From positions 4,928,001 to 4,992,000 of the forward strand of contig OZ242195.1 in NCBI GenBank assembly GCA_965205975.1: a stretch of DNA of 64,000 nucleotides, given 5' to 3'. Below, piece by piece: positions 1-64,000 of the stretch. The DNA is from Candidatus Latescibacterota bacterium (GTDB taxonomy: Bacteria; Latescibacterota; UBA2968). Under the pieces are notes generated by a model that saw only the letters and a list, made by a program, of their open reading frames with translations, was not told the origin of the DNA and searched no databases. The position numbers and the translations under genes were made by a program. How positions within the stretch are numbered: the stretch's first letter is position 1; every line of letters begins with the position of its first letter.

Positions 1-11
1 TTTCTCAGGGC

Positions 12-803
12 GTGAAGGAGGAAGATAGGCAGACTGCACTGCTGCAGGTGTGGCAATCGCCTTATCACTATCCATTGCCCGACAAGAATGCGGGGATTAC
101 CATTGATCGCGTTCGGCAGATGCAGCGGCAGTTTACGCACAGTGCTTTTGCAGGGGGCTGGCGCACGACTCTTATTTTTCATGCGGATCAAATGCGCGCA
201 GAGGCGGCTAACGCCATGTTGAAAACTCTGGAAGAACCACCTGTTCGGTCGCTGATGATCTTGGTTGCAGCCCAGGGCAATGCGTTGTTGCCCACCATTG
301 TGTCGCGGTGTCAGTTTGTGAAATTTCCCGCGCTTTCGCCTCAGGATATCAGTGCCAGCTTGACGGCAAGGGGCGTTGATAAAACAATGGCAGATTTTAT
401 TGGACGTACGTGTGGCGGCGATATTCGCCGGGCATTGGATATGACCGATGGCCATATCGCAGATAGGCAAGATCGATCTTTTAAGTTTTTGGAAGCCTTG
501 ATGTGGGGGCAGGACGAGCGCACGTTTGAAGCACTTGCAAAACTCGACCGGCAAGAGGCATTGGATATTTTGGCAGGTGCAGAAATTTGGCTCAGGGATG
601 CGCTGTTGTTGCAATGTGGCCGGGGCGATTGTATAGCCAATGCCGATCAGGAGGACAATGTCGGGCGGTTGGCTGAGGTTTTTGATCTGGACCAACTCGC
701 CGCAATTGTAAAAAAGATTGAATCACTGCGTGAGATGAATCAACGCAATGTAAATATGAATTTGGGCTTGATCTCGCTCTGGCGGCAGATGAAGTTCTTT
801 TGA
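12..803 (+). CDS. holB: DNA polymerase III delta' subunit (probably 5'-truncated by the window edge)
   Basis: AANAMLKTLEEPP and LLPTIVSRCQ clamp-loader motifs; lies upstream of metG. Confidence 0.9.
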   Translation: MKEEDRQTALLQVWQSPYHYPLPDKNAGITIDRVRQMQRQFTHSAFAGGWRTTLIFHADQMRAEAANAMLKTLEEPPVRSLMILVAAQGNALLPTIVSRCQFVKFPALSPQDISASLTARGVDKTMADFIGRTCGGDIRRALDMTDGHIADRQDRSFKFLEALMWGQDERTFEALAKLDRQEALDILAGAEIWLRDALLLQCGRGDCIANADQEDNVGRLAEVFDLDQLAAIVKKIESLREMNQRNVNMNLGLISLWRQMKFF

Positions 804-817
804 ATAGGTTTAGAAAA

Positions 818-2704
818 ATGGGTACATTTTATATTACAACACCGATTTATTACGTTAATGATGAACCCCATATTGGTCATGCGTACACGACGATTATGGC
901 CGATGTGTTGTCGCGTTTTCATCGCCTGGCTGGCGATGATGTGTTGTTTTTGACGGGTACGGATGAGCACGGGCAGAAAGTGGATGAGGCTGCGAAAGAA
1001 CGCAATCTGTCGCCGCAGGCACAGGCGGATGAAATGGTGGTGCGATTTCAGGCGTTGTGGGAGGATTTAAATATTTCTAACGATGATTTTATTCGCACAA
1101 CCGAAGCGCGGCACAAGCGCGTTGTCTCCGAGATTTTGCAACGCATTTACGATGCGGGCGAGGTTTATGCCGACAATTACGAGGGCTGGTATTGTATCCC
1201 GGACGAGCGGTTCTGGACAGAAAAGGACCTGATTGATGGCAACTGTCCGGATTGCGGGCGGCCTACGGAGAAGATTTCAGAGAAGAATTATTTTTTTAAA
1301 ATGAGCAAATATCAGGACTGGCTCATTGAGTATATTGAGACACATCCCGATTTTATTCGTCCAGAAAAGCGGCGCAATGAGATCCTCGGTTTTTTGCGAC
1401 AACCGTTGGGCGATTTGTGTATTTCTCGCCCCAGGTCGCGTATGGCATGGGGGATTCCGCTTCCTTTTGATGAAGATTATGTCTGTTATGTGTGGTTCGA
1501 TGCGCTGATCAATTATATCACAGCACCGGGTTATATCGCCGATAATGCGCGTTTTGAGCACTGGTGGCAGGCGTCTTGTCATCTGATTGGTAAGGATATT
1601 TTGACCACGCATTGCGTGTATTGGCCCACGATGCTCAAGGCGATGGGTGTGCCATTGCCCAAAACGATTATGGGGCATGGCTTTTGGCTCGTGGATGAGA
1701 CAAAGATGGGGAAGTCGCTGGGTAATGCAATTCGGCCTCTGGATCTGGCGGATAAATACGGCGTGGATGCGCTTCGGTATTTTCTGGTGCGCGATATGAC
1801 GCTGGGGCAAGATAGCGATTTTAGCGAGGAGGCTTTTGTCCAGCGTTATAATACCGAGTTGGCGAATGAGTTGGGCAATTTGCTGAATCGCTCGGTGGTT
1901 ATGGCTGCGCGATATCTGGATGGGGTTGTGCCTGAGGTTGATGGCAGCCATTCGGCGCTCGGCGCTTTGAAATCGCAGACGGATGAGACGCTTAATGCGG
2001 TGGGCGAGGCTATTGATGCGATGAATCCCAATGCGGTGCTGGATGCGGTTTGGCGGTTGGTGCGGGAAGCCAATCGGTTTGTCGAGGTGCAGGCGCCGTG
2101 GCATTTGGTGAAGGATGCGAGCAAGAGGGCCGAGCTTGAGGTGACGATTTACGCGTTGCTGGAGACTATGCGGCAACTATCTGTGTTGCTGTTTCCTGTG
2201 ATTCCCTCAAAGGCATGTGAGATTTGGCGGCAACTCGGCGCAAAGGGTTCGCCGGAAGATGTTCATTTGGATGATTTAAAAACATGGGGAGGTCTGGATG
2301 CCAATTTGAAAGTTGCACCTGGCGATCCGGTGTTCCCGCGTATTGAGGAGGTCAATGTGGCAGAGGAAAGACCAGAAGAAGATTTGATTTCTTTTTCAGA
2401 ATTTCAGAAGCTCAAGTTGCGCGTGGCAAAAATTGACGCAGCCGAGCGCGTGAAGGGGGCAGACCGCCTGTTGCAGTTGCAGATCAGTTTGGGCGATGAG
2501 CAACGCCAGATCGTCGCCGGGATTGCCGAGTACTACGAGCCGGATGCACTCGTTGGGCAGCAGATTGTGGTGGTTGCCAATCTGGAGCCAGCGACTATTC
2601 GCGGTGTCGAGTCCCAGGGTATGCTGCTGGCGGCATCCGACGATAACGGCCTCACACTCGTGACGCCAGATGGTGAGATTAGTGATGGGGCAGAGGTTAA
2701 TTGA
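818..2704 (+). CDS. metG: Methionine--tRNA ligase with C-terminal tRNA-binding (Trbp111-like) domain
   Basis: YITTPIYYVN, HIGH and KMGKS motifs; C-terminal OB domain; ATG at 818 preferred over TTG at 800. Confidence 0.97.
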   Translation: MGTFYITTPIYYVNDEPHIGHAYTTIMADVLSRFHRLAGDDVLFLTGTDEHGQKVDEAAKERNLSPQAQADEMVVRFQALWEDLNISNDDFIRTTEARHKRVVSEILQRIYDAGEVYADNYEGWYCIPDERFWTEKDLIDGNCPDCGRPTEKISEKNYFFKMSKYQDWLIEYIETHPDFIRPEKRRNEILGFLRQPLGDLCISRPRSRMAWGIPLPFDEDYVCYVWFDALINYITAPGYIADNARFEHWWQASCHLIGKDILTTHCVYWPTMLKAMGVPLPKTIMGHGFWLVDETKMGKSLGNAIRPLDLADKYGVDALRYFLVRDMTLGQDSDFSEEAFVQRYNTELANELGNLLNRSVVMAARYLDGVVPEVDGSHSALGALKSQTDETLNAVGEAIDAMNPNAVLDAVWRLVREANRFVEVQAPWHLVKDASKRAELEVTIYALLETMRQLSVLLFPVIPSKACEIWRQLGAKGSPEDVHLDDLKTWGGLDANLKVAPGDPVFPRIEEVNVAEERPEEDLISFSEFQKLKLRVAKIDAAERVKGADRLLQLQISLGDEQRQIVAGIAEYYEPDALVGQQIVVVANLEPATIRGVESQGMLLAASDDNGLTLVTPDGEISDGAEVN

Positions 2705-3230
2705 GGAGCAAATAGAGGTTACAATTCGCCCATTGCGGTACAGCGATGCAGCAGCCGTACAGTGCTATGCCTCTGATGAACGCGTTGCGCGTACTACTAC
2801 TATACCCCAACCATATCCGAAGAATGGTGGAGAAACTTTCGTCAAGAAAGGCGTTAGAGCACACAAAAATCGAGGGGCTTTCTATTTTGCTATTGTTGCA
2901 GATGGTGATATGGTTGGGGTAGTAGAACTCGGGGCGGTTGACTGCGAAAAACGTAGCACCCGATGTGATTACGCAATCGCATCGTCGCATTGGGGCAAGG
3001 GAATCACGACCAGAGCTGTTGCTCTTGCGCTAAACTATGCGTTCTGTGAACTCGACATGGAGATCGTTCATTCGACTTGCCTGAGGTGCAATCCGGCGTC
3101 TGCTCGTGTTCTGGAGAAGAATGGATTTCAGGAGACGGAAGGGTTTATCTACAACAGTTCCAAGTTCGAGAACGAACCCGCACGGCGGTTTCAACTGACC
3201 CGACAGGCGTGGAGAAAAGAGAATGTCTGA
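2670..3230 (+). CDS. GNAT acetyltransferase, RimJ/RimL family (start uncertain)
   Basis: HWGKGIT acetyl-CoA loop and NPASARVLEKNGF motif. Confidence 0.85.
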   Translation: MVRLVMGQRLIEEQIEVTIRPLRYSDAAAVQCYASDERVARTTTIPQPYPKNGGETFVKKGVRAHKNRGAFYFAIVADGDMVGVVELGAVDCEKRSTRCDYAIASSHWGKGITTRAVALALNYAFCELDMEIVHSTCLRCNPASARVLEKNGFQETEGFIYNSSKFENEPARRFQLTRQAWRKENV

Positions 3231-3459
3231 TCATGGAGTGGCGCGTGAAACATTGGTTGAGATGAGCGTTACGTATAGCATTGAAGTCAATGGGCGATTT
3301 GTTATTATTGAAGATGTTCCTGCTCGGGTCAATGTTGAGACGGGGGAAAGGTTCTTTTCTCCAGAGACTGTCGAATGTTTGCAACAGGCGGTTTGGAAAA
3401 GATGTCAACCCGTTCGCACTATTGAAACACCTGTGTATGATTACGCCGCATTGACCTGA
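3223..3459 (+). CDS. YgiT/MqsA-type zinc-ribbon-like small protein lacking the CxxC pairs
   Basis: IIEDVPARV..ETGE.FFSPET pattern typical of the YgiT-type family. Confidence 0.7.
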   Translation: MSDHGVARETLVEMSVTYSIEVNGRFVIIEDVPARVNVETGERFFSPETVECLQQAVWKRCQPVRTIETPVYDYAALT

Positions 3460-3540
3460 CTATCCGTTGCCGTTGACAGGAGTTACGGCGGGGTTGGGTT
3501 GTTGGACGCTTTCTGACAGACTAACAATTTACCTCTCGTC

Positions 3541-3573
3541 TTTCATCTGTGTTTATCTGCGTTCATCTGCGGA
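3541..3573. repeat. Intergenic CGCAGATGAA-type repeat (minus orientation)
   Basis: catctgtgtttatctgcgttcatctgcggat; same core as the copies at 28337 and 56693. Confidence 0.6.
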
Positions 3574-3597
3574 TACTCGCCTTTACAGGATTTCAAC

Positions 3598-4368
3598 ATG
3601 CTTGTCGATTCGCACGCGCATTTGATGTTTCCTCAGTTCAGGAAGGATCTGGACGATCTGCTCGCCCGGGCGCGTGCCGCGGGGGTGGGGCAAATTTTGA
3701 ATGTGGGTACAAATCTGGATACGAGCCGTGCGGCTATTGCCCTTGCTGAGGTACGGGATGATGTGTTTGCTTCGGCGGGGTTTCATCCGTCGGATTCAGC
3801 AAAGGCGGATGAAGCGGCTTTGAAAAAGCTGCCCGCGATTTTGAAGCATCCCAGAATCGTTGCGGTCGGCGAGACGGGATTGGATTTTTATCGCGATTAC
3901 GCGCCGCGCGAGGTTCAGGAACGGGCGTTTCGGGCACATATTCGTCTGGCGAGAGAGATGGACCTGCCGCTGATTATTCACAGTCGAGGTGCTGAAACGC
4001 GGGTGTTAGATGTGTTGGAGGGAGAGGGTGGATCCGATGTGGGCGGTGTGATGCACTGTTTTGGGGGAGATGTCGAAGAAGCCCGTCGGGCGGTTGGTCT
4101 CAATTTTTATCTGGGTTTTGGTGGTATTGTCACTTTCAAAAATTCGGGTGCGTTGAAGGTCGCATTGGATGTGCCCGCTGAGCGTTTGCTTTTGGAGACG
4201 GATTGTCCGTTTCTGGCACCGGCACCAAAACGCGGCAAGCGCAATGAGCCGGCTTATGTGCGCTATGTCGCCGAATGTCTGGTTGATGCTGGATGGGGGG
4301 ATACTGGAGATGTGTGTCGGCAGACGACGCAAAATGCTCAGACTCTGTTTGGATTGGGATCAACGTGA
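3598..4368 (+). CDS. tatD: TatD family DNase
   Basis: DSHAHL, VGETGLD, IIHSR, MHCF and LETDCP motifs. Confidence 0.95.
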   Translation: MLVDSHAHLMFPQFRKDLDDLLARARAAGVGQILNVGTNLDTSRAAIALAEVRDDVFASAGFHPSDSAKADEAALKKLPAILKHPRIVAVGETGLDFYRDYAPREVQERAFRAHIRLAREMDLPLIIHSRGAETRVLDVLEGEGGSDVGGVMHCFGGDVEEARRAVGLNFYLGFGGIVTFKNSGALKVALDVPAERLLLETDCPFLAPAPKRGKRNEPAYVRYVAECLVDAGWGDTGDVCRQTTQNAQTLFGLGST

Positions 4369-5141
4369 AAACGAAGACGCGGCTGGGCCAGCACTTTCTC
4401 ACAAATGGCGCATCTATCGAGCGAATCGTAGAGGCCGTACAGGTTGATAAAGAGGATCTGGTCGTAGAAATTGGTCCTGGACGAGGTGCGTTGACGGGCC
4501 TTCTGGTTGAGCGAGCGGATCGGGTGGTCGCGATTGAGATTGACCGAGAATTGTGCGCCGTGCTTTCCGATCGATTTGGTTCGCGGTTAAAAATTGTATC
4601 AGATGATGTGCGGCAGGTCAATTTGCCCGCGCTTGTTGGAATTGAAAAACGAGAAAAGGCGATTTTGGTGGGCAATTTGCCCTACCATATTACGGGCGCG
4701 CTCATCAGGCAAATTACGGATGCTCGAAGGGTTTGGAAACGCGCTGTGATTACGGTGCAGCGCGAAGTGGGGCAACGCATGATCGCGCAGCCGGGCAGTA
4801 AAATATATGGCGTGCTGTCGGTTGTTACACAGGTGCGGTGTGTCGCAAAACGGTTGTTTGATCTGCCCCCCGCGCATTTTTATCCGCGGCCCAAAGTGCA
4901 TTCTTCTGTGTTGATGCTGGATTTTGAAGCGAATTCTGCTTATGATATTGTAGATGAAAGGCGTTTGTTTGGCGTGGTGCGCGCCGCATTTCAGCAGCGG
5001 AGGAAAATGGTGCGCAACGCACTATCTGGTGTGGTAGATAATGAGATTTTGATGGTAGCGAATATCGATGGCCGAGCGCGTCCTGAAACCATATCAATAG
5101 ATGGATTTGAACGGATTTGCCGTGCATTGGCTATGAGATAG
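4365..5141 (+). CDS. rsmA: 16S rRNA m6,2A dimethyltransferase
   Basis: LGQHFL, EIGPGRG, GNLPY and FQQRRK motifs; GTG start overlaps the tatD stop (GTGA). Confidence 0.95.
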   Translation: MKTKTRLGQHFLTNGASIERIVEAVQVDKEDLVVEIGPGRGALTGLLVERADRVVAIEIDRELCAVLSDRFGSRLKIVSDDVRQVNLPALVGIEKREKAILVGNLPYHITGALIRQITDARRVWKRAVITVQREVGQRMIAQPGSKIYGVLSVVTQVRCVAKRLFDLPPAHFYPRPKVHSSVLMLDFEANSAYDIVDERRLFGVVRAAFQQRRKMVRNALSGVVDNEILMVANIDGRARPETISIDGFERICRALAMR

Positions 5142-5162
5142 TTTTATAGAAAGGGTTTTCTT

Positions 5163-6083
5163 ATGCCCATTCCAAAGTCAGACAAGATCTGGTTTAATGG
5201 GAATTTTGTAGGTTGGGACGATGCCAAAATTCACGTGCTGTCCCATGTGGTGCATTACGGTTCGAGTGTTTTTGAGGGGATACGGTGCTATCATACCGAA
5301 AGAGGACCGGCCTGTTTCAGGCTTCGAGATCATGTGAAAAGGCTTTACGATTCGGCCAAAATTTATCGCATGGAAATTCCCTATATGCAGGATGAACTGG
5401 AAGCGGCTATTTTGGAGACGATTCGCATTAATAACTTGCAGGCGTGTTATATCAGGCCCGTGGTTTTTCGGGGGTTTGGCGAATTGGCCGTCAACCCAAT
5501 GCCATGTCCGGTTGAGGTGGTGATCGCGGTGTGGGAATGGGGCAAGTACCTGGGTCCAGAAGCTCTGGAAAAAGGTGTGTCGGTTCGGTTTGCGTCGTGG
5601 AATCGCCTGGCGCCCAATACCATGCCTTCGCTGGCCAAGGTGGCGGCAAATTATATGAACGCACAACTGATTAAGATGGAGGCGATGGCCGATGGATATG
5701 CCGAGGGCATTGCCCTGGATACGCAGGGTTATGTGAGCGAAGGTAGCGGCGAGAATATTTTTATGGCGAAGAATGGGCAGATTTACACGCCTTCTACCGG
5801 GTCGTCTATTTTGCCTGGTATTACGCGACATTCGGTTATTACACTTGCCCGAGATTTGGGACATACGGTGACGGCGCGACCGATTCCAAGAGAGTCTCTG
5901 TATATTGCCGATGAGGTTTTTTTTACGGGTAGTGCAGCAGAGATCACGCCTATTACGGCTATTGATCATATCGATGTCGGCTGTGGTTCTCGGGGTGAGA
6001 TCACAAAGAAGCTGCAGGATGCCTTTTTTGCCGTTGTGGAAGGGCGTGCGGAAGATAAGCGCGGCTGGTTGACGTATGTTTAA
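5163..6083 (+). CDS. ilvE: Branched-chain amino acid aminotransferase
   Basis: [19 protein letters not shown] and ILPGITR motifs. Confidence 0.95.
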
Positions 6084-6110
6084 TGAGGTAAGACAAAAAA
6101 GCTGATTGCT

Positions 6111-6917
6111 ATGAAAAATAAAAAAATCGCTGTTATTGGTGCAGGTAATATGGGGGGCGCGCTAATGGCCGGTTGGATTCGGTCGGGAGAGATCGCGCCT
6201 GAAAATATCACGGCGGTGGATCTGGTTGCTGAGGTATTGGATCAGAGAAGGCGCGAGTTGGGTGTCCATGTTGCGGCAGATGCACGCGAAGTGGTGGGGT
6301 ATCAGGATATTGTGGTGTTGGGTGTGAAGCCTCAGTTTTGGAAGCAAACCGTTGTGGGATTTCGGGATTTGTTGCACAGCGATCAGGTGATTATTTCTTT
6401 TATGGCGGGTGTGCGAATTGCGGCATTGGAAGCGGAATTGGGGTCATTGCCCGTCGTTCGCGTGATGCCCAATGTGCTGGCGCAGGTCGGTGCGGCGGGT
6501 TCGGGGATTTGTGCTGGTGCACATGTGGGTGAGGATCATCTGAGTCTGGCGCTGTCTCTGTTCAATGCGGTCGGTGCAGCAGTCGTTGTTTCAGAATCAC
6601 AGATGGATGCGGTGACTGGACTCGCGGGCAGTGGGCCTGCCTATGTGTACGCGGTAATTGATGCGCTGGCAGATGGCGGGGTGCGGTCTGGTTTGTCAAA
6701 AGATATGGCGTTGACACTGGCGACTCAGACTGTGCTGGGGGCTGCGCGTATGGTTGCCGAAAGCGGCGAGCATCCGGCGATTTTGAAAGATATGGTGACG
6801 TCGGCGGGCGGAACTACTATTGCGGGTTTGCACGCGCTGGAGCAGGGTGGTTTGCGCGCGGCTTTGATGGATGCTGTTTTGGCTGCGACGGAGCGGTCGA
6901 GCGCATTGGGAGAGTGA
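6111..6917 (+). CDS. proC: Pyrroline-5-carboxylate reductase
   Basis: GAGNMG, RVMPN, GSGPAY and VTSAGGTT motifs. Confidence 0.95.
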   Translation: MKNKKIAVIGAGNMGGALMAGWIRSGEIAPENITAVDLVAEVLDQRRRELGVHVAADAREVVGYQDIVVLGVKPQFWKQTVVGFRDLLHSDQVIISFMAGVRIAALEAELGSLPVVRVMPNVLAQVGAAGSGICAGAHVGEDHLSLALSLFNAVGAAVVVSESQMDAVTGLAGSGPAYVYAVIDALADGGVRSGLSKDMALTLATQTVLGAARMVAESGEHPAILKDMVTSAGGTTIAGLHALEQGGLRAALMDAVLAATERSSALGE

Positions 6918-6918
6918 G

Positions 6919-7521
6919 ATGATTGCGATTGTAAATTACGGGATGGGGAATTTGCGAAGTGTTCAAAAGGCGTTTGAACACGTTGGTGCGAAGGCCGTTA
7001 TTGTCGATAAACCCGAAGATATCGATACCGCCGAGCGCGTTGTACTTCCCGGGGTGGGGGCGTTTGGCGATGCGATGAGTAATCTGAAAACAGCGAGATT
7101 AATCACGCCCATTGTAAAGGCTATTTCAGAAGGCCGACCTTTTTTGGGTATTTGTTTGGGATTGCAATTGATGTTTGCCGAGAGTGAAGAAATGGGACAG
7201 CACAGGGGATTGGACATTTTGCCGGGGAAGGTGAAGCGTTTTCCCGAAGGGCAGCGCGTTCCGCAAATTGGGTGGAATGCAGTGCGGATTCAGCGCGAGA
7301 CAGCACTTTTAGATGGCGTGCCCAATGGGTCTTATTTTTATTTTGTTCATTCTTTTTTTGTTGCATCTGAGCGCGATGAAGATGTGATGGGGGTGACGGA
7401 TTACGGGATTGATTATGCGTCAATTGCCGGAAATGATCGGGCTTTTGGCGTGCAGTTTCACCCCGAAAAAAGTCAAGATGCTGGCTTGAAGATTTTGAAG
7501 AATTTTGCGGAGAAAGTGTAG
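6919..7521 (+). CDS. hisH: Imidazole glycerol phosphate synthase, glutaminase subunit
   Basis: LPGVGAF, GICLG and QFHPEKS motifs; ATG at 6919. Confidence 0.96.
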   Translation: MIAIVNYGMGNLRSVQKAFEHVGAKAVIVDKPEDIDTAERVVLPGVGAFGDAMSNLKTARLITPIVKAISEGRPFLGICLGLQLMFAESEEMGQHRGLDILPGKVKRFPEGQRVPQIGWNAVRIQRETALLDGVPNGSYFYFVHSFFVASERDEDVMGVTDYGIDYASIAGNDRAFGVQFHPEKSQDAGLKILKNFAEKV

Positions 7522-7522
7522 G

Positions 7523-8320
7523 ATGCTGGCAAGGCGAATTATTCCGTGTTTAGATGTGAAAAACGGTCGCAATGTGCGCGGGGTCAGGTTTTCTGCCGAT
7601 AAAGACGCTGGCGATCCCATTGCACTGGCGAGACGCTATGATGCAGAAGGCGCAGATGAACTGGTGTTTTACGATATTACGGCATCGGCGGAGAAGCGCG
7701 ATATTGTCGGCAAACTCGTGCGGCGCGTGTCCGAAGAGGTGTTTATTCCCTTTACGGTTGGCGGGGGCGTTCGCACGTATCAGGATATTCGCACAATTAT
7801 CGAAGGGGGTGCAGAAAAAGCGTCGATCAATTCGGCTGCTGTACACACGCCTGAAATTATTACGCAAGGGGCTGAAAGTTTTGGATCGCAGGCAATTGTG
7901 GGGTCAATTGATGCAATTCGACGGCCGAATTCCAATCAATCAGAGGATGTTCGCTGGGAAGTAGTTATCAATGGCGGACGCACATATACTGGACGAGATG
8001 CCCTCGAATGGGCTGAAGAACTGGTGGATCGCGGTGCGGGCGAACTGGTTTTGAACAGTATTGATGCGGACGGGACAAAAGATGGATACGATATTGAGTT
8101 AAATCGCATGGTTGCCGAGCGCGTGGATGTGCCGATTGTGGCGTCTGGGGGTGCTGGGGGGCCAGAGGATATGTACGCGGTGTTGTCGGAAGGCAAGGCG
8201 AGCGCGGCACTGGCTGCGTCGATTTTTCACTACAATCAATACAGTATTGCGGAAGTCAAAACGTATCTCGCAGAACGCGGGGTCCCGGTGCGCCCCAAGA
8301 TCGAAATTGATTTGACATGA
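7523..8320 (+). CDS. hisF: Imidazole glycerol phosphate synthase, cyclase subunit
   Basis: [20 protein letters not shown] and ASGGAG motifs. Confidence 0.96.
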
Positions 8321-9489
8321 GTGGGACAAAAGAACACGAAATTGATCGCAGAGCTTTACTTGCCGATGTGCGGCGGGTGGTGGTAAAATTGGGTACGCGA
8401 GTGGTGACGGCAGATAGCAATACATTGAATCTTGCGGTGATTGATCGCCTGGCCGCTGATGTGGCGTCTTTGATCGCACGCGGTTTACAGGTGGCAATTG
8501 TGACATCTGGAGCAGTTGGTGCTGGCATGGGGCAATTGGGGTTGAGTAATCGACCGAGGCGTTTGGCCGATTTGCAAGCTACGGCTGCGGTGGGACAGGG
8601 ACTGGTGATGGATGCTTACAAACGGGCATTTGAAGCACACGGTATTTCGGTGGGGCAGGTGCTGTTGACATCGGATGATCTGGACAATCGCACGCGGTAT
8701 GTGAATGCACGCAATACATTAGATCAATTGTTTCGGTATGGTGTTGTGCCTGTTGTCAATGAGAACGACAGCGTGGCGGTGGAAGAATTGCAATTGTCCG
8801 TGGGTGAAAATGATCGCCTCTCCGCGATGGTGTCACATCTGGTAGATGCGGATATACTGGTGTTGTTGACCGATGTCGATGGGTTGTTTTCAAGCGATCC
8901 CGCAAAAGATCCAAACGCGCAATTGGTTCGGTTGGTACGCGGGATGCCCGAAGAACTCTACGCCACTGTGGGGTCTTCGGGGGGTGCACTGGGGCGCGGG
9001 GGAATGCGCACAAAACTCAGGGCAGCCGAGGCCGTGATGCAAGGTGGGCAGATGGCGGTGATTGCAAATGGATGTACAAACGGTTTGCGCGAAATTTTGG
9101 ATGGGGCAGATTGCGGCACGTTGTTTGTAGCGGATAATCGCAGTTTGAACAGCAGAGATTTGTGGTTGGCGCATTCCCGAAAGCGAGGGGGTGTGGTTGT
9201 AGATGACGGCGCAGTAGTTGCTTTGAGCGATGGAGGCAAAAGTTTGTTGCCTTCGGGTATTATCCGCGTTATTGGCGATTTTGAAGTTGGTGAACTCATT
9301 GGTGTTGAATCGGAACAACGCGTTGAGATCGCGCGTGGTTTAACGCGATTTGGCGCCGATGATGTGCGACGTATTCGCGGAAAAAAAACGCCAGAAGTTG
9401 CAGAAATTCTCGGGATTGACAATGGCGCGGTAGTTATCCACCGAGATGATATGGTGGTGTTAAATCGGATGGACAGCAGTAGCCAGTAG
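8317..9489 (+). CDS. proB: Glutamate 5-kinase with PUA domain
   Basis: VVVKLGT, NENDSV and GGMRTKL motifs; C-terminal PUA domain (SLLPSG, IHRDD). Confidence 0.95.
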   Translation: MSGTKEHEIDRRALLADVRRVVVKLGTRVVTADSNTLNLAVIDRLAADVASLIARGLQVAIVTSGAVGAGMGQLGLSNRPRRLADLQATAAVGQGLVMDAYKRAFEAHGISVGQVLLTSDDLDNRTRYVNARNTLDQLFRYGVVPVVNENDSVAVEELQLSVGENDRLSAMVSHLVDADILVLLTDVDGLFSSDPAKDPNAQLVRLVRGMPEELYATVGSSGGALGRGGMRTKLRAAEAVMQGGQMAVIANGCTNGLREILDGADCGTLFVADNRSLNSRDLWLAHSRKRGGVVVDDGAVVALSDGGKSLLPSGIIRVIGDFEVGELIGVESEQRVEIARGLTRFGADDVRRIRGKKTPEVAEILGIDNGAVVIHRDDMVVLNRMDSSSQ

Positions 9490-9558
9490 TCAGTTACCCC
9501 GCCACGCCGAGGTTGGGTGGCGGGGACTGACAACTGACAACCGATAACTGACAACTGA
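9489..9558. repeat. GC-rich hairpin followed by a heptamer tandem repeat (ACTGACA)x~4.7
   Basis: ccccgccac...gtggcgggg stem, then actgaca actgaca accgata actgaca actga. Confidence 0.75.
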
Positions 9559-9574
9559 TTTTGGAGATTGTGTT

Positions 9575-9943
9575 ATGCGCTCATTTTATCGGGGACGAAG
9601 TACGGTATTGCCGGAAAATAGTCCGATGTTACCGGGAAGTGCGAGACGACGCCTGAACAGATTTTTGATATTTGCACCGGTGGTACTTTCCCTTTATTTG
9701 TTTTTTGTAGGAGATAGTGGAATTTTTCAACTCATAATGCGCAAGCAGCAAATTGTCGCATTGGAACGGGAAATTGCAACTATTCGCCAGCAGAATGCGA
9801 TGCTGGAACGCGAGGCAAAACTGCTGGAAAACAATTTGGATGAGATCGAACGCATTGCTCGAGAGCGCTATGGCATGGTGTATCCCAATGAATCGATTTA
9901 TATGGTCTATCCCAACCCACCAACAGCATTGGAGTCGCCGTGA
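9575..9943 (+). CDS. ftsB: Septum formation initiator, FtsB/DivIC family
   Basis: Single TM, coiled coil and IERIARERYGMVYPNE motif. Confidence 0.85.
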   Translation: MRSFYRGRSTVLPENSPMLPGSARRRLNRFLIFAPVVLSLYLFFVGDSGIFQLIMRKQQIVALEREIATIRQQNAMLEREAKLLENNLDEIERIARERYGMVYPNESIYMVYPNPPTALESP

Positions 9944-10725
9944 TTTGCCATACCGATGGGTTGGTGTTGCGCGGTTTTCGCATGAGTGAAAGCAGCAAGG
10001 TTGTGGTGCTGTTTTCTCGCGATTACGGCAAGTTGCGTCTGGTTGCCAAAGGGGCGCGACGGCCCAAAAGTAAATTTGGTGCGAGTCTTGAACCCATGAC
10101 ATGGGGGCGTTATGTTTTTTATCGACAGGATAATCGAGAGTTGCAAATATTGAGCGAGGGCGATATTGCAGACGCTTTTGAACCGGTAAAACAACACTAC
10201 GGTCGAATGGCAGCCGGAAGCGCGATATGCGAATTTTTGGATCATATTACCGAAGATGAAGACCGCAATCCACTTTTGTTTAGTATTGCACTTGAAGCCA
10301 TGCGATGGGTGGGGAGCATTGCCGAAATAGCGCTGGATGTACCGGTGTGGTATTTCCAGATTCGCGCTGCGGGTGCGGTGGGGTATCGCCCCCATATGAG
10401 TGGGTGTGTTCAATGTGGTACGCGGCTCCAGGGGCACCGTCTGGGGTTCAGCCCCAGCCTGGGCGGTACTCTGTGTGACAAGCACGCAGGAGTGGGCATG
10501 CGCGTGCAGTCCGAGACGTTAAATTTTATGGCGCATCTACAGGTGGGCCGTCCCGACCGCATTGATCTTTCCCTCTTGCGGGGTGTAAAACGCGCAGAGA
10601 TGACGCGAATATTGCGCGCATTTTTTGACCAACACATTGAATCGCGCTATCGTCCAAAGGCACTGGATTTTTTTGAACGCTTAAGGGCAGCAGAACCTGC
10701 GTTGCCTTATCGCGCAGGGGTATAG
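9940..10725 (+). CDS. recO: DNA repair protein RecO
   Basis: N-terminal OB fold (GKLRLVAKGARRPKS) and CVQC zinc finger. Confidence 0.93.
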   Translation: MICHTDGLVLRGFRMSESSKVVVLFSRDYGKLRLVAKGARRPKSKFGASLEPMTWGRYVFYRQDNRELQILSEGDIADAFEPVKQHYGRMAAGSAICEFLDHITEDEDRNPLLFSIALEAMRWVGSIAEIALDVPVWYFQIRAAGAVGYRPHMSGCVQCGTRLQGHRLGFSPSLGGTLCDKHAGVGMRVQSETLNFMAHLQVGRPDRIDLSLLRGVKRAEMTRILRAFFDQHIESRYRPKALDFFERLRAAEPALPYRAGV

Positions 10726-10733
10726 GATTTGCG

Positions 10734-11264
10734 ATGAATCGACTTCTACAGCGATGGTTGGAGCGCGAAAAGCCACTATTTCCCAAATTGCGCGCCATTC
10801 CACTATTTCGAGAACTGAACCGCCGAGAGTTGCAGGCGGTAGTGGAACTAATAGAAATTCGCAAGTATTCAACAGGTGATGTCGTTTTTGAACAGGGTGA
10901 TCCGGGAGATGGGGTTTCCGTGGTGTTAAAAGGATGTGTAGAGGTGATTCAGGAGGATGGCGAAGACGGCGAGAAAGTGCTGCTTGCCCAATCTGAAGCC
11001 GGTTCCTTTTTTGGTGAAATAGCACTTTTGGAAGATGCGCCGAGAACAGCAGCAGCAGTGGCAGTAGAAGATACAAAATTGGCACTTTTCCCGCGAGACG
11101 CATTGTATCAGTTGACGGAACAACGACCGCATTTGGGAGTAAAAATTGCCATTCAACTCGCGCGGATTGTCGCGGAGCGATTGCGGCAGACCAATCACAG
11201 TTTGCAGGTTGCTCGAGATGAACTGGCGGTAAAACAAAAAGAGGACGGAAAAGACGAGTCATGA
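10734..11264 (+). CDS. Stand-alone cyclic nucleotide-binding domain protein
   Basis: FEQGDPGD and GSFFGEIALL...PRTA phosphate-binding cassette; no HTH seen. Confidence 0.88.
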   Translation: MNRLLQRWLEREKPLFPKLRAIPLFRELNRRELQAVVELIEIRKYSTGDVVFEQGDPGDGVSVVLKGCVEVIQEDGEDGEKVLLAQSEAGSFFGEIALLEDAPRTAAAVAVEDTKLALFPRDALYQLTEQRPHLGVKIAIQLARIVAERLRQTNHSLQVARDELAVKQKEDGKDES

Positions 11265-12799
11265 ATGAACCCTCTTCCGGCGGCATGAGTACTGCTCAGA
11301 TTTTGCGTATTGTGATTTTTTTGGGCCTCATCGTTTTGATGCTCTGGCTGCTATATACTATTCGAAGTACGCTGGTTCCTTTTTTTATTGCGTTTGTGCT
11401 GTCGTATTTTCTCATGCCCGTGGTTGATTTTCTCGAATCGCACCGCTTAAATCGTTTTATCGCCGTGGTTGTCGTCTTGCTGGCTGTTTTTGCAATTGTG
11501 GTCATTCCGCTTATTGTGGTCGCGCCTATGATTGTGCGCGGTACGGAGGATATGGTCAAGAGCATTATTGGTGAGCAGGGTACCTGGTACTGCGTGGTGG
11601 AAAATACGGGCGACACTGTGGTGACGATTGATCGGTTTGAGAGCGAACTCGAAGATTTTAAGGTTGATGGCTTGCCCCTGGAATTGACACCCGGTGGGGG
11701 AGACGCGGAATCCGCTGCCCCACAGGCCAGCCCAAAAATGGTCGGTGGGCGAGATACCCTGCGCGTGGTATTTTCTCCACAAGCGGATAAACCGCGCCAG
11801 GCGTCTTTGAGGTTGTACGGTTCGTCTGGCAGCCGGGAAGATTCTATTGTGTTGACGCTTAGAGGGAATATGGAGGATGTGTCATCGGTTTCGGATACAA
11901 TGGCTTCGGTTCAATTTGGCACATCTAAAATTTTAATCTCGGCGACAAAACATGCGTTTGGCAAATACAAGCCCAGTTCTTTGATGGCACTCAAGTCGGT
12001 TTATGAAACTTCATTCCTGCCGTGGCTGAAATCAGCTCAGACCTATCTCGAAGAAATTTTGCCAATGCTCAAAGGCCGCGATTGGGAGGAAGAAATTTTA
12101 CCAATGCTCAAGGGCCGCGATTGGATACAGGCCGCGAATCAGTACCTGCAAAACGTCGTGACAATTTTGCTTAAGGAAACTCCCGGATTGGTCGGGCAAT
12201 TGCTATCGGGACTTACCTTGTTCATCATTGTGCCTTTTGCTTTATTCTTTTTTTTAGCAGAGGGCAGAACGATCAAGCGTGCGATTATCGAGCAGGTGCC
12301 AAATCGATATTTTGAACTGATATTAAATCTGTTGCATCGCATTGACAGGCAATTGGGGAGCTATATGCGCGGTATGGTGTTATCTGTAATCATTGTTTCG
12401 ATTCTGTCAAGTACCGGACTTTATATCATCGGTCTGGAACATTTTTTGGTGATTGGTCTTCTCGCTGGTTTGGCCAATGTAATTCCCTATATGGGACCTG
12501 CGATTGGGATTATTGCCGGTGTTGTTGCCGCTGTATTGCAATATTCTGCGCTGAGTTTTGGTGTGGTTATTCCAGTGATTATAGTGTTTGCGATCGTTCA
12601 ACTCGTAGATAATGTTTTTGTCGCTCCTATGGTGGTTGGGCGCAGTGTTAATTTGCATCCTCTGCTCGTCATTTTTGCGGTGTTCGTTGGCAGCGAGTTG
12701 TTTGGCGCAGTTGGCATGTTATTGGCCGTGCCCACAACAGCGGTGATTAAAGTATCTGTGCGGACGATTTATGAGGGGTGGCGAGGTTATTCGGTTTAG
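11261..12799 (+). CDS. AI-2E (PerM) family transporter with an inserted extracytoplasmic Ig-like domain
   Basis: N-terminal TMs (YFLMPVVDFLE); C-terminal IPYMGP, GRSVNLHP and GMLLAVP motifs; ~150-aa soluble insert. Confidence 0.85.
   Translation: MNEPSSGGMSTAQILRIVIFLGLIVLMLWLLYTIRSTLVPFFIAFVLSYFLMPVVDFLESHRLNRFIAVVVVLLAVFAIVVIPLIVVAPMIVRGTEDMVKSIIGEQGTWYCVVENTGDTVVTIDRFESELEDFKVDGLPLELTPGGGDAESAAPQASPKMVGGRDTLRVVFSPQADKPRQASLRLYGSSGSREDSIVLTLRGNMEDVSSVSDTMASVQFGTSKILISATKHAFGKYKPSSLMALKSVYETSFLPWLKSAQTYLEEILPMLKGRDWEEEILPMLKGRDWIQAANQYLQNVVTILLKETPGLVGQLLSGLTLFIIVPFALFFFLAEGRTIKRAIIEQVPNRYFELILNLLHRIDRQLGSYMRGMVLSVIIVSILSSTGLYIIGLEHFLVIGLLAGLANVIPYMGPAIGIIAGVVAAVLQYSALSFGVVIPVIIVFAIVQLVDNVFVAPMVVGRSVNLHPLLVIFAVFVGSELFGAVGMLLAVPTTAVIKVSVRTIYEGWRGYSV
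12050..12124 (+). repeat. 39-bp-period in-frame tandem duplication (EEILPMLKGRDW x2)
   Basis: Two 36-bp copies differing at 2 synonymous positions. Confidence 0.92.
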
Positions 12800-12812
12800 G
12801 AGAGAAGGAGTA

Positions 12813-15533
12813 ATGGAGACGATGAAGAATAAAGCTTTGGAGCGTGCCTACGATCCAAAAGATATTGAAAAGACGTGGTATGATTTTTGGCACAGGAAGG
12901 GATATTTTCGCCCGGAGTTTCGCGAGACAGGTCCCGCCTATACAGTGACGATTCCTCCGCCCAATGTGACGGGGGAGTTGCACATGGGACACGCGTTACA
13001 GCACGCGATTCACGACGCGGTGATTCGGTATAAGCGGATGCGGGGATTTCGCACGCTGTGTTTGCCCGGTACGGATCACGCGGGTATTGGCACGCAGATG
13101 AAGGTGGAGCAAGAGATCTGGGAGAACGAAAAAAAGACGCGCCGCGAAATTGGACGCAGAGACTTGTTGAGACGGATATGGGCCTGGCGGGAAAAATACG
13201 GCAGTACAATTTTGCGACAATTGCGCGAGTTGGGCTGTAGTTATGACTGGTCGCGCGAGCGATTTACAATGGATGAGGAGTACGTGCGGGCGGTGTTGGA
13301 GACATTTGTGCGTTTTTACGAGAAGGGCTGGATTTATCGGGGCAAACGCATGGTGAACTGGTGCCCGCAGTGTGGCACTGTGATTTCCGATCTCGAGGTG
13401 GAAGAAAGAGAGGTCGATAGCCACCTGTGGCATATTCGGTATAAAGGGATAGATGGCGCGCCCGATGTGGTTGTGGCGACAACGCGTCCGGAAACCATGC
13501 TGGGCGATACCGGGGTGGCGGTGCATCCATCTGATGCGCGATGGCGCGATGCTGTGGGTAAAATGGTGATGTTGCCGCTTATGGATCGTCCTATTCCCAT
13601 TGTGGCAGATGACTATGCCGATCCGGAAATGGGGAGTGGTGCGGTGAAGGTGACGCCGGGACACGATCCCAATGATTACGAGATAGGGCAGCGTCACGAT
13701 TTGCCCGAAATCGCGGTTATTGGTCTGAATGGCGAGATGACGGAGAATGCGGGTGCTTATGTTGGGCAGGACCGGTATGCGTGTCGCAAGGCGGTGGTTG
13801 AGGCACTCGACGAGCTGGGGTTGATGGAAAAAATTGAGGATTATACCCACGCGGTGCCCCATCACGACCGCTGTGGCACGGTGATTGAACCGATGCCTAT
13901 GGAGCAGTGGTTTGTGGCGATGCGCGATTTGGCCGATTTAATTTTGCCCCTGATGCGAGAAAAAAAGATCGATTATGTGCCGGATCGGTTTCGAGAATAT
14001 TCGATTGAATGGCTGGAGAATATCCGCGACTGGTGTATTTCGAGGCAATTGTGGTGGGGGCACCGCATTCCGGTGTGGACGTGTGAAAATTGTAGTGCGA
14101 TGATTGTGAATGCAGAGCCGCCCGAATTGTGTACAAAGTGTGGCAGTCAGCAGTTGACGCAAGACCCAGATGTGCTCGATACGTGGTTTTCCTCGGCGCT
14201 GTGGCCTTTTGCAACGCTGGGTTGGCCCGAAGATACAGAGGATTTGAAGCTGTTTCATCCGACGGATTTGATGATTACGGGACGGGATATTTTGTATCTA
14301 TGGGTGATTCGGATGATTATGACGGCTGTTGAATTTGTGGATGAGATTCCGTTCCGGACGGTGCTGGTTCATCCCACGGTGCAAACGCGCGATGGCAAGC
14401 GCATGAGCAAGTCGTTGGGTACGGGAATTGATCCGCGCGAATTGATTGACCGCTATGGCGCGGATGCCACGCGCCTGTCGCTTTTGTATCAATGCGGTAG
14501 TTCGCAGGATATTCGGTTTGATGCCGATGTAAAGGACAATAAGTTGCAAGATTCGCCCATTGCGGAAATGTGCCGAAATTTTTGCAACAAAATTTGGAAT
14601 GCTGCGCGGTTTGTACAAATGAATCTGGACGATCGCGACATTCGCGATGTGGCGTTGCAGACGGTGCCCGAGCCAATTACAGACCTTTCTGATCGGTGGA
14701 TTTTGAGTTTGTACAATCGCACGGTGTTACAGGTTACAGAGGCTTTGGAGGCGTATCGCTTTGATGAAGCAGCGCGCGCGTTGTACGATTTTGTGTGGAG
14801 CGCGTATTGCGATTGGTATGTGGAGATGGCGAAAGTGCGCCTGTATGGCGATGATCAAGACGCCCGTCAAACTGCGCAGTCGGTTTTGTGTGTCGTGTTT
14901 GAAGGCACGTTGCGCCTGTTGCATCCCATCGCGCCTTTTATTTCTGAGGCGTTGTGGCAAACATTTCCACGCAAAGGCGAGGCACTTATTGTCGCGCCCT
15001 GGCCCAAATGCGACAAAACGCAATTTGATAAAGTTGCCGAGCGAGAGATGGCTTTGATGCGGGATGTGGTGGGGGCCGTGCGCCATATTCGAGGTACAAT
15101 GCGTATTCCGCCGGGCAAGCGCGTGGATGTGGTGTGTAAGACGGGGTCTGAGGAGGCGCACGCGATTTTGACGTCTGTTCATGGCTATATGAAGGCGTTG
15201 GGGCGCATTGAAAATTTGACCCTCGGCGCGGCTTTAGAACGCCCGGCAGCGTCTGCGAGTGCTGTGGTTGGTGATGTGGAAATTTTCGTGCCTTTGGCCG
15301 GCGTGATTGATCTCGCTGTGGAGCGCCAGAGATTGGAGAAGGAGATTGGGGGATTGGAAAAGGCACTGGGGGGATTGGAGAAGAAGTTGAGCAATGCGGG
15401 TTTTTTGAACAATGCCCCCGCAGAGGTCGTGGCAAAAGAACGCGAGCGCGAGCGCGAGTATCGGGATACATTGTCGAAGTTGCGGGAAAATCTGGCTGTA
15501 ATTTCAGAGGGAGATTCAAATGTCGAACGTTAG
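12813..15533 (+). CDS. valS: Valine--tRNA ligase
   Basis: PPPNVTG, HMGH, DWCISRQLWWGH and RMSKS motifs; C-terminal coiled coil. Confidence 0.97.
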   Translation: METMKNKALERAYDPKDIEKTWYDFWHRKGYFRPEFRETGPAYTVTIPPPNVTGELHMGHALQHAIHDAVIRYKRMRGFRTLCLPGTDHAGIGTQMKVEQEIWENEKKTRREIGRRDLLRRIWAWREKYGSTILRQLRELGCSYDWSRERFTMDEEYVRAVLETFVRFYEKGWIYRGKRMVNWCPQCGTVISDLEVEEREVDSHLWHIRYKGIDGAPDVVVATTRPETMLGDTGVAVHPSDARWRDAVGKMVMLPLMDRPIPIVADDYADPEMGSGAVKVTPGHDPNDYEIGQRHDLPEIAVIGLNGEMTENAGAYVGQDRYACRKAVVEALDELGLMEKIEDYTHAVPHHDRCGTVIEPMPMEQWFVAMRDLADLILPLMREKKIDYVPDRFREYSIEWLENIRDWCISRQLWWGHRIPVWTCENCSAMIVNAEPPELCTKCGSQQLTQDPDVLDTWFSSALWPFATLGWPEDTEDLKLFHPTDLMITGRDILYLWVIRMIMTAVEFVDEIPFRTVLVHPTVQTRDGKRMSKSLGTGIDPRELIDRYGADATRLSLLYQCGSSQDIRFDADVKDNKLQDSPIAEMCRNFCNKIWNAARFVQMNLDDRDIRDVALQTVPEPITDLSDRWILSLYNRTVLQVTEALEAYRFDEAARALYDFVWSAYCDWYVEMAKVRLYGDDQDARQTAQSVLCVVFEGTLRLLHPIAPFISEALWQTFPRKGEALIVAPWPKCDKTQFDKVAEREMALMRDVVGAVRHIRGTMRIPPGKRVDVVCKTGSEEAHAILTSVHGYMKALGRIENLTLGAALERPAASASAVVGDVEIFVPLAGVIDLAVERQRLEKEIGGLEKALGGLEKKLSNAGFLNNAPAEVVAKEREREREYRDTLSKLRENLAVISEGDSNVER

Positions 15534-16518
15534 ATTTGGTATTATGGGATTGGGGCGCGGTCGCGGAGCAGCAAAACAGGTGGCAGCAGCAGAGGGTAGC
15601 GCGTTGGTTTGCGTGTGTGATTTACAGGAAGACAAGGCCGTGGAGCAGGCCGAAATATATGGATGCGACTGGACGACGAATTACAAGGCGATGTTTGCGC
15701 GCGATGATATCGATGCGATCGGTATCTATACGTCCAGTGGCACGCATTGCGATTACGCCATTGAAGCGATAGAAGCAGGCAAACATGCATTTGTCACCAA
15801 ACCGATGGATATTCTCGTGGAAAAGTGCGATGCGGCGATTCAGGCGGCAAAAGATGCGGGGAAGGTTCTGGCAGTGGATTTTGGAAATCGCTATTCTAAG
15901 GCAAACCAGCAATTGAAGGCAGCCATTGATCAGGGGATCATTGGACAGATTTTTTTGGGTGATGTGAAGATGAAGTGGTGGCGCGAGCAGAGCTATTACA
16001 ATGGGGGTTTTCCCATGGGGTGGCGCAGCCGCAAAGAGACAGAGGGCGGCTCGATAGCCAATCAGGGTGTGCATTTTGTCGATCTCATCTGCTGGTTGCT
16101 CGGCCCGGTAAAGGAAGTTTATGGGCGCAGTGCAACCATGACACACGATATTGAAACGGAAGATATTACAATTGCACAGTTGACATTTCAAAGCGGCGCG
16201 TGGGGGCTGATTACGACCACGACATCGAGTTATCCAAATTTGGGGACACAAGTGGAGATCAGCGGCACGGAAGGTACTGTCCGGTGGGATCAACGCGGTG
16301 GTATAGAAGTGATGACAAAGGATGAGGAATTGGTAGATTTGAGCCGTTTTGAAGTGCCTGATGCGCCAGCCGATATTGCAGAGGATATGGTTTCTGCTAT
16401 CACCAAAGGCACGGCCCCTGTGGTGTCGGGTGAAGAGGGGCGAAAGTCTGTTGAGCTCTTTTGTGCAGCTTATGCGTCTTCAAAATCGGGTTCCCCTGTG
16501 GTTATTGATCAGGGGTAA
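15520..16518 (+). CDS. Gfo/Idh/MocA family oxidoreductase
   Basis: N-terminal Rossmann fold, GKHAFVTKP and GG...NQGVHFVD motifs. Confidence 0.9.
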   Translation: MSNVRFGIMGLGRGRGAAKQVAAAEGSALVCVCDLQEDKAVEQAEIYGCDWTTNYKAMFARDDIDAIGIYTSSGTHCDYAIEAIEAGKHAFVTKPMDILVEKCDAAIQAAKDAGKVLAVDFGNRYSKANQQLKAAIDQGIIGQIFLGDVKMKWWREQSYYNGGFPMGWRSRKETEGGSIANQGVHFVDLICWLLGPVKEVYGRSATMTHDIETEDITIAQLTFQSGAWGLITTTTSSYPNLGTQVEISGTEGTVRWDQRGGIEVMTKDEELVDLSRFEVPDAPADIAEDMVSAITKGTAPVVSGEEGRKSVELFCAAYASSKSGSPVVIDQG

Positions 16519-16521
16519 AAC

Positions 16522-17010
16522 ATGTCTGAACGGTTGGAAGTGAAACTCGGAATATTGCTTCGAGAACGAGGCTGGACCATTGCAGTTGCAGAGACCACAA
16601 CAGGGGGGTTGATTAGTGCCCGCATTGTTTCGGTTCCGGGCAGTTCAGCTTATTACGAGCGGGGGGTTATTGCGTATAGCGCGCTGTCTAAACGCGAGAT
16701 GCTGGGGATAGATGTGCAGGTGATGGATACGTATGGTGCAGTGAGTGCAGAAGCCGCGCGCGCAATGGCTAAAGGTGCGAGAAAGGTGAGTGGTGCAGAT
16801 TTGGGTCTGGCCGAGACCGGGATCGCAGGCCCCATTCGCGGTCGGTCGCCCAAGCCCATCGGTACGGCGTATATCGCAGTTGCCGGTGCAGGAGGTGTGG
16901 TGTGTAGAGATTTTCGATTTGATGGGGATCGCGATGAGATTCGCAATGCGATAGCAGATGCTGCCCTGCAGATGGTGATTGAGGCGGGAAAAAAAGCAAT
17001 TGATAACTGA
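16522..17010 (+). CDS. CinA C-terminal / PncC NMN amidohydrolase family protein
   Basis: AETTTGG, PGSSAY, GAVS and TGIAGP motifs. Confidence 0.88.
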   Translation: MSERLEVKLGILLRERGWTIAVAETTTGGLISARIVSVPGSSAYYERGVIAYSALSKREMLGIDVQVMDTYGAVSAEAARAMAKGARKVSGADLGLAETGIAGPIRGRSPKPIGTAYIAVAGAGGVVCRDFRFDGDRDEIRNAIADAALQMVIEAGKKAIDN

Positions 17011-17090
17011 TAACTTGCTTTTTTGCGCGTTCAGCCGTATTTTCAGTGCCCTGTGCGATGTTCAATAAGTTCTGGGGTTTGGAGGCTTGT

Positions 17091-17441
17091 ATGAGAATTT
17101 CGGAAAAAATCCGCGGGGATGTCGCTGTCTTAACCCTGTCGGGTGAATTGATGAGCGGTCCCGAGGTTGCCCCGTTCCAAGATCATATTAAGAGACTTGC
17201 AAATGAGGGCGTAAAAAAAGTGGTGGTTGATTTTTCCAGGGTGAGATGGTTTGGCAGTGCCATGCTGGGCGTGCTAACGGCGAGTTTGACGACGCTGCGC
17301 GGTGAAGGCGGCGATTTGAGATTGACGGGTGTTACCAGGAAGATTGAAAGTATTTTGATGGTTACTCAGTTGGCAAATATTTTTAAGACCCTGGATACGG
17401 TAGATCGAGCTGTGGAAAGTTTTGCAGATCAGGATGCGTAG
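17091..17441 (+). CDS. STAS domain anti-sigma factor antagonist
   Basis: LSGEL...VVVDFSRV...GSAMLG pattern; GGAGG RBS. Confidence 0.85.
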   Translation: MRISEKIRGDVAVLTLSGELMSGPEVAPFQDHIKRLANEGVKKVVVDFSRVRWFGSAMLGVLTASLTTLRGEGGDLRLTGVTRKIESILMVTQLANIFKTLDTVDRAVESFADQDA

Positions 17442-17453
17442 AGATTTTTTTAG

Positions 17454-17819
17454 ATGAGAGTCAAAGTTGACATTCGCGACCAGGTTGCGGTTATGACTGT
17501 ATCGGGTACCCTTATGAGTGGTCCTACAGTCGTTCCTTTTCAACACTATGTCGAAGAGGTCATGGCCGATGGTATTACAAATGTCGTGGTCGATTTTTCC
17601 AAGGTGAAGTGGTTTGGCAGTACGATGTTGGGCGTATTAGCGGTCAGCCTGGAGATGTTGAGAAATGCCGGAGGCGACCTCAGGCTGGCCGGTATTGCAA
17701 ATCGGATGGAGAGTTTGATGATGGTCGGAAAGTTGTCGTCGCATTTTCGCACGTTGGAATCCGTTGACGCGGCTATCGAAAGCTTTGTATCCGACCCGCC
17801 GGGGAGACGGGAACTATAA
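17454..17819 (+). CDS. STAS domain anti-sigma factor antagonist, tandem paralog
   Basis: VVVDFSKVKWFGSTMLG; clearly similar to the preceding gene. Confidence 0.85.
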   Translation: MRVKVDIRDQVAVMTVSGTLMSGPTVVPFQHYVEEVMADGITNVVVDFSKVKWFGSTMLGVLAVSLEMLRNAGGDLRLAGIANRMESLMMVGKLSSHFRTLESVDAAIESFVSDPPGRREL

Positions 17820-17857
17820 ATCGCCCCAAACTATTATCTATATTTTCGTTTATAAAA

Positions 17858-17893
17858 AAGGGGTGCGATTATATCGCAATCCCTTCTTCTTTT
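17858..17893 (+). terminator. Probable intrinsic terminator
   Basis: aagggg-tgcgat/atcgca-atccctt stem followed by a T-rich tail. Confidence 0.6.
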
Positions 17894-17951
17894 GGGAAGA
17901 AAATACCGCAAAGTATTTTAGCCCTATCGACCCGGCGATGAGGTTATATCA

Positions 17952-20096
17952 TTGAAAGGAGATACATCTGTGTTGCATCGTATGATTCCCTCAGCACTGA
18001 TTTTTTTATGTGCTTTTGTACAGTGCAGCGAAAAACAACCCTTGCCACCCAAATACACCGGCGACCTTCCGCAATTGCAGGATCGCGGCGTATTGCGGGT
18101 GATTGTCCGTCCAGATCCGATTACCTATATGCCTCGGCAGGCGGATCCAGTGACGCTCAACTACGATATCGCTCGTGGCTTAGCCGAATCACTCAAGCTG
18201 AATCTGGAGATTGTAAAGGTCACAAGTTATTCACAGATGATGGAGAAATTGCTGACAGGCGAGGGCGATATTGTCGCTTCCAGCCTGACAATTACGCCAG
18301 AGCGGGAAGCGCGTGCGGCGTTTTCAGTGCCATATCTCTACGTGGATGAATATCTGGTTACGGCGTCTGGTGACAGTTTGCCCGAGAAGATTGCAGATCT
18401 CGCTGGTATGGCGATCAGCGTGCGGCAGTCCAGTTCGTACTATCAGACCCTGGTCAAAATTCAGCAACAGGTTCCGTCTTTGAACATCCACACTGTACCG
18501 GAAACGCTCAGTATCGAGAACTTGCTGGAAGGGGTTGCAAGCGGCAAATACGCAGCGACTGTATCCGACGCGCATTTGTGGCACGCCTTGTCTGGCTATT
18601 ACGACAGTTTGGTCACGCCGATAGTACTGGCTGAAGATCGTCCACTTGCCCTGATGATGCGCCCAAACGATGCAAAGCTCAAGGTTGCGGTGGATGAGTA
18701 TTTGCTGGCGCATCAATTTACGCGGCATCGTCAGCAGGAATTTACCGATGATTTGCCCGGTTTGAAGGAACGCCGCCGGTTGCGGATGATTACGCGCAAT
18801 AATGCGATGACTTATTTTATCTATCGGGGAAAGCAGGTGGGGTTCGAATACGAACTTATGAAGCGGTTTGCCTCGGAACACGGCCTGCGTCTCGAAATTG
18901 TCATTCCGGACAGTCATGCCGAACTGTTGCCGTATTTGAATGAAGGCAAGGGCGATGTCGTGGCGTCGGCAATGACTATTACTGAGGAACGGCAAGAGCA
19001 GGCGGCATTTACGCAACCGTATAAGGAAGTGAATGAACTGGTGGTGGTGCATGCGGATGACGATTCGATTGCCAGTCTTCAGGATCTGGCTGGGCGGACG
19101 ATACATGTGCGTGCCAGTTCTTCGTTTTATACGACGCTGATGGCGTTGCGGGATTCCATCAAAGGTCTTGAGATTGCGATAGTGCCCGATGACGTAGAAA
19201 CCGAAGATATTTTAGCCGGAGTTGAAGAGGGTATTTATGACCTCACGATGTGCGATTCCCATTTGTTCGATATAGAACGCGCGTATGGTCGCCGCCTCAA
19301 AGCCGCTTTGAGTATAAAGCCCACGGCACTGGGCTGGGCGGTTCGCAAGGACAATTCAGAGTTGCTGGCGGCATTGAACGAATATATAAAAGAAGAAAAA
19401 GGCGGCTTGTTTTTTAATATGATGAAAAAGAGGTATTTTAAGAGCACGCGCGCCGTTGCCAGAGCCAAAGATTCAATGCGGGTCGGGTTGAGCGGACAGT
19501 TGTCGCCTTATGATGATCTGACAAAAAAATACGCCTCTCAATACGGGCAGGACTGGCGTCTGATTACCGCACAGATGTACCAGGAATCCAGATTCGATCC
19601 AGAGGCCGTTAGTTGGGTCGGCGCGCAGGGGCTGATGCAGGTGATGCCGAGTACGGGAGAGGAGTTGGGATTCACCGATCTTCATGAACCCCAGGAGAGC
19701 ATTCACGCCGGGGTCAAGTATATGCGTCAGCTTATCAATCGGTTTGATCACAATCTGCCGATGGAAGTGCGGATTCGCTTTGCTCTGGCTTCTTATAATG
19801 TGGGATACGGCCATGTGCTCGACGCCCGCCGCCTGGCGCGAGAAATGGGATGGGATTCCAACCGCTGGTTTGGCAACGTGGAAAAGGCGATGCGATTGTT
19901 GTCCCAACCGGACTATTACGAGCGGGCGCGATACGGTTTCTGCCGTGGCGGCCAGCCCGTGCATTATGTCGAAAATATTCAGCGTTTCTACGATGCTTAT
20001 GTCGAAGTACTCAATACGGCGATACCCGTGAAGGTGACACAACCGCTTAGTTCGGGCTTCGTCGGACCTCCGTCCGTTGCAGAAGACCGTCGCTGA
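17952..20096 (+). CDS. MltF-like lytic transglycosylase: two tandem SBP family-3 domains plus SLT domain (start uncertain)
   Basis: Two PBPb repeats; MYQESRF, GLMQVMP and ASYNVG SLT motifs. Confidence 0.88.
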   Translation: MKGDTSVLHRMIPSALIFLCAFVQCSEKQPLPPKYTGDLPQLQDRGVLRVIVRPDPITYMPRQADPVTLNYDIARGLAESLKLNLEIVKVTSYSQMMEKLLTGEGDIVASSLTITPEREARAAFSVPYLYVDEYLVTASGDSLPEKIADLAGMAISVRQSSSYYQTLVKIQQQVPSLNIHTVPETLSIENLLEGVASGKYAATVSDAHLWHALSGYYDSLVTPIVLAEDRPLALMMRPNDAKLKVAVDEYLLAHQFTRHRQQEFTDDLPGLKERRRLRMITRNNAMTYFIYRGKQVGFEYELMKRFASEHGLRLEIVIPDSHAELLPYLNEGKGDVVASAMTITEERQEQAAFTQPYKEVNELVVVHADDDSIASLQDLAGRTIHVRASSSFYTTLMALRDSIKGLEIAIVPDDVETEDILAGVEEGIYDLTMCDSHLFDIERAYGRRLKAALSIKPTALGWAVRKDNSELLAALNEYIKEEKGGLFFNMMKKRYFKSTRAVARAKDSMRVGLSGQLSPYDDLTKKYASQYGQDWRLITAQMYQESRFDPEAVSWVGAQGLMQVMPSTGEELGFTDLHEPQESIHAGVKYMRQLINRFDHNLPMEVRIRFALASYNVGYGHVLDARRLAREMGWDSNRWFGNVEKAMRLLSQPDYYERARYGFCRGGQPVHYVENIQRFYDAYVEVLNTAIPVKVTQPLSSGFVGPPSVAEDRR

Positions 20097-20196
20097 GTTA
20101 TAATAACCAATGGTGAGGTTATCTGTTATTGAGCGACCATATAGAATTGCAATCGTCATTGCGGCCTGATTTTGAGCCGCGATTCAGAGGGGCAAT

Positions 20197-22371
20197 CTAA
20201 ACCTGACTTCCCTCTTTGTTAGTCAGGTATTTCTCTATTTCCTCAAAGAGCAGGAGTTGTTCCTGCTCTTTGACTTTATAACGTACTTTACCTTTTGCAG
20301 ACATCACTTGATTGACGTAATCATCAAGTCGTTGCTCCAGTTCTGTAAAAAGCCTCTCCTCTTGTTCAATATTCCCTATTTTATGGGCTTCGCATAGAAA
20401 GCATCCCATCAGGATGACTTTCGCATCGCCGAGGGACATCTTAATACCGGCTGATTTCAGATTCAATGCTTGTTCCTTAGCTTTCTCAATCGCAGGATGA
20501 TGTGAATAATTTGTCTGGCCGTTTACAGTCTTGTTTTGATCTTTACGACATACGAGAATGAGGTCTAAGTGAATCGGTGATGCGGCCTGTTGTAGAGGCA
20601 TTGACACCGACATCTCGGCCTTTATCGGATAGACTTGTGTACAGATAAGTCCAGCCTGTCTGATTGCGCGATGAATAGAGGTCCAGCCTTCGTGTCGTGA
20701 ATGGTGATAAGTAAAAACAAACAGGCCTTTGTCGCGGAGGATGCGGTTACACTCAGCAAAAACCGAAGTGAGTTTGTTTGTGAAGCGTTCGGGATGAGTG
20801 TCCTGCACCTCGCTTACACACCTTGTAGTCTTTTTAGAGGAAAATTCTAGTGCTTGATTGAGCCAATAATAGAAGAAGTCAGCGAGTTGTGAATAGTGAA
20901 CATTATCAAAAAAAGGTGGGTCCGTCACGACAAGGTCAACACTTTTGTCAGGAATATCCAGGCAACTGGAATCGCCAGAGGTGAGATAGACCATGTTTGG
21001 CTGTGCAGCGAATTGCGCGAAAGTGCCTGCCATCTGTACAGAGACGGGATGATTGATACCGCTGACCTTTGTGCTCTTTGATGAATTAATCTGTAATTCA
21101 GACGGATCGGACTTATAGGCGAGTGCCTTCTCAACTCGAGAACGAAACAATCCCGAAAATGCTCCTGAAGATTTGCTGGTTCCCCAAATATTTGCTTCAA
21201 GGGGCATCGCTTCTGGCTTCAAAACGTGATGGGAAAACATGTGTCGCACAGCTCCTGTGCCTTCTCCCTTAAAAGACGTAAACAAATTGTTGAATTCTAA
21301 AGTCCCAGAGAAGAGGCAGGCAAATAGACGTTTCAAATCTGGGTCTTCAATACCTTTGATTGCCTTGAGAAGATGGTTGATACAGACAAGTTGCCTATCA
21401 GAGAAAAGTTCGTGCCAGTGACGATAGTTGTGATTTAACATCTGGTCTGTGTTGTAGCCTGGCTCAATAGCTACGACCGGAAAATTGTTTGAGATTGCAG
21501 CGCACTCTTCTGCTACCTGGCGTTCAAGCTCTCTATCGAATTCGTTTATCGGCTCATAGAGTTTCTCTCCATCTTTTGTCAGAAGCATCTTTGCATACCG
21601 GCGAAAGGACAAAGGACCCTCAGTGGTTTTCATCCTGTCAATCAGGCGGAAAGTGTGCTGACAGCCATCACAATGAACCACCGCGCCTCTGATATTTCCT
21701 TTTTGAGGGTTGTATTCAAGTGAACATGCTGAACATCGGACGCAATCGGCGTCGTAAACTGTAAAATTGATAGTATCACAGGCCGGACAGAGCGTGCGTG
21801 CAGAGGGGTCTTTGCGGGGGATGGCATTCTTGGAGAAAACCCGTGTTTTGAAAAGGTCAATCTTTTTTTGACATTTCGGACAAGAGACTACTTTGACGAG
21901 AAAATAGTACAAAACGGTCGCATCCTGCCCCGTATTTGTTTTGGTTTGGAAATAGCTGAGGAGTTTTGAGGCGAGAGACTGCTCTAAATGTCGGTAAGTA
22001 GAGAGAACTTCTGCGGCTGCGTATTGGGAAAACGCAGCGCGACAGGCGATGTATGAGACCGGATTTATATCTCGACCTGCGGCTTTGCAGCCGAGTTTCA
22101 CAGCTTCACCAACCGCGACCCCACTTCCCATGAAGGGATCGAAGACGATGGTACTATCAAAATTATTCCTGTTGTAGAAACGATCCCAGAAATCCTCAGA
22201 ATCCTCTAAACACGCGCCTAATACGATTCCGCGGAAAACTGAGCCGAGCCGCCGTGCCCACCACTTGTGGAGATAGTAGATAGGCCGATGGACCTCCTTG
22301 CGCCAGGATTCCCGCTCAGCAATAAGCGAGAGTTCTGCAAATGGAAAGTCTTTCTCTATGAGTTTTGGCAT
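20197..22371 (-). CDS. Amino (N6A/N4C) DNA methyltransferase with Zn-ribbon insert, DUF1156-like
   Basis: HKWWARR, DPFMGSG (motif I), several CxxC and TDPPF (motif IV); ATG at 22371, 6 nt after the upstream stop. Confidence 0.85.
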   Translation of the reverse strand: MPKLIEKDFPFAELSLIAERESWRKEVHRPIYYLHKWWARRLGSVFRGIVLGACLEDSEDFWDRFYNRNNFDSTIVFDPFMGSGVAVGEAVKLGCKAAGRDINPVSYIACRAAFSQYAAAEVLSTYRHLEQSLASKLLSYFQTKTNTGQDATVLYYFLVKVVSCPKCQKKIDLFKTRVFSKNAIPRKDPSARTLCPACDTINFTVYDADCVRCSACSLEYNPQKGNIRGAVVHCDGCQHTFRLIDRMKTTEGPLSFRRYAKMLLTKDGEKLYEPINEFDRELERQVAEECAAISNNFPVVAIEPGYNTDQMLNHNYRHWHELFSDRQLVCINHLLKAIKGIEDPDLKRLFACLFSGTLEFNNLFTSFKGEGTGAVRHMFSHHVLKPEAMPLEANIWGTSKSSGAFSGLFRSRVEKALAYKSDPSELQINSSKSTKVSGINHPVSVQMAGTFAQFAAQPNMVYLTSGDSSCLDIPDKSVDLVVTDPPFFDNVHYSQLADFFYYWLNQALEFSSKKTTRCVSEVQDTHPERFTNKLTSVFAECNRILRDKGLFVFTYHHSRHEGWTSIHRAIRQAGLICTQVYPIKAEMSVSMPLQQAASPIHLDLILVCRKDQNKTVNGQTNYSHHPAIEKAKEQALNLKSAGIKMSLGDAKVILMGCFLCEAHKIGNIEQEERLFTELEQRLDDYVNQVMSAKGKVRYKVKEQEQLLLFEEIEKYLTNKEGSQV

Positions 22372-22376
22372 GAGGA

Positions 22377-23216
22377 TTATTCTGGCAGTTGAGGCATGGC
22401 TGCCGTACGCTCTCTTGGGCGACGGGCCTTGCACGCTCGAAAAATGTCCCGACGAACTGGCAATTGGTCAAGCGGAAGTGGCTGGCTTGCAGGGTTGTCA
22501 ATCACGACGTAATGGAAGGAATTTTGGTACTTGTCATCTCTGATAATGAAGTCAGTGCATTTTGCTGCGTGTGTAGCGAGATATGACAAGTCATGCTGTT
22601 TGATCACAAGTATGTGGCGAAGATAAAAGAAATTCAGTTTGTAATTCAGTGGATTTGGATATGTGTACATTCGTCGATGCCGAACAGAGCCTTCACCATA
22701 CGGACCATGACCGTACTCGCTTTGATTAGCATACTTTGCATCCTTGTGCAGATCGAAGTCGTAGTTGAGGAAATCACCATCCATCAGAATGGAAGTTGCC
22801 ATTGAGGAACTGTCGTTTCGTAGTAAGGCAAATAAGTAGAAGCAAGGAACTTCCACAGTATCTCGTCCGACCTTGATAAGTGTCTTCCCGCATGGAAGAC
22901 TGCTATTGTAATCAATTGTTAGACCTCTTGGATCTGCTCCGTTGGCCCGCTGAATAAGTTTTTTTACTTCGAGCCCCAGAATCGAGTTGCTCGGTCTATG
23001 TCGCAGCACGATATCGGGCGTTGTCAGCTTTCCAGCGTGAAACACTTCAATATCGGGAAGGGCTTTCTTGATCTCATCACCGACCCAAGAATCGAACGGA
23101 TCGTCTTGAACTGTGCCAATTAACGACGGAGGCCGCAGAGAAATTGGGATTACGCCTTGCTGTATCTTCGCAGAAAATTCTGTGTATATTTTTTCAACGA
23201 TCTGTATGGGATTCAT
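22377..23216 (-). CDS. Putative PD-(D/E)xK restriction endonuclease
   Basis: TPDIVL...GLEVKK motif; directly upstream of the methyltransferase. Confidence 0.65.
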   Translation of the reverse strand: MNPIQIVEKIYTEFSAKIQQGVIPISLRPPSLIGTVQDDPFDSWVGDEIKKALPDIEVFHAGKLTTPDIVLRHRPSNSILGLEVKKLIQRANGADPRGLTIDYNSSLPCGKTLIKVGRDTVEVPCFYLFALLRNDSSSMATSILMDGDFLNYDFDLHKDAKYANQSEYGHGPYGEGSVRHRRMYTYPNPLNYKLNFFYLRHILVIKQHDLSYLATHAAKCTDFIIRDDKYQNSFHYVVIDNPASQPLPLDQLPVRRDIFRACKARRPRERTAAMPQLPE

Positions 23217-23252
23217 CTTTGTTTAATATATGGAGAGCCTAACAATTATCAC

Positions 23253-23987
23253 TCATAATCGGCACTCCTTTATATCCTCTGGAAGTTGCTTGATTTTTCC
23301 GAATTTTAAGTGTCTCACAAATATTTTGCCGTGAAGTTTTGGCGTCTTGTTAGAATTACCGTTAATGACGTGGTACTGAATTGCTTCCGTAATCAGACGG
23401 TCATCTAATAAGGGTTCCACTGCGAATCTGGCAATTTTCAGATAATGGGTGGTAGTGCCAAAAAAGAGATAAATGGACCGAATCTCATTTGAAATCACAT
23501 AATTTCTGAGAAATGTCGGAAAGGTTGCCTTCCATATCTTGTATGCAGGTTGGTCTGACATCTTCAGATTGTAATCCTGTATGTCACTCCCCGGATGTAA
23601 TGGCCCGTAAAGTGCTGACAGAATGAGAACATGACGATTGCATTGGTTTCTTGACGGGTTTCTGTCACCCGCTAATGTCTTTGGAACACTTTCGTATAGT
23701 GTTCCCTTATATCTCTCTATCGCCGAGAGATACCGTCCAGAAGTGCAGTGTCCACCAAAATCCGGACCAGGATGCACATCTCGGTTCTTTTCATATTGGC
23801 CAGACAAATACTTTTCACATTGGCTAATGTACGATAAGACATCTTGTCTTGCTTCGAGTATGTCGGAATAGACAGAATGCGAAACCAGATTAGATAAAGG
23901 TTCGGTCGTTGCCGCTGGACCGCGTCCCTTAGGCTGCTTCTTTGCACAGCAGGGTATCAGAAGAAGCTCTCTTTGAAATGATGACAA
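23253..23987 (-). CDS. YaaA/DUF6884-like protein
   Basis: LIPCCAKK, AIERYKGTLY, ILSALYG and YNLKM motifs; TTG at 23987 preceded by GAGGAGG. Confidence 0.7.
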   Translation of the reverse strand: MSSFQRELLLIPCCAKKQPKGRGPAATTEPLSNLVSHSVYSDILEARQDVLSYISQCEKYLSGQYEKNRDVHPGPDFGGHCTSGRYLSAIERYKGTLYESVPKTLAGDRNPSRNQCNRHVLILSALYGPLHPGSDIQDYNLKMSDQPAYKIWKATFPTFLRNYVISNEIRSIYLFFGTTTHYLKIARFAVEPLLDDRLITEAIQYHVINGNSNKTPKLHGKIFVRHLKFGKIKQLPEDIKECRL

Positions 23988-24046
23988 ATCCCCTCCTCTA
24001 TCAGATTTTTTCGAGAGCTGGACTATCAAGGATATGCAGTTTCACG

Positions 24047-27255
<3,209 letters not shown>

Positions 27256-27258
27256 TCC

Positions 27259-27465
27259 ATGCTACTTACAGTGAATGGTCAAGAGCAATCAGTGGATGAT
27301 GCATCAACGCTGCTCGATTTGCTGATTGAGATGAATTTTAATGCCGAACAAAAGGGTATTGCCGTGGCTGTAAATGCCGAGGTTATAGCGCGGGCGATGT
27401 GGTCAGATATGCGGTTGCACAATGGTGATCGGGTGGATATTATTCATGCGGTTCAGGGGGGGTAG
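27259..27465 (+). CDS. thiS: Sulfur carrier protein
   Basis: 68 aa, AVAVN motif, C-terminal VQGG. Confidence 0.95.
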   Translation: MLLTVNGQEQSVDDASTLLDLLIEMNFNAEQKGIAVAVNAEVIARAMWSDMRLHNGDRVDIIHAVQGG

Positions 27466-27466
27466 G

Positions 27467-27545
27467 GAAGTGTGAAGTGTGAAGTATGAGATGAAGTACC
27501 AGCCTTTTGGGGGTAGCGGGGCCTTCTTACTTCACACTTCTTACT
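27467..27545. repeat. Heptamer (GAAGTGT) repeat with inverted copies
   Basis: gaagtgt gaagtgt gaagtat ... acttcacacttc. Confidence 0.7.
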
Positions 27546-27560
27546 TTTTTTGAGGATATT

Positions 27561-28337
27561 ATGACAGGCGATTTTAAGATGGCAGGCGTAACATATCGTT
27601 CACGGCTGTTGATAGGCACTGCGCATTATCCCAATATGCAGGTGATGTTGAAGTCCGTGGAAGCCAGTGGCGCAGAGATTGTAACGGTGGGCATTCGGCG
27701 GCTCAATATGAATGACGAATCTGGCGAGGGTGTTCTCGATTTACTCGACCGGTCGCGGTACACCATTTTGCCAAATACGGCCGGATGTTTTACAGCTCAA
27801 GACGCGGTGCTTACTGCGCGGTTGGCCCGCGAAGCGCTGAAAACCGATCTGATTAAGTTAGAGGTGATTGGCGATGAACGCACTTTGTTTCCTGATGTGG
27901 TGGGATTGCTACAAGCAGCCGAGACACTCGTGAACGATGGGTTTACTGTGTTGCCCTATTGTAATGATGATCCAATTACCTGCAAAAAGCTGGAAGATTT
28001 GGGGTGTGCTGCGGTGATGCCTCTGGGGGCACCCATTGGTTCGGGAATGGGGATTCGCAATCCGTACAATATTCAGATTATTCTGGATTCGGTCAATGTG
28101 CCGGTTATTGTCGATGCGGGGGTGGGGACCGCATCGGATGCTGCTCTGGCGATGGAATTGGGTTGCGATGGTGTGTTGTTGAATACGGCGGTGGCAGGTG
28201 CTCGGCATCCGGTGAAGATGGCGATGGCAATGAAGAAGGGAGTTGAAGCCGGGCGGTTAGCTTTTGAAGCCGGGCGGATTCCGAGAAAGCTGTACGCAAC
28301 GGCTTCGACGGCGATGGAAGGACGGGTGGAAGTGTGA
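27561..28337 (+). CDS. thiG: Thiazole synthase
   Basis: LPNTAGC, KLEVIGD and [10 protein letters not shown] motifs. Confidence 0.96.
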
Positions 28338-28444
28338 TCCGCAGAAAAAAACGCGAATAATTTGAGCGTTTTTCGCAGATGAACGCAGATAAAAAAGAAG
28401 GGCTGGGGTGTGCGGGCTGACCGCTGGCTACTGACTACTGACTG
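28337..28444. repeat. CGCAGA-family dispersed repeat plus CTGACTA-like heptamers
   Basis: ~44 bp near-identical to 56705-56747; ctgaccg ctggcta ctgacta ctgactg. Confidence 0.75.
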
Positions 28445-28453
28445 CAAAATGTT

Positions 28454-29068
28454 ATGCTTTCTCTACCTCCTCTCTATCTGATTGTCGATCGGGCAACGTG
28501 CGGTGATCGACCAATGCTGAATGTGCTCGCGCGTGCGCTGGATGCGGGGGTGCGGCTGGTGCAGTTGCGGGAAAAAGCACTGGATAGAGATGTATTAGAA
28601 GCTCTGGCTGAGCAGGTGTTGTCGCTGACAGCGCGTTATGATGCGATGCTGTTGATTAATGCAGCAGTAGATATTGCCGTGAAGATCGGCGCGCAGGGTG
28701 TGCATTTGCCAGGTGGTGCATTGCCGCATGCGGTTCGAGATCGGGTCGAGCCGTCATTTTTAATTGGTTATTCCGCGCATACCCATGCGGAATTAGATTG
28801 CGCTGATGGGGCAGATTTTGTGACTTATAGCCCCATTTTTACGCCGGGGTCCAAGCCCGGGTATGATGGCGTGGAAGTAGGGCTTGCGGGATTGGCAAAT
28901 GCGGTGAAGCACTCTCGCTTGCCCGTTTACGCGCTGGGGGGGATTACGCCTGATCGCGCAGCCAAATGTCGCGCGACGGGATGTGCAGGTGTCGCGGTAA
29001 TGTCGGGTATTTTGGCTGCGAAAGATCCGGCCAGGGCGGTATGTGAATTTTTGAAGGCATGGGAATGA
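28454..29068 (+). CDS. Thiamine phosphate synthase family protein (ThiE/TenI-like)
   Basis: VQLREK, GVHL, SPIF..SKPG and ALGGI; the canonical IND is replaced by INA. Confidence 0.8.
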   Translation: MLSLPPLYLIVDRATCGDRPMLNVLARALDAGVRLVQLREKALDRDVLEALAEQVLSLTARYDAMLLINAAVDIAVKIGAQGVHLPGGALPHAVRDRVEPSFLIGYSAHTHAELDCADGADFVTYSPIFTPGSKPGYDGVEVGLAGLANAVKHSRLPVYALGGITPDRAAKCRATGCAGVAVMSGILAAKDPARAVCEFLKAWE

Positions 29069-29850
29069 AACAAACCCTGACAATTGCGGGTTCGGATTCC
29101 GGTGGTGGCGCGGGCATTCAGGCGGATTTGAAAACATTTCACGCCCATGGCGTGTTTGGCCTGTCTGCGATTACATCTGTCACTGCTCAAAATACGCAAG
29201 AGGTGCGTGCAGCTTGTGATTTGCCCGAAGAGATTGTTCGCGCTCAGATAAGTGCCGTGTTTGACGATTTTGAGATTGCTGCGGTGAAGACGGGGATGTT
29301 GTCTTCGCGTGAGATTGTAGAGGCTGTGGCCGATGAGTTGACTGTTCTCAATGGGCAACCGCTCGTGGTCGATCCGGTGATGATTTCGACGAGTGGATTT
29401 CCGTTGCTTAAGGGCGATGCGATACAATGCATCACAGATCGTTTGTTGCCGATCGCTGCGTTGGCGACGCCGAATTGCCCTGAAGCAGAATTGTTGAGTA
29501 AAAAAAAGATAAAGACGCGGGAAGATGCTGGATTTGCTGCGCGCAAAATTGCCGATTTGGGCGCGTGCGCTGTGCTGGTGAAGGGAGGACATTTGGAGGG
29601 TAAGGCAGTGGATGTGTTGTGGGATGGGGCGTGTGAAACGATTTTTGAAGGTGAACGCATTGATACCGGAAATACACACGGGACGGGTTGTACACTGGCA
29701 TCGGCGATAGCGGCTAATTTTGCGCTGGGATACGGGTTGTGCGACGCGATAGATAGAGCAAAAAATTATGTTACAGAAGCTATCCGGCATGGCTTAAATA
29801 TTGGCAAAGGTAACGGTCCTACAAATCATTTTTATTTTTTTCAACTTTAA
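29065..29850 (+). CDS. thiD: HMP/HMP-P kinase
   Basis: AGSDSGGGAGIQADLK and HGTGCT motifs. Confidence 0.96.
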   Translation: MKQTLTIAGSDSGGGAGIQADLKTFHAHGVFGLSAITSVTAQNTQEVRAACDLPEEIVRAQISAVFDDFEIAAVKTGMLSSREIVEAVADELTVLNGQPLVVDPVMISTSGFPLLKGDAIQCITDRLLPIAALATPNCPEAELLSKKKIKTREDAGFAARKIADLGACAVLVKGGHLEGKAVDVLWDGACETIFEGERIDTGNTHGTGCTLASAIAANFALGYGLCDAIDRAKNYVTEAIRHGLNIGKGNGPTNHFYFFQL

Positions 29851-29856
29851 CATAAA

Positions 29857-30468
29857 ATGAAAAAAATTGGCAAGCTTCACGTCATAACCGATGTTGTTTT
29901 GCAAGATCGCTTTTCACACGTAGCGCTGGCACAAATGGCTGTTGCTGGGGGAGCGGATACCATTCAGTTTCGACAAAAAGAGGGTTCGACGCGCGCGTTG
30001 ATTGAGACGGCTATTGCCGTGAAGCATGCGTGTGGCGATGTGCCTTTGATTGTGAATGACCGGGTTGATGTGGCGATTGCCTCAGAGGCCGATGGGGTGC
30101 ATTTGGGACAAGATGACTTTCCCATTGGAAAAGCGCGCGATCTGCTTGGGGAAGATGCAGTGATTGGCGGGACGGCAAAGACGCTTTCACAGGCGCATCA
30201 GTGCATTGCCGAAGGTGCGGATTACATCGGTTTTGGACCGATTTATGCAACGGGTTCAAAGGCCGATGCGGGGATTGTGAAAGGTCTGGTAGGCTTGCGC
30301 GAGATGGCCAATGGGGTCAATATCCCGATTATCGCCATTGGGGGTATTGGGATAGAAAATGCTGGCGAGGTGATGCGCGCAGGGGCGCATGGCATTGCGG
30401 TGATTTCAGCAGTGTGTTGCCAGATGGATCCCACTGAGGCGACCCAAAGGTTGATGGATCAATTATAG
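29857..30468 (+). CDS. thiE: Thiamine phosphate synthase
   Basis: QFRQK, VNDRVD, GVHLGQDD and AIGGI motifs. Confidence 0.92.
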   Translation: MKKIGKLHVITDVVLQDRFSHVALAQMAVAGGADTIQFRQKEGSTRALIETAIAVKHACGDVPLIVNDRVDVAIASEADGVHLGQDDFPIGKARDLLGEDAVIGGTAKTLSQAHQCIAEGADYIGFGPIYATGSKADAGIVKGLVGLREMANGVNIPIIAIGGIGIENAGEVMRAGAHGIAVISAVCCQMDPTEATQRLMDQL

Positions 30469-30476
30469 GTACGATT

Positions 30477-32465
30477 TTGTCTAAAAGCCATTTGATTATT
30501 CACACGCTGGTTCTGGTCCCGATTTTTGCGGGATGTCAGCAGAGCGAACAGGTGACGGTTTCGGGTGCGGTTGCAAAGCCGGGTACTTATGTCTATCAGT
30601 CCGACAAAGCGGCGAGCAGTTATCTCGAAGAAGCTGGTGGGATGACGGAAGAAGCACTCCCTGATAGTGCATATCTGGTTCGCGGGTTGGTTGACTCTTC
30701 TGGCAAAGCGGTAATCAAAAGTGTGACGATTCCCCTGTCGGAATATCCAGAAGTTTTGCCCGATGATGTGATTAAAGTGCCAGCCCGTGTTTATGACGTG
30801 CGATTGGATACGGTTCGCGTTTTGCGCGATGTCCGATTGGTTCAAGAGAATCGGATTCTCAAAATTCCCACAGGTGCCCTGGTGTCCGGGTGGACAGAGC
30901 GCGGCGTGCTGGTCGCTTTGTTACTTGGGCGCGGAAAAATTTACGAGATGGCCGATACTGCAAAGGCAGTATGGGCTTTTCATTACTTATACGTTCATTT
31001 GCACCCCGATGAATACGGCCGCCTGAGGGGGTTTGCGGGAGATGTGATTGACAGTTTGGAGGCTCTGGAAGATGCACACGTCATCCATACACGTACCAGA
31101 ACGCAGTTGGATTATGTACGCCCTGGAGGGTTACAGCTTCCGGACACGGGTTATTGGCGCGTGTTGCTGGGGATTTTGCTAACGCCCAGGAGTGCATCTT
31201 TTCCGGGTAAGGGATTGCGCCGGCGTCGCTTTGAGGATGGGCGGGTGTGGACGACTTTTCCCAATGGGCGGCAGCGCTGGCAGCATCCCGATGGGAGGGT
31301 GGAGGTGATATTTCCCGGGGGCGCGAAAGAAACCCGGTTTCCCGATGGGCGGGTTGTATCTGCCTATGAACAGCATGTGTCTCGTTTGAAAGATGAGTCG
31401 GTGGTTCGCAATGGTGTAGCTGGCCGCGCGATGGAGCAACGCACTTCGGAAAGGGTGGCGAGGATTTCGGCAGAGGTAATACCCGATAGCACTACAGTAA
31501 CCCGCAAAAAAAGGAGAAATGAGTCTGCTATTCAGCCCGATGGGTATATGATTGTGAAAGGGGTGGATGGTTCAACTCGGGAAACATTTCCCGATGGGCG
31601 AATTTTGCATCGCAGCGGAACCGGATATCAAGTGGAGATTTTTCCCGATGGGCGAGAGATTGAGAGCAATCGCTTTGGGCAAAAGATCACCTCGTGGCCC
31701 GATGGTCGAAAAGAAGTGCGAATGCCGGTCGCATACAGTTATCCCGGTCCGTTGCGAACAGATCTCGCGGTGGTCAATCCGCTTCCAGACTCGGTTGCCG
31801 CAGGTGAAGAACTGACGGTTACAGGGCAGTTACACAGCGAGGTGGAAGATATATCTATCTCAGCCTTTCTCGCGCCCGATGGCAATGTGATCAAAGGGGC
31901 TGTGCGAAGGCAGGGGCGGCGGTTTCAGGCGCGGTTTCGGTTTGGGGAGGTAGGACATTGTCGCGTACAGGTCCAGGTTGTCCTGCCCAGGGCGCGCACC
32001 TTTGCGGTTTCGCACCAGGCGGTGGTTGTTGGCAATCCCGAGAAGTTAGAAGATGAAGTTTTGACAATAGACCCTTATCCGGGCGATGAGGGGGCTGAAC
32101 GATTTTTGATTGATCAAATTAATGCGGCGCGAAGGCGGATTGGATGTCAGGCAGTCCTTCCACATCCCAATTTGATGCAGGTGGCGCGCATCCGCCTCGA
32201 GGAAATGTTGGCTTTGGGTGAGGTATCCCACTTTTCTTTATCGGGATTGGATGTGATGTGGCATGTAACCACCCGACGCTTGCCATTTTCCCAGGTGAGC
32301 GAAAATGTGGCAAACGGATATTTTGTCGAAACGATGCAGGCATGTTGGATGTTAAGTGCGGGCCATCGTTCAAATATATTGGCGAGACACTGGACACATG
32401 TGGGAGTAGCTGTGGCAAAATCCAGGGGTATGGTATGGGGCGTTCAGGTGTTTGCACGGCAATAA
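30477..32465 (+). CDS. Putative lipoprotein: SLBB + PDG beta-repeats + Ig-like + CAP/SCP domain
   Basis: FAGC lipobox; VSGAVAKPG..AGG SLBB motif; FPDGR repeats; C-terminal ENVA..WMLSAGHRSNIL..GVAV. Confidence 0.72.
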   Translation: MSKSHLIIHTLVLVPIFAGCQQSEQVTVSGAVAKPGTYVYQSDKAASSYLEEAGGMTEEALPDSAYLVRGLVDSSGKAVIKSVTIPLSEYPEVLPDDVIKVPARVYDVRLDTVRVLRDVRLVQENRILKIPTGALVSGWTERGVLVALLLGRGKIYEMADTAKAVWAFHYLYVHLHPDEYGRLRGFAGDVIDSLEALEDAHVIHTRTRTQLDYVRPGGLQLPDTGYWRVLLGILLTPRSASFPGKGLRRRRFEDGRVWTTFPNGRQRWQHPDGRVEVIFPGGAKETRFPDGRVVSAYEQHVSRLKDESVVRNGVAGRAMEQRTSERVARISAEVIPDSTTVTRKKRRNESAIQPDGYMIVKGVDGSTRETFPDGRILHRSGTGYQVEIFPDGREIESNRFGQKITSWPDGRKEVRMPVAYSYPGPLRTDLAVVNPLPDSVAAGEELTVTGQLHSEVEDISISAFLAPDGNVIKGAVRRQGRRFQARFRFGEVGHCRVQVQVVLPRARTFAVSHQAVVVGNPEKLEDEVLTIDPYPGDEGAERFLIDQINAARRRIGCQAVLPHPNLMQVARIRLEEMLALGEVSHFSLSGLDVMWHVTTRRLPFSQVSENVANGYFVETMQACWMLSAGHRSNILARHWTHVGVAVAKSRGMVWGVQVFARQ

Positions 32466-32479
32466 AAAAGAGGTTTGGT

Positions 32480-34069
32480 GTGAATAAAAAACAGGCCGAT
32501 GTGCCCGATTTGCTCCAGATTGGCGGCGGATTAAATTCAGGCGTGTCGCGGGAGGTGTCGCAACAGACCGGTGTTCCCGAAGCGCAGGTCTATGGCGTGG
32601 GTAGTTTTTTTGATTTGTTGACGGATACGGACAAAAAAGTGCGGGTATGCACGGGTTTGTCGTGTCGCATGGCGGGTGCAGATCAGGTGCTGCAGGCGAT
32701 GGAAGATGCGGGCCTGCCCGCGATGGGGTGTTCGTGTCTGGCAGCTTGTGATCGTCCGCCTGCGGTGTTGCGAGACCGCGATGTGTTGCCCGCTGTATCG
32801 GTCAAAGATGTGGCACAGGCAGAAGGCGATTGGACAAAGCTGAAGTCAGAAATAGAAGCCAATGGCAACTTGGGACATGTGGGGCCAGAGGTAGATGATC
32901 CAGATACTATGGCGATCAATTTGTTAGGGCAGGCCGATTGGTCGGGCAAAGCGTTTAAAAAGGCCGCGAAGATGCGTCCCGAAGAAATTATCGAAGAAAT
33001 AGAGACATCGGGGCTGCAGGGGCGCGGTGGCGCGGGTTTTTCCGCGTCTTTTAAGTGGAATGCCGTGTGTTCAGAAAAAGAGACCACGCGTTATGTGGTC
33101 TTAAATGGCGACGAGAGTGAGCCAGGTACATTTAAGGATCGCGAGATTTTGATGCGTCGTCCCGATCTGGTCATCGAGGGATTGGCGATTGCGGCTTATA
33201 CAATTGGGGCGAGAGATGTTTATTTGTACTTGCGGGGCGAGTTCGCTTTTCCAAAGGCTGTGATGGCAAAAGCAGTTGCAGAGTTTGAATCGCATAATAT
33301 ATTTCCCGATATCCGTTTTCACATGCACTCGGGGCAGGGTGCGTATATTTGTGGCGAGGAGACCGCGCTTTTAGAGGCATTGGAGGGCAAGCGCGGGATG
33401 CCGCGTTTGCGCCCACCCTATCCCACAGAATACGGTCTGTGGGGAAAACCCACTCTTATTCACAATGTGGAAACGATTGCGTGCGTGCCTTCGATTATTT
33501 CTAACGGCGGCGATTGGTTTCGCAATTTGGGGCGCACAGAGGCGGGGTCAAAAGTGTATTGTATTAGCGGGCATGTCAAACGCCCCGGTGTCTATGAGTT
33601 GCCGCTCGGTGTGACTTTAGATGAGTTGGTCGAAGAGGCCGGCGGATATATTGGTACTCCGAAAGCGTTTAGTCCCGGGGGTGCGAGTTCGGGCTTTTTG
33701 CCGGCTAAATACAGGGATCAGCCATTGGATTTTAAGACAATGGATGGGTTGGGTTCGCTGCTCGGCTCGGCCGGTGTTGTTGTGTTGAACGACACGGTGG
33801 ATATAAAATGGTCAGTAAGTCAACAGTTGAGATTTTTTCACGATGAAAGCTGCGGCCAATGCGCCCCTTGTCGCATTGGTACGCGGTATTTACACGAGGC
33901 ACTTGAAAATCGCATTTGCAATCGGGAACAGGACGACAACCCTCACTTGCAACACACAGAAGATGTGGCGTGGCAAATGGGTGAGGGTTCGATATGTGGT
34001 CTTGGGCAAATTGCTGCTCTCCCCCTGACGAGTGCCCAAAAATTTTTCCCCGAGGAATTTGATGAATGA
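32480..34069 (+). CDS. NuoE/NuoF-like fused diaphorase subunit of NAD-linked formate dehydrogenase
   Basis: CTGLSC/CLAAC 2Fe-2S motifs, GRGGAGF, DESEPGTFKDR, YICGEET and CGQCAPC; GTG start at 32480. Confidence 0.9.
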   Translation: MNKKQADVPDLLQIGGGLNSGVSREVSQQTGVPEAQVYGVGSFFDLLTDTDKKVRVCTGLSCRMAGADQVLQAMEDAGLPAMGCSCLAACDRPPAVLRDRDVLPAVSVKDVAQAEGDWTKLKSEIEANGNLGHVGPEVDDPDTMAINLLGQADWSGKAFKKAAKMRPEEIIEEIETSGLQGRGGAGFSASFKWNAVCSEKETTRYVVLNGDESEPGTFKDREILMRRPDLVIEGLAIAAYTIGARDVYLYLRGEFAFPKAVMAKAVAEFESHNIFPDIRFHMHSGQGAYICGEETALLEALEGKRGMPRLRPPYPTEYGLWGKPTLIHNVETIACVPSIISNGGDWFRNLGRTEAGSKVYCISGHVKRPGVYELPLGVTLDELVEEAGGYIGTPKAFSPGGASSGFLPAKYRDQPLDFKTMDGLGSLLGSAGVVVLNDTVDIKWSVSQQLRFFHDESCGQCAPCRIGTRYLHEALENRICNREQDDNPHLQHTEDVAWQMGEGSICGLGQIAALPLTSAQKFFPEEFDE

Positions 34070-36863
34070 ACTGACATTGAACGGACAGACGGTATGCTTT
34101 GCCGAGGGCGAAACCCTGCTGGATATTGCATCCCGTCAGGGGTTGGAAATTCCGACCCTGTGTCACGATCCGCGTTTAGAGCCCGCGGGTGCGTGTCGCT
34201 CTTGTCTCGTGGAGGTTGCAGGAGAACGATTGATGACACCGGCCTGTGCGCGTGTGGCGCAAGCTGGTATGGTGGTGATGACCGAGAATGAGCGCATTGA
34301 TCGGCACCGCCAAACCCTGATGGCTTTGTATATGACCGATCATCCGCACGAGCGAGAAGTATCGGAAGTGGGGGCGCCGGATTTATTGCTGGATATGGCT
34401 GCTGAGTTCGACGCGCCAATGGATTGGGGATGGATGGAGCCGATGCGGGGAGATCGAGAGGATCGCAATCCATACATCGATTTTAATCCCGATACCTGTA
34501 TTGCGTGTGCTCGGTGCGTGCGCTATTGCGAGGAAATAGAAGGTGTTTCGGCGATTACCCTTGCGGGTAGAGGGTCGCATACGACTATTTCTACGGTGGA
34601 TGAAAAATCACTGCTTGATACGACGTGCGAGTTGTGCGGTGGATGTATTGATGTGTGTCCAACCGGCGCTATGAATGAAAAATTGCCCCTTACGCGCGGG
34701 CAAAAACCCGAGCGCGAACTGGTAAAGGTGCGGTCAACTTGCAACTTTTGTGGGGTGGGCTGTCAGCTCGATCTCAATGTGGATTTAGAAGGACGAGATG
34801 GTCAGGGGCAGATTGTAAAGGTGACGAGTCCACCGCCGGGCACGACGACCAATGACGGCAATTTGTGTGTCAAAGGACGCTTTGCCTATGACTTTGTTCA
34901 CCATAACGACCGGTTGACGCAGCCACTTGTGCGGGGTGAGGATGGTGTATTGTATCCAACCACCTGGGACGATGCGCTCGAAAGAGCAGCGGAAGGATTG
35001 TTGGGCGTTGCAGAGCGACACGGCGTAGATGCCCTGGGTTTTGTGAGTTCGTCGCGGTGTACGATGGAGGAAAATTTTCTCGTTCAGAAAATGGCGCGCG
35101 TACTGTTTCGGGCAAATCACGTCCATCAGTGCGCGGCCACGTGACACGCGCCAACTGTGGCCGGTCTGGTCGAAACATTTGGTGCGGGTGCTATGACAAA
35201 TTCAATTGGCGAGATACGCGATGCTGATTTTTTGTTTGTGATTGGCAGCAATACGAGTGAAGCGCATCCGATTATTGCTATGGAAATGAAGCGCGCGGTT
35301 CGCAAAGGCGCAACCCTCGTTGTCGCCGATCCCAGGGCGATATGGATGACGTCTATTGCGGAAAAGCATTTGCCACTCAATCCGGGTACAGATGTATGGT
35401 TGCTCAATGCCATGGCGCATGTTATCGTGGTAGAGGATTTGATCGATCGCGAGTTTATCGAAAATCAGACGGAAGATTTTGAGCAGGTCAAAGAGGCAGT
35501 TGCGTCTTATACACCCGAGAAGGCGGAGGAGATAACGGGTATTTCAGCAGATGATATTCGCTGGACAGCGCGTCAGTATGCTACGACAGAAAAAGCGGGT
35601 ATATATTATACGCTGGGCATTACGGAACACGCACACGGTACGGATAATGTGTATGCGCTTGCAAATCTGGTTTTGATGACGGGGCATTTGGGCAAACCAG
35701 CGACCGGGATGAATCCACTGCGCGGACAGAATAATGTGCAGGGTGCGAATGATGCGGGTGCCACGCCGATGTTTTATCCGGGTTATCAGCGCGTGGATGA
35801 TCCAGAAGTGCGGGCAAAATATGAAAAGTCCTGGGGTGTTCCACTATCTCCTGTGCCTGGGTTGAATCTCAATGAGATGATGAAGACGGTGGGGGAACAG
35901 ATGCGCGGCTTTTTTGTAATGGGTGAAGATATTGTGTTGTCCGAACCCAATGTTCTCGAGTTGGAAAAGGGGTTGAATAATGTCGATTTTATCGTGATGC
36001 AGGATGCGTTTATGAATGAGACAGCGCGTTTTGCCGATGTGATTTTGCCCGCAGCCGTGTTTGCCGAGAAGGAGGGGACGTTCACCAATTCAGAGCGTCG
36101 CGTGCAGAGGGTTCGCAAAGCGGTTGAACCTCCTGGGGAAGCGCTTCCAGATTGGGAGATTCTGGTTATGCTGGCGAATAAGATGGGCGCGAATTGGTCT
36201 TATAAAGATCCAGCGGAAGTTTATGCCGAGATGGTTAAAGATGTTCCTCAATTTGCCGGTATCAGTCACGAGAAATTGGAAAAGATAGATCGCGTAGCAG
36301 GTGAAGAGAGCATAGCGGGCTTACAGTGGCCGTGCCCCGATGCAGAACATCCGGGTACAAAATTTTTACACGAAGATGGGATTTTGCGCGGCAAGGGATT
36401 GTTTATGCCCGTGCATTATATCCCACCGGCGGAATTGCCAGATGAAGATTACGGTCTTTTTCTTTCTACGGGACGCACGCTGTATCACTACAATGCCGCA
36501 ACACAGACGCGCCGAGAGTCCGGTCTCGATGCAAAACAGTCCGAGGCTTTTGTGGAGTTGCATCCGAGCGATGCGCGGAAGCGGGGTGTTCATCACGGGG
36601 ATATGGTGGAGGTGACGACGCGGCGCGGGAGTGTGCAGTTGCGGGCTATTTTGTCGCGGCAAGTGCGTCCGGGGTGTATCTGGATGCCGTTGCATTTTGC
36701 CGAGGCGCGCGCCAATGTGTTGACGAATGATGTGGGCGATGCGGTGACGGGGACAGCCGAGTACAAGGTGTGTGCGGCAGAGGTGCGGTTGGTTGAGTCG
36801 ATGTCCGATAATGAAAAGTTCTTTCCGGGGAGCTATTACTACGAAGAGGGACCGGGGTTGTAG
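34062..36863 (+). CDS. fdhF: Formate dehydrogenase alpha subunit, selenocysteine-containing (UGA at 35142-35144)
   Basis: ORFs 34032-35144 and 35157-36863 share one frame; HQCAAT-U-HAPTVAGL matches the FdhF active site; PLRGQNNVQG. Confidence 0.92.
35145..35190 (+). promoter_or_regulatory. Bacterial SECIS element
   Basis: CGCGCCAA/TTGGTGCG, TGT/ACA and GGCC/GGTC stems with a GGTCT apical loop, right after the UGA. Confidence 0.8.
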
Positions 36864-36903
36864 CGCGTGGGTGATTGAGTCAGGGGATTTATAATTCGCG
36901 GCT

Positions 36904-38361
36904 TTAGGATAAAGCTTCCTGCCCGAATCGCTCGACAGCCTGCAAGGTCTCGCGCACATCGTCCCAGGTCGTGGTGTGGTTGGCGATGCAGAGTCTGAGT
37001 GAAAATTTTCCATGCAGAAGCGTCGAGGATATGAAGGCTTTGTCTTCCCAAAAGATGCGGGCGAGTATTGTCTTGTTGATCTCTTCGAGTTCTTCTTCGT
37101 CAACAGCGGTATCGGCGGGTTTGACGCGGAAGCATACGATCCCCAGTGACGCGGGGTTTAACATCTCCAGTATCTGGCTTTCGCGGACGTACTCTTCCGC
37201 ACGGGCGGCCAATTCCATTCCCTTTGCTACAGCCCCCCGAAATGCGGCCATCCCAAAGGTCTGGACTGACATCCAGACTTTCAAGGCACGTACTGATCGG
37301 CTCAGTTGCAGGCCGCGATCCGAGAAGTTCGGGTGGTTTGTGCCCCATATTGTGTCCTGGAGAATGTCGTGGTGAACGCCGAAGGCGTTTTCAAGTGTAC
37401 TCAGGTCTTTGACCAGCAGACAGCCAGCCTCATAAGGCTGGAAGAACCATTTGTGCGCGTCCAGGCCGATGGAATCAGCCCGCTCGATCCCGCGCAAGAG
37501 TTCTTTGCCCTGTTCGGTCACGACAGCGAAGCCGCCGTACGCAGCGTCAATGTGTAGCCATATACCTTCTGCCTCGCAGTAGTCTGACATGGTTACGAGT
37601 GGATCAATAGTTCCGGTGCTGCTCGTTCCGGCATTGGCGCATACTGCAATGGGGTTGAATCCCGCTGTGCGGTCATCTGCTACAGTCTGTGCGAGTGCAT
37701 CCATGTCCAGGCGGAAGAGGTCGTCGCTTGGGATCAGGCGTATGCATTCTGGTCTGACGCCGATGATCCTGGCTGCTCGTATGTGCGCGCTATGGCTCTG
37801 GTCGCTCATATAGACGGTCGCGCGCTCTGGGTGACCCGCGGCTTCTCGCGCTGCGACGAGGGCATTGAGGCTGGCTGCGGAGCCTCCGCTCGTCAAAAGC
37901 CCGCCTGCGCTTTCTGGATAGCCGAGCCATTGCCGCAACCAATCAATGACGACCAGTTCGAGTTGGCTCGGACCGCTTCCGACCAGCCAGGTGCATACGT
38001 TGACGTTGTATCCAGCGGCCATGAAATCGGCCAGCACGCTGGGCCATGTGGGCGACGATGGGATAAACGCGAAGCAACGGGGGTGGTCCAGTCGCATCGC
38101 AATTGGGAGGATCTCGCGTGCGGCCTGCTCAATGACTTCTACTGGGGGCCGCCCAGCTTCGGGCGGATCTTTCAGGAGTTGTTTCTCCAGTCCCTGCCTG
38201 AATTCTCCATCCCAGGCATTTTCCCCGGGCAAGGTCTCAGTTCGCGCCACCAAAAGTTCCGCGGCTTTGTGCGCGAGTTCAAGCATGAGTTCGGGGGCCA
38301 TCTGGAGGCCGTTGCCCGCCTCGTCTGAAAGTTCTTGTTTTGTCACAGAGTGTCTCTCCAC
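36904..38361 (-). CDS. Group II PLP-dependent (aromatic amino acid) decarboxylase
   Basis: HPRCFAFIP, SGGS, HIDAAYGG and DAHKW (PLP Lys); GTG 38361 after AAGGAG preferred because the promoter -10 abuts 38415. Confidence 0.88.
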   Translation of the reverse strand: MERHSVTKQELSDEAGNGLQMAPELMLELAHKAAELLVARTETLPGENAWDGEFRQGLEKQLLKDPPEAGRPPVEVIEQAAREILPIAMRLDHPRCFAFIPSSPTWPSVLADFMAAGYNVNVCTWLVGSGPSQLELVVIDWLRQWLGYPESAGGLLTSGGSAASLNALVAAREAAGHPERATVYMSDQSHSAHIRAARIIGVRPECIRLIPSDDLFRLDMDALAQTVADDRTAGFNPIAVCANAGTSSTGTIDPLVTMSDYCEAEGIWLHIDAAYGGFAVVTEQGKELLRGIERADSIGLDAHKWFFQPYEAGCLLVKDLSTLENAFGVHHDILQDTIWGTNHPNFSDRGLQLSRSVRALKVWMSVQTFGMAAFRGAVAKGMELAARAEEYVRESQILEMLNPASLGIVCFRVKPADTAVDEEELEEINKTILARIFWEDKAFISSTLLHGKFSLRLCIANHTTTWDDVRETLQAVERFGQEALS

Positions 38362-38415
38362 ACACTTCTCCTTCTTGAGTTTTTCCATGTCATAACCAAA
38401 TATATTCTGTGACAC

Positions 38416-38444
38416 AGTTTATGCTTGTAAGTCCTATCTGTCAA
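38416..38444 (-). promoter_or_regulatory. Sigma70-type promoter of the decarboxylase
   Basis: TTGACA-17 nt-TAAACT. Confidence 0.65.
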
Positions 38445-38504
38445 ACATTTTAAATAGCTTTGAGAACCCTTAAAGCCAGTTGTCGTCCCGATTTCAGGAT
38501 ATAT

Positions 38505-38538
38505 AAAAAAGCCGCGAGTATAATTCGCGGCTTTTTTT
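38505..38538. terminator. Bidirectional-type intrinsic terminator
   Basis: aaaaaagccgcga-gtataat-tcgcggcttttttt. Confidence 0.85.
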
Positions 38539-38555
38539 GTGCTATATCGACCGGA

Positions 38556-39491
38556 TCATCCATCTGTTGGTGTCTGCGGATAAAAGCCAGAGAGCAGGGT
38601 TAATTCCATGCCGGTCTCGGGGTCAGTGATTGGGGTGGCATAACTTATTTTGCGTGAGCCAATGGGATCTCCGAGCAGTTCGCCATCTCCGTTCTCATCT
38701 ACCGCTGGATTATCGAAATAATACGCTACAAAACCGCCACCTGTAGCGGCTGCAGCGATGAGTTCCTGGACGTATTTGACGCCATTGGGATCTTCAAAAT
38801 CAATCAGGTTTTGTCCCTCGAGAGCTGCATTGGCTGCGTGATACACTATGACGCCCTCGCTGTTTAAAACTGCGAGGTAAATGGATTCGTGTTTCCACCT
38901 GCCTCCCTCTTGTCTGAATTCTTCTGCGATGTCCTCGGAAAAGGGGAAGCTTTTCGCGTATTCTTTTGCGGCTTCTACAAATGCTTTGAGGGTTTCTTTA
39001 TCTACTACATCCCTGGCCGTAATTTGTTTTGTTGGCTCTTCCAGAGAGTATGAATCTTTCACCTGTGCTTTTCCACCGATGGGCAAATAGAGTATGACCT
39101 TATAGCCTGCGTTAATTGGTATGCTGGACCAGGAGCCGATCTCGCCCCCGTCCTGCGAGGCTCGCGCCTGGTAATAACCATTGCCCGATGCGATTTCCAC
39201 CAGTGTCTGACCTTTTTCATCTGTTGTGCCTGACCACTCATAGGCTGGTACCTGTCCGGCAATAGAGCGCGAAAATTCTACGGCTACACCGCTTACTGGC
39301 GCGCCGTCACGATACAGATTGACCATGACTACAGCCTGTGCTTTGTGGTGGGCTATTGCCAATTTGCTCAGGGGACGTCCGACCTGTTCCTCTGTTCCGA
39401 CTTCTGACTGCGTCAAGCGCTCTCCGCCGCAGTTCCACATCAGTCCTGCAGCAAGAGCTATGATAGCTATACTGCGAATGTGGTTCAACAT
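38556..39491 (-). CDS. Lipoprotein: conserved N-terminal beta module + single Cache domain
   Basis: MWNC lipobox; IY..VLN.EG..VYH..N..LEGQN...DPNG..YVQE..GGGFV.Y Cache pattern; GGAGGA RBS. Confidence 0.78.
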   Translation of the reverse strand: MLNHIRSIAIIALAAGLMWNCGGERLTQSEVGTEEQVGRPLSKLAIAHHKAQAVVMVNLYRDGAPVSGVAVEFSRSIAGQVPAYEWSGTTDEKGQTLVEIASGNGYYQARASQDGGEIGSWSSIPINAGYKVILYLPIGGKAQVKDSYSLEEPTKQITARDVVDKETLKAFVEAAKEYAKSFPFSEDIAEEFRQEGGRWKHESIYLAVLNSEGVIVYHAANAALEGQNLIDFEDPNGVKYVQELIAAAATGGGFVAYYFDNPAVDENGDGELLGDPIGSRKISYATPITDPETGMELTLLSGFYPQTPTDG

Positions 39492-39509
39492 GGAATCCTC
39501 CAAAAAAAT

Positions 39510-41117
39510 TTACGGCGAGAACCGATAGACCACGGGCAATTGCGCGGGGTCTGTGATGTTCAAATCTGTGTGGTGGTAGATGTTGATGCGCCCGGTGCCG
39601 CAGTCTCCGAATTCGTCGCAGTTGAGTGTCCCGACAAGGCCCTGAAAGCCTGACGTCGCGTGGAGTTGCCTGCGCAGTGCGGCGCGATCTACATACAATT
39701 TCCCACCCGCTTCGCCTGCAACAATCTCGATGGCGTTGAGCAGTAGCGTTGTGGCGTCGTAAGAGTGCGCCCAGTAAGGCGTGATTGGAAATCCGCCATA
39801 CGCGGCTTCGTACGCGGCGAGCGCTTCATCTACGCTCTTGCCGGTTGCAGCATTGACATTTGAGCCGAGATCCGCCTCCGGTCCTGCAGCGTAAACACCC
39901 TCTGATTGCGGTGTGGCAAGGAATTTCGAATCGAGGAGGGCTGCACCCGTGATGAGTGTCGCGTCTTTCAGGCTGTCGTGTTCCCGCACCTGCTTGGCGA
40001 AAGGTATGCCTTCTATATCGAAGAGCGGGAAAAAGATGCCGTCTGGTGTGGCTGCTGCAAATTCCGTGAGGACGGCTGTCATGACTGTCTGCCCTTTCTC
40101 GATCGTGGCGGTGGCTACGACTTCGCCTCCGATGGCGCTAAACGCATTGCCAAATGCGATGGTGAGGCCCAGGGTGTACGGGTCGCCATCATTGAGGGCG
40201 GTCATGCGTCGCAGGCCCAATTCATTGTATGCGAAGTCGGCGACTGCCCGCGCCTGATAGAGGTCGTTGACCGAAACGCGGAAATAGCCGGGGTGGTAGT
40301 CGGAACTCGCGTTGCCGGCGAGGTCGGACGTAAGTGCTGGCGAGGTGTTGGATGGCGAGATCATTACCAGACCCGCCTCGCTGATCACCGGTGAGGCCGC
40401 CACAGCTGCGCCGGAGCAGTTCGTGCCGATGACGCCGACTACCTGCGGGTCGGCAATGATCTGCTCTGCGCCCATGCGGCCGCCATCTGGCCCACACCCG
40501 GTGTCCAGTGATTCGCCGAGTTCAACCGCGTGACCGTGGATCAGGCCGAAGTCTTGTACGGCCAATTCAATGGCGTTCCGCGACGGCCCACCAAGCGATG
40601 TCGCGATGGTATGCGCGAGCAACGAACGGATTTGCACGGCTTCACCTTCGTCAATCGTGACTAAAGAGCGCATGGACGAACCGGTCACCTGTGCTTGTCC
40701 ACCGATGGGCAAATTGAGCATGACTTCGTAGCCTTCGTTAATTGGTATGCTGGACCAGGAACCGATCTCGACCCCGTCCTGCGAGGCTCGCGCCTGGTAA
40801 TAACCATTGCCCGATGTGATTTCCACCCATGCCTGACCATTATCATCGGTCATACCCGACCATTGATAGTCGGGAGTCTGTCCCGCAATGGAGCGCGAAA
40901 ATTCTACAGTTGCACCGCTTACTGGTGCGGCATCCTGGTGTACAGTGACCCCTACCACAGCCTGTGCTGCATCCTCGTGCGCCACCATTTTGCTCAGGGG
41001 ACGGCCAATCTGTTCCTCTGTTCCGGTTTCTGATTGCGTTACATGATCGCCGCCGCAGTTCCACATCAGTCCTGCGGCAAGAGCTATGACAAAAATACTG
41101 CGAATGTGCTTCAACAT
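39510..41117 (-). CDS. Lipoprotein: same N-terminal module + LivK-like branched-chain amino acid binding domain
   Basis: MWNC lipobox; VIGTNCSG, ISPSNTSPALT, YFRV..ND and SYDA motifs. Confidence 0.82.
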   Translation of the reverse strand: MLKHIRSIFVIALAAGLMWNCGGDHVTQSETGTEEQIGRPLSKMVAHEDAAQAVVGVTVHQDAAPVSGATVEFSRSIAGQTPDYQWSGMTDDNGQAWVEITSGNGYYQARASQDGVEIGSWSSIPINEGYEVMLNLPIGGQAQVTGSSMRSLVTIDEGEAVQIRSLLAHTIATSLGGPSRNAIELAVQDFGLIHGHAVELGESLDTGCGPDGGRMGAEQIIADPQVVGVIGTNCSGAAVAASPVISEAGLVMISPSNTSPALTSDLAGNASSDYHPGYFRVSVNDLYQARAVADFAYNELGLRRMTALNDGDPYTLGLTIAFGNAFSAIGGEVVATATIEKGQTVMTAVLTEFAAATPDGIFFPLFDIEGIPFAKQVREHDSLKDATLITGAALLDSKFLATPQSEGVYAAGPEADLGSNVNAATGKSVDEALAAYEAAYGGFPITPYWAHSYDATTLLLNAIEIVAGEAGGKLYVDRAALRRQLHATSGFQGLVGTLNCDEFGDCGTGRINIYHHTDLNITDPAQLPVVYRFSP

Positions 41118-41156
41118 AGAATCCTCCTGAAGAGTGTTGTAAGAAAATGCTGTCGA

Positions 41157-42179
41157 TCAAGCAGGTGTCAGGGCTTCTCTGGCAGCTTGAGCTTGAGGTG
41201 AGTTGGGATCGCGTCGTATGGCGCGATTCATAGCAAGATGTGCGCGTTCATCTCCGGTTTTAGCCAGTTCGAGGGCTTCTGCAAAACCTTTCTCCGAATA
41301 GCTGAGGTCGCGGGGTATGATGCGATTATCCTGGTTTTCCCAATAGTATTTGAGGTCGTCGTTTTCCCAGTCTTTGTACACGTCTTCCCAGGTAAGATTG
41401 TTGAAGATGTTTAGATGGGGTTCTAACATGTGCTCAGATAGGGTGTCGCCGAGTTTTTGATAGCGGTTGTCGAGGGAGACGCGAAGGCGGTCTTCGGTGA
41501 GGTTTGGTAGAGCCTGGTGTACCGTGAGTGCGGGGAAGATGAGGGTATCGCCGATTTCGTAGTTGGTGCTGTGCCATTGGCCTTCCAATTCGTCGGTGTG
41601 GATGCACAGGCCGCCCGCGCCCAGGGAGAAGTGGTGGTTCATCACGGCGTTGATTTTGTGAGAGCCGGGCAGTACGGCGAGGCCACCCAGTTCAATGGGG
41701 CAGTCGCCAACAGGTGCCCAGCAGGTGTAGGTGTCGAAGTTGCCCTGAAAGTGTACAAAGTCCTGGTGTATCGGTGTGGTGTGCGCCGTGTATTTCGGAA
41801 ACCACAGGCGAGCGACTTTGTGCGGATGCGGGAAGACAGGGCCATCCATTACTTTTTTGAGCAGGTCGAGAACTTCTGGTTCATGGGCGATGCGGTGAAA
41901 GGCTTCGAGTTTGTACACTTCGTGATATACGTCGGTGTATTCGGTGTCGCCTTCGGTACACTGTTTGGATATATCGGCGATGCCATCTATGGGATCGGTT
42001 CCCTCGACGAGCCAGGGGGTCATTTTGTTGAGCATTTGTCGCCGCAAATCCCAGAGTTTGTCCGGGTTCTGTAATTTGCGAAAGAAGAGGTACCCTTCTT
42101 CATTGATGCGCCGCCGCAACTCTTCCGAATCGTTGATCGCGTCGTTGGATACGCGCAATTCTGCAATCTGGTCAGTCAT
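41157..42179 (-). CDS. Phytanoyl-CoA dioxygenase (PhyH) family Fe/2OG enzyme
   Basis: HQD ... GGLAVLPGSH ... H ... R.S pattern. Confidence 0.88.
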   Translation of the reverse strand: MTDQIAELRVSNDAINDSEELRRRINEEGYLFFRKLQNPDKLWDLRRQMLNKMTPWLVEGTDPIDGIADISKQCTEGDTEYTDVYHEVYKLEAFHRIAHEPEVLDLLKKVMDGPVFPHPHKVARLWFPKYTAHTTPIHQDFVHFQGNFDTYTCWAPVGDCPIELGGLAVLPGSHKINAVMNHHFSLGAGGLCIHTDELEGQWHSTNYEIGDTLIFPALTVHQALPNLTEDRLRVSLDNRYQKLGDTLSEHMLEPHLNIFNNLTWEDVYKDWENDDLKYYWENQDNRIIPRDLSYSEKGFAEALELAKTGDERAHLAMNRAIRRDPNSPQAQAAREALTPA

Positions 42180-42417
42180 GGCCTGCTCCTGGGTTAATGA
42201 GGAGATTTGGGCGATTTCTCTTCGGGAGAGTTGGTCTGCAATTTATAATTATAGGCTTTATATTTTAGAATGCAACCCAAATTAACAAAAGACGTTTTAA
42301 TTTGCATAACTCGCCAACCTCTGACAGGGCATCGCAAACTTTGTTTGCCAAATTTGTGTAAATCTTCGATAATTAAGAGCGATACTCTGGTGGTGCTAAC
42401 TAACTACTGAATTTGCC

Positions 42418-45400
42418 ATGAATCCCAAATCTTCACTTTTGCCGCGTATTTCGGTGTTGCGACCCGTGTCCGTTACCATGTGCCTTGTCGCGCTGTTGGT
42501 GCTGGGGGCGGTGGCGTATGTGCGTATGCCCGTCGAGATGATGCCCGATGGTTTGACGCCGCCCTTTTTGGCTGTGTCTGTTGGGTTTCGCAATGCCTCT
42601 CCGCAGGAGACCGATCAACAGATTACCCTGCCGCTGGAAGAGACGCTGCGTACTGTAAAGGGTATTAAGTCCATGCGTAGCTACAGCTCTCGGGGCGCAC
42701 GCGTGCATATGGAATTTCGCCAATATACAGATATGGTGGCTGCGTACAATCAGGTTTCGGATCGGCTCGAGCGCCTCAAGCCCTTGCTGCCGGAAGAGGC
42801 GCGAGACGAGGTGCGTATTCACAAATACGATCAGGATTCGTGGCCTGTTATGTATGTGGCTGTGGCAGTAGATCCGGCTATTGCGGAACCCTTTCAGTTT
42901 ATCGAGACCTTTGTGCAGTATCCTCTGGAGCGCGTGGATGGGGTTGGGCGCGTGGATATTTTTGGCGCAGATCGCAAGGAAGTGATGGTGGAGGTGGATC
43001 AAGAGCGCATGAGGGCGCGCGGTGTGCGCATTGGCGAGATTGTTTCGACCTTGAGGAGCGACAATTTCGCACTTGCCGGGGGCTATGTGCGCGAAGGCAC
43101 AAAGAAATTTTACGTGCGGTCGCTGGCGCAGTATGTCACGTTGCGGGAAATTGAAAATATCCAGATTCAATCGCGAGCAGGCAAAGTGCGCCTGGGCGAT
43201 GTGGCTTCGGTGGTTTTCGAGGTGCCCGAAAAGTCGTGGACGCAGCGCATTGATGGCAAAAGAGGTATGAGTTTTGGCATCAGACAGGAATCGGGTGCAA
43301 ATGTCGCGGATGTGACCGATCGGGTTGTGGCAAAATTGAATGCTATCGAAGAAGATCCGCGCATGGCCGGGCAGGTGTCGTTTCAGGTGATGTTCAATCA
43401 GGGATTTTTTGTTAAGGAATCGATTCGCAACCTTCGGGAAACCGGGCTTTGGGGCGGGTTATTTGCCGCACTGGTGTTGTTGTTCTTTTTGCGTACCGTG
43501 CGGATGACGGCCATTATTACTTTGGCTATTCCGCTGTGTGTGATGATTGCGATGACCGCGTTGTATTTTGTCGGCTGGTCGCTCAATGTGGTGACTATGA
43601 TGGGGCTTATGGTTGGGATTGGGCTGGTTGTGGATAATGCTATTGTGATTTTGGAGAATATTTATCGCCGGCGGGGCAATGGCGAGGCACCCGAAGATGC
43701 CGCTATCTTTGGCGCGAGTGAGGTGGGGCAGGCCATTACTATGGCGACGTTTACGACGGTAGTGGTGTTTTTGCCCATGATGTTGTTTAGCGGCAATATG
43801 TTTATGACTTTTTACATGACGCGCATGGGTGTTCCGGTTGGGGTGGCTCTGGTGGGGTCGCTATTTGTGGCGCTGTTGTTTATTCCCCTGGCGTCGGTGC
43901 GATTGGGCAAAGGTCGGGTGCGTCCCAATCCCCAAATTATTGTGAAGGCGCGAGGAATTTATGAACGCATGTTGAGTTGGACATTGCGACACCGTCGGGA
44001 CGCGGTGTTGATCGCGCTGGCACTTGCGGCAACGACGATGTATCCCATGGATAATCTGAAGCGCGCAGACCGCCACCGCGGGGACAAGTTTAACGATTTG
44101 GACGTGCGGTTGAGGTTGCCGCGTCACTTTTCGCCAGAAGAAACCGAGGATATTGTGGGAGAGGTCGAGGAATTTCTGGAGGCACGGCGCGAAAAATACG
44201 GCTATGAAACCCTGCGCGTTTACTACCGACCTGGCTACGGTAATCTGAGCATGTATATGCCGGCCAAGAGCGATGATCCGTGGTGGTACGTGGCGTACAA
44301 AAATACGCGCAATGCTCTGGGGATACCCGTTGCTGGGCCTATGGAACGAGCTGAGGTCGTGGAAGATATTAGCAAAAATATGCCCAGATATGTGGGTGTG
44401 CGGAATTCCGTGGAAGGGCGTGGCGATGGGGGCGGTGGTGGCGAGCCGGGCGTGTCAATTTATCTGGTAGGCGATGATACCGAGGTCCTGGTCAGTCTCG
44501 TCGATGAGGTGGAGCGGCGTTTGAGGCAAATCCCGTCTCTCGTTGGCGTTGATACGGATTTGGAACTGGCCGATGACGAGGTGCGGGTCGTGATTGATCG
44601 GGAGCGGGCGAAACGACTTGGGATTTCTGTACGGGATGTTGCGCGCTATATTTCTTATGGCCTGCAAGGCGTGTCGTTGCCTCGTTTTAAGTCCGATGAC
44701 GGCGAGGTGCGGGTGCGGCTTTTTCTGGAGAGGGCAGACCGACAAAATTTGAATCAGTTGCGCAATTTTCCGTTTGAGACCGACGATGGTACAGAAGTGG
44801 CTTTGAGCGAAGTCGCCTTCTTCCAGGTCTCGCGAGGGATGGGGCGCATTGCGCGGTACGATGGCAAGGTCAAGTTGCGTATCAGAGCTTATACGACGCG
44901 GGCAGATATTAAGGGTCTGGCCGAGGAGATTGACAAAGTGATGGATGGTCTCGAGTTGCCCCGCGGGTATTCGTGGGACAAGGGTGAGAGTTTTAAACGC
45001 CTTGAAGAGGACGCAGCCTCTGAGCGACTGGGGATTGTGATGGCGGTGACGTGTGTGTTTTTGTTGATGGGCGTTTTGTTCGAGTCGTTTATTTTGCCGT
45101 TTTCAGTGCTTTTTTCAATTCCATTTTCTTTTTTGGGTGTTTACTGGACGCTGTATTTGACAGATACGCCCATGGATAGAATGGCGTCTGTGGGGGTGAT
45201 TGTGTTGATTGGGGTGGTGGTGAATAACGCGATTGTGCTGGTGGATATGGTCAATCGCTTGCGTGCCGATGGTATGAATCGCTTTGATGCAATTATGGAA
45301 GCGGGGCGCAATCGCTTTCGTCCCATTTTGATGACGACGTTTACAACGGTATTTGGCTTGCTGCCTATGGCAGTGGGCGATAGCAATGCTATGGGTACGT

Positions 45401-45585
45401 CTTATGCGCCTTTGGGGCGCACGATGATGGGCGGGCTGTTGGCTTCGACATTCCTGACTTTGCTGGTTGTGCCTTTGTTTTATACTTTGCTCGACGATTT
45501 GCGTCTGGCGATTCGGCGTTTGAGCGCTGGTGTGTTTGCCTCTCGCGCTGGCGATGAGGTTTATGATACGGCTGACGATGATTGA
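42418..45585 (+). CDS. RND efflux permease (AcrB/MdtB-like), no adjacent MFP or OMF gene
   Basis: 1055 aa; GLVVDNAIV, NNAIVLVD and RFRPILMTT motifs. Confidence 0.92.
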   Translation: MNPKSSLLPRISVLRPVSVTMCLVALLVLGAVAYVRMPVEMMPDGLTPPFLAVSVGFRNASPQETDQQITLPLEETLRTVKGIKSMRSYSSRGARVHMEFRQYTDMVAAYNQVSDRLERLKPLLPEEARDEVRIHKYDQDSWPVMYVAVAVDPAIAEPFQFIETFVQYPLERVDGVGRVDIFGADRKEVMVEVDQERMRARGVRIGEIVSTLRSDNFALAGGYVREGTKKFYVRSLAQYVTLREIENIQIQSRAGKVRLGDVASVVFEVPEKSWTQRIDGKRGMSFGIRQESGANVADVTDRVVAKLNAIEEDPRMAGQVSFQVMFNQGFFVKESIRNLRETGLWGGLFAALVLLFFLRTVRMTAIITLAIPLCVMIAMTALYFVGWSLNVVTMMGLMVGIGLVVDNAIVILENIYRRRGNGEAPEDAAIFGASEVGQAITMATFTTVVVFLPMMLFSGNMFMTFYMTRMGVPVGVALVGSLFVALLFIPLASVRLGKGRVRPNPQIIVKARGIYERMLSWTLRHRRDAVLIALALAATTMYPMDNLKRADRHRGDKFNDLDVRLRLPRHFSPEETEDIVGEVEEFLEARREKYGYETLRVYYRPGYGNLSMYMPAKSDDPWWYVAYKNTRNALGIPVAGPMERAEVVEDISKNMPRYVGVRNSVEGRGDGGGGGEPGVSIYLVGDDTEVLVSLVDEVERRLRQIPSLVGVDTDLELADDEVRVVIDRERAKRLGISVRDVARYISYGLQGVSLPRFKSDDGEVRVRLFLERADRQNLNQLRNFPFETDDGTEVALSEVAFFQVSRGMGRIARYDGKVKLRIRAYTTRADIKGLAEEIDKVMDGLELPRGYSWDKGESFKRLEEDAASERLGIVMAVTCVFLLMGVLFESFILPFSVLFSIPFSFLGVYWTLYLTDTPMDRMASVGVIVLIGVVVNNAIVLVDMVNRLRADGMNRFDAIMEAGRNRFRPILMTTFTTVFGLLPMAVGDSNAMGTSYAPLGRTMMGGLLASTFLTLLVVPLFYTLLDDLRLAIRRLSAGVFASRAGDEVYDTADDD

Positions 45586-45596
45586 GAGGATGTGTG

Positions 45597-45686
45597 ATGG
45601 AAACGGTCATTGGCATGGTTGCGGCAACCGTGTTATGTCTAATTGCGGCCTTGATAGTGAGGTGGCAAGCAAAAAAGAAGAAGTAA
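45597..45686 (+). CDS. Unannotated 29-aa single-TM small protein METVIGMVAATVLCLIAALIVRWQAKKKK
   Basis: GAGGA RBS, ATG 12 nt after the RND stop, ~18-aa hydrophobic helix, basic tail, terminator immediately after. Confidence 0.7.
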   Translation: METVIGMVAATVLCLIAALIVRWQAKKKK

Positions 45687-45691
45687 CGATT

Positions 45692-45719
45692 GTGGCGGTT
45701 TTGAGACCGCCACTTTTTT
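45692..45719 (+). terminator. Intrinsic terminator
   Basis: gtggcggt-tttgag-accgccac followed by T6. Confidence 0.85.
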
Positions 45720-45731
45720 GTTGGATTTATT

Positions 45732-46760
45732 ATGATTGAGAACGACAGTTTAGACAAACGCCCGCTGATGGGCATTACAATGGGCGATCCGTGTGGGATA
45801 GGACCCGAAGTGATTTTGAAGGCTCTGGCGCGTGAGGAAAGCTATCGCGTGTGCAAGCCGCTGGTTATTGGGCATCCGGAAATATTGAAGCGCGATATGG
45901 GTATGGCCAGTGTGCGACTGAATGTGCGGGTTGTGGAGCGACCCGAAGATGGCGCGTTTGAGTTTGGATGCGTTGATGTCTGGTGTCCAGTGGATGTGGA
46001 TGTGGATCAGATCGCTATGGGCGAGGTGTGTTGCGAGGCGGGTAGAGTAGCGGCTGAGTGGGTGATTCGCGCGGTTGATCTGGCGATGGCGGATCGCATT
46101 GACGGGATTGTGACGGCGCCTTTGAATAAGGAGGCGATGAATCTGGCGGGTTATCCCTACGCGGGGCATACGGAATTGTTGGCTGAGAAATCGGGCGCAG
46201 AGCGCGCACATCTCATGCTGGTATCTGATCGCATGAATGTGTCGCATGTGACGGGGCATATTGCGTTACACGAGGTTCCCGATAGGCTTACGGTTGATCT
46301 GATTTACGATACGGTTCGGCTTACCCGTGATGTACTCGTTGGTATGGGCAAGATAGATCCCAGGGTTGCGGTATGCGGGTTAAATCCACACGCGGGTGAA
46401 AATGGCTTATTCGGTAGCGAGGATGCAGAGGTCGTCCGTCCCGCAGTTGAAAAGGCTTTGAGCAAAGGCTGGCGCGTTGATGGGCCTCTGCCTGCGGATA
46501 CGACTTTTTTGAAGGCCTACAACGGAATTTACGACGGCGTGGTGGCGATGTATCACGATCAAGGCCATGTGCCCGCAAAGCTGGTGGCGTTTGACGAGGC
46601 CGTCAATGTGACTCTGGGATTGCCGATTGTGCGGGCGTCTGTGGATCACGGTACGGCTTATGATATCGCGGGCAAAGGTGTTGCCAAAGCCGTAAATATG
46701 TTGCAGGCGATCCGCGTGGGGAGTAAGTTGGCGGTTCAGATTACTCCATCCCCGCAATGA
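45732..46760 (+). CDS. pdxA: 4-hydroxythreonine-4-phosphate dehydrogenase (PdxA/PdxA2 family)
   Basis: GDPCGIGPE, GHTE, LNPHAGE, MYHDQG and DHGTA motifs. Confidence 0.92.
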   Translation: MIENDSLDKRPLMGITMGDPCGIGPEVILKALAREESYRVCKPLVIGHPEILKRDMGMASVRLNVRVVERPEDGAFEFGCVDVWCPVDVDVDQIAMGEVCCEAGRVAAEWVIRAVDLAMADRIDGIVTAPLNKEAMNLAGYPYAGHTELLAEKSGAERAHLMLVSDRMNVSHVTGHIALHEVPDRLTVDLIYDTVRLTRDVLVGMGKIDPRVAVCGLNPHAGENGLFGSEDAEVVRPAVEKALSKGWRVDGPLPADTTFLKAYNGIYDGVVAMYHDQGHVPAKLVAFDEAVNVTLGLPIVRASVDHGTAYDIAGKGVAKAVNMLQAIRVGSKLAVQITPSPQ

Positions 46761-47118
46761 TGTCGAGGAGTATGAGGTGTGCGCCGGTGTCGCCGAAGAT
46801 GGGTGTGCGCGTGGGTGCGTTTTCTGGGAAAAATTCGGCGTAGGCGTCGTTGAAGTCCGAAAAAAGAGAGCGATCTTTGAGGATGGCGGTTACTTTTAGA
46901 ACGTTGTCGAGCGATGTTCCCGCGTCTTCGAGTATGCCCGATATGTTGGTGAGAATGCATCGGGTTTGCGTTTTGATATCGTCGCCGACAATTTCATCGG
47001 TTTCCGGATCGACCGGGGGTTGGGCAGAGATGAAGATGAGGTCGCCGTAGATTATAGCCTGGGAGTAGGGGAATTTGGGGATGTTGCCGCGTTTGCTGGT
47101 GAAGGGTTGTTTTTTCAT
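46741..47118 (-). CDS. RidA/YjgF family protein
   Basis: PYSQA, NVLKVT, FN..YAEFF and PTR motifs. Confidence 0.88.
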   Translation of the reverse strand: MKKQPFTSKRGNIPKFPYSQAIIYGDLIFISAQPPVDPETDEIVGDDIKTQTRCILTNISGILEDAGTSLDNVLKVTAILKDRSLFSDFNDAYAEFFPENAPTRTPIFGDTGAHLILLDIIAGME

Positions 47119-47271
47119 TGGGTTCTCCTTTTGAGAATGAATGGTGAAGTTTAAATATAATTCTCAATGCGAAAAATAAAAAGATTTAGATATGGTATGG
47201 GAGATGATAGGTGGGAACGTTCTGGCGTATTGGGTGGTCTAAGGATTAGTGCTAAAAAATAGGAATGCGTT

Positions 47272-47751
47272 TTGGATATCTCAACTCAACGATCTTGGCG
47301 GGGAGACGCCGATACGCTTCGGCGTTTTGTTCTCGCTATTTTGATAATGGGAATTGTCGGCACGGGAGCCGAGCTTGTCCTCCTTGAACATATGGAGGAT
47401 TTCTGGCAGTGGGTGCCTCTCGTGCTCTTTGTGGTGGCACTTCCGTGCGCTGGCTGGCTCTTTATCGCGCCTGGCGTGGCGAGTGTCCGCGTTTTTCAGA
47501 TTGTGATGGTGCTGTTCGTTGTTTCGGGTTTTGTCGGGCAGTGGCTTCACTACAAGGGAAACGTCGAGTTCGAGTTGGAGATGTATCCATCCCGCGGTGG
47601 GCTTGAACTCGTTTGGGAAGCTCTGGGGGGCGCTACCCCGTCGCTTGCACCAGGTACGATGACACTTCTCGGGTTGCTCGGTTTAGCGGTTTGTTTTCGC
47701 CACCCCGGTTTGCGGGCTGGTGAAGTGAGAAATTCTCAGGAGGGAACATGA
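47272..47751 (+). CDS. Hypothetical 4-TM membrane protein
   Basis: Four hydrophobic segments; ATGA overlap with the next gene. Confidence 0.7.
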   Translation: MDISTQRSWRGDADTLRRFVLAILIMGIVGTGAELVLLEHMEDFWQWVPLVLFVVALPCAGWLFIAPGVASVRVFQIVMVLFVVSGFVGQWLHYKGNVEFELEMYPSRGGLELVWEALGGATPSLAPGTMTLLGLLGLAVCFRHPGLRAGEVRNSQEGT

Positions 47752-48446
47752 ATATTTGCGGAAGAGGCGTAAAGTTTACCAATATGGCGGTACTGTTCGT
47801 GTGTTTTGCGATGCTCTGGGGTTGTGGTGGGTCGAACGTGGATGAGACACCTGTCTCCGACGCTCCCGCGGAAGAAGCTGCGAGTAGTGCAATGGTCGTC
47901 AATCCAAATCTCGCAGGAGCCGATGAACTCGGCGCCCTTCCCGGGATGAGCAAGGAACTCGTTGACGCGATTGTGGCGCAGCGCCCGTTCTTGGGAATGG
48001 AAGCATTGCACCCGGTCGTGTCACAGCATCTGGGCCAGGAGGAGATCGAGAAGCTCTACGTTCAGATGTATATTCCGATTAATCTGAATACCGCCAGCGA
48101 GGAGGAGATTCTTCTGGTACCTGGCGTGGGAAAACGGATGGCGCACGAGTTCGAGGAGTACCGTCCGTATTCGGCTATCGCCCAATGGCGCCGTGAGATG
48201 GGCAAATACGTAGATGATACCGAGGTTGCGCGGATGAAGCAGTATGTTTTTGTGCCTATTGACTTGAATACGGCTACTGAGGAGGAGATCCTCGCCATTC
48301 CCGGTGTGGGAAAGCGGATGGCACACGAGTTTGAGGAGTACCGTCCGTATTCGAGTATGGAACAGTTCCGGCGCGAGATTGGCAAGTATGTCGATGATGG
48401 CGAAGTGGCGCGTCTGGAGCGGTACGTAGAAATAAGGAGGCCGTAA
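47748..48446 (+). CDS. Lipoprotein with ComEA/PsbU-like helix-hairpin-helix repeats
   Basis: LWGC lipobox; INLNTA..EEI..VPGVG repeated as a 60-aa duplication, plus a third degenerate copy. Confidence 0.8.
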   Translation: MNICGRGVKFTNMAVLFVCFAMLWGCGGSNVDETPVSDAPAEEAASSAMVVNPNLAGADELGALPGMSKELVDAIVAQRPFLGMEALHPVVSQHLGQEEIEKLYVQMYIPINLNTASEEEILLVPGVGKRMAHEFEEYRPYSAIAQWRREMGKYVDDTEVARMKQYVFVPIDLNTATEEEILAIPGVGKRMAHEFEEYRPYSSMEQFRREIGKYVDDGEVARLERYVEIRRP

Positions 48447-49141
48447 TGTCTGTTAATCGCCGACGTTTTCTGTGTCAATCCGCTGCATTGGGTGCGGCGG
48501 TTTTTGTGACGCCAGGGGTTTTTGCCGAGCAACTGACGCTTACGCCCCGGCAAACCGAGGGCCCGTTTTATCCGGATAAAATGCCGCTGGATGTCGATAA
48601 TGATCTCGTGATAATCAACGATGCGATTACGCCCGCAGTGGGAGAGATTACGCATCTGACCGGGCGCGTTTTGGATGTGAATGCCAATCCCGTAAAGGAT
48701 GCCATCGTGGAGATCTGGCAGGTCGATCGCAATGGCGTTTATATTCATACCGATGCTCCGCGGCGCAATAGGCGAGATACAAATTTTCAGGGTTTTGGGC
48801 GTTTTGAGACGGGATCTACAGGTGAATATCGCTTTCGGACGATTAAGCCCGTGCGGTACGGGGGGGCGCGAACCGCTCATATTCATTTTGCGATTAATAA
48901 AAATGGGCACCGGCTTTTGACGTCGCAGATGTACGTGAAAGATAATCCAGACAATGAGTGGGATTCTATTTTCAGGAATACGGGTCGCGCGTCTCACGAT
49001 TTGCTGTCCGTGCCGTTTAAGCCTTTGCCCGGGTCTGAGGTTGGCGAATTGACGGCAAATTTTGATATTGTGATTGGCGAGACGCCCGAAGATCGGGAAA
49101 ATGATCGCGGACGACGAGGCCGGCGACGCGGGTGGTGGTAA
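48446..49141 (+). CDS. Tat-exported intradiol ring-cleavage dioxygenase family protein
   Basis: NRRRFL Tat signal; EGPFY, EIWQ...GVY, TIKP..Y and R.AHIH iron ligands. Confidence 0.88.
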   Translation: MSVNRRRFLCQSAALGAAVFVTPGVFAEQLTLTPRQTEGPFYPDKMPLDVDNDLVIINDAITPAVGEITHLTGRVLDVNANPVKDAIVEIWQVDRNGVYIHTDAPRRNRRDTNFQGFGRFETGSTGEYRFRTIKPVRYGGARTAHIHFAINKNGHRLLTSQMYVKDNPDNEWDSIFRNTGRASHDLLSVPFKPLPGSEVGELTANFDIVIGETPEDRENDRGRRGRRRGWW

Positions 49142-49156
49142 AAAGATAGGATATGC

Positions 49157-49185
49157 TTGACGAAATAATAATTTCTGGCTATTCT
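49157..49185 (+). promoter_or_regulatory. Sigma70-type promoter of the three-gene insert
   Basis: TTGACG-17 nt-TATTCT. Confidence 0.6.
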
Positions 49186-49246
49186 TTTTTGCACTGATGG
49201 TCCATTTCGACGACTGTGGTAAAAGCTCTGGCTAAGGATTTGCTGA

Positions 49247-49648
49247 ATGCATAGAACACCCGAGATTGTTTTCCGGGCAATGAAAGAGGATTCTGATGGT
49301 AAACCGCGAACGGGAAATTCTGCAATAACATTAGGAGTTCGCATCGAGGGAAGCCACGCTGATATTCAGATTGATAGTCAAGGACAAGTACATCCAAAGA
49401 CAGGCGGGATGTCCGTAACACCTGATGATTATAGACAACTACCGAAACATAGATTGCCCGAATCCTTGAGCGGCAGAGGACGCCACCCTATTTTTTCTTT
49501 TCAAATTGCTAACTTACCTTCTACTTTGGCTTTGCGTAAAGATAAACCAGGTCACGCCCTTGTTGAACCATCGAAGTCCTGTTTGTTCGAGGAATATGAG
49601 CAAAATTTACATGGCACCAGAGAAGATTGGGTGAAATGTCATGAGTGA
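49247..49648 (+). CDS. Tse2-like ADP-ribosyltransferase-fold toxin (putative)
   Basis: FRAM...LGVR...DI...V.P.TGGMSV...H.LVEP...T...W pattern; candidate residues R10/S56/H103. Confidence 0.62.
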   Translation: MHRTPEIVFRAMKEDSDGKPRTGNSAITLGVRIEGSHADIQIDSQGQVHPKTGGMSVTPDDYRQLPKHRLPESLSGRGRHPIFSFQIANLPSTLALRKDKPGHALVEPSKSCLFEEYEQNLHGTREDWVKCHE

Positions 49649-49928
49649 AGCTTTCGAGCGATATCGTTTTTTAGAACTTGATCTCATTTATGTCCGCTGG
49701 CAACATGCAGGATTTGAATCTGAGGAAGAAGAGTCAATCTTGGAGGATATGGATGTGGTGTGGTATGAACTGAGCGAAGAAGAGCAACAGTTACTATACA
49801 GCGAAGGGACGAAGTCTTTAATTCGCGACGCCAGCGCAACATTATCGCATAGCTTTGGAACCGATAAAGACATTCTCGGAGATTCCAATTCTGGTACGCC
49901 GGTCCGTAAACTTAAAGAGGTAGCCTGA
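49641..49928 (+). CDS. Small acidic hypothetical protein (candidate immunity/antitoxin)
   Basis: 95 aa, E/D-rich; overlaps the toxin stop by 8 nt. Confidence 0.6.
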   Translation: MSEAFERYRFLELDLIYVRWQHAGFESEEEESILEDMDVVWYELSEEEQQLLYSEGTKSLIRDASATLSHSFGTDKDILGDSNSGTPVRKLKEVA

Positions 49929-50359
49929 TGTATCTCACCGCTCACCGAGTTTATGTAAAAAAAGATAATATATGCGGTATTAACGCTTTTCTCCACCGGC
50001 ATGAAGATCATGATTTTCCCGAAGATATACAAAAAGATATAAGTATCGTTGACCGAATCCCCAATCAAAATCCAGGCACACTCATCGCAAAATCCGTAGA
50101 TTTATTGCCGGGAGGCAATGCCGTCCTCAGCTTTGTCGATATAGTTGGTAAAGAAAAAATAAAAAAAAAGCGCATACAATACTTCCTTGACCAAATGGAA
50201 CGCGATATTGAACACCATTTTCAAGAGAGTTATGTACCCATTACCAAATTTGAGTCAGATATCGCCGTTAAATTTGGAGTCACTTATGGCTTACATGGAA
50301 ATGAGATAAGAGAGTATAAGGCCCTCACAGAACCGGCAATGCGTTTATTCGAGGTGTAG
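49928..50359 (+). CDS. Hypothetical protein
   Basis: 143 aa; TGATG coupling to the upstream gene. Confidence 0.65.
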   Translation: MYLTAHRVYVKKDNICGINAFLHRHEDHDFPEDIQKDISIVDRIPNQNPGTLIAKSVDLLPGGNAVLSFVDIVGKEKIKKKRIQYFLDQMERDIEHHFQESYVPITKFESDIAVKFGVTYGLHGNEIREYKALTEPAMRLFEV

Positions 50360-50388
50360 AAGCCACCCCAGATGGTGCGAAAAGATCC

Positions 50389-50769
50389 ATGAATAGAAAT
50401 TATATATACGATTTCCGATTTACTGACGTTTTGCTGCGCGTGGTCGTTGCACTGACGCTCATGGGAATGGTTGCGCCCTGTCTGTGCTGGGCGCATCAGG
50501 CTTCGATGCCAGAGTGTCATGCTGCAGCAGAGTTGAAAGATTGCTGTTGCAGCAAAGAGGCGGCGGTCGATCAGCAGATGCCGGCGCGCGATCTGGCTGT
50601 TTTGCCGGGTGAATGGCAAAATCCAAAGTTGGATCTGACTTGTGTGACGTTGTATCCCTCTGTTGTTCTTTCCCAGAGTGATTTCCTTCCTTTTATGGTG
50701 GATGATCGCCAGAGAGCTTTGCGATCACCGCCCGATCTGTATCTCTACCACGCTGCATTTCTCATCTGA
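50389..50769 (+). CDS. Cys-rich hypothetical protein upstream of the cus operon
   Basis: Hydrophobic N-terminus, CH and CCC motifs, SPP..Y....FLI C-terminus. Confidence 0.55.
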   Translation: MNRNYIYDFRFTDVLLRVVVALTLMGMVAPCLCWAHQASMPECHAAAELKDCCCSKEAAVDQQMPARDLAVLPGEWQNPKLDLTCVTLYPSVVLSQSDFLPFMVDDRQRALRSPPDLYLYHAAFLI

Positions 50770-50904
50770 TTTTTCCTGCCTGTGCTTGAACGGTATTTGG
50801 GGATAGGTGTGTACAAATCTTTCCCAAACGGTCGTTTTTTTCGCCGCATGTTTTGCGGACTTTTTCCTTTTAAATACTAAATACAGATTCTCTGGAGGTG
50901 GCTT

Positions 50905-52164
50905 GTGTATGCTATCCGAGCCATGATCGGGCTATGCCTCATGGGTATATCTTTTTTGCCTGTGCGGGCAGATGAACTGGATCTGGATGCGCTGATTCAG
51001 GAGGCTGTGAAAAATAATCCCAATTTGTCGGTTTTGCGGGCGCGGTTGGCTGCTTTTGAAGCGAGAATTCCGCAGGCGGGGGCGCTGGAAGATCCGTCTT
51101 TTCGCTTTGAGGTGAGCAATGTACCGTTGAGCGACTTCAATTTGAGTAGTACACCGATGAGTGGAAATCAATTTGTGGTCAGTCAGAAGTTTTCTTTCCC
51201 AGGAAAACAGCGGGCGAGCGAGCGATCAGCCCAGTTTGCCTCGGATTCTGTTGCGTGGCTGTTGCGCGACCGAGAACTGGCAATTGCCAATGCGATTAAG
51301 CAGCCTTTTTTTGATCTGGCTTATGTGATCCGTGCCATTGCGATTATGGAAAAGAATCGGGTGTTGTTGCAAGATCTGGTTCGCATTGCCCGCACGAAAT
51401 ACGCCGTTGGAAAAGGGTTGCAACAGGATGTGTTAAAAGCTCAGGTTTCGCTTTCTGCACTGGATACGGAGTTGATTGCTCTTCGGGCGAAAAAACAATT
51501 GGCAGAGGCGCGTTTGAATCTGGTGTTGAATCGGTCTCCTCAAAGTTCTTTGGGCGCGCCGCCAGATACTATTGGTCTTTCAGGCGTGCCGCTGACGATT
51601 GATGTCTTGCTGGCTCAAGCCGATGAGGGGCACCCATCTCTGAAGGCTATGGACCAATCGATTTTGATGTGGCGAGCAGAGGTTGAGGTTGCGAGAAGAA
51701 ATCTCTGGCCGGATATGACGGTGAGTTTGGGATATCGCCAGCGCGTGTTTGCGGCCAATGATCCGGTCAAAGGAAGCGATTTTATATCTGTTGGTATAGG
51801 TATTCCACTTCCCGTGTTTGGCGGGCGCAAGCAACGCCAGCAGATTGTAGAAGTGCAGGCTAATCTGCGAGAGGTTGAGGCGCAAAAGGCCGCTGAACGC
51901 CAGCAGATTCACTACGAGATTCAGCGTCTGGTTATTGAGGTCGGGCAACACCGGGAAAGTGCCGAGTTGTTTCGCACTGCGATGTTGCCCCAGGCAGAGC
52001 AGTCGCTGGCGTCGGCTTTGTCGGGATATCGGGTGGATAAGGTGGATTTTTTGACGTTGTTGAATAATCAGATGACGCTGTTGAATTTTGAGATGGCATA
52101 TTATCGACATGTGATTGAGCATGAAAAACGGGTGGCGGATCTGGCGGCGGCGGTGGGGCGTTAG
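50905..52164 (+). CDS. TolC-family outer membrane factor of a heavy-metal RND system (CusC-like)
   Basis: Signal peptide, OEP repeats, operon position. Confidence 0.85.
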   Translation: MYAIRAMIGLCLMGISFLPVRADELDLDALIQEAVKNNPNLSVLRARLAAFEARIPQAGALEDPSFRFEVSNVPLSDFNLSSTPMSGNQFVVSQKFSFPGKQRASERSAQFASDSVAWLLRDRELAIANAIKQPFFDLAYVIRAIAIMEKNRVLLQDLVRIARTKYAVGKGLQQDVLKAQVSLSALDTELIALRAKKQLAEARLNLVLNRSPQSSLGAPPDTIGLSGVPLTIDVLLAQADEGHPSLKAMDQSILMWRAEVEVARRNLWPDMTVSLGYRQRVFAANDPVKGSDFISVGIGIPLPVFGGRKQRQQIVEVQANLREVEAQKAAERQQIHYEIQRLVIEVGQHRESAELFRTAMLPQAEQSLASALSGYRVDKVDFLTLLNNQMTLLNFEMAYYRHVIEHEKRVADLAAAVGR

Positions 52165-52171
52165 GTGCGAG

Positions 52172-52195
52172 GTAGGGGCAGGCCTGTGCCTGTCC
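52172..52195. repeat. GTAG-type REP-like palindrome
   Basis: GTAG-GGGCAGGC-ctgt-GCCTGTCC. Confidence 0.6.
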
Positions 52196-52215
52196 GTTTA
52201 AAAAGGAGTTGAGAG

Positions 52216-53475
52216 ATGAAATATCTCCTTCCAATTCTATCATTGATTGTGGGATTTGTTGGCGGGGTCTGGATTTCGGGAGATACGCATACAGAGCAGG
52301 TGCAGGCGTTGGAAACATATATCTGTCCGATGCATCCGACGGTGGTGTCGGATAAGCTCGGATCTTGTCCTATTTGCGGTATGGATCTGGTGGTGAAGGA
52401 GGCTGATGGGTCGTCAGTTCAGGATGGAAGCGTGCAGATTGATCCTGTGACGATTCAGAATATTGGTGTGAAGACGATGGTGGTGGAAAAGCAGCCTTTG
52501 AAACGCACAGTGCGCGCAGTGGGCAGGGTGGATTATGACGAGACGCGGATTATGGATGTGAATAGCAAGATCGCCGGGTGGGTTGAGCAGTTGTATGTGG
52601 ATTATACCGGTCAGTGGGTGGAAAAGGGGCAGCCTTTGCTCGCGCTTTACAGTCCGGAACTGGTCGCGGCGCAGGAGGAGTATTTGACGGCTCTGGATTA
52701 TGCGGAGAGAATGCGCAGTGGTATGGATCGAGATGTGGCGCAAAGTGCCGATGACCTGCTCGCTGCTGCGCGGCAGAGGTTGTTGTATTGGGATATCTCG
52801 GCGGGTCAGATTGCAGAGTTGGAAAAGACGCGACAGGTTGGACGAACAATGCCCATTCTGGCTCCTCGTTCGGGGATTGTGACGCACAAAGATGTGCTGG
52901 AGGGGGCGTATATCGGGTCGGGTCAACATCTGTATCGCATTGCGGATCTGTCGGTGGTGTGGATTTATGCAGATGTGTACGAATACGAGATGCCGTGGGT
53001 TTCCAAAGGTCAGCGTGCAGAGGTGTCGCTGTCTTATTTGCCGGGCGAGCAATTTGAGGGAAAAGTGGATTATATTTTTCCGTTTATGAATGAAAAGACG
53101 CGCACGGTACAGGTGCGGATGGTTTTTGACAATGCAGATGGCGCGCTTAAACCGGATATGTATGCCGATGTGGTGATTCGCCCCGAGGTGGCGCGTGAGG
53201 GCATTGTGATACCCGCTCAGGCGGTGATTCATTCGGGGACGCGCAGGGTTGTTGTGATGGCTCACGGAGACGGCAGGTTTGAGCCGCGCGAGGTTCACAT
53301 CGGGGTCGAGACCGAGGATGGATATGAGGTGCTGAAGGGGCTAAATTCAGGGGAAGAGATTGTGACTTCGGCGCAGTTTTTGATTGATTCAGAGAGCAAT
53401 TTAAAGGCTGCACTGGCAGGGATGCGTGGAGATCCTGTGAAACATGGTGGACATAGTGGACACGGTGGGCATTGA
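52216..53475 (+). CDS. cusB: CusB-type membrane fusion protein with heavy-metal-binding domain
   Basis: YICPMHP...CPICGMDL, YSPELV and FLIDSES motifs; His-rich tail. Confidence 0.9.
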   Translation: MKYLLPILSLIVGFVGGVWISGDTHTEQVQALETYICPMHPTVVSDKLGSCPICGMDLVVKEADGSSVQDGSVQIDPVTIQNIGVKTMVVEKQPLKRTVRAVGRVDYDETRIMDVNSKIAGWVEQLYVDYTGQWVEKGQPLLALYSPELVAAQEEYLTALDYAERMRSGMDRDVAQSADDLLAAARQRLLYWDISAGQIAELEKTRQVGRTMPILAPRSGIVTHKDVLEGAYIGSGQHLYRIADLSVVWIYADVYEYEMPWVSKGQRAEVSLSYLPGEQFEGKVDYIFPFMNEKTRTVQVRMVFDNADGALKPDMYADVVIRPEVAREGIVIPAQAVIHSGTRRVVVMAHGDGRFEPREVHIGVETEDGYEVLKGLNSGEEIVTSAQFLIDSESNLKAALAGMRGDPVKHGGHSGHGGH

Positions 53476-53504
53476 AGCGCGTATTTTGAGAGGATTGGAA
53501 CGCG

Positions 53505-56500
53505 ATGCTAAATCGAATTATTGAAGCGAGTGTGAAGAATCGGTTTCTGGTGGTGATCGCCACTTTGATGGTGATTGGATGGGGGGTGTATGCGATGCTG
53601 AATACGCCACTGGATGCGATTCCCGATTTGTCGGATGTGCAGGTGATCGTGTTTAGCGAATATCCGGGGCAGGCGCCGCAGGTGGTGGAAGATCAGGTGA
53701 CGTATCCGCTGACGACGGCGATGTTGTCCGTGCCTTATGCAAAGACGGTGCGGGGTTATTCGTTTTTTGGCATGTCTTATGTGTATGTGATTTTTGAGGA
53801 TGGTACGGATATGTACTGGGCGCGCAGTCGGGTGTTGGAGTATCTCAATTCCGCGTCTGATAGATTGCCGCAGGGGGTAACGCCAAAGCTGGGTCCAGAT
53901 GCGACGGGCGTGGGCTGGGTCTATCAATATACGGTGCTGGATACGACCGGGAGATATGATCTTTCGGAATTGAGGTCGATTCAGGATTGGTATTTGCGGT
54001 ATGAGTTGAGTAGTGTGCAAGGTGTGTCGGAGGTGGCGTCTGTGGGTGGATTTGTGAAGCAGTATCAGGTGATTGTGGATCCCAATCGCTTGCTGGCATA
54101 CAATATTCCTTTGCAGAAGGTTCGGATGGCGATTCAGCGAAGTAATAGCGATGTGGGAGGGCGATTGGTCGAGCTGGCAGAGACGGAATTTATGGTGCGC
54201 GGGTTGGGGTATATCCAATCTGTGGCGGATATCGAGCAGATTGCCCTGGGCGTGGATGAACACGGTACGCCGATTCGCGTAAAAGATGTTGCGACTGTGC
54301 AGGTGGGTCCAGAACTTAGAAGGGGATTGGCCGAGTGGAATGGCGAGGGGGAGGTGGTGGGGGGTATTGTGGTGATGCGGTCTGGGGAAAACGCGCTCAA
54401 AGTTATTGATCGGGTGAAAGAGAAGTTGGCGTCGCTCAAACCCGGTCTTCCCGAAGGCGTGGTGGTGGTCGCCAATTACGACCGCTCGGCACTTATTCTG
54501 CGCGCGGTTGATCATTTGCAGAAGAAGTTGATTGAAGAGATCGCGATCGTGGCTGTGGTGTGTATTGTTTTTTTACTGCATTTTCGCAGTGCTTTTGTAG
54601 CTGTTTTTACATTGCCGATGGGGATTTTAATCGCTTTTGCAGCGATGTATCACCAGGGTGTCAATTCGAATATTATGTCTCTGGGCGGTATTGCGATTGC
54701 CATTGGGGCGATGGTGGATGCCGCTATTGTGATGATCGAAAATGCACATAAACATATCGAACGCGATGGCGGTATAAAGTCGCATAGTGAGATGATAATT
54801 GCCGCTTCGAAAGAGGTGGGACCTGCGCTGTTCTTTTCTCTGTTGATTATTACGCTGTCGTTTTTGCCGGTTTTTACACTGGAGGCGCAGGAGGGAAGGT
54901 TGTTCAAGCCGCTCGCATATACCAAGACTTATGCTATGGCGGCGGCGGCATTTTTGGCGATTACGGTTGTGCCGGTGCTGATGACTTTTTTTGTGCGGGG
55001 CAAAATTCGGTCTGAGTCGGAGAATCCCATCAGTCGTGTGTTGATCTATCTGTATCGACCTGTGATTGATTGGGTGTTGCGACATCGGGTGCTGACTATG
55101 GTGTTGGGGGGGCTGGTGTTGTTTGTGACGGTGTTTCCATTTCGGGATATTGTGGTGTCGCGTTTTTCAGATCGGCCACAGAGTTTGACTTATAAGGCAC
55201 TGGTGAAGTTGGACGCGCTGTTTCCTATGGAAAAAATTGGATCTGAATTTATGCCGCCACTGTACGAGGGCGATCTGTTATATATGCCTACGACATTGCC
55301 GGGGATATCGATTACGAAAGCGCGTGCGTTGTTGCAACAGACGGATAAGATTATTCGTACTTTCCCAGAAGTTGAACACGTATTTGGCAAAATTGGTCGG
55401 GCAGAGACTGCGACAGACCCGGCGCCGCTGTCGATGATTGAGACGACGATTATGCTCAAGCCCGAGTCCGAGTGGCGAGAAGGGATGACGCCTCAAAAAT
55501 TAATTCGAGAATTGAATCAGGCGGTGAAATTTCCGGGATTGACCAATGCGTGGACTATGCCGATTAAGACGCGCATCGATATGCTTTCAACGGGTATTAA
55601 GACGCCTGTAGGTATCAAGGTCGTGGGGGATGATCTGGAGACATTGCAGATGTTGGGCGAGAAAATCGAGACGGTGGTGCGCGATTTGCCAGGTACACTG
55701 AGTGTGTTTGCCGAGCGCGCAGTAGGCGGCAATTATTTGGATTTTGAGATCAATAGGCAGGCTGCTGCGCGTTACGGGCTGACGGTTGGGGATGTGCAGG
55801 ATGTTATTATGTCGGCATTGGGCGGGATGAATATCACGCATACTGTGGAGGGTTTGGAGCGCTATCCGGTGAATTTGCGTTATGGACGGGAGTTGCGCGA
55901 CAATTTGCCCGCGCTTCGGCGCGTGCTGGTGCCCACGCCGATGGGGGCGCAGATTCCCATTGGACAGTTGGCAGATCTTCGCATTCGGAAGGGGCCGCCG
56001 AGCATTAAGAGCGAGAATGCGCGGTTAAATGCGTGGGTCTATGTCGATATTGAAGGGGTGGATGTGGGGACTTATGTGGCGCGGGCGCAACAGGCGGTGT
56101 TGGAGCAGGTGCAGATGCCACCCGGGTACACCGCGATCTGGAGTGGCCAGTATGAATATATGTTGCGGGCAGAGAAAAAGCTGAAGGTCGTGGTGCCTGT
56201 GACGCTAGCGATCATTTTTGTACTGTTGTATCTGAATTTTAGAAATGTAGCTGAGACCGCGATTGTGATGCTTTCTCTGCCCTTTGCTCTGGTCGGTGGG
56301 ATATGGTTGATGTATATTTTGGATTACGATATGAGCATTGCCGTGGGTGTTGGGTTTATCGCGCTGGCGGGATTGGCTGCCGAGACGGGGGTGGTGATGC
56401 TGATTTATCTGGATCAGGCTTATGAGAGTATTAGACGCGAAAAAGGCGATGTTTTGACGCTGGCAGATTTAAATCAGGCGGTGATGTCCGGTGCTGTGGA

Positions 56501-56729
56501 GCGGGTGCGGCCCAAGTTGATGACGGTGTTTTCAACGATGATGGGGCTGTTGCCGATTATGTGGTCAACGGGCACGGGGTCCGAGGCGATGAAGCGCATT
56601 GCTGCGCCTATGGTGGGAGGGATGGTGTCATCGACGATTTTGACGCTGCTGGTGATTCCGGCGATTTATGCGTTGTGGAAAGAGAGAAGGGTATCCGCAG
56701 ATGACGCAGAAAAAACGCGAGTAATTTGA
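53505..56729 (+). CDS. cusA: CusA/SilA Cu(I)/Ag(I) RND efflux pump
   Basis: DAIPDLSDVQV, GPDATGVGW, EFMP, PLSMIET and RIDMLSTG Met-triad motifs. Confidence 0.95.
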   Translation: MLNRIIEASVKNRFLVVIATLMVIGWGVYAMLNTPLDAIPDLSDVQVIVFSEYPGQAPQVVEDQVTYPLTTAMLSVPYAKTVRGYSFFGMSYVYVIFEDGTDMYWARSRVLEYLNSASDRLPQGVTPKLGPDATGVGWVYQYTVLDTTGRYDLSELRSIQDWYLRYELSSVQGVSEVASVGGFVKQYQVIVDPNRLLAYNIPLQKVRMAIQRSNSDVGGRLVELAETEFMVRGLGYIQSVADIEQIALGVDEHGTPIRVKDVATVQVGPELRRGLAEWNGEGEVVGGIVVMRSGENALKVIDRVKEKLASLKPGLPEGVVVVANYDRSALILRAVDHLQKKLIEEIAIVAVVCIVFLLHFRSAFVAVFTLPMGILIAFAAMYHQGVNSNIMSLGGIAIAIGAMVDAAIVMIENAHKHIERDGGIKSHSEMIIAASKEVGPALFFSLLIITLSFLPVFTLEAQEGRLFKPLAYTKTYAMAAAAFLAITVVPVLMTFFVRGKIRSESENPISRVLIYLYRPVIDWVLRHRVLTMVLGGLVLFVTVFPFRDIVVSRFSDRPQSLTYKALVKLDALFPMEKIGSEFMPPLYEGDLLYMPTTLPGISITKARALLQQTDKIIRTFPEVEHVFGKIGRAETATDPAPLSMIETTIMLKPESEWREGMTPQKLIRELNQAVKFPGLTNAWTMPIKTRIDMLSTGIKTPVGIKVVGDDLETLQMLGEKIETVVRDLPGTLSVFAERAVGGNYLDFEINRQAAARYGLTVGDVQDVIMSALGGMNITHTVEGLERYPVNLRYGRELRDNLPALRRVLVPTPMGAQIPIGQLADLRIRKGPPSIKSENARLNAWVYVDIEGVDVGTYVARAQQAVLEQVQMPPGYTAIWSGQYEYMLRAEKKLKVVVPVTLAIIFVLLYLNFRNVAETAIVMLSLPFALVGGIWLMYILDYDMSIAVGVGFIALAGLAAETGVVMLIYLDQAYESIRREKGDVLTLADLNQAVMSGAVERVRPKLMTVFSTMMGLLPIMWSTGTGSEAMKRIAAPMVGGMVSSTILTLLVIPAIYALWKERRVSADDAEKTRVI

Positions 56730-56781
56730 GCGTTTTACGCAGATGAAAGGCGAAATGTAGGGGTGGGTTTTTAACCCACCC
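56693..56781. repeat. CGCAGA-family repeat overlapping the cusA 3' end, followed by a GTAG REP-like palindrome
   Basis: Matches 28340-28383; GTAG-GGGTGGGTT-ttt-AACCCACCC. Confidence 0.7.
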
Positions 56782-56822
56782 GATGTAAACCCCAGAATCA
56801 TTCACTTTTCAGGAGGTGTGTT

Positions 56823-57176
56823 ATGAAGTCTCGTATTTTTGCATTATTGGTCATTGGCGCGACAGCTATAGGCATGGCTGGATGGATCGGCTGTTCGTCA
56901 AAGTCGGAGGCGACGACTGTCGAGGTGAAGTTGTCAACGATGCAGTGCGCTATGTGCTCGAATACCATAGAGAAAGCACTGAAAGAGGTCGATGGCGTTG
57001 AGAGCGTGGAAGTCAATCTGGACGCGAAAACAGCGAAGGTGACTTTTGATGCGAAGGTGACCGATGTTTCCGCTCTGGAGCAGGCTGTTGTCAAGGTGGG
57101 GTATGCGGCGAATGACAAAAAGGCCGATGCCGATACGTATGCAAATCTGCCCAGTTGCTGCCAAGTTCCTGAGTAA
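56823..57176 (+). CDS. Exported HMA-domain metal chaperone (MerP/CopZ-like lipoprotein)
   Basis: WIGC lipobox, MQCAMC motif, C-terminal LPSCC. Confidence 0.88.
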   Translation: MKSRIFALLVIGATAIGMAGWIGCSSKSEATTVEVKLSTMQCAMCSNTIEKALKEVDGVESVEVNLDAKTAKVTFDAKVTDVSALEQAVVKVGYAANDKKADADTYANLPSCCQVPE

Positions 57177-57190
57177 TAATTGTTGAATCC

Positions 57191-57230
57191 AAGCCCCGGA
57201 TGTTTTGATGCATTCGGGGCTTATTTTATT
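57191..57230 (+). terminator. Intrinsic terminator
   Basis: aagccccggatg...cattcggggctt followed by a T-rich tail. Confidence 0.8.
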
Positions 57231-57345
57231 GCGGTTTGAAGGGTTTTTTGAATCAGTTGTGTCTTGAATTATTCACAGGTGATGAGTATATTCGGTTCGG
57301 AATATTCTGCGGTATTACTCTCAATTTCATGTCAGAGCAATAGAA

Positions 57346-58617
57346 ATGAATGCCAAACCTTTAGCTATTAGTCTTTTTGCAGGAGCCGGTGGTTGCTCTT
57401 TGGGGTTCAAACGCGCTGGTTATAATATTCTCTACGCAATAGATATAAACGAAAATGCTGTGGAAACTTACAGACATAATTTTACTGATACCCAATGTGA
57501 AATGGCGGATATTATGTCTTATGATTTTGAAAAACTTCTTAAAAATTTGAGGTTAAAAAAGGGTGAGTTGGATATTCTGATTGGTGGCCCTCCATGCCAG
57601 GGCTTTAGTACAGCAGGTATGCGATTTTGGGACGATCCAAGAAATGGATTATTGAAGCATTACGTCAACGCCTTAGCCATTTTACGTCCCAAATGGTTTA
57701 TTATGGAAAATGTTGAGGGTCTTCTTACAGCTAAAGGTGGTATATACGTCTATGAAGCTGCAAGAGCCTTTATCAAATTGGGATATTCGATAAGAATCGA
57801 TAAAATTTATGCACAGGAATACGGGATACCACAAAGACGAAAGAGAACTTTAGTTATTGGCAATAGATTGGGAATGGAATTTAATTTGCCAGAACCACTT
57901 GTGCATGGTCGCATTTTTAAGAATGCCGATATTACACTTAGACATACGATTGGAGAACTTCCCAATCCGACACTGGATAAGAGCAGTCCTATCTGTTACA
58001 GCGGCAAGCCCAAACATGAGTGGGAAGAACAACTGCGTGATGGAAATAAAAAATTATATGATCACTTTACACCCAAAATTGAGGGAGTCCAGCTTGAGAG
58101 AATTAAACATTTAAAACCGGGGCAATCGATGAAGGATCTGCCAGAATCACTTCATCATGAATCATTTAAACGAAGAGCATATCGGCGTGTTATGGATGGA
58201 ATGCCCACGGAGAGAAGAGGAGGTGCTCCCTCGGGGATTAAGCGATTGATTTTTGATGAACCGAGTTTAACTATCACAGGTGCCGCTGTAAGAGAGTTCA
58301 TACATCCCAAATACAATCGCCCATTAACTTTGCGTGAATGTGCTCGAATACAAACATTTCCCGATTGGTTCAGATTTCAAGGAAACACTTCAGAGAAGAT
58401 CACGCAGATAGGGAATGCGATTCCCCCTTTATTAGCAGAGATTTTTGCAATGCATTTACTGATTAATTATGGTTTTAGAGAAGCGACACGCTCCTCACCG
58501 AGTAGATTATTTGCACATACTTTAACAAAAGCAACTGCTATGAGTCCAGCTCTCACAAAAACAGATAATATGCTTCAGGGGTTGTACAAAAGAAAGAATC
58601 CTCAACTCAGTCTTTAA
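57346..58617 (+). CDS. DNA (cytosine-5) methyltransferase, no cognate REase adjacent
   Basis: FAGAGG, GGPPCQGFS, ENV, Q.R.R, RECARIQTF and GNA motifs; AT-rich. Confidence 0.95.
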   Translation: MNAKPLAISLFAGAGGCSLGFKRAGYNILYAIDINENAVETYRHNFTDTQCEMADIMSYDFEKLLKNLRLKKGELDILIGGPPCQGFSTAGMRFWDDPRNGLLKHYVNALAILRPKWFIMENVEGLLTAKGGIYVYEAARAFIKLGYSIRIDKIYAQEYGIPQRRKRTLVIGNRLGMEFNLPEPLVHGRIFKNADITLRHTIGELPNPTLDKSSPICYSGKPKHEWEEQLRDGNKKLYDHFTPKIEGVQLERIKHLKPGQSMKDLPESLHHESFKRRAYRRVMDGMPTERRGGAPSGIKRLIFDEPSLTITGAAVREFIHPKYNRPLTLRECARIQTFPDWFRFQGNTSEKITQIGNAIPPLLAEIFAMHLLINYGFREATRSSPSRLFAHTLTKATAMSPALTKTDNMLQGLYKRKNPQLSL

Positions 58618-58688
58618 CGAAATGCACACCCAGATCAAGAACTTCAATAACTGATATAGATAATACCTACGGGTTAAAGGAGGTATTT

Positions 58689-59654
58689 ATGGCTCTTGCG
58701 ATGACAGAGCAGCAAGAGAGAGATTTTGATGAGAAGGGATTTGTTATTCTCGAGGATTTCTTTACTCAGGATGAGGTCAATCGGCTTTTGCTGGCTATTG
58801 ATGAGGTGGCAGAGCGGATTCGAGAGGCCGAGGGCCTGGGGCCTGATGATCCTTTTGCCGTGCGCAATGCCCTGTCGCAGCACGAGGCGTTTCTCGATTT
58901 GATCGATCATCCGCGCATGTTGCCTCTGGTGGTGGATGCGATTGGCTGGAATATTCAGATTCGTACCACGCATCTGGATTATCGACCGCCGTATCCCGAG
59001 GGTTTGAAAGCAGGCGATGTTGGCGTTGGCAAGGGCGAAGATCAGGAGGTTGGGTACCGCAATGTGGCCTGGCATCCCGATTTGGCGAGCGATATGCTGT
59101 TTCTGGGGCCTTCGCTCGATGGACGTCTCCCGTTTATGGAGATTAAGGTTTTTTACGTGCTTTACGATATGACTGAATCCAATTGTGGCAATCTGTGGTT
59201 GGTGCCGGGTAGTCACAAGCGCAAGCCCGAAGAGTTGCGAGAAATGGGGCGCGAGGTCAATCCGGAAGAGGCGGTCGAGCTCAAGTTGCGGGCTGGTTCC
59301 GCGGTGTTGTGGCGAACCGCGGTGTGGCACTGTGTGGGTCCCAATTTGTCGAGAAAAACGCGAAAGATTATGCATGTGGGGTATAATTACCGATGGCTTC
59401 GTCCGACCGATTATATCGAGCAGGATGCCGATCTTATTGAACGAAGTTCGCCAATTCGGCGTCAGTTGTTGGGCGCGCTGGCTTCGGGAAAAGATCCGCT
59501 GGGACCAGAGCCCGATTTTCACCCTTCGTCACAATACTGGCTGACTAAGAATTGGGATGATGTTCCGTTGCGGGCCTGGGCACAGGAACAAGAGACGAGC
59601 CAAAAGCAACCACAGGTGAACGGCTATCGTAGTCGCACACCGGTTGTAAAGTAA
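58689..59654 (+). CDS. Phytanoyl-CoA dioxygenase (PhyH) family protein
   Basis: WHPD, LVPGSH, WH...N....R motifs; AAGGAGG RBS. Confidence 0.88.
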   Translation: MALAMTEQQERDFDEKGFVILEDFFTQDEVNRLLLAIDEVAERIREAEGLGPDDPFAVRNALSQHEAFLDLIDHPRMLPLVVDAIGWNIQIRTTHLDYRPPYPEGLKAGDVGVGKGEDQEVGYRNVAWHPDLASDMLFLGPSLDGRLPFMEIKVFYVLYDMTESNCGNLWLVPGSHKRKPEELREMGREVNPEEAVELKLRAGSAVLWRTAVWHCVGPNLSRKTRKIMHVGYNYRWLRPTDYIEQDADLIERSSPIRRQLLGALASGKDPLGPEPDFHPSSQYWLTKNWDDVPLRAWAQEQETSQKQPQVNGYRSRTPVVK

Positions 59655-59715
59655 GAGGCAAGAGGTGTGACTGTAGGGATGTACTCCTGTGCATGCCTCA
59701 AGAGATAGGATTAGA

Positions 59716-61812
59716 ATGCAAAAATATCAAGCCGAAGTCTTATTGAGACGTGCTGTCGGTGATCCCAACGCCCGTTTTCGAATGGGTCAATGGGAAGCGA
59801 TTGACGCGCTGGTCAATCACCGCCGCAAGTTGATGGTGGTACAGCGCACTGGTTGGGGCAAAAGCTCGGTTTACTTCATTGGCACGCGCATATTGCGTGA
59901 TCAAGGGAGCGGAGTAACAGTGATTGTGTCCCCTCTTCTTGCGCTGATGCGCAATCAGATTGAAGCGGCCAATCGACTTGGTATTCGTGCAGAGACAATC
60001 AATTCCACAAACCAGGATAACTGGCCAGAGATCAGCCATGCCATGTTAGCCGATCAGGTTGATGCCATTCTGATTTCGCCTGAACGTCTCGCGAACGAGA
60101 CATTTGTCGAAGAAGTTTTGATACCGGTAGCTGATCGCGTTGGTTTGTTCGTAGTTGATGAAGTACATTGCATTTCTGACTGGGGCCACGACTTTCGCCC
60201 GGATTATCAACGGCTGATCAATGTGTTACAACAAATGCCGCCGAATATGCCGGTACTGGGCACAACTGCCACCGCCAATGACCGGGTGATTGAGGACGTA
60301 AAGACACAACTCAGCGATATCGAGATTCAGCGCGGTACACTGGTTCGGGATAGTCTGGCACTGCAAACACTTCGATTACCCGATCAGGCGTCTCGGCTGG
60401 CTTGGCTGGCACAACATATTCCAGAATTACCGGGTACCGGGATCGTCTATGTGCTGACGATTCGGGACGCTGAACAGGTGGCAGACTGGCTAAAGCAGCA
60501 GGGGATAGAGGCGTACGCCTACTATAGCTATGTCCAGCATGAAGACTTCGAGGACAGCAACGAGTACCGACAACATCTCGAAGACCTGCTGTTGAGAAAT
60601 GAGATAAAGGTGCTGGTAGCGACTACTGCGTTAGGCATGGGTTACGACAAGCCTGACCTTAGCTTTGTCATTCATTACCAGGCTCCCGGTTCAGTGGTGG
60701 CCTATTACCAACAGGTCGGTCGAGCTGGAAGAGCAATCGACAGTGCTTATGGTGTGTTGCTGGCGGGCCGGGAGGACGAAGATATCCACGAGTACTTCCG
60801 CAGTAGCGCGTTCCCTGATGAGCAAGACGTGAACAGAATCCTGGATGTGCTGGTCGACCACGATGAATTATCTATATTTCAACTTCAACAGTATCTCAAT
60901 TTGAGGCATGGACAAATTGAAAAAGTCTTAAAAATTCTCAGTGTTGAGAACCCATCTCCTGTAATCAATCAGGGTAGCAGGTGGCGTCGGACACCTGTTC
61001 TATACCGTATGGACCACGCGCGAATTGAGCGTTTGACACAGCAAAGAGAAATCGAGTGGCAAGAGGTTCAAGATTATATCGATACGGATGCTTGTCTCAT
61101 GGCCTATTTGAGAAATGCCCTTGATGATCCAGAAAACGATGCGTGTGGTCGGTGTGCTATTTGTCTGGGTGAATCAGTTGTGGATATAGATACGGAACAC
61201 GCCCTTGTTATTGATGCAACCCGGTTTTTGAGGCGGGCGGAGATGCCCTTCAAACCGAATAGACAGGTAGCTACTGGTGCATTTCCTATATATGACTTTC
61301 GAGGCAATCTGCGGCCTGAACTTCAGGCATCGGAAGGGCGGATATTATCGCGCTGGGGTGATGCTGGCTGGGGCCAACTGGTGGCTGTTGACAAGCATGC
61401 AGGCCGCTTTCGTAGTGAGTTGGTGGAAGCTATGGCTGAGATGATTAATCAACGATGGCAACCGAATCCCGCCCCGGAATGGGTGACCTGTGTTCCGTCA
61501 ATCAACCATCCAACGTTGGTGCCGGACTTTGCGCGGCGACTCGCCATCCAATTGCAGTTGCCCTTTGTGGACGCCATTCATAAAATAAAAAATAACGAAC
61601 CTCAGAAGAATCAGCAGAACCGTTTCCATCAATGCCAAAATCTGGATGGCGTGTTCGAAATTTCGGAAAATATTCCTGAAACACCTGTGCTACTGGTGGA
61701 TGATATAATAGATTCTGGATGGACGGTCACCGTACTTGCCGCCTTGTTGCGGCAGGCGGGAAGTGGGCCGGTCTTTCCGGTGGCGTTGGCCTCGACAAGT
61801 GCGGGGGATTAA
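59716..61812 (+). CDS. RecQ-like helicase with C-terminal PRTase domain (RqlH-like)
   Basis: TGWGKS, DEVHCISDWGHDFRP, QQVGRAGR, Zn Cys cluster; LLVDDIIDSGWT PRPP loop. Confidence 0.9.
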   Translation: MQKYQAEVLLRRAVGDPNARFRMGQWEAIDALVNHRRKLMVVQRTGWGKSSVYFIGTRILRDQGSGVTVIVSPLLALMRNQIEAANRLGIRAETINSTNQDNWPEISHAMLADQVDAILISPERLANETFVEEVLIPVADRVGLFVVDEVHCISDWGHDFRPDYQRLINVLQQMPPNMPVLGTTATANDRVIEDVKTQLSDIEIQRGTLVRDSLALQTLRLPDQASRLAWLAQHIPELPGTGIVYVLTIRDAEQVADWLKQQGIEAYAYYSYVQHEDFEDSNEYRQHLEDLLLRNEIKVLVATTALGMGYDKPDLSFVIHYQAPGSVVAYYQQVGRAGRAIDSAYGVLLAGREDEDIHEYFRSSAFPDEQDVNRILDVLVDHDELSIFQLQQYLNLRHGQIEKVLKILSVENPSPVINQGSRWRRTPVLYRMDHARIERLTQQREIEWQEVQDYIDTDACLMAYLRNALDDPENDACGRCAICLGESVVDIDTEHALVIDATRFLRRAEMPFKPNRQVATGAFPIYDFRGNLRPELQASEGRILSRWGDAGWGQLVAVDKHAGRFRSELVEAMAEMINQRWQPNPAPEWVTCVPSINHPTLVPDFARRLAIQLQLPFVDAIHKIKNNEPQKNQQNRFHQCQNLDGVFEISENIPETPVLLVDDIIDSGWTVTVLAALLRQAGSGPVFPVALASTSAGD

Positions 61813-63051
61813 ATGTCAGTGTCACACGATACACAGGCGATCTTGTTGCTGACGGCGCATTTTTCAAAAGCGAAAAATGAGGCGGTTAAGCCGTTGACGA
61901 CGAAAGAATGGGGGCGTTTTACGTGGTGGCTTAGGAACCGATCACTGACTCCAGGGCACCTGATGACCGGGCGACTTGATGAACTCTTAAATGGGTGGTC
62001 AGACAAGACGATTACCATGGAGCGTATTGAGGGCCTGATGCATCGCGGTTCAGCACTTGCGCTGGCCTTGGAGAAATGGTTCCGTGCGGGTCTATGGGTT
62101 ATGACAAGATCGGATCCAGATTACCCGACGCGATTCAAGCAACGTCTGAGAACTGACTCACCTGCCGTCGTGTTTGGTTGCGGCAACAGAGCCTTACTCA
62201 ATGGCGGTGGCTTGGCAGTCATAGGCTCTCGCAATGCAACGGAAGAGGATTTGGCATATAGTCGTGATCTGGGTGCTCTGGCTGCGAGCACTGGTTATTC
62301 GATTGTTTCGGGGGGTGCGAGAGGGGTTGATGAGGCATCTATGCTCGGAGCCCTCGAAGTAGAAGGCACTGCGATTGGTGTGCTTGCCGATAGCCTTATG
62401 CGAGTCTGCTCAGGTGTCAAGTATCGCAAATACTTGATGGCGAATAATCTCGTACTCATTTCGACGTTTTATCCCGAAGCTGGGTTCAACGTGGGCCATG
62501 CCATGCAGCGTAACAAGTACATTTATTGCCTTTCTGATGCAGCTCTGGTGGTTCACTCCGGTACAAAGGGCGGTACTTGGAGCGGCGCGATGGAAAATCT
62601 CAAGAAGCAATGGGTACCGCTTTGGGTAAAAAGGACCAACGAAAAAAGAGCCGGAAATGCAGCTATTGTCAGGGCTGGTGCAGCATGGGTACCGGAGAAT
62701 ATCGGGGACGTTGATCTCAAGGCACTGTTTACGACAGATCGTAAAGAAAACTCTCCGCAACAAATGACGCTAACAAAATCGGATCAGTTCGTCCAAGTTG
62801 TTAAGGAGGATGCTAAGACATACTCTTCAGTCGAGGATATTGAGTTCTATGACCTGTTTCTCTTAAAAGTCCAAGTATTGTGCAAAGATGTCCCAAAGAC
62901 TCGTGATGATTTGGCTAAAGCATTGCAAGTTCGCAAGGCCCAGATCGATATCTGGCTCAAGCAGGCCACCGCTGATCAGAAATTGGAGAAACTGTCCAGA
63001 CCGGTTCGTTATCAGTGGGTCACCTCGCAGCAAGGCGCGTTATCCGTATAA
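61813..63051 (+). CDS. DprA/Smf (SLOG) protein with C-terminal wHTH-like region (RqlI-like)
   Basis: AVIGSR, IVSGGARGVD, QRNKYIY and GGT motifs; starts 1 nt after the helicase stop. Confidence 0.88.
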   Translation: MSVSHDTQAILLLTAHFSKAKNEAVKPLTTKEWGRFTWWLRNRSLTPGHLMTGRLDELLNGWSDKTITMERIEGLMHRGSALALALEKWFRAGLWVMTRSDPDYPTRFKQRLRTDSPAVVFGCGNRALLNGGGLAVIGSRNATEEDLAYSRDLGALAASTGYSIVSGGARGVDEASMLGALEVEGTAIGVLADSLMRVCSGVKYRKYLMANNLVLISTFYPEAGFNVGHAMQRNKYIYCLSDAALVVHSGTKGGTWSGAMENLKKQWVPLWVKRTNEKRAGNAAIVRAGAAWVPENIGDVDLKALFTTDRKENSPQQMTLTKSDQFVQVVKEDAKTYSSVEDIEFYDLFLLKVQVLCKDVPKTRDDLAKALQVRKAQIDIWLKQATADQKLEKLSRPVRYQWVTSQQGALSV

Positions 63052-63108
63052 AAAATGAGATATACCACAGCAGAACTTTTTCCATTGTGTAGCTTTGATA
63101 TAAACAGA

Positions 63109-63136
63109 AAACCCCAGGAGCGAGCTTCTGGGGTTT
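63109..63136. terminator. Hairpin between convergent genes, probable terminator
   Basis: aaaccccaggag-cgag-cttctggggttt. Confidence 0.7.
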
Positions 63137-63163
63137 GTGGTGTATCGGGAGCCGTTTTTAAGA

Positions 63164-63835
63164 TCAGAGGGGATCAAATTTGTAGCCGACACCGCGCACT
63201 GTGGTAATGGCTTTGCCGGATTCGCCGAGTTTGGAGCGCAGGCGGCGAATGTGGACGTCAACGGTGCGCATGCCGCCGTAATAGTCATAGCCCCAGATGC
63301 TGTCGAGCAGGTCCGATCGGGTAAATACGCGGGCTTCGTGGGTGACCAGATGTTTGAGTAGTTCGTATTCTTTGAGTGTGAGTTCGACAACGCTGCCCTT
63401 GACGCGCACTTCGTAGCGCGCCATATTGATGACGAGGTCGTCTATTTTGAGGGTGTGGTCGTCGGGGGTATGGTCGTCGTTCCAAAGGGCCAGGCGCAAG
63501 CGGGCTTCAAACTCGCGCAGGCTATAGGGCTTGATGACAAAATCTGAGATGCCGAGTGAAAAGTCGAGGTTGAGTGCAGTCATTTCATCGGTGATGACGA
63601 GCAGGGAACGGTCGTTGGTAGAATGTTGTTGTTGCAGGTCTGCAATGGCCTGTGCGAGGCGGTCGAGGGAGGATTCGGGGTCAATAATGGTCAAATCAAT
63701 GCCGTCAGCGGGAATGGGAGGCAAATTGCTCCGCCCGCGCAGGATCACATGTTCAACCTGATGCCCGATGTATTCGAGGTCTGATTTAAGACGCGCGCCG
63801 TAGGCTTCGTCCGCGAGAAGAAGAATAGTTGCCAT
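63164..63835 (-). CDS. OmpR-family response regulator, GlnR-like atypical receiver
   Basis: LTLKEYELL and WGYDYYGGMRTVDVHIRRLRSKLG winged helix; EARLRLA; ATG at 63835. Confidence 0.85.
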   Translation of the reverse strand: MATILLLADEAYGARLKSDLEYIGHQVEHVILRGRSNLPPIPADGIDLTIIDPESSLDRLAQAIADLQQQHSTNDRSLLVITDEMTALNLDFSLGISDFVIKPYSLREFEARLRLALWNDDHTPDDHTLKIDDLVINMARYEVRVKGSVVELTLKEYELLKHLVTHEARVFTRSDLLDSIWGYDYYGGMRTVDVHIRRLRSKLGESGKAITTVRGVGYKFDPL

Positions 63836-63924
63836 TGGAGACGAAATTGGGAATAAGGGAGGAACTGATATTACGCATTTTAATGCGCCCGTGTGTAATA
63901 TCAGTGCTGAAAACAGAAAGCCGA

Positions 63925-63953
63925 AAATTAGTGGCCTCATGGTATTTTGTCAA
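63925..63953 (-). promoter_or_regulatory. Sigma70-type promoter of the response regulator
   Basis: TTGACA-17 nt-TAATTT. Confidence 0.65.
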
Positions 63954-64000
63954 GGTGTATCTAACGAATACGGGCGCGGGCGTTAGAGAGAAATTAGTAA

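Follow-up and report, generated by a model that had tools for sequence, protein, structure and literature searches.

Tse2-type domains are known as weapons against other bacteria. Tse2 itself is an effector of the T6SS and binds Hcp for its secretion; its activity is described in reviews only as likely NAD-dependent, a reading taken from its structure (PMC5471719). Tsi2 neutralizes it through an acidic patch and occludes the active site (PMC6099711). A different arrangement is found in CmdTAC, whose ART toxin is joined by a chaperone and by an antitoxin made of N-terminal helices and a long tail at the C-terminus (PMC11618068). TAC modules are interchangeable and their chaperone senses phage proteins (bioRxiv 10.1101/2024.02.24.581848). 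Our full-text literature searches returned no case of a Tse2-type domain serving as the toxin of a toxin-antitoxin system; what they returned were T6SS papers and reviews, ART surveys and passing mentions. To our knowledge, TAC systems have so far been defined by a SecB-like chaperone. Here we describe a three-gene cassette that begins with a Tse2-like gene; what is new is that its third gene, ORF3, is the constant part, while the gene pairs in front of ORF3 are exchanged.

The cassette lies in a stretch of 64,000 nucleotides from a Candidatus Latescibacterota bacterium (contig OZ242195.1, positions 4,928,001 to 4,992,000), hereafter called the window, in which all coordinates are given. A preliminary description made from the DNA letters had pointed to three translationally coupled ORFs in an AT-richer insert between unrelated operons, and ORF coordinates, overlaps and base composition all bear this out. 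The three coupled ORFs span 49247-50359, all on the + strand: ORF1 encodes 133 aa (49247..49648), ORF2 an acidic protein of 95 aa (49641..49928) and ORF3 an alpha/beta protein of 143 aa (49928..50359). ORF1 and ORF2 overlap by 8 nt, and the junction of ORF2 and ORF3 is a TGATG stop/start overlap. GC content is 0.38-0.45 over ~49100-50450 vs 0.49-0.57 in most of the adjoining scan windows. Read by eye, the flanking genes are unrelated to the cassette: upstream is a 231-aa gene that we take to encode a dioxygenase, and the downstream genes presumably form a TolC/CusB/CusA-like efflux operon. Purifying selection acts on each of the three genes (dN/dS 0.15-0.53 overall; 0.23-0.42 for ORF1, 0.15-0.27 for ORF2 and 0.23-0.53 for ORF3). 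No PADLOC model and no NCBIfam family matched any of ORF1-ORF3, PHROGs gave nothing for ORF1, the locus showed no recognizable defence island, and tblastn against plasmids gave no match for ORF1 or ORF3. The search against phages returned one match for ORF1 and none for ORF3; a temperate Vibrio phage carries an ORF1 homologue together with an overlapping 91-aa acidic ORF, beside a repressor-like gene.

The likeness of ORF1 to Tse2 had been recognized from an R...GGMS...H pattern, with a comparison against ART folds suggested as the check. In the Foldseek search with the ORF1 model (pLDDT 97.3), Tse2 (5ako_C) came first (E 1.5e-3, prob 1.00) and the second match stood at E 0.64. The VIA comparison with Tse2 (5AKO) gave Z 10.8 and an rmsd of 2.4 over 110 residues at 21% identity, the fold match covering ORF1 residues 4-129. 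Most of the stronger VIA matches after Tse2 were ART-fold proteins, with Tpt1/KptA at Z 6.4-6.9, AvrPphF ORF2 at Z 5.0, and PltA, ParT (Z 3.1) and the A subunits of cholera and pertussis toxins at Z 2.8-3.4. The Pfam family PF18648 matched ORF1 below its cut-off (E 9e-5; 23.6 bits against 26.6 bits; profile positions 15-134 of 137) and was found at E <= 0.1 in 20 of the 21 close ORF1 relatives, with a best E of 1.2e-7. The link to Tse2 rests on Pfam and fold, since searches of PDB sequences barely reach Tse2: it was found neither with the single ORF1 sequence nor with the A1 profile, and with the A3 profile at E 0.42 only. The pattern itself proved real: R10, G54, S56 and H103 are found in every one of 58 diverse family members, and E107 in nearly all. 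Following the general ART description (PMC7955679), we place R10 in strand 7-11 of the model, S56 in strand 55-59 and H103 at the front of strand 103-108. In R-S-E ARTs the catalytic residue stands at the front of strand 5 (PMC7955679); in ORF1 this strand is fronted by H103, not by a glutamate, and the chemistry may therefore differ from that of R-S-E ARTs. From the fold of the model and the sub-threshold PF18648 match, ORF1 is predicted to be a Tse2-type ADP-ribosyltransferase-fold protein and a toxin.

The same domain is widespread, the ORF1 profile matching 1401 clusters at E <= 1e-3. Among eight long relatives that we scanned, the domain is C-terminal and above the Pfam cut-off in six, and RHS repeats or an RHS core occur in five. 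RHS proteins were matched by the ORF1 profile with E values between 1e-24 and 1e-29; scored against PF18648, the C-terminal domains of these proteins exceed the cut-off (31-49 bits). PT-HINT and SpvB-type polymorphic toxins (L034 included) end in the domain as well. As judged from these profile matches, the ORF1-type domain is a toxin module in other proteins.

ORF2 follows ORF1 directly in every triad locus and is strongly acidic (pI 4.33; 22 D+E vs 9 K+R), so that the position of Tsi2 is taken here by an acidic protein, as first noted from the letters. Its conserved part is an N-terminal acidic core of about residues 1-62. No family was found for ORF2 in Pfam (E <= 1), PADLOC, NCBIfam or PHROGs, and similarity to Tsi2 was not detected, the ORF2 profile retrieving four unrelated chains from all PDB sequences at E <= 10. 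ORF2 is likely the antitoxin to ORF1.

ORF3 gave a confident alpha/beta model (pLDDT 89.9, pTM 0.85), for which no recognizable fold turned up among solved structures. Foldseek against the PDB returned nothing at E <= 1e-3, the best matches being Top7 (E 0.077) and SycE (E 0.36), and the fold search against BFVD likewise returned nothing at that threshold. The best VIA match among 48,161 chains had Z 4.3, with none at Z >= 5, and the best ESM Atlas score (0.76) was uninformative. The best match of the ORF3 profile among PDB sequences was a heat-shock protein (E 0.033), which we judged not meaningful; Pfam gave no match at E <= 1, PADLOC and NCBIfam no family, and PHROGs a chance-level match alone (tail sheath, E 0.12). 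Homology to SecB was found neither in Pfam (E <= 1) nor in the profile search of PDB sequences, the SecB fold was not among the best 50 of the 48,161 VIA chains, and a search of the whole genome for SecB (PF02556) gave nothing. ORF3 is thus not a SecB homologue by sequence, and the word chaperone is therefore applied to it only by analogy.

The three genes recur together. A neighborhood survey of the kind proposed at the outset found the triad, in the same order, in 21 of the 27 loci fetched from other genomes, in MAGs labelled Latescibacterota, Gemmatimonadota, Lentisphaerae and Myxococcota (three myxobacterial families). The preliminary description had named the lack of an ART fold, or genes that never co-occur, as computable grounds for giving it up; the fold was found and the triad co-occurs, so neither ground arises. 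Among the Latescibacterota loci (n=28), ORF3 is present in all 28, and what precedes it varies: 18 intact and 2 degraded loci are of type A, like the window, and 7 intact and 1 degraded are of type B. In the latter (8/28), an unrelated pair, consisting of a 170-aa protein without a Pfam family and a TPR-like 144-aa protein, stands in place of ORF1-ORF2, with the same promoter before it and the same ORF3 after it, and the two types precede near-identical ORF3 genes. Mapped onto the ORF3 tree, the type label must change 8 times, which equals the number for shuffled labels; at least 3 type changes are forced by supported branches, and two supported sister pairs are mixed A/B.

The exchange extends beyond these two types. 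A third, marked by a 152-aa type C protein, is paired with an ORF3 paralogue, and in myxobacterial MAGs ORF3-like genes follow still other pairs: one weakly HEPN-like (E 0.023, profile positions 7-115 of 117), one weakly CHAP-like (E 2-3e-4), one with a weak DUF6575 match, and others. A single myxobacterial MAG holds up to five clear ORF3-like copies. The TPR, HEPN, CHAP and DUF6575 matches of these partner genes are all weak and below cut-offs; no Pfam family stands above cut-off for several of the gene-2 proteins, nor for the 170-aa protein of type B or the 152-aa protein of type C.

One part of gene 2 is shared across these pairs. Over its residues 92-144, the gene-2 protein of type B is 41-47% identical to residues 43-95 of ORF2, and the C-terminal tail (about residues 66-95 of ORF2; 49836..49925, + strand) is the sole part common to ORF2 and the unrelated gene-2 proteins encoded in front of ORF3-like genes. 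In the 18 tails compared, the window has TPVRKLKEVA and others end in IPARHLVAA, PPRKKLAA, LPRVAA or SIREAA. The two loci without ORF3 (L030 and L031) have gene-2 proteins that also have no tail. The last 3-4 tail codons overlap the Shine-Dalgarno sequence and the stop/start of ORF3, and conservation of the tail may therefore be partly nucleotide-level; it is the upstream P-x-R part alone that argues for a protein motif.

ORF3 stays while its relatives swap genes 1 and 2, and for this reason it is likely to be a shared helper; a constant partner of several unrelated pairs points to a TAC-like organization. Tentatively, and with a confidence that falls somewhat short of an even chance, we read the cassette as a three-part toxin-antitoxin-helper module organized like CmdTAC, with a third component that is not SecB. 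ORF1 would poison the cell that produces it, presumably by using NAD+, and acidic ORF2 would bind and block ORF1. ORF3 would bind the conserved C-terminal tail of ORF2, in the way that the antitoxin tail is acted on by the SecB-like chaperone of TAC systems such as CmdTAC, either stabilizing ORF2 or sensing through the tail; the sensor or trigger role first suggested for ORF3 may hold. Release of ORF1, for which phage infection could be one occasion, as it is for CmdTAC and HigBAC, would arrest growth. A TAC-like organization had not been part of what was first proposed for the locus. A bolder form of this reading, which we find doubtful, makes ORF3 a new non-SecB helper family with an unseen fold that holds the tail and acts as an infection sensor releasing the toxin, serving at least 5 unrelated toxin types in MAGs from several phyla; this would be an independent invention of the TAC principle, with a Tse2-type ADP-ribosyltransferase armed as an intracellular suicide toxin. 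The predicted complex of ORF3 (A2) and ORF2 (A4), run without controls, was uninformative (ipSAE 0.01 and 0.00, mark 0.32). We also considered ORF3 as an ADP-ribosyl hydrolase that reverses the modification made by ORF1, but set this aside as a main reading, since pairs whose gene 1 shows no detectable ART similarity come with the same ORF3.

If the cassette were instead an effector-immunity locus, ORF1 would be exported against neighboring cells, ORF2 would confer immunity, and ORF3 would be a constant export adaptor or chaperone for interchangeable effectors. The polymorphic toxins that end in the ORF1-type domain agree with this, as does the Hcp-dependent export of Tse2 (PMC5471719), and the swapping of alleles at a fixed locus, together with a synonymous divergence that in the cassette is 2-5-fold that of its flanks, is typical of such loci. 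Against it, neither VipB (PF05943) nor Hcp (PF05638) had any match (0) in the genome, a single contig of 98.3% completeness, with an E. coli control positive in both searches; the preliminary description had noted the lack of T6SS genes near the locus. Moreover, ORF1 is a toxin domain alone, its fold beginning at about residue 4, without a leader, an N-terminal delivery domain or a PAAR/RHS part and with just the promoter in the DNA upstream, in agreement with the early remark that no signal peptide or Rhs/PAAR domain is nearby. ORF3 also follows the weakly HEPN-like pair, a kind of pair usual in intracellular toxin-antitoxin modules. In effector loci the adaptor gene usually comes first, whereas the order here would be effector, immunity, helper. 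On balance we regard export as an unlikely function of this cassette.

The region upstream of ORF1 suggests another possibility. The promoter-like site TTGACG-17-TATTCT (49157..49185, + strand) is found among relatives with both types of cassette. In an alignment, 6/6 relatives keep the -35 and most of the -10 against a background of variable intergenic DNA nearby, and CTTGACG, AATAA and TGGCTA are invariant in 6/6 loci (4 type A, 2 type B). The claim that the cassette has its own promoter is supported by this conservation but not by the match to consensus (9/12 positions in the scan), as 3 such sites in 2.6 kb do not exceed the 4.0 +/- 2.1 found in shuffles. In the window, a short inverted repeat, GAAAT-4-ATTTC, can be seen by eye between -35 and -10. 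Some three-part toxin-antitoxin systems have a regulator as their third gene, and ORF1 and ORF2 could be a two-gene pair with ORF3 as a DNA-binding autoregulator of the conserved promoter; ORF3 would then be constant because the promoter is constant. The swapped segment is bounded by the promoter region on one side and by ORF3 on the other, and both of these are constant. Against this, the ORF3 model has no helix-turn-helix or ribbon-helix-helix, no DNA-binding fold exceeded Z 4.3, the pI of ORF3 is 6.15, the inverted repeat is imperfect in relatives, and the tail shared by gene-2 proteins would be left unexplained. A regulatory ORF3 strikes us as distinctly improbable.

The helper gene itself has a particular form in this genome. 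The closest ORF3 relatives carry a C-terminal extension of ~100 aa that the window's ORF3 does not have. The ORF3 family profile runs past the window's TAG and TGA to 50422 (model position 161 of 246), and 3' of ORF3 about 26 nt stand where the nearest relative has about 320 nt, blastn aligning window 50250-50419 with L015 7004-7173 and window 50446-50500 with L015 7493-7547. Judged by these alignments, the window's ORF3 is a core-only, truncated allele whose C-terminal extension was lost through a stop codon and a roughly 300-nt deletion, with the remnant of the extension and the deletion junction at 50360..50445 (+ strand); the start codon of the next gene (50389) lies inside this remnant. 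The truncated state had been overlooked in the preliminary description. Longer ORF3 relatives comprised the 252-260-aa extension form alone, and none was fused to gene 2 or to a toxin. In some genomes of the same genus the site is empty (G016, G001), holds a remnant (G011) or carries a degraded copy (L057, L075, L076). These losses, together with that of the extension, would fit a cassette decaying in this genome, with a non-working ORF3 and a toxin inactive or being lost, but we think this very unlikely, given that all three window genes are intact and under the purifying selection noted above, that the cluster of 143-aa ORF3 proteins, 93% identical, holds 18 member sequences alongside other forms of 143-160 aa, and that the ORF3 proteins of distant phyla are core-only, at 133-148 aa.

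Should the toxin-antitoxin-helper reading be true, a second, unrelated helper family would serve many toxins, and an antitoxin tail paired with a guardian protein would be a general design. ORF3-like genes with the two genes preceding them would then offer a handle for toxin-antitoxin and defence modules in uncultured phyla. With a confident model and no structural match, ORF3 is a target for structural work.

Compared with known systems, the cassette shares features with several. ParT-ParS and DarT-DarG also consist of an ART-fold toxin neutralized by the product of a neighboring gene, but they belong to other ART clades and have two genes; the DarG antitoxin is an enzyme, whereas ORF2 has no enzyme family. 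The RHS-type toxins ending in PF18648 share the toxin domain, yet they run to 300-3500 aa and include delivery parts, while ORF1 is the bare domain, and at the RHS-type loci observed here (L035, L038) it is a different small gene that follows the toxin. Tse2-Tsi2 (P. aeruginosa, H1-T6SS; PDB 5AKO) resembles the cassette in the fold of ORF1, in PF18648 and in the small acidic protein directly downstream, and differs in that Tse2 and ORF1 are only 21% identical in the structural alignment, in a Tsi2 unlike ORF2 in sequence, in the T6SS that is missing here and in the third gene that is present here. The SecB-type TACs, M. tuberculosis HigBA-SecB among them, are described as combining a constant helper with variable toxin-antitoxin pairs, with antitoxins that carry a C-terminal extension (PMC5105189, PMC6377645), and the cassette resembles them in this; their toxins are RNases and their helper is SecB-like, whereas the putative helper here has an unrecognized fold and would bind the tail. 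Finally, the anti-phage system CmdTAC of E. coli, with its mRNA ADP-ribosyltransferase toxin, differs in that CmdT belongs to the diphtheria-toxin clade and has a catalytic Tyr (PMC11618068), while ORF1 resembles Tse2 and has R, S and H as invariant residues, and in that CmdC, unlike ORF3, is homologous to SecB. CmdTAC shares with the cassette, where toxin and antitoxin are predicted, the order of toxin, antitoxin and third gene, the ART fold, and a small antitoxin that is structured in its N-terminal part and ends in a tail (PMC11618068); like TAC modules (bioRxiv 10.1101/2024.02.24.581848), the cassette has a third component that is combined with different toxin-antitoxin pairs.

The cassette comprises three plus-strand genes, ORF1 (133 aa, 49247-49648), ORF2 (95 aa, 49641-49928) and ORF3 (143 aa, 49928-50359), which meet in an 8-nt overlap at the ORF1/ORF2 junction and a TGATG overlap at the ORF2/ORF3 junction. 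The genome is a single contig of 5.56 Mb, 98% complete, and public records list its relatives as Latescibacterota MAGs. GC content falls to 0.38-0.45 over ORF1-ORF3, compared with 0.49-0.57 in most neighbouring windows, and the flanking genes are unrelated to the cassette: read by eye, they suggest a dioxygenase upstream and, downstream, an efflux operon of the TolC/CusB/CusA type. A consensus scan placed a promoter-like site, TTGACG-17-TATTCT, at 49157-49185 (+). Such sites number three in 2.6 kb, this one included, against 4.0 +/- 2.1 in shuffles, so the consensus match by itself carries little weight; in an alignment of the window with five relatives, the -35 and most of the -10 are invariant and the remaining spacer is variable. 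In one relative (locus L021, genome G010), an insertion of ~490 nt at about 5470-5990 separates the conserved promoter from ORF1. Elsewhere in the window, two TPP riboswitches (25781-25870 (-), 67.1 bits; 25968-26063 (+), 57.2 bits; gathering score 54.3) are arranged back to back, one on each strand with some 100 nt between them, and presumably control divergent thiamine genes.

ORF1 was found in 12 of the 61 related genomes sampled; by genus, it occurred in 7/20 same-genus genomes (the window's own excluded) and in 4/15 of one sister-family genus. The order ORF1-ORF2-ORF3 was kept in 11/11 other loci, all adjoining the same upstream gene, which was 80-97% identical across these loci versus 53-87% for the triad proteins. 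In a set of 27 loci, taken as contigs with one genome per species, 21 carried the full triad: 17 Latescibacterota-type (one of them labelled Gemmatimonadota), one from a Lentisphaerae MAG and three from myxobacterial MAGs. Two more, from Acidobacteriota, had an unrelated third ORF after ORF1 and ORF2, the match in L040 was truncated, and three loci were RHS-linked: in L034 the ORF1-type domain forms the end of a >1052-aa RHS protein, and in L035 and L038 ORF1-type genes adjoin RHS genes, with a different ORF, of 74-81 aa, behind them. A two-gene version lies at the genome end of a temperate Vibrio phage (Vinavirales, PQ189376.1; L094, 262-943), where a 140-aa ORF1 homologue (32% identity, E 9e-9) is overlapped by a 91-aa acidic ORF; the pair, both annotated hypothetical, adjoins a LexA-like repressor gene and is not accompanied by ORF3.

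ORF3 is the constant part of the cassette, and genes 1 and 2 are exchangeable. An ORF3 profile matched 35 of 168 genomes of the phylum and returned 28 loci, of which 18 intact and 2 degraded ones were type A (ORF1 and ORF2 before ORF3) and 7 intact and 1 degraded were type B, with unrelated genes in these positions. Gene 1 of type B encodes a conserved 170-aa protein with no Pfam family (L046 3216-3725 (-), L047 1008-1526 (+); also L053, L064, L065, L067 and L068), and gene 2 a 144-192-aa protein with weak TPR matches. By eye, the 170-aa protein shows a D...E-x-S pattern, possibly the core of a PD-(D/E)xK-like nuclease. Both types share one promoter, and in f1 (the window's family) as well as f2 (its sister family) they occupy a single chromosomal site; among same-genus genomes, this site is empty in G016 and G001 and holds only remnants in G011. 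A tree was built from 26 ORF3 cores, excluding the two degraded type A loci. Fitting the A/B label to it takes 8 changes, no fewer than for shuffled labels (mean 7.0), and well-supported branches force at least three of the 8; two supported sister pairs, L065 (B)/L066 (A) and L055 (A)/L067 (B), are of mixed type.

A second ORF3-like gene, a paralogue, lies elsewhere in five Latescibacterota genomes. One such module (L082, 2799-4337 (+)) consists of a 152-aa gene 1, a 125-aa gene 2 and the ORF3 paralogue; another (L079, 2233-3340 (-)) has a 125-aa gene 2 and the paralogue, gene 1 apparently being missing. In both, the paralogue is 240-247 aa and gene 2 is of a third kind, ending ...PIRNAA or ...SIREAA. 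The ORF3 profile also matched three times in a Kofleriaceae MAG and six times, five clearly and once weakly and partially, in a Polyangiaceae MAG (G168, the source of L037), whose clear matches (L087, L088, L090, L092, L093) include two in full Tse2-like triads and three behind other pairs. Among the myxobacterial pairs before ORF3-like genes, one kind combines a 140-143-aa protein with a weakly HEPN-like one (E 0.023, with full-length coverage) and another combines a 158-187-aa protein with a weakly CHAP-like one (E 2-3e-4); a single further pair has a weak match to DUF6575. All these matches are under Pfam cut-offs.

ORF1 itself matched PF18648 (ADPRTs_Tse2) over model positions 15-134 of 137 at E 9e-5 and 23.6 bits, below the 26.6-bit cut-off; 20/21 close relatives also matched this family. 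Searched against 1.84 billion representatives, its close-family profile returned 1401 clusters at E <= 1e-3, of which 789 reached E <= 1e-10. The best 150 of the 1401 are mostly 100-190 aa; about 24 of them exceed 250 aa, with the match mostly C-terminal. Among eight long matches scanned, six exceeded the PF18648 cut-off (31-49 bits) and five had RHS repeats or an RHS core, one also with PT-HINT and SpvB/TcdB parts. The predicted structure of ORF1 (58-sequence alignment; pLDDT 97.3, pTM 0.90) found Tse2 (5ako_C) as the top Foldseek hit (E 1.5e-3, probability 1.00; runner-up E 0.64) and aligned to it with VIA-align at Z 10.8 (rmsd 2.4 Å, 110 residues, 21% identity). The rows after Tse2 were Tpt1/KptA (Z 6.4-6.9), AvrPphF ORF2 (5.0) and CC0527 (4.7), with PltC toxin and typhoid toxin chains (3.2-3.4), ParT (3.1) and the cholera and pertussis toxin A subunits (2.8) further down; these rows are mostly ART-fold, with unrelated chains (RNA polymerase subunits, for example) mixed in under Z 3.2. 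R10, S56 and H103 are invariant in 58 ORF1-family sequences and E107 nearly so; the model places R10 on the first strand, S56 on the second and H103 at the front of the fifth, the three positions that supply the catalytic residues of ARTs (PMC7955679). Unlike the R-S-E enzymes, ORF1 has a histidine at the glutamate position. VipB and Hcp families had no match in the window's genome, both searches matching the E. coli control, and ORF1 lacks an N-terminal extension; from these absences, ORF1 appears to be no T6SS effector in this genome. That ORF3 is an export adaptor for an interbacterial toxin is accordingly improbable, as the genome has no T6SS and the cassette no delivery domain.

For ORF3, Pfam, PADLOC and NCBIfam yielded no family, and the PHROGs match (E 0.12) is chance-level. 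Its model, which is confident (pLDDT 89.9, pTM 0.85), runs from two beta-hairpins through a long helix and a third hairpin to a helix at the C-terminus; Foldseek against PDB and BFVD gave nothing at E <= 1e-3, and the best VIA-wide score among 48,161 chains was Z 4.3. Searches for the SecB family gave no match in ORF3 or in the rest of the genome. The N-terminus, MYLTAHRV, is nearly invariant across phyla. What unrelated gene-2 proteins have in common is only their last 30-50 residues: residues 92-144 of type B gene 2 are 41-47% identical to residues 43-95 of ORF2, and proteins of every type end in P-x-R or I-R, a few residues and V/A-A. At the two loci without ORF3, the gene-2 C-terminus is different. 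Since the last 3-4 codons overlap the ORF3 Shine-Dalgarno sequence and the stop/start overlap, only the more upstream part of the tail supports a protein-level motif. A role for ORF3 as transcriptional regulator of the shared promoter seems slightly less probable again than export, because its model has no DNA-binding fold and regulation would leave the shared tail unexplained.

Most Latescibacterota ORF3 proteins are longer (244-260 aa) and carry an additional domain of ~100 aa at the C-terminus; a stop codon plus a deletion of roughly 300 nt removed this domain from the window's ORF3. The start and first codons of the downstream 126-aa gene (50389-50769) derive from the deleted extension, and relatives match this gene only from residue 2-18 on. 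In several genomes (e.g., G010:C1:2055732-2055971 and G127:C67:23122-23301), pieces of the extension alone match (E about 1e-5) within 112-480-aa reading frames other than ORF3, so the extension is probably an independent domain. The ORF3 core is probably sufficient, given that a 143-aa form, 93% identical, numbers 18 member sequences and that ORF3 of distant phyla is core-only (133-148 aa). Compared pairwise with five same-genus loci, the window gave dN/dS of 0.23-0.42 for ORF1, 0.15-0.27 for ORF2 and 0.23-0.53 for the ORF3 core (upstream gene, 0.07-0.12), values by which we take the three genes to be real; such purifying selection makes a decaying remnant in this genome the least probable alternative. 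Synonymous divergence is ~2-5 times higher in the cassette (0.27-1.13) than in the upstream gene (0.15-0.30), so cassette alleles either predate their chromosomal surroundings or are exchanged independently of them.

Tse2-type domains are already catalogued as polymorphic-toxin and T6SS effector domains, and toxin-antitoxin-chaperone (TAC) systems with an ART toxin are known. In full-text searches of open-access papers and bioRxiv, we found neither a Tse2-type domain as a stand-alone three-gene module nor a constant third component of unrecognised fold replacing SecB across several toxin types and phyla. The cassette resembles TAC systems in its variable toxin, variable antitoxin with a common C-terminal tail and constant third protein. 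CmdTAC, whose toxin is likewise an ADP-ribosyltransferase, is the closest parallel; there, the antitoxin combines helices at the N-terminus with a long tail, and the chaperone shields it from proteolysis until phage infection (PMC11618068). In HigBAC, a related system, the phage sensor is the chaperone itself and the modules are recombinable (bioRxiv 10.1101/2024.02.24.581848). From this layout and these parallels we tentatively favour ORF1 as toxin and ORF2 as antitoxin, with ORF3 in the part of the TAC helper as a non-SecB analogue: ORF1 would be toxic, ORF2 would neutralise it, ORF3 would bind the gene-2 tail, and the cassette may act in phage defence. It differs in having no SecB homologue, the defining feature of TAC membership, and is best described as working like a TAC system rather than as a member of the family.
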